Positions 1 through 64,000 of a DNA stretch of 64,000 nt are shown here, in pieces (positions within the stretch are counted from its first letter, which is position 1; every line of letters starts with the position of its first letter). Made by a program: the position numbers and the translations under genes. The notes beneath the pieces were generated by a model, which did no database searches, had not been told where the DNA came from, and saw only the letters and a program-made list of their open reading frames with translations. Source of the DNA: Klebsormidium nitens. Lineage: Eukaryota; Plantae; Klebsormidiophyceae. The DNA lies in contig DF237123.1 in assembly GCA_000708835.1 (NCBI GenBank), positions 1-64,000 on the forward strand, in the 5' to 3' direction.

Positions 1-1
1 A

Positions 2-1387
2 TCCCCGCGAGGGGCTCGGAAAGCTAGCGCCGTTACAGTAACTACACTGCACACTGCTCCAGAATATCAAAGACTCGCACTTTCAAAAGACGAACTCGCA
101 ACTCAACTTATAGACCAGATTTCCGGACTGGTCCATCACACACACCTCCACATGCTCTTCCAGAATGAAACGGCTGAACTCCCTTACTTCTACACCCTCC
201 CCAAACCTCATAAGACACCTATCGGATGGAGACCAGTTGCAGCCACGCATCGCTCCGTTCTCAGCTTGCCACAGCGACTCCTAACTCAAGCCCTTCACTT
301 AGTTATGCAAACTCTACGAGACTTTCATGCTGAAGAATTCAGAACGACTAAGATCCGTAAGTACTGGATCGTCGAAAACAGCTTAGACATCATCCTTTCA
401 CTCCCCGAAAATCTGGTCCACATGGTCTCATCAGATATCGAATCGATGTATCAAAAAATGGACCAGGCGAACGTAATAAACCAACTTCGAACTGAGGTTA
501 ACAGGGCTGCCTCGATTGCTGGCGCTGATTCTTTCTTTCTTGCTATCGGCAACACCAGCCTTGGCAACAGCATAGACAACGGATCTTGGTTTGATTGCAC
601 ATCAGGCCTCGACCCACTCACTAAAACTCTTCCCAGTGAAAAAGAATACTGCAGCAAAGGCGCAGTATATCCTATCCAAAATATCCTCAACATTTTAGAA
701 TTCCTAGTTAAGAACTCCTACGTGTCTCTAGGGACTGCAATCTTTCATCAGATCAACGGAATTCCGCAAGGAGGTCACTCCAGTGGCTTCCTCGCCAATC
801 TGACGTGCCACTCACATGAACGTCAGTGGGTAGAAAAATTTCCTTGGCACTCGCTTCAATACCTTATCTTCCGTTACATGGATGATTTTGGTATCACAAA
901 TGCAGAATATTTCCAAGATATGTACCGCGACATATATCCAGAAAGCACGGGTATCAAACTCATCCCAAATAAAGTTAAACCTCATCCTGAACGCCTTGTA
1001 CAGTGTAAACTTCTTGATACACTGATCTTCGTGGATCTTAACGGTAAAGTCCACGTCACTTTACACGACAAACGAGCTGATTATGACTTCTTCGTTAACC
1101 GATTTCCAGATATTGCATCAACTGCTTCCCTGCAACAGTCCATTTCTTCTTTTTACGGAGAGATCGTCAGGCTGTTTAGACTGAACACACACTTTGACGG
1201 CTTCTTTGACAATGTTGCTGACGTGGCAGCATACTTAATTCGCTCTAAAGGCTACCCTCAGAACGAATTACTCTCCACTTTCTCTAAATTTCTTGACACC
1301 CAAGTCTTCAATCCGAGACTCATGGGTAACAAGAAGGACTTGGAGCTCATCCTTCGTTACAACTTGAATCAAAAACTCAAAACCTGA
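2..1387 (+). CDS. Penelope-like element reverse transcriptase (5'-partial; frame open from base 2)
   Basis: LPYFYTLPKPHK...WRPV (RT1/2), SSDIESMY (motif A), long A-to-B' insertion, GIPQGGHSSGFLANL (B'), FRYMDDF (C), KLLD, and thumb LHDKRADYDF..RFP...SFYGEIVRLFR typical of PLE RTs. No C-terminal GIY-YIG domain. Confidence 0.9.
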   Translation, partial: SPRGARKASAVTVTTLHTAPEYQRLALSKDELATQLIDQISGLVHHTHLHMLFQNETAELPYFYTLPKPHKTPIGWRPVAATHRSVLSLPQRLLTQALHLVMQTLRDFHAEEFRTTKIRKYWIVENSLDIILSLPENLVHMVSSDIESMYQKMDQANVINQLRTEVNRAASIAGADSFFLAIGNTSLGNSIDNGSWFDCTSGLDPLTKTLPSEKEYCSKGAVYPIQNILNILEFLVKNSYVSLGTAIFHQINGIPQGGHSSGFLANLTCHSHERQWVEKFPWHSLQYLIFRYMDDFGITNAEYFQDMYRDIYPESTGIKLIPNKVKPHPERLVQCKLLDTLIFVDLNGKVHVTLHDKRADYDFFVNRFPDIASTASLQQSISSFYGEIVRLFRLNTHFDGFFDNVADVAAYLIRSKGYPQNELLSTFSKFLDTQVFNPRLMGNKKDLELILRYNLNQKLKT

Positions 1388-1417
1388 GTTTCCAATCCTC
1401 TATTTCACACAGGAACG

Positions 1418-4183
1418 ATGTTTCCCTACCCATACGCGCCCCCCGGTTATACGGTGATGACGTCAGCCATCCAACCACAACCCCTGCAGCAACCCGTCCA
1501 ACCTCCCTCAGCTCCGCCGCAACCGCCGCCCCAGTTCGTCTACGCTCAGCCGGTCCCAGCTCCCACCGTCCCGACACAGAATCCCGTCCAGACACTTCCC
1601 CCTCCCCCAGCCCCAATGCCCCCTCCTCAACCATTCTACCCCGTGACGCAATATTCTGCGCCTCAACCACAGGGGTACCCTAACCAAACTCCGGCTCAAC
1701 CAAACCCACCTCCCCAGCAGACATACACTCCACCCAATCCCCCGACCTACCACCAGAACCCCCCGCCTCCTGCTCAGTCCTACCCGCCTGCTCAGCCTAA
1801 CCCCCGCCCCGTGATTCACCATAGCCAACCTGTAAACCCCTCCAACGGTGGTTATCACAGACCCGGTCCGGGGTGGGAACCAGAACAGCAGAGGCAATGG
1901 GGTCATGATGCAGGATGGGAACGCGGACACGGAACGGGCAACAACGGAACCGGAACACAGGAATGGAACCGGAATACCCAGCCCCCAAACCCTCGAATTG
2001 AACTGTACCCGATGCAAACCCAGCACCGCACAGACTTCCCACCCCTAGCTCCACCGACGTCACGCCCTACGTATGCGCAACAGTTCCAACCTGCGCAACG
2101 GAACGATCAGTGGAACACGCGACGGACTCCTCCCAACGAGCCAGTAAACCCCCGCCCAGACGGTCCCCCGGGTGGTCCAGTGCGAAACCACCCACGTCAG
2201 CAGAATCCACGTGGCAGCACAACGCGCCCACAGAATAACCCGCCCTATGAAAAACCCGCAGCCAAACCCACCGTGTATAGGCAGTCGGTGATGCCGTACT
2301 TCACGACGGTTCAAGGGGAATTCACACAACTCTGCGTCAACACCGCCCAGGAGAAACCCTGCCCCGAACCCGGATGCAAATTCTCCCACGTGCCCAAAAC
2401 GGAAAGACCCTGCCCGGCCTTCCACACCCCAAAAGAGAAATGCCCATTCGACACACGCTGCCTACTCGGCCACGCAGAGGCCCGGGAAGCCGTTCGTCAA
2501 TCCAAGGCGTTCGCGCGTCACAAAGAGTGGCAGACACAAGTGAAGACCAATCCCGGAACCTACGGCGAAACCGACGCTGCAGAGTCTGGCACCGAAAAAA
2601 CCAACCCCCCCAAACCCATGGTCCCCGCGGAAGCAGTCAACACCGCTCCAGATAACACCCCGATTCCGACAACTCAGCAGATTCCGGCAGTCATGGTCAC
2701 ACCGGCTGCCGCAACCACCCCAGCAAACCCGGTTAACGCAACCCACGGGAAACCCTCCCAGGCAGAACCCACCCCCGGTACAGCCCCCCCGGTTAACTTC
2801 CAAGCCCTCGTTCAAGAAAACTCCCGACAAGGCCAAGAGGATGAGATGCGCCGCCTCGCCCTCCTCACCCAAGGCCTGCAGACCGACATGGAGAAGCTCA
2901 AGCAAACCCAGCAGGAGAAAGATAACCAGATGCGCTCGCTGCAGACGGCCATGGGGACGCTCCAGGCGGAGAACCAGACGCTGCAAGAGGAAAACGAACG
3001 TAAACTATCGCTTCTCGACTCTTCTTATCAAACGATCTTTGCTCGCTCGTCAAAAGCACGCCTGCTTTTAGACTTGAATATATCCGCTCCTTTGGAAACA
3101 GCTTTAGAAGGATTACTTGTCATCATTGCCACAATGTACTGCCGCCCACGTGAACTTGATGGGAATCACAATATGCTTGATCTTTTTGACTCACGACCCA
3201 CCACACGCTTCTCAGATGAAGTGTCGACATTACAATCATTAGGACTTAATCGAAGAAACGACGAACACGCGTTTTTTCTCACGTGCTATATGCGATTCCC
3301 AGTCGACTCCTCTTTTGTGACAAACGGCGTTGTCACACACGCGTCAGCAGTTGTCAGTCTGCCACCTGGAGGCGCCTGCCCACCGCGTGCGTCAGTTCTT
3401 AAAAAAGCTCCAAAACGGTTCAGAAAATTATTCTTCTCCCAATCTGAATCCCGCTTGGTAACTTCCGTGCCAAATTCGGACTTAAATCTCTCACAAACAG
3501 GCGGACTCTCTCAGCGCGAGACTTTACCCCCACAAATCCACCAACTCATCGCGAGGTTTTCTTACCAGGAAACCTACAAAAATCCCAACGTACCACTTAT
3601 ATCCCAGTTTATTCTGTACCAGCAGAACGAGTTACATCAGCTCGACTCATGTTTATTAAGATACCAGTCACCTGTTTACAAATCCTGCCCTCTGAAACTT
3701 CGACAATATAAAAATGGTCGCTCGGAAGTTGTCAAAAATACAGATCATCCCGCTTATGACAAGTGGGAATCTTTAATTAATCGAGTTCATTTTGATCCGG
3801 CTTACGCAACCACTCGGCTGACGTTTGGCTGGAAAGGATTCTATCTTCCTAAAGGCAAAATCTCTAGCCAAAGAGATAAATATGCTTTCTTTACGTTTGC
3901 TTACGTCACTGACCTCTTCCTCGGGGCGCTTCCACTATGGCCCATTGACGCTTCCTCTCAGTTTCAACTAGATCGGAAAGATCCGTTACGAGATTATACA
4001 ATCGATAATGTACGTTGGCTCAGTAAATCCGACAACATGGCTAACAAGCCATCCACTGGGAAACCAACAGGTTCTCAATTTCAAACCACTAAAGACGTCA
4101 TCAGGTTACTTCATTCCTGCGAACGGAATAACCTGATTACGTCCGAAATTCTCGGAGCGCTCACAAAAGGATATGGCACATAA
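1418..4183 (+). CDS. 921-aa ORF: Pro/Gln-rich disordered N-terminus, two CCCH zinc fingers, coiled coil, C-terminal phage-like HNH (His-Me finger) domain
   Basis: Uninterrupted ORF. C-x8-C-x4-C-x3-H and C-x9-C-x5-C-x3-H; heptad-like LTQGLQTDMEKLKQ...LQAENQTLQEENER; HPAYDKWESLINRV...FQLDRKDPLRDYTIDNVRWLSKSDNMANK. Confidence 0.8.
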   Translation: MFPYPYAPPGYTVMTSAIQPQPLQQPVQPPSAPPQPPPQFVYAQPVPAPTVPTQNPVQTLPPPPAPMPPPQPFYPVTQYSAPQPQGYPNQTPAQPNPPPQQTYTPPNPPTYHQNPPPPAQSYPPAQPNPRPVIHHSQPVNPSNGGYHRPGPGWEPEQQRQWGHDAGWERGHGTGNNGTGTQEWNRNTQPPNPRIELYPMQTQHRTDFPPLAPPTSRPTYAQQFQPAQRNDQWNTRRTPPNEPVNPRPDGPPGGPVRNHPRQQNPRGSTTRPQNNPPYEKPAAKPTVYRQSVMPYFTTVQGEFTQLCVNTAQEKPCPEPGCKFSHVPKTERPCPAFHTPKEKCPFDTRCLLGHAEAREAVRQSKAFARHKEWQTQVKTNPGTYGETDAAESGTEKTNPPKPMVPAEAVNTAPDNTPIPTTQQIPAVMVTPAAATTPANPVNATHGKPSQAEPTPGTAPPVNFQALVQENSRQGQEDEMRRLALLTQGLQTDMEKLKQTQQEKDNQMRSLQTAMGTLQAENQTLQEENERKLSLLDSSYQTIFARSSKARLLLDLNISAPLETALEGLLVIIATMYCRPRELDGNHNMLDLFDSRPTTRFSDEVSTLQSLGLNRRNDEHAFFLTCYMRFPVDSSFVTNGVVTHASAVVSLPPGGACPPRASVLKKAPKRFRKLFFSQSESRLVTSVPNSDLNLSQTGGLSQRETLPPQIHQLIARFSYQETYKNPNVPLISQFILYQQNELHQLDSCLLRYQSPVYKSCPLKLRQYKNGRSEVVKNTDHPAYDKWESLINRVHFDPAYATTRLTFGWKGFYLPKGKISSQRDKYAFFTFAYVTDLFLGALPLWPIDASSQFQLDRKDPLRDYTIDNVRWLSKSDNMANKPSTGKPTGSQFQTTKDVIRLLHSCERNNLITSEILGALTKGYGT

Positions 4184-4517
4184 CTTTTCCTCTCTGATGG
4201 GTCCTAAGTTGCATCGCAACAATAGGACGGGTGGTGGCGGGCCATTAGAAACCACATATTTACGTTCGCATTACAAAGTCAAAAAACCAATAATCTTTCA
4301 CTTCTTCTACCACCTCGTGTACTAACATGCACGACTGACAAGTCGAACTCAAAACTCACTGAATTTTCACCTTTAAAATTCAAACGAAAATAAGTGGTTT
4401 CTAATGCAATTCAGAAACCACACCTTCGTTTTGATGCAATAATTCGAGAATTAATTCACACCTGCTTACCTTCAATTGAAGGATACCTGCAGACTTCTCT
4501 ATCTTCTCAATCTTCAG

Positions 4518-4735
4518 GCCTTCAGGCCCTGCTCGCCAAAGCTCCGACAGACGGTGTGAAAACCCCTCAATGCCCTAAGACACGCCAGCACAACAAGAAG
4601 CACTCACAGAACGGGTCCGCCAACACGTCCGCGGCCGCCAACGCGATTTCCAACGCGTCGGCAGCGGACGCGACAACGGCGGCGGCCGCGTCCAACAATG
4701 ACGCGCCAGGTCCAGGTGTATGTTTAAACCCTTGA
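4518..4735 (+). CDS. Probable terminal exon of the spliced isoform of the CCCH/coiled-coil protein (joined to 2999)
   Basis: Pyrimidine tract and CAG at 4515-4517. Phase matches donor C|GTAAAC at 2999/3000, giving EENE-R-LQALLAK. GC rises from ~38% (4441-4500) to ~57-70% (4521-4580, 4621-4680). Confidence 0.55.
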
Positions 4736-5018
4736 TTTCAAACTCCTGGTCACGGAACTTGAAATCGACGGTCAGACCTAGGCCGAACTAATCCGAGTCA
4801 GCTCAACTATGCCACGTCACCTAGTTTCCGTTCAAACTTGACCGCTGCTTGACCTCCGCGAAGACTGACGATGCTTCACGCTTCGTCAAGCATCCATTCT
4901 TTCTGCTTCGCGAGACAGAGCAGAAATGCTTTGCAGTCACACTATCAGCAGTCAAAGCGCAGAGGCGCTTCCTCCTCAAGATTGCTAGCAAAAAGGCACG
5001 AGATAGCGACGCACGACA

Positions 5019-5342
5019 GGGGGCTGGGCCAGAAGTCGACCAGTTCTGAGCTTTCTACGAAGATCTTCCGTATTGGGTTTTCTGACTCTGGCCGCAGCCA
5101 CTGAAGTCTATTTGCAGGTTCAAGACTGACAACCTTTTCTCTCTCGTCATCTCTCAGGTATGACCTCCTATCCCCCAGGCACGAAGATCCTGATTAATGC
5201 GGAAGCTTTGCGGAAAGCGGGAAAACTGATTTGAATCTATGCGTGATGCTAAGCTTGCTTGTGATTCTGATGCATAAGACTAGACTATGCATACATAGGG
5301 TTTGGTTTCTGCCTCTCATGTTTCACTTCTGGCCCAGCCCCC
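5019..5342. mobile_element. MITE-like segment bounded by a perfect 18-bp inverted repeat
   Basis: GGGGGCTGGGCCAGAAGT at 5019-5036 and its exact reverse complement at 5325-5342. No target-site duplication is evident. Confidence 0.4.
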
Positions 5343-8300
5343 AAGTTAGAGTCACCTCATAGATGAACTTTAGGTCCTACAGTAGCGGTGTCGGATTTCC
5401 ACATCCAATCCGGACAATTACAAAGACAGCATTTCTAAATAAGACGGCAGGCCTCAAGTCTTTCATTCATACAGTTCAGATTGTTCATACATGATTGCAT
5501 GGTACATGGGTTTGTCTCAAATTCATCTCATTTTTTGTCAAGATGGGGATAGGATGACGAGAAGGGAAGGGCTGTCAACTCAGTTCCCATTTTGTCCAGT
5601 CACCACCCTACTCTTGCATCATTGCCTTCCTATTGCATGAAGATTCTGAAATATTTGGGGACAGGAAGGCAGAGCGGATCATCTCGTGCCGTATAAATCG
5701 AGAAGATACATGTGTTAGCATTAGATTGGAGTGCTTGCAACATGGATCTAGCTTGTGCTGCTTTATACTCGGAGCTGCCGCCCAATCACAGTCGATCGGG
5801 CAAGTCAGTCCGACTTGCTCCGGAAATCAAGTAACTTCTCTCCGACATTCAATGATTAAATTTCGGAAAAGGGGTCGCCGGGCCGCCGGGCCGCCGCAGG
5901 AGTGCGGCGGGACGGTTGCGGTGACCGTCAAAGAGCGCAGCGGTACCTACCTTCTGCGCCTTCACCAACGTACTTCACTGACTCACTCTTACACATGCTG
6001 CCTAGCAGGTACGTACCGCCGAGCGACACGCCAATATGCATGATGGCGCAACCGTCGCCGTCGCTCGGGGAACAGCCCCTGGCCTAGGTCTGATCTGGAT
6101 TTAGCTGTGACTCGTGTCAATTATTGATTTGGATCCTGTCAACAATAATAGCAAAATTTCAGGCCCCTCTTTCAGGCCCTTTCGGAGCGCCATGATTTTG
6201 GCAGCTCGATTGACAGGGGATTGACAAGGCTGTGACCGACTTGGCATGCATGTTTGAACGTACATATCAGAACCAGACCAAACAGAGCTGCGTTAGACAT
6301 GCATGCAGGGGGGATGCACTCCGAGTCTGCATGGAGGCTGAAGCCTAGGGTAGGTCTTCTGCCAAATTAGGTAGTATTATACCTATGTACATACCTAGTA
6401 CCTATACAGGATACGACGGTGAATTTACCGGTAGTAGGTATGGGTGCATGAGTTCATGACTACCGTAGGCCATAGTAGGGGCAATAATATTTACCTGCCC
6501 TGAAAACCTTTATCCGGAAAGAAACAAGGCACCAGACTTTTCGGCGACTGACTGCTCTCCCCTTCTACGATCACGGCGAGATTAAGGTGGACGATATTAT
6601 GCGGATTTGGCTGGATCTATCACGCAATTGCCACATGGGCACACTAGATTGCGCAAGCCATGACGTCAGGTGAACTTAATGTGTGACACGCATGAGGTCG
6701 CGAATCCCGAATGATGACGTACTCAGGAGATATTTGGAGCACTTTTTGCACTTTTTCGGTCCCCCGGCGAGTGCTCAGAGCACTTTCCCGTGCACATAAG
6801 GCTGTGCCGGAATGCTGGAACCTGCCCGAGCTAGGGCCAAAGCCGAAGAAAACCTCTGGCTCGGCCAACTCTACCGGGTTCAGCGAATCTTACCAGCATG
6901 AGCTGCTTTTGCCAGCAACACGGTACAGGGCGATCACCAATATTCTCGTCAGTACCTCCGCGCTTCATAGACAATGTTCAGAAGAAGCCCGGCGTGGTTA
7001 GCTGATCTCCAAGATACGCCGTACGAAACACCCAGGCTGAGACCGTACCAGACCCGTACCAGATAGCTCCCTGAAAGTTCTGCCTATCTTTGAGCGAAAT
7101 GTAGTGACGAACACTGACGTGTTTGTCCCGAGCTGCCCCGAGCTAAGGTATGTATTAAAACACGTACTACAGATCAGATACGTTGCAGGCTTAATATGGT
7201 TTCAGGCCAGCCACCACTTTTAGGTAAGTGCAGAACAACAGTACTGGTGCACTGATCGTGCAAAGCTGGAGCCCCGCTCAGTGGAGCCTGGGACTTACCT
7301 ACATGCTTGATGCGTGGCCGGACCATCCATTTTCCGAGTGACGCACTCATCACCTCAGATAGACTTCTTTGTCGTGTACATGCTTCTTGTGTAGGTAGAG
7401 CCGTGCTACATCAGTAGTATCACACGTTCTGCTAGTACACGTACTGCTACATACGTTTACACCAGTGGTAGGGTATGTATATATTCGGGTACTGGTATCC
7501 TTTGCAGACTGCCAGTGAAGCGCTACTGATCAGCTCGGGCTACGTAGCCTCTAGCATGGAGTTCTCTCATTGCTGTCTGCAGGAACCTGATTCGAATCGT
7601 TGACGGCGCAGGTGTTACCTGTATTTCCTGTGACCATGACTGGAAGGCTCCTGAAAGCTCCTACCTAATCTGCAAGTGATACTATATCTGAGTCAATTGA
7701 GTCAATCCATCACTGAATGATGCCGAACTAGCAATGGGAGTAATTTCAGCTCTAGTGCACTGCCCCTGTGACCTGTCAGCTTGAATGTCGTGGCTGCACG
7801 CCATATTCACAGCTGCACATCAAATTCACAGCTGCACGTCCAAAAATATGAAGAGATTACATCAGCTTGCTAGCACATTGAGCACTGCGTTACCATCTGT
7901 TTACGCATACGATCTTATGGAGGCGATGCTGCTCTCAAAAATCCTGGATGCATAGCTAAAATTGGAGAGCTTCTGTATCAATGAGGGCGGGTCGATCGGG
8001 CATTGTCCCTTGTCGGAAATATCCTGAGCCGACTGTACAAGATTCATCAACGTACAGATTACTAGTTCATCGAAGGCTGCTCGTATCGTCCTTGCTTGTG
8101 CGGGAGTCACTTGAAACCTACGGGCAAAGTACAGATTCCTTGGAGCTCCGGATTTGATGGCCACCCTTCTCTGGCCGCGAGCTTGAAGTTTTCTCAAGCT
8201 CGTTCGGTTAACCCCGACAGAATCTAGTGCCAGAGTTCTGAGCTTCAATGACTGCCTGCAAAAGCTGGCCGTACCAGACCGAACCGATCTGTCTGGTCGT

Positions 8301-8859
8301 ATGGTAGCTTAAAACGTCAAAGCCTCGATCTCGTGCCTCTCACTGGTTTGCTATGAAGACGGCCAAGCTCGTTGTTTTTAACTTGGCGAAATTCATATCA
8401 CCATTAAGCAGAGTCCACAATCCGGATTCCATTAACGGTCAGCCCTTCCCACTTTACCTCCGTGAAACGTCGAGACGTCAAGTCAGCCGCCGTTCCTCTG
8501 ATAAGCTGCCACGTGTATGATTCCCATCCGATTTGCCTGAGTGCGATAACTAGCATGCCCGTCTCAGAGCACTCAACCTGGATTCAACAAGATGGTCACG
8601 AAAGGGGACACGTCACCAAAACAAAAGCGAACAAGGCTGCCGTTACCGTCAATGGTTGCGCTAGGGAGCGAAATTTCCCGCCAGGCTAGTACGTGACGTT
8701 CAGCCGTGGCTTCAGAACATCTAGGTATACGTCGTCTTCCATTCTTCTGAGCAGCTTCTGTAGACCAGACGTGATTAGTCAAAAGTTTCGATTGAGCGTT
8801 CTTCAGCAAATCACGAGAATGGATTGGCTGACCGATCCGCATCAAACATTCGCAGCGCG

Positions 8860-9050
8860 GATGACGAGAAGAAAACGTCAATTTACCTCGACAGCGTGGC
8901 ATGGCACACATCAACCATGCATCGCGTAGCATCAATGATGAGAAGAGAACGTCAGCTTGAGTTCGACATTGACGCATGCCATACGGCATACCAGGCATCA
9001 CAGAGCATCAATGATGAGAAGAGAACGTCACCTTTAATTTACCTCGACAA
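8860..9050. repeat. Three imperfect dispersed direct repeats
   Basis: gatga(c)gagaaga(a/g)aacgtca three times; agcatcaatgatgagaagagaacgtca twice exactly; aatttacctcgaca twice. Confidence 0.7.
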
Positions 9051-10988
9051 CGACGCCATAGTACCGCAGCGACATTGCTAACGAAGAAGCCAACTTGAAC
9101 CAATACAATATGCTGACGACATTGAATTAAGCTTTACTACCCTGATTAGAGCTGTGATCTCGCCGTTCTATACCTTTCAGAGGATTAAAGATCCCTGAGA
9201 AGATCTTCGAGCGGTAAGCTGCATCTGCCAGACGTCATGTTGACGGCTCCAAAAGCCAAAGTGCTAGTCAAGCATTTCTCCGTTGATTGCTCAAGTTTGT
9301 TGGATATTTACGGAGTTGCGTCAGCACCTCATGAGCCATGGGGGGACAGTGAATTCGTCAGCAAGGCGCAAAATGTATGCGCAGTCGCTGCAAGACGTGT
9401 AATTGGACAAATCTGAAAACCATGCATGAGCGAAGCAATCGTCACGCGGACACAACACCACGGGACGTCACAAATGCGCACTTTTGTGATGTGATCGGAT
9501 ATTTTCAGGGCTTCGCTTCAAACTCACTCATTGCGCGCGCGACGCGATCCGATTTTGCAGCATGATGTGACGGCTCTTCCTCTCCCAACGGACCGTAATA
9601 CCGCGCAACATTAGCGGAAGCAAGACAGATCGAAGCAACCCAATAAACGTAGATTCCCGGGCTTTTCATCTTCTTGACGTGACCAGATCACGTCCCAGTA
9701 GCGTCTCGTTAGCGAGCTTGATTGATCTGGCAGGATCCTGCCAGAACATACGGAGGAGGAGAAAGATGCGCATTCTAAGATTCTCGAGCGGACTCTTGCG
9801 CCTTTTCCTTTTGCGGCGCTTTCGCAGGATGACTCGCCGCAATGAGTTGCAAGGTTATTTTCCAATCATCCACAAACTGTCTGTGACCGTTTGAAAATCA
9901 CTTTCGACGAGATCCGAGGCGGGATGTAAAGATCTGACCGTTTCGCAGACGCTCGTATTGTGATGAAACAGCACTCGATTAATCTGTGCGAGAGACCTTC
10001 CTTCCAGTACCATTTGCTTGATCTACATCTTCGACAAAGTTAAGGCCGCGGAGTGATTGAGAACAATACATAACGTCCTGCCGTGTCGAGCAGACGAACT
10101 TGGCTCGCGTTTGGCTGGCTGCTTATGGACGCCTGAGAAGGCTCCTAATATTCTCTAGATTAGCATTTGAGCCGACGGGCTGATGTGACTGAATGCAGGA
10201 GAATGAAGACACTCGAGCGCCCCGCAAAGCACTGACTCGTAGGAATTCACGCGGTGTGCAAACAGAGAAGTTTCGAGCGACTCTCACGGGGATTCATAAT
10301 CGTGCGCTGCGTTCGCAGAACTACTCGCCGCAACCAGAAGAGCAATTAATGTGGCTGTACAAAGACGGAACCAATTAAAGGCGATGAAGGGGCAAAGGAC
10401 TTCGGGTGACGTTTGCGTGGGTGGCGAAATGGGTCTAAAGAACGATTTGACGGATGATTGAGTGGTTTACACAGGGACGCCGATGCTTCACCCGAGGTCG
10501 TTTGAATTCAATAAAGATAGCTGGGTTTGACAGTTTCGTCTTTTTGCCTTCCGTTCAATTAATCTCGGATGGGAAGTTGACATTGAGTGCCCATTGAAGG
10601 AAGCAGAGACCAAAAGCTTCGGTCCGTTTTGAGCCAAGGTTGCACAAAACGACAGATCTGTGTAAGCCAAGCACAGTACAGTTGACGTTCTATTGAATAG
10701 TGGTCGCTTCGTATTCCGCTCAGCGTCACGCGTAGTAAATAGACTTGGACCACGTGTATAGCGGGCTTGAAAATTATTATTCAAACGCCCAAGATCTCCC
10801 CGTTCTTCTCTTGCAGCAAAAAGCAGGGGCCAGCACGATCCGCGCGTTCCAGAAATATCTCGAGCAGCTTTCTCGGCTGCGCCTTTGCCTTTTGCCTAGA
10901 CCCTTTGCAGCTTTTTCGCAAAAGGGCGTCCCTTCATTAAGAGCAAAATCAATGGGACTGGGGGGCTGTCATGTCATGTGACCAAACA

Positions 10989-11070
10989 CAGGCCTTGCAT
11001 AATGCAAATTAAAGCTGGAGTGCTTCTTTACGACGATCACAGGCGTTGCATAATGCAAATTAAAAGCTAG
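10989..11070. repeat. Tandem duplication (~50-bp period) of a palindromic motif
   Basis: acaggc(c/g)ttgcataatgcaaattaaa(a)gct occurs twice and contains the palindrome TTGCAT-A-ATGCAA. Confidence 0.75.
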
Positions 11071-13074
11071 GGCTACGTGCATCTCTTTCAGCATGTACCC
11101 CATGCCAGGTGGCCAAACCTCATTGGCCAGATAAAATCCGCCTCCGTTTGCTGACGCAGCGGGGCGCGTCACATGGCGCCGTCGAAGTTGCAAAGACCAA
11201 ACTTGCATTGATATATTGAATCATTGGCAAGATCCTGAAGTGACTGATTCGTTTATTGCCCTCGCAAACTTTGTAACGCTTCGGGGCTAAGGGAGATGTA
11301 TCCTGTACAAGCATCTTCTGTATAATGACTCGAACCGGCTGAGCAGTTGGGTTCGTTTTGTCCGCTTTAGTTGTCCTTTCAAGGCAGCATCGTTCAGTCC
11401 GGAATGTTCGTGGGACGCCAAACAACAGCCCCGCCTCTCAGTGTGGCGCGGCGTCAGGCGAAGCCTTATTTGCGAAGCAACTTTGCAAGTCGCGCTCTGG
11501 GGACCCGCAAAGTCATCAACAGAAACACGGCTCATGAATCTGGGCGCACCGTTATTCACTAAGTTAAAGTACAGGCACGCAAGCTGGGCCCTGAATACGA
11601 TAGGCTAAATAAGATTGTCGGCTAGAGGGAGGATAGTGAGTTGGACGTGGCTGATCCACAGTGCAAGCTGTTGTGCAATCTCTGAAATCTACGTATTCAT
11701 CGCGTGCTTCTCAGCAAGGATTCGGCTCTGATGGTGTCATATATCTGGCCAGAGCATGTTCTATAAAAACCGGCACGTTTAGATTTGAACTCTAGCCTAG
11801 GCTAAATAAGCTGCCGTGCAGTATGTCTGATGGCCCATACTTTACTTCACCACGAAAGAAACGTTCCTTTTAGGATGTAAACTTACTGGTGCAGCTCAAG
11901 TACTCCTTCAACCACAGTGGTTCATGATCGACCGGTGTTCCAAGTTGGATAAGCACCGGACAGTACGTGGGCCGGGCGCATTTTGCCCCGTACGCATTTG
12001 TCGCGCAGATAATTGATATTCTTGATGGGTCAATCAGTCACATTGAATTGCATTGCAAGCCCATGTCACTTGTTCCAAGTAGGCCAAAATAGCAAGGACT
12101 TGATTGCAGCTATGTTGGCCACATGACAAGTGTTTATAGCCGACAGTTTGCGTTATGCAAGTTTGAAGCCAAAGCAAGCATCATCGGCCAGAATTTGGAA
12201 TTGCACTACATGGTCATTAAACTATTCAATGATTGCGTAATACTATTGCACTCAGCCTTGTATTGAGTGAAAGGCAGTAAATCAAGCACATCATGCTTGG
12301 GCTTGTACCGGCTGCACATATGTTTTCAATTTGGATGCACATGAGCTAGAGATCGAGCTAGGGCGTTAAGATCAATCCATGAGTCCGAAGCTGTGTATCA
12401 AGACATAATCTCTGATCATTCGCAGTTCATGCAATCAAGATGGAGGTAGAGCGTGACGTGCAGTGTTGGCAGGCTGAGGGACTTCCTCGACAATTGACGT
12501 GGAAAAACGAATTAGGCTACGTTCAGCAAAGATGAGAATCCCTGTTTGTGGTCGGTCCAAAGACCATATTAATCTGGTTGGCTGGCCATGACGGTCTCTG
12601 ACTCAACGTTAATTACGTGTCGGTTCCAGCTGTCTGTTTTCAGCTCCATACTATGCTACTACATGAAACTAACTCTGACCGGTTTGGGCCCATCTCGTCA
12701 ATCTTCGTCTATTGACCTCGGGCTACTTTATTCGAAACTTCTAACGTACAGTTAGCCTGCTTCACAACAATTCTCGCGGCGCCCGTACACAAGCAAAGCT
12801 TTAAAACTCGCGAGCCACCCATGCAACACTTATGCCGGTCCACCTCTACAGGCGGCCGGCGCCTACGTATTAAACCGCAGAGTCGCCCGGAAAAACCGCC
12901 CCGCTGGCACGTTTTCGGTCAAAGCTAAACTGTGGGGGAGAGACCGGGGGGCGCAGGCGGAGTCAAGCGACCTTTGACGTTCCGCCTAGGTTTTATTGGT
13001 AGTTAAGTCCAAAGCCTACCGCTAACTAGCAGGGGTTAAGATCTAGGTTTGCGGAATTGGTACAGCCTGCTCCG

Positions 13075-15769
13075 CTAGCAGGACCGGGCGCGCTTATGCG
13101 CGCCCTCCTCCGACGTCAGCGCCATGTCAGCGGCCTCGCTGGCCGTCCGCTTGTGGCCCACGTCCCCACCGTCCGTTCCGTCCGTTCCGTTCATTCCGCT
13201 GGGGCCCTCCTCGTCGTCCACCAGCATGCTCAGGCACTGCCACTCGGGCTCGTCCCCGGGGATGACGTCGTCGCTGGCGTCATTCAGGAACATGGCTGCC
13301 GCCATGTCGCTGAACACGTCCGCCTCCGGGACGGGGGGGCACTTCCCCTGGGAGCCGCTGCCCCCCTTGCTGGAGCCCTTCTCCTCCGCGCCGCGGAACG
13401 ACTCCTTGGCAGGAGAGGAGAAGTTCAGATACGACGGGACGGCGATCCCCGCCTTGCGGCTCGCGACCACCGAGCTGCACCGGCTCAGGGGGGACCCCTG
13501 CGGCAGCGCCGGGAACCCCCCGAAAGAGTTGTTGCGCGCCGGGGGGGGCGTCACGGACCGGTCCGGCGCGTCCAGTTCCGCGTCCAAAAGGTCGTCGTCC
13601 GAGTCGGAGCTCTCGTCGTCCGATTCGGACACCGCGCCGCCCCAACCGTCTTCCGAGTCGTTGTCGGGAGGGGTTGCGGGGAGGTTCCACGGGTTTGACG
13701 GGTTGGGGAAACTAGAGCCGAGGGCTTTGCGCGCGGAGGAGCACTCGGATTCGAGGTGCTTGCGGCGCGCGCGCTCCTCCTCGGCGGCTTTGAGGATCTC
13801 GGGGACGGGGCGGCCGGCCATGACCTGGAAAGGGGGAGAAAAAGAATCAGCATATTGGTGCGGATTTGGGGAAAAGACATCTCGGGATTGCGGTCTCAAA
13901 AGCAGAGTTCTAGTTTGAGGCTAAGCTGGATGATCGGTTCAAAGTGCAAGTTCGAAGTTTAAGGAGGTAGATTGCAAGCAAAGCCGTCAACCACAAGGGA
14001 CAAAGACAGGACTCGAAGCAAGAAGTGATTACGGGACAGGCAGTAATCGCCTTTCAGGTAACACGTGAAGTCCTTTTTGAGATTGCTACTACATAGGAAC
14101 GCAAAGGTTAAAAGACACACAGACAAGAAACTGAAGGACCAAGCGAAAAACCAATCACCCACCTGACGGTACGGCCAGCGCGCAATCCCGTACTTCTGGA
14201 ACAGTTGCCGGAAGCGCTGCGTCGTCAGCACCTGGGGGCGTCCCGCCGAGAGCTTCTGACACGCGTCCTGCATCGGGAGCTTGAAGCAGTCGACGAGCTG
14301 CTCCAGCGTGATCGGGCCGGGCTCGCTCGGAATGGGGGGCAGCCGGTCCAGCACTTCCTGGACCCCCGAAATGGTGACGATGTTGTGCTTGCGCTTGAGG
14401 CGCACCCAGCGGCGGCGGAGCTGGCGCTCGGACCTGCGGGGGAGGAGAGGGATGATGTCAGCAGAGTGTTTGGAATAACGTCAGCTTTGGAAGATGGATC
14501 GGCCCAAACACCGTGAGGTGGTTGAGGTTGGAGGCAAAGCCAAGTCAAAGTGGTTTCCATCTGGCTTGCACCCTGCCAGATCAAGACCTTCATGTTCACA
14601 AGCAGACGAACAAGACCGGTCAATGAGGCAAAAGAAGTAGAGTCAGCGAGATCAGTAAGATTGACAGCGTGAATCGGCAAGGAAAAACTGCGTACCTGCC
14701 GGGGAAGAACTGGGTCATCTTCTTGAACGTGATCTTGCGCCCGTACTCGGCCAACTTGCCCAGGAAGCGCCGGTCCTCCTCCTCGGAGAAGGGGCCCCGC
14801 TTCAGCGCCTGTTCGTCGGGTTTCCCAGCCTCCGTGAGCCCGCTCGCCTCCGAGGGCATTGCCGACAGGGCCCCCGAGCTGGGGGCCGGGTCCACCTTGA
14901 CCAGGGCCAGGTTAGCCTTAACCATCGCGGGTTTGGTGGGGGTTTTGGGCGGGGGGGTTTTGGGGAGCGGCTTCTCGTCGACGAAGAGGGACGAGAGGAG
15001 GGGCCCTGTTGAGGGCAGGGTTGGCGTGTTTTGCTGCTGGACGAAGCTCTCGACGAGCCCGACCAGGGCCTCCATGCTCTGGGGGGAGGCGGAGCGGGGG
15101 GGAGGAGTCGAGAGGGTGGCAGCAGATGCGACGGCTTCGACGTAGCTGCCAGGGTTGAAGGAGGAGGCGGGAACGGGAGTGCCTGCGGGGAGGGGGAAGA
15201 AACACGTTTAGGAAGGAGAAAAAATCGAAGTTTTTCAAGTTCGAGATCTGGTCGATGGAATCTGGTCAGAATAGTGGGGCCTGTTTGAAAGGAGTGAAAA
15301 ACAGGATAAAGTGCAGCAAGGAACATCCGTCGTGTGAGTTGGTCGGTGTGACTGATCGACCTTGAATAAAAGCAGGTTTGGGATTTGAGTACAGAGAGCT
15401 ATTGGATTGATCCAGTTCTGACATGCAAGAAAGAGAAGGTCAGGTAGAAGGTTGAAAGCACCAATCCGAAGCAGCAAGCAATGAGCAACAAATCTGGTTC
15501 AGAAACTTGCAAAGTCTTCACAATGATCATGACTTGACCCAACTTTTGCAGCTTTCAGCGTGCATGCATGCATTGCGCCAATTACGCTTTCAGCAGAAGA
15601 AAAATCAACACCCTCTGAGAAGAGAAAAGCCCAAGCGGGGGGCAAAAAACTTACTTGGGTACTGGGGGGGGAGAATGGTGGTGGCCAGTCCTGAGGAGCC
15701 CGCGACGAGAGCACTGATCAGAGCGTCGACAGAGGCGTTCTCACGGGGGGGGGAGAGCGGAGAGCTCAT
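13075..15769 (-). CDS. Myb/SANT + RWP-RK domain transcription factor (exons 15769-15655, 15182-14696, 14433-14163, 13824-13075; 540 aa)
   Basis: Splicing at GT-AG sites reconstructs KRGPFSEEEDRRF...FFPGR/SERQLRRRWVRLK (Myb) and ITLEQLVDCFKLPMQDACQKL...FQKYGIARWPYRQ (RWP-RK). Exon phases sum to 1623 nt. Confidence 0.85.
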
Positions 15770-16624
15770 CTCAGGGCGAGAGGTGCTGCAGGCGCGTGGG
15801 GGGGGGGACGGAATGGGCTCTGCAAAGAGGGGGAGGGGGGAAGGAGTTGCTGTTAGTCACTGAAAAGGGGGTGTCGCTGACTTGGCCGTTTTAAAGGCAG
15901 AAGAATCGCGGAAAACGCTGCTTGAAATTCAAAGAAAGCAGATCTGGTGGTCTCAGGAGCGCGTGCCAAGAGACATGTGGAGTAAGAGTCAGCCCATATT
16001 ACTAGAGTGCGAGAAAGTCTCAAGGGATCAGCGCTACTGTAGTCACTGAAACTTACAGCCAGAATCCAATCAAGCAATTGGAAGGAACGATTCGCAAATG
16101 TGCATTGGATTAAGCCGGAGGGATGTATTGCATTTAACTTACAATGAGCAGTGAGAGCCGACAGCCGAGTTGGCATCAGCCAAGCTGTTGCGGTTGAGGG
16201 CAGGTTTGGTGGTTGGAGGAGTGGTAGGGACCCAGTTCCTTGGAGAACCGTCATCTGCAAAAGGAAACATTTCTTAATGATAAGTGGAAAAGGTGGTTCT
16301 GGCATCTGTAAGAGTAAAGCCTTCTGATGAGAAGTTAGAGGGTGAGGTGGCCAATCCAAGTATGAAGAGCTGAAAGAGCCAGTCATAGAAGCAAGGGACA
16401 GTGAAAAATAGGAAGGAAGAGGAATGAGAACAAGGATCGAACTTGGTTATTGCTTGATCTGGCGAAAGACTTGATGCACCAGACTCTGACAACCTTGTGT
16501 GGATCAACTTTAAATCCTCATCAACCACTATTTTAGATATAACGATTCACAAGGAGGTTCACAAAAGCCAGTTTGCCAAGAGATCTGACCACTTCAAGGA
16601 AGAAACAAGTTACTAGACATGAAA

Positions 16625-17928
16625 TCACAACTTGTCAAAAGTCTCAAAAAGGTTTGATAAGACACCACCAAGCATGGAAAACGTTCTCAGAGGCAACCCT
16701 GCAGATGCAAAGGCGAGAAACTTGCAGGAAGAGAGAACTGATGTGGAGTTACAGCAAGGAGGAAAGAGATTACGAATGACAGAAAGACGAGAAAGTGAAG
16801 GACAACGAACACTTATGAAAAACACCACCATGACATGTCAAATCTAAAGATAAGAGAAAGTAGTAGTCTGCAGGAATGTTGAATAAAGTGGTGGAATGCA
16901 GAAGTCTTGAACTCACCAGGCCAAGTCATGGGGTCCAGGTTGGCATCCGGCAGCGACCCCATACCACTCCCCAACAACTGGTCCAGCGCTGACATGTCAT
17001 CCTCAGGCCACAACTCAGAGCCCCACCCATCAGTGTTCAGCGAGCAACTCTCAAACCCGTCGCTGTTTGACACTCCAGCGTCGCACTGGGGAAGGCACTC
17101 GTCGCCGGACTCGTCTGAAGAGGACCCCCTGGGAGGACACCCGCCGTCGGATTCAGAGGAATCCGACGGCCCAGAGAGCGAGGCGTCGTGCTCCGGAATC
17201 TGGAACGTCTCGGGCTGTTGCCAAAGCGGGGGTGGGGTTGGGTTAAGCAGCTGCTGGATGAGGGTTTGCTGCTGCTGCTGCTGCTGCTGCGCCGCGTAGC
17301 GCTGGAGCAACAGCTGCGCGACAGTGTCCAGCATGTCGCCGCCACCTGGCACGCTCTTATTGGTCTGGAGCAGCGCGGCCACCAGCTGCGTGGTCTGATC
17401 GGCCCGCGCGTTGGTCTGCAGCTGGGACAGGATGTTGGCTACTGGGTCAGCAGCAAACCCGCCTCGGTTAGCGCCGAACAGCGGAGGTGCGGAGCCCAGG
17501 AGGGAAGAGAAGCTGGGCATCGCTTTGAGCGCGGCCAATGCCGCGTCGATGGGGGGTGGCGACGGCGAGAAGGGCGACAGGCGGGTCTGAGGGAGGTTTG
17601 CAGAAGCCGCCCTGAGGAGCGCCGCATGCCTCTCGGCATTTCCAGGATGTGCAGCAGGCATGCTGAAGCTCTTCTGGAGTGCGGGAGATGACATCTGTGG
17701 CTGGGTGGTGGAGTGGCCGGCGGGGCGGGGGGTGCCCTTGCTCTTGGATTTCCCCTTGGAAGACCCCCCGGAAAAGTGCGTGAGGGCAGATGCCATCAGA
17801 TTGGGCGAGGGCAGGAAGAGCGGGTTGCTGCTGTCCGCCTTTGCCGCCTTCTTCTGCATCTTCTTGAGGCGGATCGCATCGGCCCGCATTGCGACCGCGG
17901 TCTGCGCATCGGTGGCGCCGGAAGCCAT
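16625..17928 (-). CDS. Hypothetical low-complexity protein (Ala/Ser/Pro-rich, poly-Q); exons 17928-16917 and 16698-16625
   Basis: Long GC-rich ORF; G|GTGAGT donor and TGCAG acceptor give a 1086-nt in-frame CDS. No recognisable domain. Confidence 0.6.
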
Positions 17929-20900
17929 TGCGGCCGGGGGGGGCGGCGGAGGCGCTAGCGCAGGAGGCCCATGCAGGGAGCAGGGTCGCAGGAGGGCTGG
18001 TCGTTGCACGTTTTCGCTTAAGCTTCGGATCAATGGGGGGGCGTGCGGGGTGCCAATTGCCTTGAGGGCGCAGGTTCGACGCGACAGGCAATGCGGGCGC
18101 AGGGCTCTTTGGCCGCCACCAAATCAGAAGACGCAGTTGACTGCGGATCGGAAAATGAGGAAAAGAGCAAACTGGCACTCGTGCCATTGGCGCCGCTAAT
18201 GCTGGTGCCCTGATTCAGAGGCGAAGGCGACGCCAGGCTTCTTGCTCCTCAGTCTTCGGCGTCAGCTGTCCCATCACGAAGCGCTTTCACAGGAGGCTGG
18301 AGCGCCTTCTTTTTTTAGCGGGGCGCTTCTCTGCGTTGCGCGCACCCGGCGCTTCCAGAAAACGTCCTCCCAACCGTCCTCCCCAAGTGACCGTGGCCGG
18401 CGCCCGGGGCACGGGATGCGATCCTGGTTTGCTACTTCAAGAGTCTATAGGTTAACTGAACCCACGTCGAAATAAGAACTCGTTACGAGTCAGATAATAT
18501 GTTTAGAAAGGTCGAACTTACGGTCAAGGTCTTACAGATTGTGCCCCAGTGCATATCCCCCCGATATGGCCTTTTGATTTCTTATACAAAACCCAATGAT
18601 CAACTTAACCATTAGGTAACCCAATACCAAGGCCCAATTCCCGGTCTTGGGTCTGGTAGTGGAAGCTCCGTGCGTTGATTGTCAGATCAATGTTCCACCG
18701 GTGTGGATAGGCTTGTTCCGGCACAGGGGGCTTGAACGCATCCTTTCGTGAGCCCCCTGGAGAAATTCATAAGCACGTGCTCACGTGACAATTTATGTAT
18801 TTCCATAATTACATACACTAATGATGGTTGGATAGTAACGTCAACCCTTTCCTTCCAAGTTCCAGCCTTCCAGCCTGACTCGCTGGGTGTTCTTCTTCCT
18901 TTTGTTGGGAGCCGTGAGATATATCGATTTTTGTAAAGCCGTCCGATATATGATTCTATCTGATCGGACGGCCTTCCCTTAGTGCAGCTTTATTGATATT
19001 CCGGGACCTTGGCCGCGGGAAGCAGGTTTCTCGTCATCAGCTTTAGCACTACTGATATTCGTAATTTTGGCCGAGAGTTTTGTGCATGCACGCGTCAAGA
19101 TACGTGTCGAATTTTAAATAACTTGAATTATGGGTGTCCCCAATTGGACACCCATTTTTGACCACACGGCATCATCTGCTTGGCTGTTGGGCTGCTTTGA
19201 CCTTGATCGACGGCCTCAAAGAGCTATAAAGTCCACTGCTTATAATATTGCTTGACCCGCGAAAGTGGGCGTTGAGCGAGATGATAGCCGGTCGAGCAGG
19301 AGGCTATTTGCGGAGGCCCCTGCATAATGCCTTGGATTCCGAGACAGTTGGATTTGGAACCAGCTGGCGTTGGCATAATCAAGCTGTGCCGGCCACGCGC
19401 CAGCAAAGGAAGCTGAGCCCTAGTCAGGTTCTGACCTGTGTCAATCTTCTGTAGCCGATTATTGCGTTCATCTGACGGTCATCCGTCTGTTTGCCTGATT
19501 CTGTGATTCTTCATATCCGTCGATAGCCAAAGCGTGCAACTCTTCAACGATTGAAAGCGAACTCCAAAGCCCGCAAAGTCTTCAGTCAACAATCATCGTC
19601 GATTTCGGAGGAGGGCTCTCTGCGAGATTTCATAGTCAGTGACGGTTCTCTCGCGCCAAAATGTGGCAGCAAAGAAATGATTTAGGATCCAATTCAAGCA
19701 CTTGGAACTTGGAAAAGGTCATCAGCCATCGTTGTTTGCAACTTCAATCCAGCTAGGCTTGTCTGTACCTACAATGTAGGGACCATATGGTGGTACAGCG
19801 CAGAGAGTCTCTGTAGGACGGCTTATTTCTCGGCTGGAGCCTAAAAGCTGAGGGGCTCCACCGAGCAAGTTCACATCTCCAATTAGTTGTCCGGATAGCA
19901 TCGAGAGCGTCCGATTGAATCTCAAACCAATCTCAACCCCCGAGACATTATTGTATCTACCGTCGATCCTGCCACGATATCTAAGGTGCCCGGTGGCTCA
20001 TCTACTGCTCACCGCAGGAAGCTGGTAACTAGGGACAGCGCAGTCACGGCAACTGCTAGCCCACCACATTACCGAGCGGTAAGCCCATTAAATACCACCG
20101 ACTGGTCCTTGAGTCCTGCAACTCCCTTCAAAGTTCATATCCTGCTCTGATTCGTCAAATCAGGTTGTGACACCTTGGCAATTGAAATCCCGGAATGCAG
20201 GGCGATCCATAAATTAAGATCAGAAGATTCCGCTCCGGCGTGGGAGCGAAACAACTTGGAAGGGCCCGCGGTCGAATAAGCAGCTACCGGGCAACCTTCA
20301 CCAGTCCAATTACCACGGGCTCGCGCCCGCGTAATTTCCGCGGAATGCTAAATGCTTAAATCCGGTTAGGTCTGTACCGGTATTAGGTAGGTATACCTAT
20401 GCAAGGCTGAAGCAGGCTGAAGTCAAAGTGGTTGCGGTCCTCGAGTCCCTGACCGCTGTCGATACTCAGAAATATCGATAACTCGCTGGCAAATCTTCAA
20501 ATCCTGGCACCAGATCCTGCAGCTTATGGGCCGCTTATGGGAACTCCCCCTTAAATAAGCAGCTAGTGTCCACAAACCGGTTTCCGGCGTGCGGACCCAT
20601 GTGGACCTAGTATAGGTAGTCCTAGCACCTGGTAGGCAGCACCTTCTTTCGCTCGGAACCAGTCCTGTAAATCCGGAGTCAGCTGTCAAATACGAGGAGA
20701 GGTTTGATTCCTATCCGGTCGCTTTTGAAAGGCAAACTCGTCGCCAAGTCAAGTGACTTCCTAAAATCTCTCGAAATACCGTAGGTAGGTACCGGACTTC
20801 CTTTTGCGGTCTTTGATCGACGTACAGAGTCCAGACTCGCTCGATCAGTTGAAGTCCCTTGGTGCGCGAGCGCTTTTGTCTTTGCTCGCGTAGCACTGAC

Positions 20901-21199
20901 ACTGAGGATCACTCTTTAATACTGTGAAGTTGACGATAAATTTGGCGGCGGTTGTCAAACCGGTGAATGGCTTTCACCCTGTACTAGTCCGATTATAGTC
21001 TAAGTTAGCAGTGCCTGTTGCGACAAACGGCGTGCTGACGCTACCTTAAACTAAGGATCGGCTCACACCTTTTCCAAGTCTGCCTCCGTCCCTTCCACAG
21101 TGATTTCTCGCAAAAGAACCTCAAGAAATTTCAAATCGGCCAGTAAACCAAGTATGCACGCAGGAAGCGCTAAAGGTCTCAAAACGTGATCATGTAGGA

Positions 21200-23700
21200 C
21201 CATGCACTGACTCAGCCTTGGAATGTAGGCAGCTGTACCGTAATTTCAATTCGGTTGGCAGCTTCTGTTCCTGGCGGCCCTTGATGCTGGTGCTGAGGCT
21301 GCAATGGTGAGTGCGAAGGCATCCGAGTCCTTTGTTCAGTTTCATTTGCTGTAACAAATTCGTCATCTCCGTTGCTGGTAAATCAAGTGGCGCTGATATA
21401 AGACCTGCAGAGATCGACAAATAAACCTCTGACAAGCTGCATACGATCGTCCATTGTGACCGCTGCTGGCGAGTTGTTGCGACACCAATGTCTGTTCATC
21501 GATCTGCTCAGTGACTGCAGAGAATGTGGTTGACTCGCAATGCTAGGAAAGGGCAGAGTGTAGAATGGGTGATTCGTTGTTGTTTTGATCCGGTCATGTG
21601 GCAGTTTGACAAAGTATCTTGCTTAAGTTGAAACTTTAAAACGGCGCAGGTTACTATCTGCCTGTGCTGCATTGCAGCTAATTTTAGGGTTCCCTGACCA
21701 TCTTCTATCAAGATAGGGGTTGCTCTTTGAACTCATGGGACTTTCAGGACAAATTGAAATTGGGGACTTCTGACTTCTATGCGCGCAGCTGCTTTACCAC
21801 TTGAAACTCGTGATTTTCTTACTCAATGTAGATCATAAGATCTTTGACTGCACCCAGATTGATTTCTTCAACTTGCTGCCACCATTGGTGGTTGCTTCTC
21901 TCAATTGAAGATTGATGGCGTTGGACGCTTGCCGGCGAGCCAAATCAATTGCAGATTTGAAGCATATTCATACCTCCCCTCGTGACTCTGTGGCACGCCA
22001 TATTGTGATACTTGGACTACTCATCTTCAGCGTTGCAGGTGTCAATGTCTTGGTTGCTATATCGGTCACCTTTTCTCAAGCCCTATCCACGATCGGCACC
22101 CTTCAACTGCTGATCTCCACTCAAGCTGGCTGAAAATCAACCCCTGAAAGACTAACCTACCGGCTTCTCAACCCCATGCCAAACCTGCTAATCACAAACT
22201 TGTCAAACTGCGCGGGCGCTCTCAGTTTTGTGAAGTATCCGCTCCTCCTTTGACCGCCGCTCAACTGTCAAACTGATCTACCGGCTGCTTGAACTCTGCG
22301 CAACGCAACTCGCTAGATATAAAAGTTCGCAGGGGCTCTCGGAGCTGCAAAGTATCCGCTCCCCCGTTGCCTGCCGCTCAACCCCAGACCGTACAAATGT
22401 AGCGGCTTCTTAGACTCTGTGCAACTCAATCCATTGACCACAACTGTCCAACTGTCCGCAGGCGCTTTCGGAGATGCAAAGAGTTCACTCCCCCGTCGAC
22501 CCCGTCCTCTACCCCCTGCTCGCTGTGGTCCTCATCACGCTCGGTCTGCTCTTTACTGCATCCTTCTTCATGTGAGTGCCCTGTCTCTTTCCATTCGAGC
22601 AAACCTCTCTAAAGGCTCAAGTCGTGACTTCATCTTGGCCTGCTCTTGACATCGTCCCTCGTTATGTGAGCTCGCTGTCTCTTGTATTTCAGAGCAATCC
22701 TTCACCATGAATAGGCCTAACTTCCTGACTTCGTTTGACAGACTTTCAGCCCCAGAGTCTTGCAACCTCTCATCGAGAGTTTCGCAGATTCTGCTTCCGA
22801 TTAATGACGGTAGTGGACCCGTACGTCCTGGGGTGGACTGGCTTTCTGGTGCCCCATAGTTGCGCTGCTTGAGAGTCAGGGTTTCGTCCTTGATTTTCGT
22901 CAGATGCGCCACAGAAGGTCTCAGTCCTTGATCCAGTGCAGGAAAGATGACTTCTGCACGTCAACCGTATCAGAATGTCCGCAAATCAGCATTGCCTAGT
23001 CGCATCCTGGTTCAGACACTAGGCGTTTCTGCTTGATATTCCAAGCTTAGAATGACTCTCTTGGAAGGGTTGAAGCTTCATCGGATAACACGTCATCTGC
23101 TGACGCCAACTCTGCCTCGTGCTGGCCCTTCGATCCAGGCAAGGCTGGCGGCCCGTGCTTTGGGGTGTCTGCTCAAGAGAAACCGTTGCTGATCGCACTG
23201 CTGACGTCATCCTCGTTTGTGATGGCAGTGCTCAGCGTAACAAAGTCTTCTCAAACCCACAATCCAGCGTGGAAAGAACTCCCGACCAATTCTCATAGGA
23301 TCCACGTCATCTGCATGCAGATACGAGGTGACGTCATCAAAGTTCAGCCGGAATATAGTGCGGGAGCTTGCGACGGGAGGCGTGGCCTCCGTTCTGCTGG
23401 TGAGGCGTCAAATTTGCGTGTAATCCCTCAAAGTCTGTGATAAGCTTTTCGCTTTTCTTTTTGACGGTCCGGCTCGTCCGTGCATTCTTCCAACTTGTGT
23501 CGCACCATCTCATTGGCTCTTGGTTGTCCTCAACAACCCTTTCCTTTTCTGGTGAGCGATTGGATCTGAATGAGAAGGCTGTGGACTCGCCTTGCTTGCT
23601 GATAGACTCTTTTGATGAGCCCTGGCAATGTCCAATGAGCACACATCCGCTTATCGCAAGCTAAAAGACTTTCTTTTCCAAAGCATGAAGACTTCGGCAA
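21200..23700 (-). pseudogene. Decayed coding-like tract of unknown origin (gene or transposon remnant)
   Basis: Long minus-strand stretches with protein-like composition broken by isolated stops, e.g. FKSAIDLARRQASNAINLQLRE...IYIE*ENHEF, plus degenerate internal repeats. No diagnostic motif. Confidence 0.3.
22200..22500. repeat. Three degenerate ~115-125-bp repeats
   Basis: Recurring aagtatccgctcc...ccgctcaac, gcagg(g/c)gct(c/t)tcggag(c/a)tgcaaag and tgtc(a/c)aactg blocks. Confidence 0.55.
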
Positions 23701-26700
23701 GCAGTGGCCCTTCGAAGAGATGTAAGCGCCCCGAAAGAGTGCTCCGCTGGATGCTGTTCAGACTCGTTCAAGTCTTTATTAGGCTCTTGAAGTTAGCTTC
23801 CTGACCGCGGCGTTAGGCTCCTTTACAACGGTCGTAATCGGTCAGAAATGCAAGCCTTTATGTTCTGGAACATTCTATTTGAAAGATTTACTCGCATCTA
23901 AGGTTTGAACCGTTTGGCGAAGTTTCTGAGCTATAACGGTAATCTGAATTCAGTCAAACCTGGCCGTGTGAATCGGGCGACCAGCCAATCACAAACAGCT
24001 GGGGCGGCTTATGGCTGCATCCTGGCCATCGACCGGCTCAACCTTTTGATCGACAGACCGGGAATTGGGTTCGGTTCAGACGGCCAGATTTACTCGCGCA
24101 GAGCCCCAGTCGGCTCATCGCCCTTGAGCTAGCTCGATGAAGGGAATAGCGGACAAACACATTGTCATTTTCGGAAACGGAGGCATGCATTTCACTCTTG
24201 GGCTCCCAGACAGGGACCCAACTACAACGGCGTGACGTCACAAGCGAGAAGTCAATCTGTCAGCTTTTTGAAAAGGCGACTTTCTAAGTATGCGCCGTCC
24301 GTTTTCATTTTCGGCCTGCGAAGCCAATCATGAGAGGTTATCGGTAGTGCTGTTCGGACCAGACCGTTCAATCCAGTTGTTTTTTGGGGTCGCTAATCTG
24401 AGGAGCCGCTTTGACAATGTTACCGCACAGTCCTTGTGCCTTCCCTTTTGGTTCGTTCCCGCGTACACTTACTCGAAGTCAAGTCCGTCACTTTCCCAGT
24501 GCGTCGATTTTCGCTACAACTCACAAGCCCTTTTCTAACTTGCAGGGGTTCGGTTCCTTATTCCTGCTTCTATGGACGGGGGTCTATGTCTGACATTGAA
24601 TTTGACGTTGATCCCTCCCGGATGAACGGCCAGCCATCAACCCCTCTAGCGACCTTCGTTGCTTAGTTTTGAGTCAGATCAGCCGGATCCTCAGGATTAA
24701 GGTGGCTTATTCCGAGTGCTCACTCTCACGTGCAAAAAGGAGCACCTTTCGGGCTCACGAATGCCTCCACGCAATTTGGCAACCCATTACCGCATAAGTT
24801 GGTGGTTGCAAAAGAGACAAGCAGCTAATGGCTGAGAGACGATGGAGAACCCGTGCTTGTTGTTGCCCAGCCTTCTTCTCCTGAACTTGAGTACTGTTCT
24901 TTCTTGAGCCGCATCGGACAAGTTGCTTACAGTGTTGCCGAGAGCGATCAGCCACGCTCAGTCTCCACTGACACCAATCAATCTCAATCTACGTTCGTGT
25001 TTCATGACGGTTTGTCAAGGTTCACCTAGGCACCGACAACTGATGGTCCCGTCTGCATGCTCAAGGCAGCTTGGGGTCGGTTTTGGTAGAAGTGTGTCAC
25101 CGTGACCGTCTATAGTACTTTGCCAACATACGTCTGATTGCTTAAATCAACAGCAATGTGATGCAGAAAACTGAGTAGCGAGGACCACTTTTTGCTAGAA
25201 CTGCAGCTCTAGCATGCACTACTATAGATATCATGGTGATCGGACTCGGAGCAGGATTAAGCTTCGCTCGGGAGCGAGGCGTGACGTCACATATTAACAT
25301 GTCTCTTTACATACTAGTATGATACGTACTGCATATATATATATGGTAGCCAACTTTCATGTTTGATCGTCAACGTCTGCATATTGCCTACTTGTAGCAG
25401 TGACTGAGGCTGGCCCAGCCTATGGGTGGGCGTGCGGCATGCATGATCGTAGGTCACCATGACGCGCCGGCTCTAGCTACGGGACAGACGTCTGTCCCGG
25501 CTCTCAGGCTATCCTAGTGATCATGTCATCAGCCACTGGGGTGCCTGAGCCTGGCTGCATGCATCTGGTTCGACAGTGATGCACATCCATCCATCGCGGC
25601 TATTTGACATGTTGAGTGACGGTACAGACTTACAGCATTGAATTGAATTATTGTTCGGCTCTAGCTTGGATCGCGAGTATGTCATACAACCATCTACCGT
25701 CAAAGAACAATGTCCTATAGATGCTCGAACGCTTCTCAGGCTTCGACCGTCTAGATGCACTGTTAGAATATATGCGGAATGATCACAGCCCTATCACAGC
25801 TATAGTGTGATCAAACTCGTTTCGTGTGGCGGATCGGCCAACAAAAGCAAGCACTGGCTGGCATGCCTATGCAAAGCTAACAACCTTCTCAGTTTCTCCT
25901 TTGCTAGCTGCATGGTTGAAACTTAACCACTTGTCTAGTAACCATTGCAACAGTTTCGAAAGTCCCACGGCGAAGTCTTTGAAAATTTAACGACGAATGC
26001 AACACGTTTGCAAGCAATCTGTACAGATGGGCCACCTGTGTCCCTGTCCGACATAGGCGGAGCTGGTTGAAGGGCGTGCATCCGCTGCAATGGAACAAAA
26101 CAAATTCCGTAAGACGACTTGTCTTTTTTGCCTTCTCTTCCCTCTTGCTTGTATGACTTGAGCATGCCGAGCTCAACAGCTCATCAGGTCGAGTGCAAAG
26201 AGAGATGTAATACCGTCTGTAAAGACAGGGCTCGTTTAAACGTTGACGAGTTTTACTCCCGCGCCTCTGCGTACATTTCTGATCAGTTTCAGACCTGATT
26301 ACGGACGGGATGCCGGCAGCTTCTTTCACGGAGTACCGCTGCATATTGCCCTACAGGTGACGTCCTCTGATCATTTGTACCTTTTCTTTTTATCCGCCCA
26401 TCCCTCACCTTTTCGCTCCCCCAACCACCTTCCTCTCCCCCCCCCCCTCTCTCCCCCTCCCTTTTCCCCCCCCGCCACGTCAGTTCCTGCTTCTTCAACG
26501 TCGAAGGACGGCACCTACTGACGGGCCATTCCAGAGGCAGAATTGGCGGCGAACTTTGACACTAATAATAACGTTTTAGAAATTGAGGGGAAATCCGAAA
26601 GAGTATCTTTTAGGGAATTATCTATAAAAGAGTAGCTTCCTGCGGGAATGCTCCAAACAACCAGGCGGGAAACTCAGGATACAATGACAAAAACGAACTT

Positions 26701-27253
26701 CGATTCGGACGTTGGCAGCGGAACCCGATCTCTCCGACACTTTACGCCAGATACTGATTGATACACAGGCAAAAGCTTTCCTATGCACATCCAATACTCA
26801 ATACATTGTTGAAGCGGCATTTTACTGACACCGGACTACGGTGGTTGCAAAAGGAATCCCCTCCGGTGACTGAGCTTGAATCCTTCTTGGCACTGTTAAA
26901 AGAGCTGAAGTCAAAGAGGGTAGCATAACCTGGACACTTTGCACTCGCTCTGTCGAGCTTTTCTTTCACCAGAAGCACCGTAGGTCGTGTTGGAAATAAG
27001 GAAGCATGGTCAAATTGCAAATATTTTTCCCGGCGGTCAATGCCCAAACCTGCGTGGCTAAACCCGGGTCAAGAAGGGTCTCGACCGCACCCGTCTGCCA
27101 CGATTGGCACAAACTCCGACCCAAACCGAAAGCCAAAACCAAACCCACAGCCAAAACGAAACCCGAAGTCAAACCCACCTTAAACCCAACCCCAAACCAA
27201 TCTTACTTCCTACAGCTATTCTTTGCGCTCACCTGGACACTCGTTCCGGGGGG

Positions 27254-29671
27254 TTACGCCGTCACCTCCCGGAGCCCCCCCGTTTTGACGTCGTAAATAA
27301 ACCCGTGCACGGTGACGTCTTTCGGCACGTGCGGCGAGTCTCTGATGAGCTGGATGTCTTCCCGGACGCCCCATTCGTCGTCCGGATAGGGAAGGAAGTC
27401 CGGAATGTCCGACTCGTGCCCGTCGCGCTCCTTGATCTTCGCCTGAATGTCGGCATTCCTGCATAGAGTGGACGGAAGCTTCGAGCTTTCAGGCTTTTCA
27501 AGCTCTCGGACTTTGGAACTTTGAGGTCTCGTCAACATGAATTCAACGATTAGGAATGAGTTTTGCAGTGTCCGACCTTTGCCCGTCACACTCTTGTTCT
27601 TCGCCCGAACCTCGCCGTTCCTGCATCAAGGAGAGCGGACGGTTGAGCCTTTGAACCTTTCGAGGACCCGAAAATCAATCCATTACGAAACTCAGAGATC
27701 ATTGAAGCCGACGCTTGCTTCAATCCGTCCCCGTCGCCCTTCTCGATCCTGGCCTGCTCGGCGTCTGCCGCATCAACGAAGCGTATTGCGCATTTGGTCG
27801 AATCTGGCCGCCTGACCCGAGTCCAAATCGAGCCAGTCGCAGAACGTTTCTCGAGCAGCAGAACTTGGGCCGTTCGATGAGAGGCTTGTGGGTCATCGCA
27901 GGGTCCAAGATCTGCGCATCGGGCAAAGTTTTGCGTTCAGCTCAAAAAGGACTCTAAAGGACTCTGGTCAGGCGGCCAGGTTTAACCGAATGTGCAATAC
28001 CATCTAGCGTGTGGGCTTTTGAAGCACCCGAACCTAAAATTTTCACAAACTTGAGAGGTCGATAAAATGGAAGCCGACGTATCCTTGACTTGTGCCCAAC
28101 GTGCTCCTTACTTTTGGTCCGGACGTTGGCGTTCCTGTTCGGAGAGAGCAAAAGATGTTGGGCTCATGCACTTTCATGTTTCTCGGACCTCGAAGTTCAG
28201 CATCCGCGTTGACTTGATCCTGACGTTGAACGAAGGACGTCCAGGTATGTGACGCGGGCAATAGCACGTCTTGATATCAGCGTCCCGGCAGGAAAACAGA
28301 GATTCGTGACAGGCAGAACTGCGGTCTTTTTTTAAATGTGGTCCTTGTTCCTCCGGGCTGCGTTTCTCTAATACCACAGCAGTGGGTCTTACCCACACCG
28401 CTGGAAAGGGCCGTGTGAATGCCTGCTCGCCCCCAACAAGTGACAGTAGAGGCCTTTTTATTTGAACGCTTCAGACGTTTAAGAGATTCGCCTCCTTATC
28501 CATAATACCTGGATGGGGACATACTCGGGGAGCGCTTGTAAGATGTCTTCTTGTACTCTGTCCCTAGCACATCCCTGGCTTTCAGACAAAAGACGGTCCC
28601 ATGTATTGATTGTTTTGACTCAAATCGAACACTTACGAAAAGGTGCGCATCCCGCAGTCGGTATGGTGCAGGATGACCACGTGCTTGGTCCCCAGCAGGA
28701 TTTGGGATATGATCAGCGACCGCAGGGCATCCTTCGCTCGCCCGCCTGCGTTCCGGATGACATGGGCGTCACCTTCCTGCAATATCACGTTACTTTGATC
28801 AAGGACTTTTTCCAGGTGTAAGTATTGTCTGACTCAAGTGTTGTATGAAACAGCGGTGATCAGAGTAGGTACCGATCATCGCCGATGAAAAGCCAAGGGT
28901 CTCCTTCTGCAAAGCCTGAAATGTTGGGTATGAGGCTTCACAGCTCTTCTTCTTTGCCGCTGTGCTCGGTTGTACTGATTCTTGGACGCAGGCAACGGGC
29001 AGGATATCCAGACACAGAGAGTTTCTTAAGCTCAGACACTCTTGTAGCACATATTCCTATGAAGGAAATGGAGTCATGTTGGCCACTCAGGTTTGCAAGC
29101 TCAGCAAGGCTCTCATATCTCAAGATTGACAAATAGTACACAAAGTACACAAAGATGCAGAAGTTGTTTAGTAGCTTGATTACGGAGTGAGCTGAAATTA
29201 TCGATACTATAACGAGCTGTGATTCCATCAATAATGAAGAGTGTTGCCACCACCAAAGAGACAAAATCGCTTCAGCTAGAGCGCGCTCGGATCGCTTTTG
29301 AGCTGAAAAACGAAGAAGAAAAAAGTGGGCCTTTGATTACTCTTGTTCATTCCTGTCTTCGAAAAGGGCATCGAAGGGAACATTCGAAAAATGAAAGAAT
29401 GCACATACTAATGTCGGCATTCCTGCTTTCAGCAGCTCAAAGCATTGCTCTTTGTAAACTTAACACCACCATCAGCATTCACTAAGTCAGCAAGTCTACG
29501 CACCTCCAGTCCCAGTGCCCGGGCGGGATCCAAGCGCGCGTCCATGCAGGCCAGAACAGCCACCTTTTTGGCAGGGGGAAGTGGCAGGTCACCATTGGTG
29601 AAGCTGTTCTTGTACTTTTCATTCGCCTGAAGGAGCTCTTGCACAACCGGGGGCTTTTCCTGGGTGGCCAT
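27254..29671 (-). CDS. Beta-carbonic anhydrase, Cab/clade-D-like (exons 29671-29504, 28776-28637, 27458-27254; 170 aa; possible N-terminal extension from 29857)
   Basis: Zn ligands and signature: [37 protein letters not shown]. Canonical splice sites in phase (513 nt). Confidence 0.92.
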
Positions 29672-30590
29672 TGTGCGGACAGCAGACGGCGAGCTGCTCA
29701 ATGAGCTGTTCAAACTAGGGTTTGAGGAATTCTGGAGAATGGCGGCACAGTATTTAGAGAGAGATAGGCTGGGCAAGGCCCCAGCTGGAGGGTTGAAGTG
29801 CAGCCTGGTTGCTAGAGACCAAGCCCTCCATGCTCGAGAAGACAGGAGCAGATGCATTGTTCCTGGACAACACACCTGTCGATTTCAGTACTACTTCCGA
29901 AGTTCAGATCAGCGCCGTCATCCCTCCCTGCAAAGGTTGGTATTCATTCACTGGTTCAGAACGAGCTCAGCACGGGCTCAGCAATAATCCATCTCTTGTA
30001 CCTATGTATCAAAGCCAGTCTTTTGAGTTTTCTTCTAGGGTTGCAAGAATACTTGGCGCCATGAGGCGATAGCTGAGCTCACGTCAAAGGCGGATGCATG
30101 CATCAGCATCAATGCCAACTATATCTCCAAATCGGTGACGTGGACAAGGTGCACCACGTGACCGTGCAACATTCACTGCACACGGTGCGCACTGAAAAGT
30201 ATTGGAGGCCCGAAAAGTACGTACCGGATCATGTGGCACAGCGAGTGTCAAAATGGACAGTCGGTATGCAAACTTCAATTTTATCGACGGAGTCGGTTTG
30301 TTGTTCACTCTGAAGCACGCTGATGCTGGCTGATGCAATGTACAGGTAACGCCCGGGGGAAGATCTTGATTAATCAGATCTCTCGGATCCTAACCCAGTT
30401 TTGGACCGCTACACTTTTGCTCTTGGGCCCCTAACCTGCGAGGCCAAACCCTTCCGCATACCGGGCACCAGAGAGGACATGCTCAGAGTCGGAGTCAGAA
30501 TCACCTGGAGCAGACCGAGTCAGAGAAATCGTGAAGAAGGCCCAGCGCTTGAATTGCACTGTGAAGAAGTGCAATCGAAACTCGTACTAT

Positions 30591-30880
30591 NNNNNNNNNN
30601 NNNNNNNNNNNNNNNNNNNNNNNNNNNNNNNNNNNNNNNNNNNNNNNNNNNNNNNNNNNNNNNNNNNNNNNNNNNNNNNNNNNNNNNNNNNNNNNNNNNN
30701 NNNNNNNNNNNNNNNNNNNNNNNNNNNNNNNNNNNNNNNNNNNNNNNNNNNNNNNNNNNNNNNNNNNNNNNNNNNNNNNNNNNNNNNNNNNNNNNNNNNN
30801 NNNNNNNNNNNNNNNNNNNNNNNNNNNNNNNNNNNNNNNNNNNNNNNNNNNNNNNNNNNNNNNNNNNNNNNNNNNNNNNN
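30591..30880. other. Assembly gap (290 N)
   Basis: Run of N. Confidence 1.
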
Positions 30881-31019
30881 CAGCCTTTCCGAATTTCCAC
30901 TTTCCGAACGGGAAATCCGAATTTCTGACTTTCCGAACGCAGATAATTATTTAATTATTCGGAATCATTACCTTGGACTACGGTAGTCTCACCGCTTTTC
31001 AGAGCTTGGAACCAAAGAG

Positions 31020-33682
31020 ATGGCTTTCCACACGATTCCTGGGAGGCTCCTGCCTCTCGCAGCGTTGTGCATTCTTCTTGTCAGCTGCATCGCGCTATGC
31101 GTAGAGGCTTCGGGAGACAAACTCTTTGTGGTTCCAAATTCAGCAGTTGGGAGCAAGGCGGACTGTTCAGAGGACTTTCCCTGCTCTCTTGAGCACGCCC
31201 TTGCAGTTGCAGGAGCAGAAGCAGAGTTGGAAATTAGCGAGGGACATTACGATGGAAACGTGGTTATTCATGCTAACCAGACTGGGTTGAGCTTGAATGG
31301 AGCTGGTGCTTCACTAACTCTGATTCATTCTGCTGGCCTGGTGGTCAATGGAAACGAGATTGTGTTGGACGTGCGCGCAGAAGACTTCAGTGCGAACCGG
31401 ATTGGATTTGCGCAGACCTGGAATGAAAGCAACACTGCAAACGTGACAGCTCAGATTGGGGTGCTAATCAGAGACACTGCAATTGGTGCACGCCTCGATG
31501 AGGTCAGAAGCAAATCTCAATTTGCCTGACCCTCTTGAATTTTGTGCATTGTGATAGGTTGCAATCCCTACCACTCTCTGATGGTGGTGATGAGCTTGTG
31601 AGGTCTCCACATTCATCTGATGGGGGACAGAGAAGTCCAAGCTCAAAATTGGAATCATTTTGTTTCGCTGTTGTTCTGATTGTTTTTGACACATGTCTGG
31701 CATCCTTCTGTTTTTCAGGAATTACTTTTTCCTGCAGTGTATTCTGAAAGCAACACCGTTTCAGCTCAGAATCTCAGAACTGCCATGATGCACAAACCAG
31801 TGGTGGCACCTTGTGAAGGAGCCGAATGAAGCTGGGATAGAAACGCCGAAACAATAAAAGTCGACATGCAATTCAGCTTCGCAATGGAAGAGGGCATTCT
31901 TTGCTAAGCCCCAGCAGCAAGGTTGTCTATTTGGGGGCACAGCAAGTGTGCCCAGTTTAGATCAGAGGCGCCAACCACATCTTATCCAAATGGCTGAGGA
32001 CATAAGAAGGTTTTTGATCAAGCGACCATTTTGAGACTTGCGAGTTTGAATGGTTCTGAATCATTCTTCTGGTTGTTGTCATCAAAATCACACATACAAG
32101 GCAGAAACTTCTCTGTCATTATCACACAAACAGAACAGAGTCTCACTCCGACTTGTTCAGGTCCTCGTTCTGTACAACTCCTCCGGTGACACCTCAACAT
32201 CGCGGGGAGTCGTCATTGCCGGTGCACCGGAGGTTGAGCTCAAGAAGACGGCGGTGGTTGGCCCCTGGCAGGTGAGCGCTACCTCGTGCAGAGATTGTAA
32301 CTTCTAAGGGCAAGAATGTTGTCAGCATATCGAGCACGCCACTTCCGCTTACAGTCTGTTTGAGCAACGTGAGGATCATGCGGAATTCACGTATGCAGTA
32401 ACGCCTCGGGTGCTGTGGTTGTGAGAGAGGGCTGAAAGCTTTCCCTAATGCGTTTTGACATCAACAACTCGTTTTCATTAGTGCAAGCGGTTCACTTCAA
32501 AAGCCTTGCACCTAACATACTAGATCGCTGCTAGAAAGTGCATTCCGATTGCCTGTCATCCGTTCAAACTCGTTATTTTGAAGGGTGCCTCACTCTCATT
32601 CTTGTCAAAGCTGCAGACCTTTCTCCCCAAAACTTATGGCCCTTGCTTCTTTACCGATTGCTTCTTTGTTGATTGTCTCTTTGTTGTTGATCCAAGTTCC
32701 AAGGACAATATTCCCACCTCTTCCGAGGCCGTGCTTGACCTCTTCTACCTACTGTATACTTCTGCCCCTGTGCACTGCTCTTGGGGAAAGAGTTTATACA
32801 TGATTTGCAGGTCAGCGTAGTTGTCAGTACATCCTTCTTCTTCTCTTCCTTTCCAAAGGACCCCCAGTCTCCCTGCTTGGTCTTTCACTTGCCTTTGATT
32901 CTTCGTCTCGATTTTGAGTACTTCCATCTGTAATTCGATTTCTCGTTTCGACTCCTTTCATGGTGCACTGTGTTGTAACCTCGATCTCTCTGCTTAGTAG
33001 GTACAGCTGCGTCGAACTTCCCAACGGATTTCTCATCTTTCAAAATCCAGAGCATGGTTCCTAATTGAGGGACCGTACCATTGACGACGGATGCGCCTTG
33101 GAACGGCTCAGGATTTTTGAACACACCTTGATATCCATGTCGCAAAATGCTCCGACTTACCTTGTTCGCCACTAATCCTATCTTAACCTTTTTGTGCAGG
33201 ACGGCATCCACCTCATCTCGTCCTCCAGCAAGGTCAAGCAGGGCCTCGTGGACGGCGCCACGCGCATCGGCATCGCTCTCATCAACACCAATGTCTCCGC
33301 GAGCTCTGAAAACAAGATCAAACAAGTCACGATCCGCAACATCGGCGACGGGTCCACTTTTGGAACCGCGATCGAAGTCCAGGGCAACAACAACCACGTC
33401 AAGGAAGGGGAGATCAGCAACTGGGGCAAGTACGGAATCCACGTTTGTGGGGAGGCGGGTCCCGACAAGTGCGACCCTTGTCACTATAGTGCCGCTGTAG
33501 AGGAGCTTCCGGATTCGGACCCGTTGAGAACAGCTAGGCACACGTCCATTAAGGGCGTTGACTTTTTTGGAGAGCCGGGACAGATCCGTGTGTGCGATGG
33601 GGGGGAGGAGACGAAGGTGAAGAGAGTGCAGGTCATCCGTGAGGCACCAGAAGAGGAGCGGGAGGTTGTGGTAGTAATTTGA
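31020..33682 (+). CDS. Secreted right-handed parallel beta-helix (pectin lyase-like fold) protein; exons 31020-31502, 32161-32271, 33200-33682 (358 aa)
   Basis: Hydrophobic signal peptide ending ..CVEA; N-cap LFVVPNS...DCSEDFPCSLEHAL; repeated beta-helix-like strands (GIHL, GIAL, AIEV, GIHV); phase-0 GT-AG introns. Confidence 0.7.
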
Positions 33683-34649
33683 TTTGTCGCGATTCTCGCC
33701 ATTGCGGGCAGTCTTTGATTTGTCGATCGCTCATAGTCATTCATTTACTATCTAGACACACAACTGAGTGCAAATACCTGTTGTCGTCGCCTGCGTGATG
33801 AGCGAGTGTATCCGGCGGCGGGCCCGAGTACTATGCAGTGCAACTTCGCCCAGTAGTGCCTCAATGCACCTAGGTATATTGACATCATCATGGCATTGAT
33901 TCTGCGCGCATAGGCACCCCTTAATCAGATGCTCTGCACGCGCTTGCCAGCCTGACCGTTCAAGGCAACTGGTGGCCCGCGGATGCTTGATGAGCGCTGA
34001 TCAAAGCTTCGGCCTGGCAGGACCCAACCTCAAAAACGCGGATCCTAATTGGAGCTACTAGCATTGAGGATCATGCATGGGCGCCATGCCAACATAGTGA
34101 ATGCTCAGGTGAACATATAGAGCCGGATACATGCCCTCAGGCGCGGCATACACCGCTGTACAATATCTATTATGCTGCATGCCGCGCTGTACTACACATG
34201 TGTTGAAAGCCCTGTAGTATTGGACGAGCCCGGGGCCGCCACATCATATCCGCGCGGCCTAATCACAATGAAGTCGGCAGTGACTGACTGTACAGAGATT
34301 CGTTGCGGCATTGCTGGATAGTGCTCCTCTGTTTTGTATGAACCATCTCATCTGCCAATGTAACCAATGCGGTCACCTTTACCCCTATGGTCATCGCGGC
34401 ATGCGGTGGATCACGAATCTTATTACACCACGATTCAGAGATCGGCAGTGAGGCAGAAATAAGTCGCACTAGCGGATCACAATGGACACCCCCTCTTAGG
34501 AATTAGGATTGCCTCAATAACACTCTGTTCAGGGGGGATGACGAAGCTGGACCCACACAATTCCTGCTTGACCTCGTCTTTGCCGACCTTTCGTTCACGA
34601 CCTGTGAATGTCCTCTGAATTCTCAATAAATGGACCTCAGAGACCTTTC

Positions 34650-37600
34650 CTACTCGTCCGCAGCGTCGGCCTCAGCCTTGTCATCCTGCACGCAAGCCCA
34701 GAATCAAAGCTGTGAAACTGGAAAAGGAACGACCTTGATATCCACAGCTCGGAGTCGGACAGCCCCTGGTTGGATCCCAGACAGCCCACTTGACAGAACT
34801 AGTATTCTGAAAGTGTTAAAACTTCCCTGCCTAACCCTTGTACGTACTTCGACCGTTGTGACGCAGAAACCGGATGTGCAACTTGGGTGCGAACACTTCC
34901 TTTCTTATGCTCGATGGTACTTCATTTGTAAGCCCAGATATTCAGTCACAATGTAGCCTTGCGTCTAGCCTGTTTCGTAAAACACTGGGGGCATCAGCCC
35001 GTGTCCCACGTCCGGATTTGAACGGACCAGACCGCCAGCAGGCATCGACGTCCAGTCGCACAGCCCAGCAAGCAAGCGGTGAGACACTCAACCTCCAACT
35101 GTCTTGAGGCACAGAAGTCCGGCGATGTTGCAACACAAGCGCCACACTGATTTCGCAGGATCCATATTGATGAGACAGGAAGAACAGTCATTCTCCCATG
35201 CGCGCTCTCAATTCACAAGGCTGTTAGACTCACCTCTTTTGCAGTTTCCTCTTCGGCCTCGTCTTCTTTTTCCTCGGCGCCTTCTTCGTCGGCGTCTTTC
35301 CCCTCCTCTTCTTTCTCGTCTCCATCTTCTTTCTCGTCCCCCTCTTCCTGAGCGTCTTTCATTTCCTCGTCCTGTAAAAACGAAGTTCCCAACGTCACTC
35401 TCGGATGCAAACAACTTCAAAAGGCTCAGAAGCGCTGAAATTCAGATAAAAGGTAAGGCCGACACATGGCCCCTCATTTGACAACAACAAAAAGGGCCAA
35501 AAAGGGCCAGCCATCGAATTAGAGGAGTTGCGCGGATCCGCAACGCAATCTATCGATAGAAAGCAACTAGAGGCGGATACTGGGTGATATTACTTAGCTG
35601 GATTTTTGTCTGGGTCTCCGCTTTGACAAAGAAACCTGGATCGAGAACAGGTTCACATTGTTCGGCCTCTGTAGAGCGCAAGAAACCGTCTGACTGCCAC
35701 CGTTTTGTGAAGTCACCTGTTTGCTATTTCTATTACCTCAATCAATCTCCGCAAGTCTATTGTGCCCAGTATATATATTGTCAAATCGCGTGGGACTTAA
35801 TGCCGACAGAACACAACACGCTCCCTGGTTCGAACAACAACTTGACCGGGGCTCTTGACACACGCATCCAACACAAACGACGTGTCAACGGCGCTTCGAA
35901 CCCCCATTCCGCAGAAACCAATCAGCAGGTTCTCAAACTTTGAAACTCTGTACGAATGTTGCAGCAAATGGGACAAACTCCAGCTCGTTGCCACGCTTTC
36001 CACCTCACCTCATCATCCTTATCCTCGTCATCGTTTTCTTCATTCTTTCCTTCGTCCTCCTCTTCTTCCTTCTCTTCGTCTTCATCTTCTTCTTCTTCCT
36101 CATCTTCTTCCTCCTCTTCCTTCTTCTTGGCCTTCTTCGACTTTCTAGACGTTTTCGACTTCTTCTTGGGCGGCTCCTCGTCCGACTCCTCCTCCTCGGA
36201 CGCACTCGCCGCCTCTTCCTCTTCCTCGGATTCGGACTCTTCTACCTCCACCTTCTTCTTCTTCTCCTTCGTCTGCAAGGAAATCAAGTAGATTCTTGTT
36301 TACATTCTGAGATTGGAATTCGAGCAATGCGTCTCTCATAGTTATGAGTCCGGATGTTTTTGAACGCGCTCGGAGCCTCTTCTTCCTCGGCTTCGCACTC
36401 TTCCACCTCCACCTTCTTCTCCTTCGCCTGCACAAGATTTAAGTCGAAGCTCGGTACGCATTCTGAACTTCGATTCTCAAAGCTTTTGCACCTCCACCTT
36501 CTTCTTCTTCTCCTTCGCCTGCGCGAAAGAGTTTTTCATTCGAGAGTCGACGTTCAAAAATAAGATGTTTAAGCAGTTATCGTCGTGATCTTGCTACGTC
36601 TAAACACCTCAATCGCGCTCGCCGCTTTTTCTGCTTCGCCGCTTCTTCCTCCACCTTTCCTTTTTCTCCCACGCCTGCACAATCCTCATTCAATTTTGGA
36701 TCTTCCAGCATTTTCCCATCCTAAAGCTTGATTCTGAGTTAGCCGACACAATCGCCGCCTCTCATCGTATTCAGATTCCTCCGACCTGGACTTCACGTTT
36801 CTCCGCTTCGCCTTCATAATTCTCTGATGCATGTTTAGTTCGTACCTGTTATCTTCTTCAAGCCATTTGTCAATTGCAAGGTCCTACAAATCATCTGGCG
36901 AACATGGGCGTCCGTGAACCCAATATCGCATCGTTTTGCCGCTACCTGGCTTGCATGCCAATACAGTTGGCCGACCTCGGAAGACTCAATTCGGTCACAC
37001 TTGCGCCTAAGTCGGTTCTATAAAACCACACACTACTTTCTTGGACCAATTAACCGCCCAGGATAGCCCCTCCCGCAGTCCAGACCGTAGAAAAACGCGG
37101 ATCACGTTCAATTTGAAGTGCTTTGACACAGTTGCGCTTGAGAAACTCGCGTAGAGCGTAGCTGAGCGAATCACCTACGAGACCAGCGAACCTGAGCAGA
37201 ATTTCACGATAAGGAGCAACAAACAACTCAAGGAAACAGCCTCACCTTCTTCTTCTCCTTCTTCTTCCGCTTCTCCTCCTTTTCCTTCTCCTTCTTTTTC
37301 GACTTCTTCTCTTCCTTCTCCTTCTTTTCCGTTTTCTTGGAAACTTTCTTCACTTCCTTCTTTGACTTCTTCTTTGGGGGCTCTTCGACCTCTTCTTCCG
37401 ATTCGTCATCGTCCTCTTCCTGCGAATGAAATGACAGAAGTTGGCAAATAAGAGTGTGAAAGTCGACGGGGAACTAAACGAAAGCTGATCAGAATGAAGC
37501 TTGCTTATAATGGTAAAGCGTGCACTGGAACTTTGGGCGGCTCTTCCCTACTCTTTTCAACAGTTTCGGTCGCTTGGAACAGATCCAAAAGGTAAGTGTT

Positions 37601-40600
37601 TCCGGGTTGTGGAGGATCTATGTATTTGGGCTCTTCAAGGGAGGCCCCTTTTCTCTTTGACGAAGTAAAGCGATCGCTGCCGGGTTCGTTTCTTCGTCTC
37701 CGCTTCGTACCCCTTTGGAAATAGATAGAAAGCCCAACCATTGGAAAGGCGAGAAGCATTTGAGTAGGCTTTGTTTTCTACATTAGTAAGAACGGTTGGC
37801 TGTGATACGACGGAAGATGGAAATCGGAGTCGATTTGCCGCGATCTCTTAGAGCTTTTGATATGCACTTGCGCTGCCGAAACTAGTGTCTTTCAACTCTA
37901 GTAGTACTTCGCATGTCAATGTGGTCTGTAAGACCGACCGAAAGTCAAGAGTTATTGGGCACCTCAAAAGCGGCTCAAAATGAGGCATTCTATGTGGTCC
38001 ACTCGGACCTTGTCACCACCTCTTAAAACGCAGAGGACTTGGACCTCAGCATGACTCTGATGGCCCTGCTTTTGGAAAAGGGCGTCCGAATCTGACCGTG
38101 CGCCGCATACTCAACGCCGCAAAAACGCGCTCTGACGTCGCAGCAAAACTCTGAAGCGCACAGGTGCGGCAACTCAAGACAACTGTAGCAAGCCATTTTT
38201 ATACCATGGCTCAAAAAGAGGGAATACAAACAAGAAAAGCTTTTTAGATGTTCAAAAAAGTATAGAAACGCCTTCCTAAAGAGCTGGTCTTGAAGTCTCA
38301 GTCGCCGAAGGACAGCGCATTCGTTCTGCTGCTTACCTCGTCGGCCTCGTCATCTGACTCCTCTTCGGCGTCAGACTCCTCCGACTCGTCCTTCGACTTC
38401 TTCTTGCCCTTGGACGCCTTCTTCTTTGCCTTCTTCGCCTCCTACAGTAGCAAAAGCGCTTGCTTGTGTATTGACTCGGAAAGATTCGACTAGGAGGCAA
38501 CTTCGCAGAAAGGATTCCAAGCTGAATTCTGACTTGAATTTCACGCCAAGCATGGCCGCCCGCCTTGTCTGGTTTCTCCTCGCCGTGACAAACGCAAGTG
38601 CAACAGAGGCTTCAAGGGAAATACAAGCCTCTTTTGCTATCCTTGACTGGAGTGTAGATGACTTACTTTCTTTGTGCCACCGGTTCACGCAGACGGGAAT
38701 CTGTTTATGGCAGAAGAGGAGATTATGACGAGAGTAACGCCAGGTTTCTTCACATATTTCGCTGTGCCCATGCTAACAAGAAACCAGGTACGAGAAGCCG
38801 AAAGAAACACAAAAAGCTTACCTCTTTCTCACGCTTCAACCTTGCCTTCTCAGCCTTCCGCTTCTTCTCCGCCCTCTTCTTCTCGTCCTGCGTAATACCG
38901 GCATTGTGAAGATCAAGCAATGCGGAGCGGCAAGCGATTAGTCAGGTTGCGTGGTTTGCACAAAGACGTTGAGCAGATTCAATCGCAGTCCCTCGACTGT
39001 GCATAGCGAGGGCAAAAGTACTTTATCAAAGGTACTCCTCCAAAAGGGCGTGCAGGATTGCAGTCCAGATCGGACCCAACGCAAGCGAGGCCATCAGTTG
39101 TCGCTTTTATTGGCCCCCAATATCGCTCGATTCACTTTGACGGAGTGTTCGAATCTGAGCGCTGCAATTGGAGCAGGAAGACCACGTGATTGAACCGGCC
39201 CCTTCAAACTCCGGATAGATAAAGTCACAAGAACCGAGATTCAAAAACCGATGATGAGCAGATTGACAACGGGATACAAAAACCGTTCCAGCACACCAAA
39301 GAGCGGGGCAGGAAGCTTACGGCCGCTGCCAGGTCCTTGTCCGAGGCCTTGTGCGGCTTTTCTAGGAACTCAAACGCGCGCGTCACTTGCTCCTCCTGCA
39401 TAGCGTGCTCCCCAGATTTAGCAAGCTTTCACAGAATGCTCCTTGGAACATTCTCGAATTTATTAGCACTATTACTCTATCGTGGAGATAACCTATTCTC
39501 GATCCCCTGTTTGGAACATACTGCAGCTCTGATAGCAGTCTCTCCACAACAAGCGCTCCACGATAAGAAGATGCTATACTGAAAGCGGCCCCGGTCTTAA
39601 GCCCCCATATCAAACACTCAGATGCATCAATTGACACTCCAACACGCCCTTCCAAAATTTGGGCCTCAAATCCAGAGCCTCCTTTGAACAGGTGTGTATT
39701 GGCTGCCTACCTTTGTGCCCTTCGTTGGCAGGTCCAGAAAGTCGAGCAACTGGTTCAGGCCTTCCTTGGTTAGCCGCTGTACCCTCTCCTTGGCGGCCGT
39801 CCGCTCTTTGTCCTGGAACAAAACAAAGTCAGCTCTCACAAAGAAGCTAACCACCATCTTGAAACAAGCTAAGCATCATCTTTATATAAGCTAACCATAA
39901 TCTTACAACAAGCTAACCATGGATAACTGGCTTAAAATGGAAGCTGGAGAGACCATATTGTCTCTTGTCAGCGTTGCATTTGCAGCCAATTGCCTGCCTC
40001 GTTTAAGGTGTTCAAGTTGACCTTAATCCATCAGACTAAGGACACAAGGCCCAAGTAGTCCTAGCTCAGTGCTCAAAGTCAGGCAAAACAAACGAGCAAA
40101 TTTTCTGCAGTGCGAGCAAAGGGGAACCCCCTTCACATCCAGATTGTAGGGCGCAAAGACCAAACGTGTGGGGCTGGTGGCTCTAACATGTTACTGGCAG
40201 AGCACAGCTTCTGCCAGTGACACAAAACAGGAAGACTGCCTAACACAAGAAGCTTGAGCAGGCGTCATGAGGAGCAGGCACCATAAAGCAGGATGCCCTT
40301 ACGTCCTCAAACACGAAGCCTGAAAACTCCTGGATGTGCTTCTTCAGCTCAGTTGCCTGCAACATAGAGATGATTGGTACATGGATACTTGGCCAGAGAA
40401 TGACTGCAAGGAAAAGCAGAGGGAATCACGAATCCTAATTTCGCAACCATAGGCCGCAAAGATAGGCTGGTTTGTGCTTCTCCAATTCAGCCTTCATTGA
40501 AAAGCTCAGGTGCCTATTGGCTCACTCAAAAGCAGATGAAGGAACGGAATTCCAAGTCTGCGTCATGAGGTCAAACGCAAGCATGTTCTTAGACGTCCAC

Positions 40601-42308
40601 TACTCCCTGATAAGTGCCACCCGAGTGTATAACACAGGGTACGTTTTCTGTCTGCAGGCTGCTGGCTTTCTGACAAGCTGACAAGGGACCTGAGTCGACG
40701 ACAAATCAAATCCTCACCTTTCCTCTCCGCTTGAACATGATCATGTGAGCTTGGCTCAGGATCTCGTCAGACCTTGTCAGCTTGGACAGCTTGAAAGCAA
40801 CTGTAGGAAGGACATGGAGTAAGACCATGGTAGAGGAAAATCTGATCTAGGTCAGATGCTGTCAATGCAAGGTTCACTTGCATTGTTCCAAGCGTCCCAG
40901 ATCCCTGTAACATGCAGCGAACAAAGGCTTACAAAAGCAAGGTTTCCTGAAATTGGAAAGTTTGAAAGAATGTTGCAGTTGGGATTCTACGAGTTGTTTT
41001 CTCAGGCCTCTTTCTCTAAAGACAATCCGTTTCTCTCTCAGGAACAAGGTGGTTGCAGAAATACAGGAGTCCAGAGCCTCACCATTTGGGATGTCCTTCA
41101 GAGGTTTACCCTTGCCCTGGAAGCAAGAAAAGATACACCACGTTGATTCTCCTGTGCAACCTTTATCTTCCAAGCCCTAGCTCACCGCAACAGAATTCAA
41201 AAGAATCAAATAGAAGTTGGAGTGCTGGAAGTTGTGAGAGTGTGAAGGGACACCTCAAGGAGAGGGACACTGGAGCATGTCACAGAAACAGAGGGACGGC
41301 ATTACTTCCAGAGGTTATGTAGACACGTCAACGAGCAACTGCTGAATTAAAAGAGAAAGGTGGCAGCTTGCATCAGAATGTAAGCTAACAAATAGAAGTG
41401 GGAAGATTTAAGGGGACATCTAAGATAAACATGCATGCATGCATTGCAAGTTCCTGGCTTACGCTTTCCACTAGTAAAGCTTCAGTGGATCTATGTTAAC
41501 ATGGCTGACACTCTGAACCCAGATTGTGGAGTCTGCGCATATGCTCGACATTACGGCCATTGGCACTGATTGGCTGTATGGTAGTGAAATGAACCTGAGG
41601 AGGACAGTTTGCCAGCCGCAACTCAACTCCCCGGCTACACTCTTAGGGGAATTTGGCCTTGTGACCAATGCAAGCCAAGCGGTCCCCTATCAGAAAGCCG
41701 GAGCGCCCCTACCAGAGGGGAGTGCCGGAATAAAATCGCTGCACTGATTGGCGGTCTCTGAGGTTTGAGCAACCCACCTTCTTGATGACGATTTCAATCT
41801 CCTGCTTGGGCTCCCCAACTGTCAGCCGCTGCACTTCTTTCCGTTCTCTGGTCGGCCTCGACCGCTCCACCGGCGCCGCCGCCTCCCTGGGCCGCTTTGC
41901 TCCTTTCTTTTTCTCTGTCTTCTCCTCCTCCTCTTGCTTCTTTTCCTTCTTCTCCTCTGCCTTCTCTTCCGGCTTCTTTTCGGTCTTTTTCTCTGCTTTC
42001 TTTTCAGTCTTCTTCTCCGCCTTCTCTACCTGCTTCTTTTCAGTCTTACTCTCTACCTTCTCAATCTTCTTTTCCGGCTTCTTGTCTTCCTTCTTCTCTT
42101 TCTTCTCCTCTTTCTTCTCTGCCTTCTCTTCCGGCTTCTTATCCTCTTTCTTCTCTGGCTTCTTCTCAGTCTTCGTTTCTGCCTTCTTGTCCGCTTTCTT
42201 TTCCGCCTTCTTCTCTTCCTTCTTCTCTGTTGGTGCTTGTGTCACCTCTACTGCTGGAGCCGTGTCCTTCTCCTGTGTCAGAGCGAGAGCTTCGGTGGTG
42301 GTAGCCAT
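34650..42308 (-). CDS. DEK: DEK-like chromatin protein (multi-exon) with KE-rich N-terminus and long acidic/basic tail
   Basis: Exons give ERSRPTRERKEVQRL, GKGKPLKDIPNVAFKLSKL, LHMIMF-like AHMIMFKRRGK, ELKKHIQEFSGFVF, LNQLLDFLDLPTKGTK and FEFLEKPH, which match the DEK central/SAP region. Last exon DDKAEADAADE* at 34685-34650. Confidence 0.8.
36272..36680 (-). repeat. Four tandem copies of a splice acceptor plus exon start in the DEK-like gene
   Basis: (t/c)gcag|(a/g)cgaaggagaagaag... begins at 36272, 36427, 36518 and (degenerate) 36674. Confidence 0.8.
41920..42230 (-). repeat. EKK/KAEKK low-complexity coding repeat
   Basis: KKEEKKAEKKADKKAETKTEKKPEKK... inside the first DEK coding exon. 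Confidence 0.85.
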
Positions 42309-43560
42309 GGCGCCCAGGCGGCCAGAATAGACCGCAACTTTTCCGATGAATGCAGTGAATCTGCACCAATCGATATCTTCAAGTTGAACAGAATGAGAGC
42401 AGCAAGAAAAATTGGCGGGAATGGTCAGCGATTTGGTTACGCTTTGTCTTAATCTTGGCCCGGTGGTTGAGAAGCTGTACCCGGGGGAACTAGGCTGCAA
42501 GGAATCGAGTTTAGGTGCCCGGTACAGAGACCATGCTTACAACAACCGGGGGCATTCCTGAGCATAGCCAAAACCGTTTGCTTGACCAGGCTCAAACCTA
42601 AAAGGAGTTTTGAAAAGGGACGCCAATACGGGAGAGCACAACGCAGGCAGGGCTGTACATCTGTGCAGCTCTAGCCTTTCAAGTACCCCATGACTTTGAA
42701 GCAGAGGCAGCACCTACCTGGAGGCTCTATTATCCACAGAGGCAGGCGTTTGTTGGAGTGATGAATAGGTAGCTGGGAGTTGTGCCACAGCCACCGGCTT
42801 CTGAGTTCAGTAGATGATGCTCTTTGCTTGAAGACAGACAGCCCCGACGGAGACAGAAGAAGAAGGTTCCGCTTGCTTGGGGAAGAATTGATGGACGCTT
42901 TCCAGCTCCAGGACGTTGCATCCGTTGGGGTGCGTTGAACATGGCTACCAAGGACGCATGAATGGTGGATCCTGACTTCTCTCGTCGTGAGTGTACATTC
43001 AGCTGTCAAAAGACTAGGCTCATCAAGTACCACCTCTCCATTTTCTGTTTTCACAGGGGCGTAGGACTTGGATTGATCAGCTCTGTTTCTAGCCAGAGTC
43101 TGTCTTCTCCTGATTATGTGCGGTGAGGGTTTAAATTGGCCTCAAAGCCTGCCTGCTGTTGTTCGATTTCTGACCGGGGTCGCGGTGCATCAAAGGAAGC
43201 AGCTCAGGGAAGAGCTGCTCAGAGGTGGCTGCTGCCTGTAGAGAGGCCGATGGCTCACTTACCTTGAGTGACTCTTTCTGCAACTCTCTCCTTTGAGCAA
43301 GGAAGCTCACAATCTGATCTTCATTCTATAATCTTCAGCTCCGAGTGGTGAGCCTGCAGGGGCGAATGCTGCTAACATTGAAAGCTTAGCAGGACTGGTC
43401 AAAAGCCTTGGCCTGTATCCCAACAAACGATGCTCAGAAGATTCAACACCTTTGAACGAACACAGTTTTTATTTCTACTTGCAGTCAACTTGCCTGCTTG
43501 TATACTGACGGGCGCATTAGTTTGCAACGCAGGAACAGCCCGTGAAGGTGCTGCAGTCCA

Positions 43561-46500
43561 ATGGAAGCAACGACGCGAGTTCGCGCGATGCCGTCTGTGG
43601 CGGATGCTGCCATCAACACGATTTCGGGACCCTCCGGTGCATTGAAATCAAAGCCTCCGCCACAGGGCGGCACTCTCCAACCCCCTGCGAAGTTCCATTC
43701 AGGTGGCGGAATCCCAGGTTTGGCTCATGAACCCCAGGGTTTGAGCTCCGAACCGCGCAGGTTAAGGGCGTCTGGAGAGATGCCTAACGAAGGGTTTCAG
43801 CCGGTTGGGAGTCGGTTGCGAGCGATTCGGAAGCGGGATCGTCAGGATGATCTCGAGCCTCCATCTTTCTCACTGGGGATTGGGGAGGTCGCGGAGATGC
43901 CTTCGTTCGATCTGGGGATTGACTCAGATGGGGAACCAAACGGTTCCGAGGGTCTTGGGTTGAGGGATTCGAAGGGGTTGCAGAAGTCGAGTGCGGTTGA
44001 GGACAAAAGTTTGAGGAACCTGCGAGGGCCGCAAAAGGGTGCAGACGGGATGGCGGGGCGTGGTTTGGGACAAGGACAAAGGGGGGGATCAGAGCGACAT
44101 GATGAGCTACAAGATGGCAAGGTACGGCCCCGAGAGTCTGAAGAAAGGGCGCAGTTTGACAGGAGAGCTTCGTATGCGGCAGGAAGGCGATTAACCCCTG
44201 ATAGAACCCCGTCGGAGGCTGCGGCTAAGTCGAGGAACCGACTTCAAAAAGTCTCGTCTGGCGCCTCTGAGAGGGAAGTCCAAGCCGCCGCGCCTAGTCC
44301 CCGCGTCGCTCAATCTCCAGACAAACCGGGAGGCGCTTTTGCTGACTCAGACGAGGAAGACCAGGCCCTTCTTAGCATCGACTTTCGAAGCGCAGGCAAG
44401 AGACGAGCATCCAACGGGCTAACTCCAATCAGGAAACAGGTTTCTGAGGCAGGTCAGGGACTTGGGTTAGGTGGCTGGAGAGGAAAAGGGGCTGCGCGTG
44501 AGAGTGTGGACAGAGTGCCGGTTAGTGATGCGGCGGCAGCACAGACACCACGAGAGGCGGAGCTTAGGAGAGCAGGTAACCTGACAACAGAACTTGAGCC
44601 TAGGTCAGGCAAGGTTCCAAGTCGAGTTGACACCGAACCAGCGCAGGGGTCTGAGCAGCAGCATCCAGACGCCGGGCGGTGTCAAAGTTCTGCCAAGCTC
44701 CCTTCAGACGGTGTTCGGACCCCCCCTTCGGGGTTGATGCAGAAGCGGAACGGGCTGGAGATGGGCTCGCTAGGGGAGCGGAAGCGTGTTAACTCGAGCG
44801 GAGTGTCGGATGGGCTTGAGGTTTTGTTGAAACGAAGCTCGGGCGTTGCTTTGGGGGCCAGTCTTGAAGAAAGATTGGGCGAGAAAGGCGCGAGGAAAGA
44901 AGAGAGCAAGTTCGGTGGGAGGGACTTCGTCCCGGATTCAGAGGACGACGAGATCGAGGACGTTTCGTCTCCAGAAGCAAAGAAAGTGCCAGGTCAGACC
45001 ACGTCTCTAATGGTTCTGACTTGTTTTCTTCTTGAGATTTGGTAAACAAGGTCATTTGTATGCGGTATTGTTTCGTCGTCAACCCCTTTCGGCTCTTCAT
45101 TTCGCAGCACCGATCTTCTACTAAATTGTCACGCTTGCCATTTCGCTTTCAACAGATGCATGCTCCACCGTGTGTTCCAATTATCACTTCGTTGCACTCT
45201 GAATCTTTCCTCAGCATCCAGAAAAGTCAGGATCAGCCTGTTTTTCTCTGCCCAACTCTCTAACGATGCGGTCTTTGTAATGGGAACACGGTCTTTCTTG
45301 CCCTCCTCGGCCGACTGCACTCCCAAGAGCGTTTTCACAAGCAGCGCGTTTGAAAAAAAACCTCTAGCCTCGATTTTGACCCTCGAACCTGGATTCTCAA
45401 TCTCGAACATGAAACCTCAACATTAACCGCAATCCTCGATCTTGAACCTGTCCTGCAGTTGGCCCTGTTTCTGGCAAACGAAGGGTCACCCTCGGCTCCG
45501 CACATCTGCGCCAGGACCAGCCTCGGGCGAATCACACAACGCCACGTGGCCAAACAATAACCACTCCAATCGGTCCTGAGGCCCGCGTTCTGAGGACCCC
45601 ACTAGATGGGGAGAAACAGGAGCCTCTTTCCAGACAAATGCAAAACTCGAAGGGAGACGAACTAGGCATGGACAAATGGCCAGGAGACGCGGAGCTTGGC
45701 GTGAAGAGTGCGAAAAAGCTGTCGGGGGAGGGAAGCGGGGGATCAGCTTCAGGGAGAAAGAGCTCCTTGCTGTCCGGGTTGAGAAAGCGGAAGTCAGACG
45801 AGAACGGCGGCGGTTGGTCTGAATGGCCCGCGAACGCATTCGGGGGCTTAGGGGTGGACGAATCTGGCAGAAGTGGAAAGGAGAACGGAATTGGAACTGG
45901 AGAAGGGAGGAGGAACCAGAACGGAAACGGAACCCAATTCGGCTCGGAAGAAGACGGCATGGGGGCCAGACGGCCAGTTCCGCCGGATCTTGAAAATGGA
46001 CGGAAGGGAGGGTTAGTGGATAACCCGGCCGCAAAGGTGAAGGGTTCCAGTCCTAGTTGGAATGTGAGGGAGGCAAAGAAAGGGAAACGGTGGTCGGGAT
46101 TCGGGGCTGCGGAGGAGACCAGTGCTGGCTTTGCCGGTTTTGGAACCACTTCGGAGCGGACTTACCCGGCGTTCGGGGCAGCGGCGGGGGGTTTCGGAAC
46201 CGGTTCCGAACGGACCTACCCGCCTTTCGGGGCGACAACAGGTAGCGATAACCCGGGTTTTGAGAAGGGTTTCGAGCGGAGTTACCCGCCCTTTGGGGGT
46301 TTGCGTAGAGAGGGTCCGTCAGGCCGGGAGCGTGACGGTTTTGCAGAAGACGCGGAAGGTCTTGGCGGATTTGGGGAAGGGTTCAAGGGTTTCGGGGGCG
46401 CCTCTCGAGGGGTGTCGAGCGCGGGCGGTGATGAAAGGGCGGAACGGGACAGAGGTTCGAGGCGTCCCTGGAGTCCTCCCCCTCCGGACTTCGGTTCGCT

Positions 46501-48612
46501 AGAAGACGACGAAGATACCTGGGGAGGGGGAGCCACAGGATCGGGGATTGGGAGCAGAGCGGAACGGAATGCGGAGTGGGGTGGCGGAACGGAAGCTGGG
46601 AACGGTACGGAACGGGCGGACGGGACGGAATCGGCGCACGGAATGGCGGCGGCGGAGAACGGAACGGATTGGGAGAGAAGGCCCAATTGGGGCGAGGATC
46701 TGGATGCGAACGGACTTGACGCGGACGGATTGGGACAGGGCGGCACGAGAGAGGGCGGACCTGGAGCGGACGGAAGCGGAGCGAGCGGAACCGGGGCAGC
46801 GGAACAGGAGGCCGTTGTGCGGTTGCTGCGGGAGAGGCTGCCGCACTATAAGCCGCTGGATATGCTGATGCGAGAGGGCGGGTTTGACAATGAACCAATC
46901 TTCATTGATTACAGGTGAGTGATTACCGGATTGACGAATCATCCGGCTGTGCTTCTGTTCGAAGCACTCGGCAAATGCAGACACCTTGCTTTCTGACCGA
47001 CTCTTTCTAAAAGCAAAGCTCGATCACTTTTGTGGGAAGCGCTCTTCTTCGGCAAAGCACGTCCGCCCTTCATCACAAGTAGGTTTTCTGCACTCTCCTG
47101 GGTGTGTTTCTCCGGATCTCTATATGCACTTCATTCCGTCCGTTTTCAGAAACCAATTCGCCGACATACCTGCGGGAGGCGGCGGCACCTCCCGTAGCTA
47201 CGGCGGCAAGAAGTCCAGCAGCGGACGCCGCCCTGCGAAGCCTGCGGGGCCCGTTCACACCGGCGGTTCACAGGAGAAGGGCCACTGGACAACCATCGGC
47301 GGCAAGAAGGTGGGAATACCCTCACTCCCGCAGACACTGTCATCAATCGAGGCCCTCGGTTTGCTGGATCCCTCTGACAAAGAGCGTCGGAAACGAGACA
47401 GTCTGCTTGAAAGAGTGGGGGACTGGTCATATCACCGGAGGCGCTTCCAGTTACATTCAGGCGCTGTTGGGAGTAAACGTTAGGGGTGCTAGGTTTATGA
47501 CATTGACTATGGTGCTCTAAGGCCAACTTGATAATGTGATTGCCGCATGTGGGGATAAGCGACAGTTCATGCAAGAGGGTTTCAGTAGCGCGCCACGTGA
47601 CTCAGTGGATATGTCGGTTGCGCCTCTTCTGCTGTCCGGTAGTTGTCGAGAGAGTGCAAACACTTCCTCCTGAACTAGCGGACATATGATTTCAGTGGTC
47701 CTTGTCTGTCTAAGGTCGATCGTTTTGATCAACGTCCTGCCTTCCGGAGCGCTTACGCAGCGAAGCTGCATTTGGAAGCGTGCAATGCTCTCGAAATCCG
47801 GAACGTGTTTCTGAAGTTCGATTGAGGGCCAGAACACTGTTATCGGCGACCACCAGAGTATGTATCCGGTGTTTTGGTCGCCATTATGAAAGCCGCTCAT
47901 AACGCCGTTTTCTGTGTCGCCAGGTGTACGTCAACAAGACGGGAAAGACGCTCGAAGGTCGCGCCGCGTACCGGAGCCATCTGAAGGTGAGATTTTCTGG
48001 TTGAATCTCTTGTAAGAATCCGCTAAAAATCTGCGATGGTTCTTTGTTGGGATGTATTGGAACACTGGTATCGCGGTACTAGCCGCGAGTGAAATGTAGA
48101 AGAAATCGTGACCGCTTATTGAGAGCTGGCCAAAGGTTCGGCGTAAATTGACTCTGTCGTGCCTGACATTGGGTTTAGTGTCGGCTCTCTGTTCGAGAGG
48201 CCGGCTGATTCGCACGCTGTTGTTGTGACTAGATAGGCCTCACATGACTTGACTTTGTGTCATTGTTTTCTCACTCCCGCTTCGCTTAACCCTTGTGCAT
48301 ACATTGGGTGAACTCTGTTATTTAAAAGCCCGTCGAGTGCGCACTTCATCGAGATTCCGTCACTGACATCTGAGATCTGGCTTTTCATGGCTCGCATGAG
48401 AGTCTTATGGACTTCAATCCGCCTTAGTCTGCATCAGAGACCGTCCTCTCCGGTTGCTGCTGCTACCAAAAGGCTTTTTGAACGCTTGTCTTTTCGTCAC
48501 CTCCTTGAAGCGTGCATAGTAAATTGGTCTGTTGCTCCTGCAGGATAGCGGTGCCCAACCCAAAAAGAAGAGGAAAAAGGCTCGACGAAAAGGAGCTAGC
48601 AAGAAGCGGTAA
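43561..48612 (+). CDS. Large mostly disordered protein with conserved-looking C-terminal block; exons 43561-44992, 45459-46914, 47150-47309, 47924-47986, 48544-48612
   Basis: Two long ORFs joined in phase by GT-AG introns. C-terminus LLRERLPHYKP..EPIFIDYRNQF..GHWTTIGGKKVYVNKTGKTLEGRAAY, then a basic NLS-like end PKKKRKKARRK. The start codon is uncertain. Confidence 0.75.
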
Positions 48613-50089
48613 CAGGTTGAAGTTCTTATCCTCGTAACCTGTTCTGCTGGCCCGTCCACTGCGTAAACATACTGAAGGTCGATCTGAAAGAAACGGCCAG
48701 CGAGCACCGAGCGGTAACGAGTTGAAGTTATGCTTAGTTGCGTTGCTGAAAGATGCTGTAGTTACTGCAATCGCTGGCCCCTTGTCAGTGTAACCATCTG
48801 ATTCATGTATTGAGGTCTGCCTCGCACAGGGCTGCCAGGCGAATCTTTCCGTTATTGGCACTTCCTTTATGAATGGTAGCAACTTAATTGCCACTCAGGA
48901 TATGTGCAACAGAGCCTTCAGAGCAGGTTCTTCTTGCGCTGTGATCGAGTGTAGTGTGAACAATCCGGCCCGAGTGCGTGCGGTGCCGTTATTTGCGTGC
49001 TTGTGAAACACACGATTATTCAAGGGTGCTCAGCGATAGTTGATGCTTGTGCGGGATATATCTGTACACATTCAGTATACCAAGCGATGTCGCGCTACAT
49101 GCATGCAATTGCACAAGCTCCCATGCCTACATTTCCAGCTAGGCACACACATGTGCAGTGCGCAGGCGCACATGACATACCAAATGAGTCAGCAGAGGTA
49201 TCCAGTCATTCACTTCTCATCGCATGTGTAAGGAGCTCCTTAAAAATGCATCAAATGGGCAGAGCGCGCGCAACGTACGAAGGCCAAAATCGTGTATGGG
49301 GCGGTGCGAGGCCTAGCTTGTTTCATCTTGGAACCTCGTCAGACTCAAACGCGGATGTCGCTCCTTGCAGCCAGCTTTTACACTTGTGCATATAGATGCC
49401 GACGCCGCTCCTTATTTGGTCCTAAAGTCTTAATCTCGTATGCTGTACGCCTTGACGTTGTCATGCACGTCGCGCATCGAAGTTCTGCAACCGGATGCAA
49501 AGAAACATTGTATGTACGGTGCTCAATCAAGCAGGTGGCTCCGTCAACTGCACTAGTGGCCCTGACGCGGCGTGTAGATTATGGTCATGCTTACAGATTT
49601 CGTGCCTTCTTGAAATTCCGTATGTACGTCTGTGCACCTGTCCATACCGACTGACTGGATGACCGAAATGCATAAGAGCCCGCCAATCATCTCTTCGTAT
49701 TGCTCAGGTCTATGTACAAAAGTAGGGAAGAAAATGGTAAGAAAATGGCAGAAGACAGAAGGCAGAAGGCATGCTCCGTATCGAAGCTTGCACCGCACTG
49801 CTCAAAGTTAGGCTTCAGGATGAGAGCGATGCTCTGGGAGAACACTAGACTGAGCGGCACGGCTCGGGAGAATGTTGTCCGCCAATAGAACAGACGAATA
49901 GTCGGGGCCCTCGCAGCAGAGATGCCATCCTCCTTTCTGCAAAATATGCCTGGTACGCTTCACCATCCATAAAAGGTTTCTACATCGAGGCTAAGAGCAT
50001 CCTACATTTCTTTTACGGAAGACCGTGAGACCAACTCATAAGTAAGAGAATTCAAACCAGGAGCGGCTGTTAAGCTCACCTGGAACCTC

Positions 50090-51782
50090 CTACTCTTCCA
50101 CCTCTGCGCCGAGAAGCTCGCAGAACGTGTTGCACGCGTTCTTGTGCGTTGGCCAATGCAGCTTCTGGTGCTCCTTGCTGGGATGGCAAGGCATGCGAAG
50201 CGGAATTAGTCAAGTCGCCGTTTCTGCAGAGCTCTCCTCTCGCGAAATATCTTACTTGTTTGCATCTTGTTCCAGATCCTCGGGTGGCAGTGCCATATGA
50301 ATTGAACGGTTGAAAAAATCGAAACAATCCAACCCACCAGAACAAAAGAGAGTCGAGCCAAAAACTGCGGTTTTCGATACCCCTTACTAATGGTCAAGGG
50401 CGGGGCAGCTGACATACAAACGGCGCGTGATGTACTCTTGGGCAGCCAAATGCAAACCTTCCTATCCGAAGTTCAATATTTTACATGACGAGAATGATCT
50501 GATCAATCTACAGTAATACGTATCCTCTTCCCAACATTTCCCTAGAAAATCTATCTGAAACTGCATTGAAGAGTCCGTCCTCTCACCAGCAATAGTAAGC
50601 AGACTTGCAGGCCCCGCACTTCTTCAGATCCTTGTAAGGGAATTGCAGCATGAGGTCGGGGTTGCACTGAGACCAGGAGCAGAGCGTTTGAAACCCCATG
50701 GCGCATTTCGCTAGGGCCCGTAAGTTTTGGAGATACTGGGAAATGTGTGGAGGCCACTCTGCGCGCGGGTTTGACAGCAGCTGCTTCAGAATGCTCCACA
50801 AACCTGGACATGGAGTCGCGAGCTGAAACTTCCCCGAGACTGGCGAAAGCACTCTAGCGCCTCCCCTTTTCTGCAACATTGATCGCGTGACTCTGTCGTC
50901 TAACAAGACGAGAAGCGCGTGCGTGCATCCTACTCTGGCAGTCACGTTCACATCCACGCTCGCAGCTTTCGAAAGCACCTTGACGATAAGCTCGCAAAAC
51001 TCTAGCTTCTCAATCATCCAGATGCGGCTATCTTTGCACGATTCGGCCGTTGCCATCACTCCCAGTAAAGTGCCAACGGCGTTTGCCGGGTTGTCCTCTC
51101 CAAGCACAGGCTCAAGCGGACTCATGCGCGTTGCTTCAAGTGAAAGCATTCGCTGGATGCTTGTGAGGACTTGCATATCGCTTCGAAGCAAAGCACGGAA
51201 CTTCTTTGATGCCCTGCTGAGGCCACAGAGTGCCCTAAGCGCCAGGCAATTGAGAGGCCTAGCTGCAGCAGGATTGTCTGCGAAGAGCGTTGTGCAGTGA
51301 AGGCAGGCGACCAAGCGTGCAAAGATCCTTTCTTCTGATCCCAGCCTGAGAATGATCTGAGCCATCCTTCGGGAATCAACCATCAGCGCTATCACTACGA
51401 CGGACCAGAGCTCTAGGCCAGCCAATCTGCTGAATTCATGGGGGTCTAGAAGATTCTCGAGACTGATATCTTTTCGTTTCAAGAAGTCTTCGTCCCTGCC
51501 TGAAAGCATCTGCTTGAGGAGCTTGATTAAGACCGCTCCATTCTCCTGAAGAGCCGCCTCCTGCATCTCACGAGTCATCTGCACTATAGCTCTAGAGTTG
51601 ATTCCAGCGAGGCCGGTGGTTGCCAGGTCGCACATGAAAACCTCTTTGAATACTGTAAAGCCTTCCATGACAGCTATGGGATCGTCCTTCTTCAAGCGCT
51701 GAGCAATTTCTTTCGCCAACGACTGCATGTCTTCCACGCTGGCCTTCTTAAAGAACTCTTCCGTCATGGCTGGCCCCGCCAT
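50090..51782 (-). CDS. MYND zinc-finger protein with helical/ARM-like N-terminal region (exons 51782-50587, 50177-50090; 427 aa)
   Basis: Splicing gives CSWSQC...KKCGACKSAYYCCKEHQKLHWPTHKNAC, the MYND pattern. Confidence 0.85.
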
Positions 51783-52581
51783 CCTGTTCGGCAAGAAGCC
51801 TGCCGATTCCTTATCTTGGCCTTGGTCTCTTTTCAGATTGAGCCTTTGACCAAGCGCATGGCATCCTGATCTCTCAGAAACTCCTTCTGAGCTGTTCTCT
51901 TGCCTGTCCCTTGCGCGCCTCGAAAATTAAACATCGTGCTCTGATTCTTAAGCTACTTCAGGGCGCAGCGTTCCTTCTCTTCCTTCCCAATCATGCTCTT
52001 CTGTTATCTCTTCTGTGACCTTGGCTTGGAAGGAAGTGGATGATCTCCGACCTTAGCGGTCATTCTTAACCAGGAGACCGGATGGCGCGAAGTTCTTATC
52101 GTCCTTGATTGTGTAGTCTTACAGACTGCTACCGGGCAACTCACAAACTGTGACATGCATGGAACAACCGGGTAGTCATCACACATCATCTTCAATCACC
52201 TTCGACGGTCGATAGAGCATTCGAGCTCATCGTACGGTCCACTTCGACGTTTTCCCCTTGCTTAGGTAAATCAACCCTTGACTGCTGCGCAACCTACAGG
52301 ATCCAAGTAGACATCTTCCAGAGTGTTCTGCCTGTTTCAGCCTTGATTAGAAGTGCGCGCTTCCGCCGCCATTCTGTCTGGAGTGGTCTGCCCAAACTCC
52401 ATCCTGGACCTTGGACGAGAACAGCGCGCTATCTGATTCAAAGGGTGGAGCTTTCAGTAGGTCCCTTCTGAGCTTTGCGCATGAGTCGCCCTTGTGCTGT
52501 AAGGCTAACCTCTGCTCTGGTCTAAAAGGTCTCTACCGCTGTCTTCGACGCCACGATAGCACGAAGCATACATGCTTTTCC

Positions 52582-53748
52582 ATGATGGAGGTAGTCAGCT
52601 TGGAATCAAGTTTGGCCCTTGCGCCTCCAGAAGTCTTAGATATTGCAGAGAAGGTGCGCAAAGCCTGCCCGAAGAGCTTTCAGGCGCTCGAAAATACAAG
52701 CAGAGCTTTCCGGGGCTCTGCAAGAAGGTGCACCAAGTCTCTGGTTGTGAAACCCTCAAGCGAGGCTGGAAGGCAGACAGCGCTAGAACTAGAGGAAGAA
52801 AGCAGGAACACCTTTGCGCATCCCTGTGCGCAACTCTTGGAGGAAATCAGGAAGCGACCGGGCCTCGTTAAGCTGGTCATGATGGAGCCAAGTAACTTTG
52901 AGTGGCGCCCAAGGCCTTCGATCTTGGCAGCCCTGAGCATCACTCCTTGGATGAAGTGCAAGGTCATCGGAGACAAGAAGACCCTCCACGAGCCGAATGA
53001 CATTACGGGAGAGTACGCACTAGCTCCCTGGAAGGGATCCTATGGCGAGCGTGCGCTGAGCAACTCAAAAGCAACCCTCAGAAAGCTGAGTTTGACCAGC
53101 TTTGATTTTGATGTCACTGAGTCGAAGCTTTCAGAAACGATCCAAGGGTTCCCATTCCTTACTTCTTTGAAACTTGGAGGCTACGGACTGATAGGCAGCT
53201 CATTGGCGCACGAAAATCTGGTGAAGCTGGAAGTTTCTGATCTTTCGACCGGCCCGTCCGCTGTGGAACTGGTTCAGCTAATCTCCAGCACATCCGCTGT
53301 TCCTCCAAATTTAGTCTGGAGGCTGCCTAAACTGCGAAGCCTGAGGGCGCCAGCTTGTTGCTCTATGAGCGAAGCAAGCTACGAAATCCTACTGCTGAGT
53401 TCACTCTCCGCCTGCCGTTCCTTACCTTTGAATCTTCAGAATCTTGAGCTCATTTTGCAGTTATCTGTGCGAATCAGGGGTTGGCTTGGGCCCTCCGTTG
53501 ATCGGTTCTTTGTTCACATGCTGGAGATCTCTGATTGCCCTCTGCTTCGGTCCATCTGCGTGCGCATGGGCGAGTCAGAGAGAGCCTCAGAGATGAGCGC
53601 GGAACGGGTCCAACTTCTGTTTGCTGCGGAAGTCGCGCGGATGTTCACTGTGTCTCCTCAACTCGAGGAGGTAAGGTTTGAACGGAGCAACGGCGAAGAG
53701 ATGGTAAAATGGGAGCGGACACCCCGGGTCCTGGGAGCCGGAGTGTAG
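52582..53748 (+). CDS. F-box-like / LRR (RNI-like) protein, single coding exon
   Basis: N-terminal LAPPEVLDIAEKV...LENTSRAFR F-box-like motif; LRKLSL, LTSLKL, LVKLEV, LPKLRSLRA and LQNLEL LRR-like units. Confidence 0.6.
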   Translation: MMEVVSLESSLALAPPEVLDIAEKVRKACPKSFQALENTSRAFRGSARRCTKSLVVKPSSEAGRQTALELEEESRNTFAHPCAQLLEEIRKRPGLVKLVMMEPSNFEWRPRPSILAALSITPWMKCKVIGDKKTLHEPNDITGEYALAPWKGSYGERALSNSKATLRKLSLTSFDFDVTESKLSETIQGFPFLTSLKLGGYGLIGSSLAHENLVKLEVSDLSTGPSAVELVQLISSTSAVPPNLVWRLPKLRSLRAPACCSMSEASYEILLLSSLSACRSLPLNLQNLELILQLSVRIRGWLGPSVDRFFVHMLEISDCPLLRSICVRMGESERASEMSAERVQLLFAAEVARMFTVSPQLEEVRFERSNGEEMVKWERTPRVLGAGV

Positions 53749-55197
53749 AAGCCAACGGAGCTTGGGATTGTAGAAAGGCTGTAAGATGATAGGATACAGC
53801 AGGACGGAAGCCTGACGTTTCAAGTCATGGTTTAGTTTTAGTACGTCGGACCAAAAGCACTTCAAACTTTTTCTGGAGAGCTTGGTGTGAAGTTTAGTTG
53901 CTGCACATTGTCGAACCGAGACGTACCAAGATGGATCTATGAAGGCAGAGTGGACGTAAACAAAGATACCTGTTAGGTATTGATACCGTGCATCTTGTAC
54001 AAACCGAGAAACATTCAAGTTCTATACAGATAAAGTTTAGAAGGGGTAATATTCTCCAACTGCTTCGCTTTCAGTATACTGTCCATGAACATGTAAGTTG
54101 ATCAGGCTGGCGTCACGCTTATACGTAGTCGGCTTCTTCAATCTGATAAGTACCGGGTACGGACAGGCTGATGGTGGCCAAAGAATCAAGTTTCATGGTT
54201 TCGAATCAGCATATGAATGCGGACGTTAAGAGCTTGCAGCAATTATGAGGCTTCCTATAAGATCTTTATGTACAAGTAAGTTGCATTCTTCGCAGATTTG
54301 AGGTTTTGGACGTTCGCAGTAACGCACTACATGGCATTCCATCAGAACTTTCTTTTTACTCGCGGCCTCGTCCACAGCATGTTTTCCACCGAATCTGGCT
54401 GAAACCAATAGATCTCGTATTCAACATTTGGGATTCTGGACTATCGTAAGAACACATTACCTCGACTGCAGCTTGCAAGCATGCAACGCAGAAGCTAGGA
54501 CTAGGTTCTGAGCGGACCTTGCTACGAATCCAAAATGCCAAAATTTGGATTCTCAGTCAACCTGCGCATGCACTTCCATTCATGGATCACGTTGTTGCTC
54601 CAAAGCTGATCTGCCAAGTTTGTTTTGACCTTTGGTTTTGCGGTTCGATCGAGTTAGCAAACATCTGACTCGAAACCTCACAAAATGCATGCATAAGTCA
54701 GTCCGGGTCATTGAACCGGTCGCATCAATCGTCGACTTCGACGGCTCCGATAACAGCCTCGAGTCCATCGTACGCTCTACCTCGACGCTACCCGATAACC
54801 CCCTCGCTTACCAATCCCTTGACGTTGCAGATTCATCCTACTTGCTGTGCAATTGTGTCTCGTGCGTCATACTTGACATTCCACTACCCATCATCATTGA
54901 TTTGAGATTTTGCCTCGTCACCGCAATGCCAGACTGCAGTAGTCCTTTAAGCTGGAACCTTATTCATTGAAATCTTTCGCTCCCACCTCCATGCTGGCTG
55001 AAGGCGGAATGCTTGCCCACGCAGCTACAGGGCGCTAGCTAAAACAGCTTGCGCATCTTGAGGTACTTCGTGCGCCTTTCGCATGAGCGCCCGTGTGCGC
55101 CAATTGTCCGCTCAACACTACTTTCGAACCTTTTTTCTTGGAGCTTCAAGCGCTTGTATCCACGAAGCATAACTTTCTTTTCCTTTCCTTTTTGAAT

Positions 55198-55854
55198 ATG
55201 GAGACAGTCTGCTCCGAACCAGAAATGGCCCTTCCTCCACCGGAGATCCTAGACATCATCACAGAGAAGGTGCGAAAAGACTGCCCGAAGAGCTTTCAGG
55301 CGCTCGAAAGTACCAGCAGAGCGTTCCGGGACTCGGCAAGAAGACTCACTAAGTCTCTGGTTGTGACTCCTTCCAACGAAAGGGAAACAAATACAGAGCC
55401 AGAACCAAAGGAAGGGTGCAGCACGTCCGGGCGTCCTTGTTGGCGACTCCTGGAGGAGTTCAAGAAGCGTCCGGGCCTCTCTAAGCTGGTTGTGATAGAG
55501 CCAAATACCTCGGAGTGGCGGCGCGGGTCTTCGACTTTGAGAGCTCTGTGCAGCATTTCGTGGGTGAAGTGCAAGGGTATTGGCTTCGAGACGCCTCTAG
55601 AAGAGCCGGATGTCCTTATGAGAGACTATTCAAAATCTATGTGGGCGGGATCGTCTCCGTGGGTGGGATCGTACTGCGAGCGCGCGCTGATCAATTCCCA
55701 ATTCAGCCTTCGAAAGCTGACTCTGACCAGCTACGATTTCGATATCTGTGATGAGGAGCAGTTTTTAGAAACGATCCCACGGTATCTTCGCTACGAGTGG
55801 AACGGCAAAGTGCACTCTGTAAGGTGGGGCGAGGAGAGACGTCCTGCCAAATGA
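55198..55854 (+). pseudogene. Truncated tandem paralogue of the F-box-like/LRR gene
   Basis: Clearly similar to the 52582 protein (CPKSFQALE.TSRAFR.SARR.TKSLVV; YCERALINSQFSLRKLTLTSYDFD) up to ETIP, then unrelated sequence and a stop. Confidence 0.65.
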
Positions 55855-57344
55855 AGTGTAAGTGTCAGGAAGACTTTGGGTTCGCAACAATGCAAAAGCC
55901 TTGGGAACTTCGATGTTGCGCAGGAGGGATGACTTCTCAAGTCACGCTAGCACTAGCTCAGTACATGCAAAAGTTCAACAGTTTCTCTACTTAGAACGAT
56001 TTGGTGTAAAAATGAATGCTCTAAGGAGTAAATGTGAGACATACCAATCTGTCAAGCCAGAGCGAAGGAAGCAGATATGACTTTCACGGGTCCTGGTGTG
56101 CATCTTGTGGAAGCCGAGAAAGACTGGGCGTTCCAACCTCTTTGCACTTAGTTCTCAGGTGTAATGATCCGGCCAACAGTTTCGCGCTATCTAGGAATAC
56201 AATCACGGCTTGTATGTCACGTGATCGACAGATGTGTGTAGATACTTGAGTACAAGACCCGGACATGGTGCTTGAGACTAATTTCCAAAGCTCGTCAGAG
56301 AAAATGAGTGCTATAGCTCAAGATGACGCTTTCCGTGAGTCGGGTCTTGGTACAACCGACACGAATGTGTCACAATGTGTTTGCAAATATGCAGGACAAT
56401 TGGAAGACGATTTGCGTCTTTTTATGCAAATCATTTGTCACCTATAATCATGCGAGCTTGCATCATGCATCACCAGCACCATGCATCGATCATGGCCGGG
56501 CATTACCTGCACTTTCGAGTTTGTACATATATTTTTGAGTCAATTGTACTATAATAATGTCAAGAAGGCAACGGGTCCTGCACACTCTCATACGTGGCCG
56601 CGCGAGATGCTCTCTGATCAATATCGTCATTTCAACATTCATTCATACTTCAATCAGAAGGCCGTAGCTTTCGCCATGGACCTAACGGGGGCCGGTACAG
56701 ACATGTCACGAGTTCGATCCCTGAATTCGAGAAGCTACTCTACCACTATACTACCAACGTAGGGTAGTCATGCATCTGCGCCATTCCGATGTACGTGAGC
56801 AGAACGGTCGATCTCTGCGCGTGCAATTTCATACGTCCGTCGGGATGCTTCTGAAGACGCCGCAACACGGCTGTCGCCCGGCCGCGCCGCGTGGCCGGGC
56901 CAGCTTTATGACTTGGAGTACAATACTGTGTTGTTGACTGATCGCTCGTCTGGCATGCTTGCTTGTTCCGCCATGCGGTCATGTTGCTAAGTACATTCAC
57001 ACAGGATGGGTCAACGTATCAAGATTTGTCTGTGCATCTGCTTAAGTCATTGTCCCAATCGTAAGTTGTAATGAACGTGTTAGAGCGCAGTGCATCGTTT
57101 GTCACTCACCAGAGCTCCCCGCCCGCACCCATATGCATGTATGTCCCATCGTATCCAACAGAGAGCAAGGCTGACTTGAGGTAACCGTGCTTGATCACAT
57201 TCTTCGCAGCACATCTTGCTGACCTTGACCTGGCCGGTTATACACAAGAGGCCAAAATCCCTGCGTTGGTTCTCTCTGAACAGGTGTCCTACTATCTTAC
57301 AATGAACAAACTCTGAAACAATCCGTGGAACTTACGGAGTATAA

Positions 57345-60300
57345 GCTATAGGAAAAAGGCACGCGCGCTCTCAAAGTTGAGGCTCTGCAGCTCGAACTCC
57401 CGCATGAACAGCTCGAGCCGCTTCCTGACCAGTTCCAAATTGTGCGCTTCCGCTTCCGTCGTTCCGCCCACTCGCTTGCTCCAGCTCTGGAGGCCCTGCA
57501 TTCCGCTCCCGATGTTGACCAAGGAAGTGTAGGCTGCGTCGCAGGTCGTCTTCTCTTCGGCGAGGTGAGCCTGCGAAGAGTTGACTTATCTCTGTTAAAA
57601 GGACGCCAATTTGTTGTGTCTCTCTCGTCATGTATATCCACACTGTCCCACCTTGAGAGGAGTTTTCCATTTCGGCAGGAAGCGACAGTGAAACGAAGCG
57701 AGTATCAAGTCTTCTCCAATCGACTATCCTTGCGACTTTTTGATTCAAGAGCACAGAAAAGCTGCGCGGATATACATCGACGTGAAACTTATTGCAATCG
57801 AAAGGAGAAAAAAGCAAAATCCCGTCCTAGGATCTTTCTCTTCCGCGAACTTATGACCGCTCTGAATGTTTGCGAGCCGCCTTTGCCGTCGACGTTTAGG
57901 AAGACCACAAGGGTCTGTGTTGAACAATCTGGTAACAAGCCTTCAGGTATCGGACTTACGTCAGCGGACGTCAACAATTGCACCCTCTCGCTCAAAAGAA
58001 ATCTGCGTATGTACGTCCCCCACCTGAGCTGACGTCAGCCATCCGAGGCTGTCGAATGCCCGGCCCTGGCCCAGAACCTCTAGAAGGTACGCCAGCCCCA
58101 GCGCAAAGCCGTCGTCCGTGACAAGCGGTTGGGTTCCCGTGCCACGGGTCTCCCTCGCGCCCTTCTTGGCGAGCTGCTCCTTGGCCGCGAGCATCGCCTC
58201 GGTTGATGACGTCATCAGCGCGGGGGCGAGCAGGAAGAAGGTGCCGAGGTGGCGGTTCTGATCGGTTTGGAGTTCCCGAGAGAAGACTGTGGCCTGGAAG
58301 AAGCAGAGGTTCCAAGGTTGTCAAAGGAAAACACAGTCCCAAAAAGACCCCGGATACAAAAAATGTCACACTAAAAAGAAGCAAAGAAACAAAGCCCAAA
58401 AACGTCAAACCGCCTAAGAAGAGGTTCCAAGGTTGTCAGGTTTGGTGGAGAAAGGGAGGGGCAAAGCGACGGATGGCGCATGACTAGACGGCAGGTCTGG
58501 TCGGTTTGAAGCTCTTGGGAGAGAAGTGAGGCCTGGAATAAGCCATAGATTTACGAGGATCCATGTCGGGGAAATAAAGCGAGCGGGTAAGTGACAACTA
58601 GAGACATGCTCAGATGGCAATTATGGTTCGGTTCTTCTCCAGGAGAGACCGAGGCTTGTAAGGAAAAGACACCGATCCAGTTGCTGGGTCGAGAGAAAGA
58701 GCCGAGAGCAGAAAGCGACCACTAGCGAGCTGCACGGAGGGCTGTTCTGGTCAAATGAAAATAAATGAAAGAAGACCAAGGCCTCAAAGGCATAGCCAAC
58801 CTTAGTTTCTAAGGCCACAGACATGACCTGGGGGAAGGAGCAGAGGCAAAGAGATGCTCGACTTGGGGTTCTGGTCGCTTCGGGTTCTTTGGGCAAATGG
58901 CTTCATGAAACGAGAGGGGGAAATAACTTTGATGGGTCGGACGGACCCGAGGGGAGAAATGGAGGTCAGAACTGGTGCCTAGATGGTGGTTCAGGTTGAT
59001 CTGGACGATTCGAAAGGAAGCAGGGACCCGAGAGGAAGAGTGTAGAGGTGTTCGCTCCAGGTGATTCAGCAAGGAACAACGTGCTAGATCGGCTGATACA
59101 CGGAACTCCCATGGGACATACCCCGTTTTCTCAGACTTGTGCGAATGGCAAACGATGGCGCTCGAAGGACGACTCGAGATTTCAACCTCTACGACAAAGA
59201 GGGGACAATGGAAAATGTCCAGATTAGTCAAAGATCGAGGAAAAGCACGGAGGGAACAGGGGAAAAGAAGGAGCGGTAAAGATTGGGAGAGAACGGAGAA
59301 AGGGAAAGGGCCTAGAGTAAAGCCATACCAGCATCCGCAGGTAATGAGCGCTGTCCTTGGCCCCCCTCTCGGTCAACGTTCGAAGCGTCTCGTCCAATCC
59401 CCTGGCCGCTCTCACAGCCGAGGGCGCATCCACACCGGCCGCCAAAGTGACTGCCTCAAAAGGCCGCGCTTCTAGTTCCCGCCCGGACGTCGACGCTTCT
59501 TCCTCGCTCGCTGGTGTGAACGCGCTCTCTCCCGGCGCTGCCAATACGCTATGCTCCGGCGGCGTGGCTGCTCCAATTTCTCGCGCTGTTGCCAAGCCAT
59601 GCTCCGACGGCGTCGATAAGCTTTGCTCTGACGATCTTGATACGCTATGCTCTGGTGGAAGGGTTACGCTATGCTCCGGAAGATTTGACGAGCTATTTTC
59701 AGACGGTGTGAATAGGCTCGCGGGTGTGAAGGCGGCGCCGGCGCAGTGCTGGGAGGCCCCGTTGGCGACCATTCTCACAAAGCCCAGCGCGTTACCGATC
59801 TCGCCGACGAGGCCTCGCAGGACGTCCAAAGCGCTCTGGTCCGATTCTGCGTCCGGAAACGGAATAATCCTCAGTTTCGTTATATGTATTCAGCGTATTG
59901 CAATGGATGGTAATCACGAACAATAATGGATGTATGTCTATTATGTGGCTGAGGTTGACCCAAGGTGTTGGGACTTAATCGACGACAATCTCCTCGGCAA
60001 CGCCTTCAGAACGTTAAGACTGCACAATTCAACCCAGCGGGACCCAGGGGTCTGTCGATCTTGATCTTTAGCAGAAGCTGCATTGGTAAGGTCTCCAAGC
60101 GAGATACTGTCTGCTGAAAACAGGTCATGAGAGAACGAATCAAATCATCCACACGGAGTCTCAGGCCGTTCACAGCACATGGGCTATAAGAATGGTTCGT
60201 GCCGGTTTCACGACGAGCTGTTGTTGGTGACAAGAGATGGCTTTGTGGTGAGGCAGAATTTCACGTGAACAATTTGCGATCACAATATCAAAGTATCTGG

Positions 60301-63300
60301 ATGCAACGTCTGAAAACAAAGCTCCAAGGGCATTCATATTCCGGTTTTTTGAGAGGTACGAAGCAAGGGTCGGGGAATCCAGAGTCGATGTCCAAAAGTT
60401 GGACGTTCGAGGTTTGAGATTTGATTCGCGGCGTTTGCGGCCCAGAGCTACAGGTGATTCCAATGCTAGATACGATTGTGAAAAGCAGCACAGAACAAAC
60501 GAAACTTGATTGATTCGGGTAAGGCGCTGACCTGCTTTCCGCAGCTTTTTGATGTCTTTGATGAGTTTCTGTGCCCGTGCAACCGGGTACTCCCCAGGCA
60601 GATCCCCCTTGCCTCCGTGCCTGTTCACATCGGCCTTCTGGTCCATCATCTCCCGGTAGTACTTTCGCTCCTGCAGAATATTATGTGAATAAGTTCTTTT
60701 AGCAACGCCGCTGGTATCTGTGCAGAATATGTGCAGGGAGAAATGAGAGATCGTTAGTCGGTCCCCATCTAAAAAGAAGACCCGGAAGAAGGGCGATCGA
60801 TCCGCCAGACACCAACCAAAGCCACCAGGGCTGACGTCAGCTTAACCTCCCAAAAGATACCTTTGTCATTGAGCAGCGCACGCAAGAGGGGTCTAAACTC
60901 CCACTGCATTGCAATGGAAATGCAGGAAAACATAACACACTCAATATTCGAAGTAAGAAGAGAGAGGCGGAAGAGAAGAGGCGCTAACCCCACCTTGACC
61001 ATCCGCGACTTGATTCCGTCATCGTACAGCGCCTGCGAGAGCGCCACGAGGCGCTTGGCCAGAAACTGGTACACAAAGTTGACCGCTGTTGTCACGATGC
61101 CCAGGCCGTGCGTGTTGATCCCATTGGCGATGTTGCGGACTTGAACCGTGTGTAAGTACTTGCGCCGGCGGGCGGCAGACGGCCGTTCTATGAATACCTG
61201 CAACATAACTCCGCATGCTTAATAACAATGAGTAAGGTGTTTCCTCTTCCGCTTCTCCATTCCCTGTTGAGAATCGTTGCTTGGATCTTTCAACGGGATC
61301 CTGCAAACAATCACTAGGCCGTGCGTGTTGATCCCGTTAAGGACGTTGCGGACTTGGACCGTGTGCAGGTACTTGCGCCAACGAGCTGCGGACGGCCGCT
61401 CTATGAAAACCTGCAAAGTAATTAACTTTTCTGTTTGAAAGATTCAGAGTGATACCGGTGTCTTACTTCCAATTTCCGCTGTCAGGGATTGCTGATACCC
61501 TTTTTCAAGCTGATCATGTGAGAACGATGTTGCAAACGCCGGCGGGCAGCCGCCGGCCGTTCTATGTACACCCGCAAAGAAAAGTAAGCATGCTTTATAA
61601 ATCATAACAGTAATTGGGATTGTTTCCCCTCCTCGCCTTCCCCTTTTCTCCTTTCCCCTGCTAAGAATCGTTGCTTGAAATTTTCAACGGGATCCTGCAA
61701 ACAATCTCTAATGCGTATTCACGCCTTTGGCGATACTGCGGACTTGGACCCTGTGCAGGTACTGGCGCCGGCGGGCTGCGGACGTCCGCTCTACAAAAAC
61801 CTGCGAAGCGGCTCGAAGTCGGATTAGAAAACTGTGTGCGTTGAGGCAGAAGCTGGTCTTCTTTTATTATCGTGTATACTTCGTTTCCAATGTTGCCCGC
61901 TCTACGTGTGCATATGATATGGGACTCTGCGGCAATCGGGCGGGAGGAGAAGACTTGCAAGAAGAGCTACGCTCTTCTTCTATGTCGCCTTGCATTTTCC
62001 TGTCCTCTTACTCTTCGAACGATGCGCGCCCCGCCGTTTCTTTGTTCTCGTTTTCTTTCACCTGTATCACTCCTCCTTCCTTATGGTCCTTTTTCCAAGT
62101 CATCTCGTCTTTCCTCTTGTCCTCGTCGATTGGTAACCGCCGTTTCCACAGGTTTCAAGCTTGAAATCCTTTTCATTGGTTCCCTTGATTGTTCTTCTAT
62201 CCCTCCGCTCTTATTTTTCTGTGCTCCGCCCTTCTCAACATTTTTCTCTCTCCCAATTATCTGCGCCGACCCTACTCACCATCACTGTCAAGTGCGACAA
62301 CGCTTTTGGCCTCCGTTTTATTGCTCGTCTTGCAAAGGGTGGACCTGGCCAGCACATCCCGAGGTTCATACAAAGCAGTACTTGAAGTTCCGCCTATTTT
62401 CTGCAAAGATGAGGGTCAGGGGTATTCTCACCTGGCCATTCAGGTCGTACGTGTACTGCTGCGCGAGGGTGTGAATATTCCGCATGAGGAACAAGACGTC
62501 CTGTCCGTGCTCCAAGTTCTGAGGGGGCAGGTGGATGTCGTCTAAACGGAGGCCGTATTTGTCCTGGAAAACAGCAAATGAGAAGCGATAAGAGGGCTTG
62601 TCTTGCGATGCTAAGCAAGTTGGCAAAAGAAGCCAAGCTGTGATGAAGAGGAGACAATGGCTGCCGAAATGAAATGAGCACCAGCGGTACTAGTATTGAT
62701 GGCCCGATTCCCGAGGAGGACAGAATCAGGAAGAGACCAAGAAAGGAGCGGCAGGGATAAGACAAGAGCGCTTGTTGAAAAGTGGGACGTCCTGACGTCA
62801 GGTTGTAGATTGGACGTAATGAGAATTCTTTTTGAAGAGCACGACCGAGACAATAAAGAACCGTTCATGAAACAGATCAGTGCAAGCGTCGACGGGAGGA
62901 CGAGAAAGCGATGAACAAGGCACCTATGAATGGGAGAAGGGCGGGTAGAGAAACAGGGGTGAATAGAGAAGCCTGTCAATTGCAAAAGAGGTGTGAGAAG
63001 TAAATGACAAGAAGAATACGTCACTGAAGCAGCGTCTCACCTGTGCCAGCTGTCGCATGTCGCTGTAAGCTTTCCAGTTGTGCAGCGCAACCGCGGTGTG
63101 ATCGTAAAACGCGGCGTTCAAATACGCCTCTAACCGCTCCTTAACCACGATGGTTTGCGACCCTAACCGGATGGGGCGCATGCTCAGGAAGCAGGACAGG
63201 TCCCTAACCCCGGTCCGGGTTGGGTCAAGCGTGACCGCGCCGGTTAGGGTGTGGGAATGGTTGTGGAGGCGGAGGTCGGTCTCGATTGCGTGACACAGTG

Positions 63301-63313
63301 GAGCGATCACTTC
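57345..63313 (-). CDS. WASHC4: WASH complex subunit 4 (SWIP/KIAA1033), 3' portion; upstream exons unresolved or outside the window
   Basis: Exons match WASHC4 motifs: LCHAIETDLRL, FYDHTAVALHNWKAYSDMRQLA, KYGLRLDDIHLPPQNLEHGQDVLFLMRNIH, VFIERP..NGINTHGLGIVTTAVNFVYQFL, EIGNALGFVRMV, TDDGFALGLAYLL, C-terminal REFELQSLNFESARAFFL*. Confidence 0.92.
61197..61801 (-). repeat. Tandem decayed duplicates of a WASHC4 acceptor/exon start
   Basis: VF(I/V)ER(P/T)SAAR..KYLH.VQVR coding sequence starts at 61197 (intact), 61410, ~61571 (partial) and 61800. Confidence 0.85.
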
Positions 63314-64000
63314 CTGCAGAAAGAAGCTCTCGACAGTTCGGGCTTTTTCCGTTGGAGATTGACAATCTTTTGACGAAGCAAGAGAGTTTGCGTGGCTCGA
63401 GAGTAACCAACGCTGGTAGGGCGTGCGAATGGTTGTAACGGCAGGGCTCAAGCTCGATCGAGTGAGACCGGAGCGACCGTTGCTGCAAAAGGAGGTACCT
63501 TGGTAAGTGGGAAACAAGGCTAGTCGCACCTGACTTGTGCTTGAACGGAAGGTTGAGGGTCGTTGTGGCAGTCAAACGTGCCAAGAAAAGGCAAGTCAAA
63601 GATCGGTCTCGAGTGCGTGACACAACGAAGCAACCAAACCCCTCTCCCGATCAAAAGGTTGAGACGCTAAGGAACGCTGAGATTAAGGATCCAAAAAGAG
63701 AGAAACCTTCCAAGCAATCGTCGCTGTAGAAGCAAATCAGGGCCCTTGAGTTGTAATCATGAGCTTTGAGCTTCAGCTTGCTAGCGAGGAACTGGGCGCA
63801 CGGCTTGAGTAAAGGGAATATACTTTACTACAATTTCGCATCATCTCCCTCCGGACGATACCTTCTACTTCATGGAGGCGGTTTGCAATCATCCGGTACC
63901 TTTCTAACTTGTGCTGCTTTCTGCCGATAATAAACCTCTGCTATTCTCAGTGACGTAAGCAAGCGCTGTTCTCAAAAGAGAAGAGCCACTGACGGTGGTC

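Follow-up and report, generated by a model that had tools for sequence, protein, structure and literature searches.

Penelope-like retroelements (PLEs) are defined either by a telomerase-like reverse transcriptase (RT) joined to a GIY-YIG endonuclease, or by a nuclease-free life at telomeres. The locus described here raises the question of how to understand a PLE-type RT that carries no GIY-YIG domain and is followed on the same strand by a second open reading frame (ORF2), whose C-terminus resembles bacteriophage proteins annotated as HNH endonucleases. Are the two ORFs parts of one element, and could the phage-like domain do the work of the missing endonuclease? Positions 1 to ~5770 of the window (the whole 64,000-nucleotide stretch of DNA analysed) are the 3′ four-fifths of a bicistronic PLE, the 5′ end of this copy lying beyond the left edge of the sequence. 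On balance, and by a modest margin, we favor the fuller explanation that the HNH-like domain of ORF2 stands in for the lost GIY-YIG. The features on which the argument rests are as follows:

2 to 1387, + strand: RT ORF, 5′-truncated by the window edge, frame 2; matches RVT_1 with E 7e-7
197-214, + strand: LPKPHK motif of the RT
428-451, + strand: RT motif A, SSDIESMY
755-775, + strand: RT motif B′, NGIPQGG
872-889, + strand: RT RYMDDF (YMDD) motif
1388 to 1417, + strand: inter-ORF spacer of 30 nt, in frame, with no further stop codon
1418 to 4183, + strand: ORF2, 921 aa, intact, in the same frame as the RT ORF
1418 to 2317, + strand: Pro/Gln-rich low-complexity N-terminal region of ORF2 (aa 1-300; 27% P, 13% Q)
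2333 to 2473, + strand: two CCCH zinc-finger patterns of ORF2 (aa 306-324 and 332-352)
2816 to 3022, + strand: probable coiled coil of ORF2 (aa ~467-535), a heptad-like Q/E/L/K stretch
3038 to 3697, + strand: conserved middle domain of ORF2, fold unknown (aa 541-760), with many invariant columns
3725 to 4135, + strand: HNH-like C-terminal domain of ORF2, with phage homology
4192 to 4250, + strand: conserved structured RNA motif directly 3′ of ORF2, in 7 of the 8 loci examined
4251 to 5770, + strand: 3′ tail, the region forming the pseudo-LTR in related copies

A Penelope-like RT that lacks GIY-YIG

The RT ORF ends in a TGA stop codon at 1385-1387 and represents approximately residues 241-702 of the full-length 702-aa protein P0001, that is, its 3′ two-thirds, with 93% identity across residues 253-702. 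When the RT was used in a profile search, 3790 matches were recovered, the best of which outside the close family were proteins of 800-1100 aa with GIY-YIG at the N-terminus and RT at the C-terminus; this GIY-YIG plus RT architecture was present in 51 of the 83 non-family matches of at least 550 aa. A tree split the 12 endonuclease-less RTs from all GIY-YIG PLEs by a branch with 100% support. Because the tree lacks reference sequences for Naiad, Chlamys, PLE-X, Athena and TERT, it is unrooted and clade names are given by domain architecture and motifs. The alignment places the CxC, KGPxFRE, DK and PKxHK motifs as invariant across both the endonuclease-less family and the GIY-YIG PLEs, with C104 and C106 of CxC unchanged in the element family and six GIY-YIG PLEs, and D235 and K236 of the DK motif likewise invariant. 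On these grounds of architecture and motifs, the RT is Penelope-like and groups with the Naiad/Chlamys PLEs. A PDB sequence search with the RT profile returned nothing meaningful.

A first-pass annotation, made from the sequence alone, had described a PLE-type RT with a long insertion between motifs A and B′ and no C-terminal GIY-YIG. The PLE assignment held; the distance from the motif A Asp to the motif B′ Gln is 111 residues, which is long, without a quantitative comparison to reference PLEs. The absence of GIY-YIG also held, and extends throughout the element. No Pfam GIY-YIG match was found in P0001 or its N-terminus, and a clade-specific GIY-YIG HMM, which detects 43 non-seed PLE proteins, gave no match when all six frames of the window and of nine loci were scanned. 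For the part of the protein lying left of the window, full-length relatives have CxC and no GIY-YIG. The full-length RT ORF, at 702 aa, begins ~100 aa ahead of the CxC motif, and no CxCX1-8C-type Cys cluster occurs in those ~100 residues.

A second ORF that travels with the RT

As the first-pass annotation had proposed, a 921-aa ORF2 begins 30 nt after the RT. The spacer has the same length (30 nt) in L001; in other relatives it measures 50 nt or 12 nt, or gives way to a 1-nt UGAUG overlap. The order RT then ORF2 recurs in L001, L002, L004 and L005/L006, four independent diverged copies, and again in the two deep relatives L007 and L008. In L002 and L004, both ORFs lie between direct repeats (pseudo-LTRs) of 1.2-1.5 kb that are 96-99% identical; the corresponding 5′ side of the window copy falls outside the sequence. 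L008 is a head-to-tail unit of 5371 bp.

A first objection is that chance alone has put ORF2 beside a PLE RT, as a host gene or as a nested element of unrelated origin. In its favor, L003 contains ORF2 without an upstream RT. Against it, the order and short spacer repeat in at least six independent loci, some with only 25-31% RT identity, and the direct repeats enclose both ORFs. L003 itself is explained as a 5′-truncated copy, broken within 26 nt of the ORF2 start, and ORF2 fragments are multi-copy: the 152-aa C-terminus, used as a query, recovered only fragments belonging to this element family. RT and ORF2 co-occur in multiple copies, ORF2 is not a neighboring host gene, and the chance reading is all but excluded. 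The possibility that these are enzymes encoded inside introns of a spliced gene was also rejected, since each is a long, uninterrupted ORF and the element occurs in multiple copies.

Every lineage sampled keeps RT and ORF2 together, and strong purifying selection acts on both. The dN/dS of the RT is 0.064, and that of ORF2 is 0.15 against L001 and 0.10 against L003. Within ORF2, values are 0.15-0.20 for the Pro/Gln-rich region, 0.04-0.06 for the CCCH region and 0.06-0.09 for the middle domain. The strongest constraint in the element falls on the HNH-like domain, at 0.019-0.036. Two intact ORFs under purifying selection could also describe a domesticated, non-mobile rvt-like gene cluster. This alternative is very unlikely: diverged and fragmented copies number in the dozens and are spread over different contigs, related copies have pseudo-LTRs and head-to-tail units, L003 is 5′-truncated, and contig depth increases toward the 3′ end in the source run.

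The 38 RT-related proteins recovered bear on where these elements reside. Most of the JGI ones are on contigs of ~9-230 kb, and the four copies inspected all sit beside ordinary-looking genes. Related copies are dispersed and interstitial, inside gene-bearing contigs rather than at their ends. Downstream of the element the window continues with 58 kb of other DNA, and telomeric repeats were found nowhere in the window, those 58 kb included.

Domain organization of ORF2

The Pro/Gln-rich region of ORF2 is confined to the closest relatives. Downstream of it, the first CCCH pattern is C-x8-C-x4-C-x3-H (2333-2389) and the second C-x9-C-x5-C-x3-H (2411-2473), both fitting a C-x7-9-C-x4-5-C-x3-H spacing that is kept in P0043-P0045. 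Pfam support is weak (zf-CCCH_DUS3L, E 0.006, under the curated cut-off). The coiled coil is based on weak matches to Macoilin and YabA and on a heptad-like stretch in all homologues, with no dedicated predictor applied, and is given as probable. The middle domain has no match in Pfam, NCBIfam, the Atlas feature search or the fold searches. The first-pass annotation had claimed two CCCH fingers, a coiled coil and a C-terminal HNH-like domain: the fingers held as patterns, the coiled coil as probable, and the HNH-like domain by its homology to phage proteins annotated HNH.

The HNH-like domain

The core of the C-terminal domain, QLDRKD...ANKPS, lies at 3965-4054, with the motif QLDRKD..Y..N.RW...N.AN. 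Four PHROG families annotated as HNH endonuclease match the ORF2 C-terminus (E 1.6e-6 to 3e-5). A BLASTP comparison of the domain with gp064 of Staphylococcus phage MCE-2014 gave E 1e-11, and a tblastn search against 140 phage records gave a best E of 2e-4. An Atlas feature search, taken as a lead only, found the C-terminus to resemble small phage proteins (score 0.91-0.92). No Pfam HNH model and no NCBIfam entry matched, leaving PHROGs and direct phage comparison as the only routes by which the domain is recognized. These comparisons establish homology between the C-terminal domain of ORF2 and phage proteins of the I-HmuI-like kind that carry an HNH endonuclease annotation. An earlier proposal of a second, bacteriophage-like nuclease fold held in its phage homology; the word "second" failed, because the full-length ORF has no GIY-YIG and the HNH-like domain is the only nuclease-like domain of the element.

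Whether the domain cuts DNA is less certain. The position of the canonical catalytic His (D-H or H-H, where strand 1 ends) is occupied by Arg in 26 of 27 element sequences, the exception being Lys in P0211, and by Arg in all four aligned phage homologues; because of this replacement, nuclease activity is unproven. Of the other residues, N864 (the strand 2 Asn) is invariant, and W867 and the downstream D/N-N are nearly so. The window copy has Asp at aa 859 in place of the otherwise near-invariant His of an "HY" dipeptide, and may therefore itself be defective.

Structural evidence does not resolve the matter. A PDB sequence search with the ORF2 C-terminal profile found nothing meaningful, and by that search this HNH-like subfamily has no solved structure. 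AlphaFold models of ORF2 540-921 and 760-921 reached a pLDDT of only 54.5 and 57.6, with two short strands at the HNH-like motif and no confident helix after them. No significant match came from Foldseek against PDB or BFVD, or from VIA-align wide, the queries being these poor models; the failed fold searches are uninformative and no evidence against an HNH fold. With no solved structure found, poor models and no fold matches, nuclease fold and activity rest on sequence homology only.

A rival explanation that remains possible is that the HNH-like domain is dead as a catalyst and serves as a module for DNA binding or targeting, and that the element uses no nuclease of its own. Integration would then occur at breaks, at replication intermediates, or at a nick borrowed from the host or another element; nuclease-free integration of such kinds has been proposed for endonuclease-less PLEs. 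The substitution of the catalytic His in all members and all phage homologues supports this view, as do the AP2 DNA-binding domains annotated in some phage homologues and the lack of fold confirmation. Against it, the putative metal ligands (the L-D-R Asp, the N.RW Asn and the next-helix Asn) are invariant or nearly so, no other part of the element is as constrained as this domain, and a His in the hairpin loop, kept across three deep PLE lineages, could act as base. The dispersal of copies in gene-bearing contigs, away from their ends, also speaks against a dead module.

Element boundary and a conserved RNA motif

The first-pass annotation had placed the element on a single A/C-skewed strand and ended it at 4770. 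The skew held when measured over the window, with a GC skew of -0.17 to -0.38 across 1-5000 that is ~0 again by ~5500. The end point failed, and lies ~1 kb further 3′, at ~5770, where L001 1-29 matches window 5742-5770 and the sequences diverge beyond, marking the element/host junction. Similarity to L003 extends at least as far as 5343, and contig depth stays high up to ~5800, with loose ends at 5716 and 5767. The final ~200 nt of the 3′ tail correspond by homology to the leader found at the 5′ end of related copies.

In the structured motif between ORF2 and the 3′ tail, an outer and an inner stem are combined with a hairpin that varies and with a G-run, GGGTGGTGGCGGG at 4229-4241, that is invariant. 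Its stems are paired in 85% of cells versus 31-57% in slid controls, with 4 compensatory pairs, and the pseudo-LTRs begin just past the G-run. No hammerhead or other known ribozyme was found by Rfam in the window or five loci at E up to 10. Metagenome matches to the motif pattern, at least 120 in number, were set aside as chance, none of them encoding RT or ORF2. The position of this G-rich motif at the pseudo-LTR start may mark an RNA processing site or a stop for reverse transcription, and the motif is a compact candidate for a new functional RNA.

Proposed mechanism

We infer that a single transcript carries both RT and ORF2, although transcription has not been shown; the RNA-labelled runs of the species contained none of this stretch, providing no expression evidence either way. 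From this transcript, ORF2 would be translated by termination-reinitiation over the very short gap between the ORFs (50 nt at most, and down to a 1-nt overlap). Fusion of the two ORFs by stop-codon readthrough was rejected. They are in frame here and in L001, and out of frame in L002 and L008, while L007 carries a second in-frame stop; readthrough is therefore not a conserved mechanism. Once translated, the CCCH fingers of ORF2 may bind element RNA and the coiled coil may oligomerize, giving ORF2 a putative ORF1p-like role in a ribonucleoprotein. The acquisition of an ORF1p/Gag-like protein, suggested at the outset, is retained in this ORF1p-like form as an inference. The HNH-like domain would then bind and nick chromosomal DNA, yielding a 3′-OH for target-primed reverse transcription, and would thereby replace the lost GIY-YIG.

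A bolder reading is also compatible with the evidence, and we hold it as falling slightly short of probable. Here, the element would represent the first PLE lineage in which GIY-YIG has been swapped for a phage-derived His-Me/HNH-type nuclease, carried on a downstream ORF1p-like RNA-binding protein. The G-rich motif behind ORF2 would then be a new element for RNA processing or for stopping reverse transcription, one that sets the pseudo-LTR boundary in place of the hammerhead ribozyme of canonical PLEs.

Significance

Dispersed PLEs with another nuclease-like module on a second ORF would constitute a third lifestyle, beside the two by which PLEs are defined. Endonuclease exchange occurs among LINEs (APE versus RLE) and is, to our knowledge, not known among PLEs, of which this element would be a clear case of modular exchange. 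The HNH-like ORF2 may explain genome-wide insertion by "nuclease-less" PLEs; the bolder reading, if true, answers how endonuclease-less Chlamys-type PLEs integrate genome-wide, and the element makes the integration question left open by the 2021 Naiad/Chlamys paper of Craig, Yushenova, Rodriguez and Arkhipova (PMC8557442) directly testable. The L-D-R-x-D variant of HNH is widespread in phages and annotated as endonuclease despite having no canonical His, and a retroelement depending on it provides a selectable readout of the role of this subfamily.

Comparison with known systems

By profile search the RT is nearest to the Chlamys/Naiad PLEs, with which it has in common the CxC, DK, KGPxF/YRE and PKxHK motifs, a pseudo-LTR or tandem structure, a probable streptophyte-alga host, and the absence of a hammerhead ribozyme, Naiad and Chlamys elements having none either according to PMC8557442. 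Its long spacing between motifs A and B′, at the IFD position, may be a further common feature. It differs in layout: Chlamys/Naiad elements have one ORF with an N-terminal GIY-YIG, while the present element has two ORFs and no GIY-YIG. That paper reports a CCCH/coiled-coil/HNH-like second ORF in none of the Chlamys or Naiad families, and no description of an RT combined with such an ORF2 was found in the searchable literature.

The endonuclease-less Chlamys group "PLE-X" is similar in keeping CxC, in having lost GIY-YIG and in belonging to the green lineage. Its hosts are Chara, Selaginella and mosses, and in Chara PLE-X is genome-wide with no identified endonuclease (PMC8557442); for this genome-wide distribution the integration route was left open (PMC8557442, section 9). 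For PLE-X, hammerhead ribozymes of the canonical type and an extended N-terminus bearing CxCX1-8C are described, and an ORF2 is not (PMC8557442); neither the ribozymes nor such an extension was found in the present element.

The Athena/Terminon elements are likewise PLEs without GIY-YIG that carry accessory ORFs, including coiled-coil proteins. In bdelloid rotifers these elements are telomere-associated, with reverse-complement telomeric repeats (also fig. 1 legend, PMC8557442), and their canonical layout places a coiled-coil ORF before the RT. The present copies, in contrast, are interstitial, and their ORF2 follows the RT and bears an HNH-like domain.

Among the phage L-D-R-x-D proteins, MCE-2014 gp064 and Pseudomonas phage PAK_P4 gp161 share the domain with ORF2 over ~130 residues, with the common pattern HP.Y..W..R ... 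G..P ... LDR.D...Y...N.RW...N..N. The phage homologues are small, stand-alone or AP2-fused, and have an N-terminal Cys cluster, whereas in ORF2 the domain forms the end of a eukaryotic retroelement protein of 921 aa and carries one more conserved His (HY).

Finally, a purely functional analogy may be drawn with LINE ORF1p/ORF2p and with group II intron RT-En proteins, in which an RNA-binding or oligomerizing protein, an RT and a nuclease serve target-primed reverse transcription. LINE-1 is bicistronic with unconventional translation of its ORF2, and in group II intron proteins the En domain is of the HNH type. In the present element, however, the RT comes first, the nuclease-like domain is on the putative RNA-binding protein and not on the RT, and the RT clades are unrelated.

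Architecture and recurrence of the two-ORF unit

The element is real and its architecture solid, with an RT ORF followed on the same strand by ORF2, the second protein, and by a structured motif.

Features of the element in the window
Upstream of window to 1387, + strand, frame 2: RT ORF, 5′ end outside the window, TGA stop at 1385-1387; motifs LPKPHK, SSDIESMY, NGIPQGG and RYMDDF
1418-4183, + strand, same frame: ORF2, 921 aa, 30 nt past the RT stop
ORF2, first 300 residues: Pro/Gln-rich region
ORF2, aa 306-324 and 332-352: two CCCH patterns
ORF2, aa ~467-535: Q/E/L-rich heptad-like stretch, weak matches to coiled-coil families
ORF2, between that stretch and the C-terminal motif: conserved middle region
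ORF2, C-terminus: motif QLDRKD..Y..N.RW...N.AN
4192-4250, + strand: structured motif, ~60 nt, directly 3′ of the ORF2 stop

The first-pass annotation had proposed this layout of RT, 30-nt spacer and 921-aa ORF2 with CCCH fingers, coiled coil and HNH-like motif; ORF, motif and Pfam evidence upholds it, as well as the A/C strand skew, the RVT_1 match to the RT fragment being borderline (E 7e-7). Public data hold 38 relatives of this fragment, with full-length forms of ~702 aa, and the contig of the closest, locus L001 (93% identity), has the whole RT ORF, an identical 30-nt spacer and the same ORF2. Searching with both proteins (tblastn) recovers RT then ORF2 at L001, L002, L004 and L005/L006 (RT identity 62-66%), and the same order is found in the deep relatives L007 (an NCBI assembly) and L008 at 31% RT identity, where the ORF2 C-terminal motifs read IDRID..HYITGNCRW and VDRYN..HYTIDNVRW. 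At L002 and L004 both ORFs lie between direct repeats (1.2-1.5 kb, 96-99% identity); these repeats are pseudo-LTRs, a typical PLE feature. The annotation would have been refuted had RT copies never carried ORF2, or had ORF2 been a host gene joined by chance insertion; neither is the case, because the RT-ORF2 order recurs across these six loci and pseudo-LTRs enclose both ORFs. L003 carries ORF2 without an RT; it is a truncated copy whose break lies no more than 26 nt from where ORF2 begins. The two ends of the L008 contig (1-136 and 5372-5507) overlap, matching each other at 99% identity. The unit so delimited is 5371 bp long, comprises RT, ORF2 and a spacer of 885 bp, and could come from a head-to-tail tandem array or from a circular molecule.

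Both proteins are under selective constraint: compared with L001, the RT has a dN/dS of 0.064 and ORF2 one of 0.15. For the parts of ORF2 the values are 0.06 (CCCH region), 0.09 (middle domain) and 0.036 (HNH-like domain; 0.019 against L003), so that the HNH-like domain is constrained no less than the RT, which fits an essential role in propagation.

The RT and its relationship to GIY-YIG elements

Nine family members supplied an RT profile, which returned 3790 hits from a set of 1.84 billion representative proteins. The best outside the close family are proteins of 800-1100 aa with a C-terminal RT match, and eight of nine sampled from this class have an N-terminal Pfam GIY-YIG domain, the usual PLE endonuclease. 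An HMM made from those domains detects it in 51 of 83 non-family hits of at least 550 aa; shorter hits have the look of truncated gene calls. N-terminal GIY-YIG with C-terminal RT is the Naiad/Chlamys architecture (Craig et al., 2021, PMC8557442), and alignment of the N-terminal regions shows CxC, KGPxF/YRE, DK and PKxHK to be invariant between these elements and the RT family studied here. Reading leftwards through full-length relatives, in place of the contig extension that the first-pass annotation had suggested, recovers CxC and, in L002 and L004, pseudo-LTRs, and no GIY-YIG, which is absent from the 702-aa RT ORF and from every frame of the window and nine loci. The proposed RT phylogeny was also run (maximum likelihood), as an unrooted tree without reference Naiad, Chlamys, Athena or Penelope sequences: a branch with 100% support splits 12 endonuclease-less RTs (the element's RT family, L007, L008 and two metagenomic sequences) from all GIY-YIG elements. 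No hammerhead ribozyme was found in the window or related loci, a lack shared with Naiad and Chlamys. Precomputed Pfam annotation places PF28514 (DUF8422) in several RT homologues among P0003, P0004, P0007, P0009 and P0012; this family is newer than the Pfam release used here, and may already cover part of the RT ORF.

The HNH-like domain of ORF2

Pfam and NCBIfam do not recognise the ORF2 C-terminal domain. Four PHROG families annotated as HNH endonuclease match it (E 1.6e-6 to 3e-5), tblastn with the domain reaches 140 phage genomes (best E 2e-4, covering 86% of the domain), and gp064 of Staphylococcus phage MCE-2014 aligns pairwise with it at E 1e-11, the common core being QLDRKD...NY..NCRW..SEN..N.PS. 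Aligning the element, four phage proteins and the deep PLE relatives leaves Pro, Arg, Gly, Pro, Asp-Arg, Tyr, Asn and Arg-Trp invariant. The motif aligns with the D-H-K-D...N-L-R-W...N core of I-HmuI, the His of which is replaced by Arg in 26 of the 27 element sequences (Lys in the related protein P0211) and in all four phage homologues. The PLE proteins have an extra His, in an HY dipeptide conserved in all three deep lineages. Of 27 related sequences, deep relatives among them, 26 have His at the position of ORF2 aa 859 (window 3992-3994), beside the HNH-like core. The window copy alone has Asp there, and might be functionally impaired despite its intact ORFs. Two AlphaFold models of C-terminal parts of ORF2 were poor and fold searches gave no match. 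Of the bacteriophage-like nuclease fold first proposed, the phage homology held; fold and activity remain inferred from sequence homology, with Arg for the core His; a nuclease function is plausible and unproven.

The structured motif and the 3′ end

The motif behind ORF2 occurs once in seven of eight loci, though the proteins diverge by 60-65%.

Structured motif at other loci
L002: 14750-14817
L003: 7454-7513
L004: 11848-11912
L005: 12020-12085
L136: ~1970-2030
L138: ~4566-4625

It comprises an outer stem (UGAUGNG...CAUCA), a covarying inner stem (GUCC/GGAC, GCCC/GGGC, GUCC/GGGC), a variable hairpin and the invariant CGGGUGGNGGNGGG, with the invariant G-run CGGGTGGNGGNGGG. Under this structure the paired fraction of cells is 85%, compared with 31-57% for slid controls; four pairs show compensatory change, and no Rfam family matched. 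The upstream pseudo-LTRs of L002 and L004 each start 2-3 nt past the G-run, too exactly for random 5′ truncation; by inference, the motif could be a processing site or a G-quadruplex reverse-transcription stop.

The end at 4770 first assigned to the element failed. We place it at ~5770, because similarity to L003 reaches at least 5343, the ~200 nt upstream of 5770 align to the 5′ leaders of L001, L002 and L004, window 5742-5770 equals L001 bases 1-29 with divergence beyond, and contig depth in the probable source run peaks between 5200 and 5800, where loose ends occur at 5716 and 5767.

The tail also holds a perfect 17-nt inverted repeat (5020-5036 and 5327-5343, arms ~300 nt apart), with arms identical in L003 (8129-8141 and 8426-8438) and a region folding z of -3.75; it may have a structural role in the tail, or its arms may be the termini of a miniature transposon nested there. 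A 113-aa ORF (4394-4735), with a 108-aa L003 counterpart sharing a 39-residue core at 69% identity, matches no family and may be a small third ORF or merely conserved non-coding sequence. Run X5 (2018, same species) differs from window 1-6000 by 177 G>A and 53 C>T, with other differences almost absent; this resembles bisulfite conversion, and element methylation might in principle be readable from it.

Elsewhere in the window, long imperfect CTT/CTC-rich repeats (+ strand, 35233-37385 and 41869-42259), whose - strand would translate into runs rich in Glu and Lys, are probably low-complexity coding parts of host genes. A two-copy direct repeat of 160 nt (52646-52805 and 55262-55421; 80% identity, 2.6 kb apart) and a three-copy, 115-nt family (61094-61811) are also present.

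Proposed mechanism and comparison with known elements

The domain layout, RT-ORF2 linkage, direct repeats and selective constraint are shown by the data; the steps that follow are inferred. We propose that a single RNA would bear both ORFs, with ORF2 translated by reinitiation. RT-ORF2 spacers range from -1 to 50 nt, and in L008 the RT stop overlaps the ORF2 start (TGATG; UGAUG in RNA). Conserved stop-codon readthrough is disfavoured, since the two ORFs share a frame in some lineages only. The CCCH fingers and coiled coil may form an RNA-binding oligomer, and target-primed reverse transcription would start at a nick made in the target by the HNH-like domain. Copies are scattered within gene-bearing contigs (an XS-domain gene adjoins one) and telomeric repeats are absent from the window, a pattern in favour of a lifestyle that depends on a nuclease. 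The main alternative, in which the HNH-like domain only binds DNA without cutting it, is less favoured than the nuclease reading.

The literature searched (TE databases were not covered) holds no description of a PLE with an RT and an HNH-bearing ORF2, in Klebsormidium or elsewhere, and the element is probably an undescribed variant of the PLE class. Endonuclease-less PLE-X families are known within Chlamys, their means of integration being stated as unknown (Craig et al., 2021, PMC8557442). Both the hammerhead ribozymes and the N-terminal, Cys-rich extension described for PLE-X are missing here, and no ORF2 has been reported for those families, whereas the element studied here has one.
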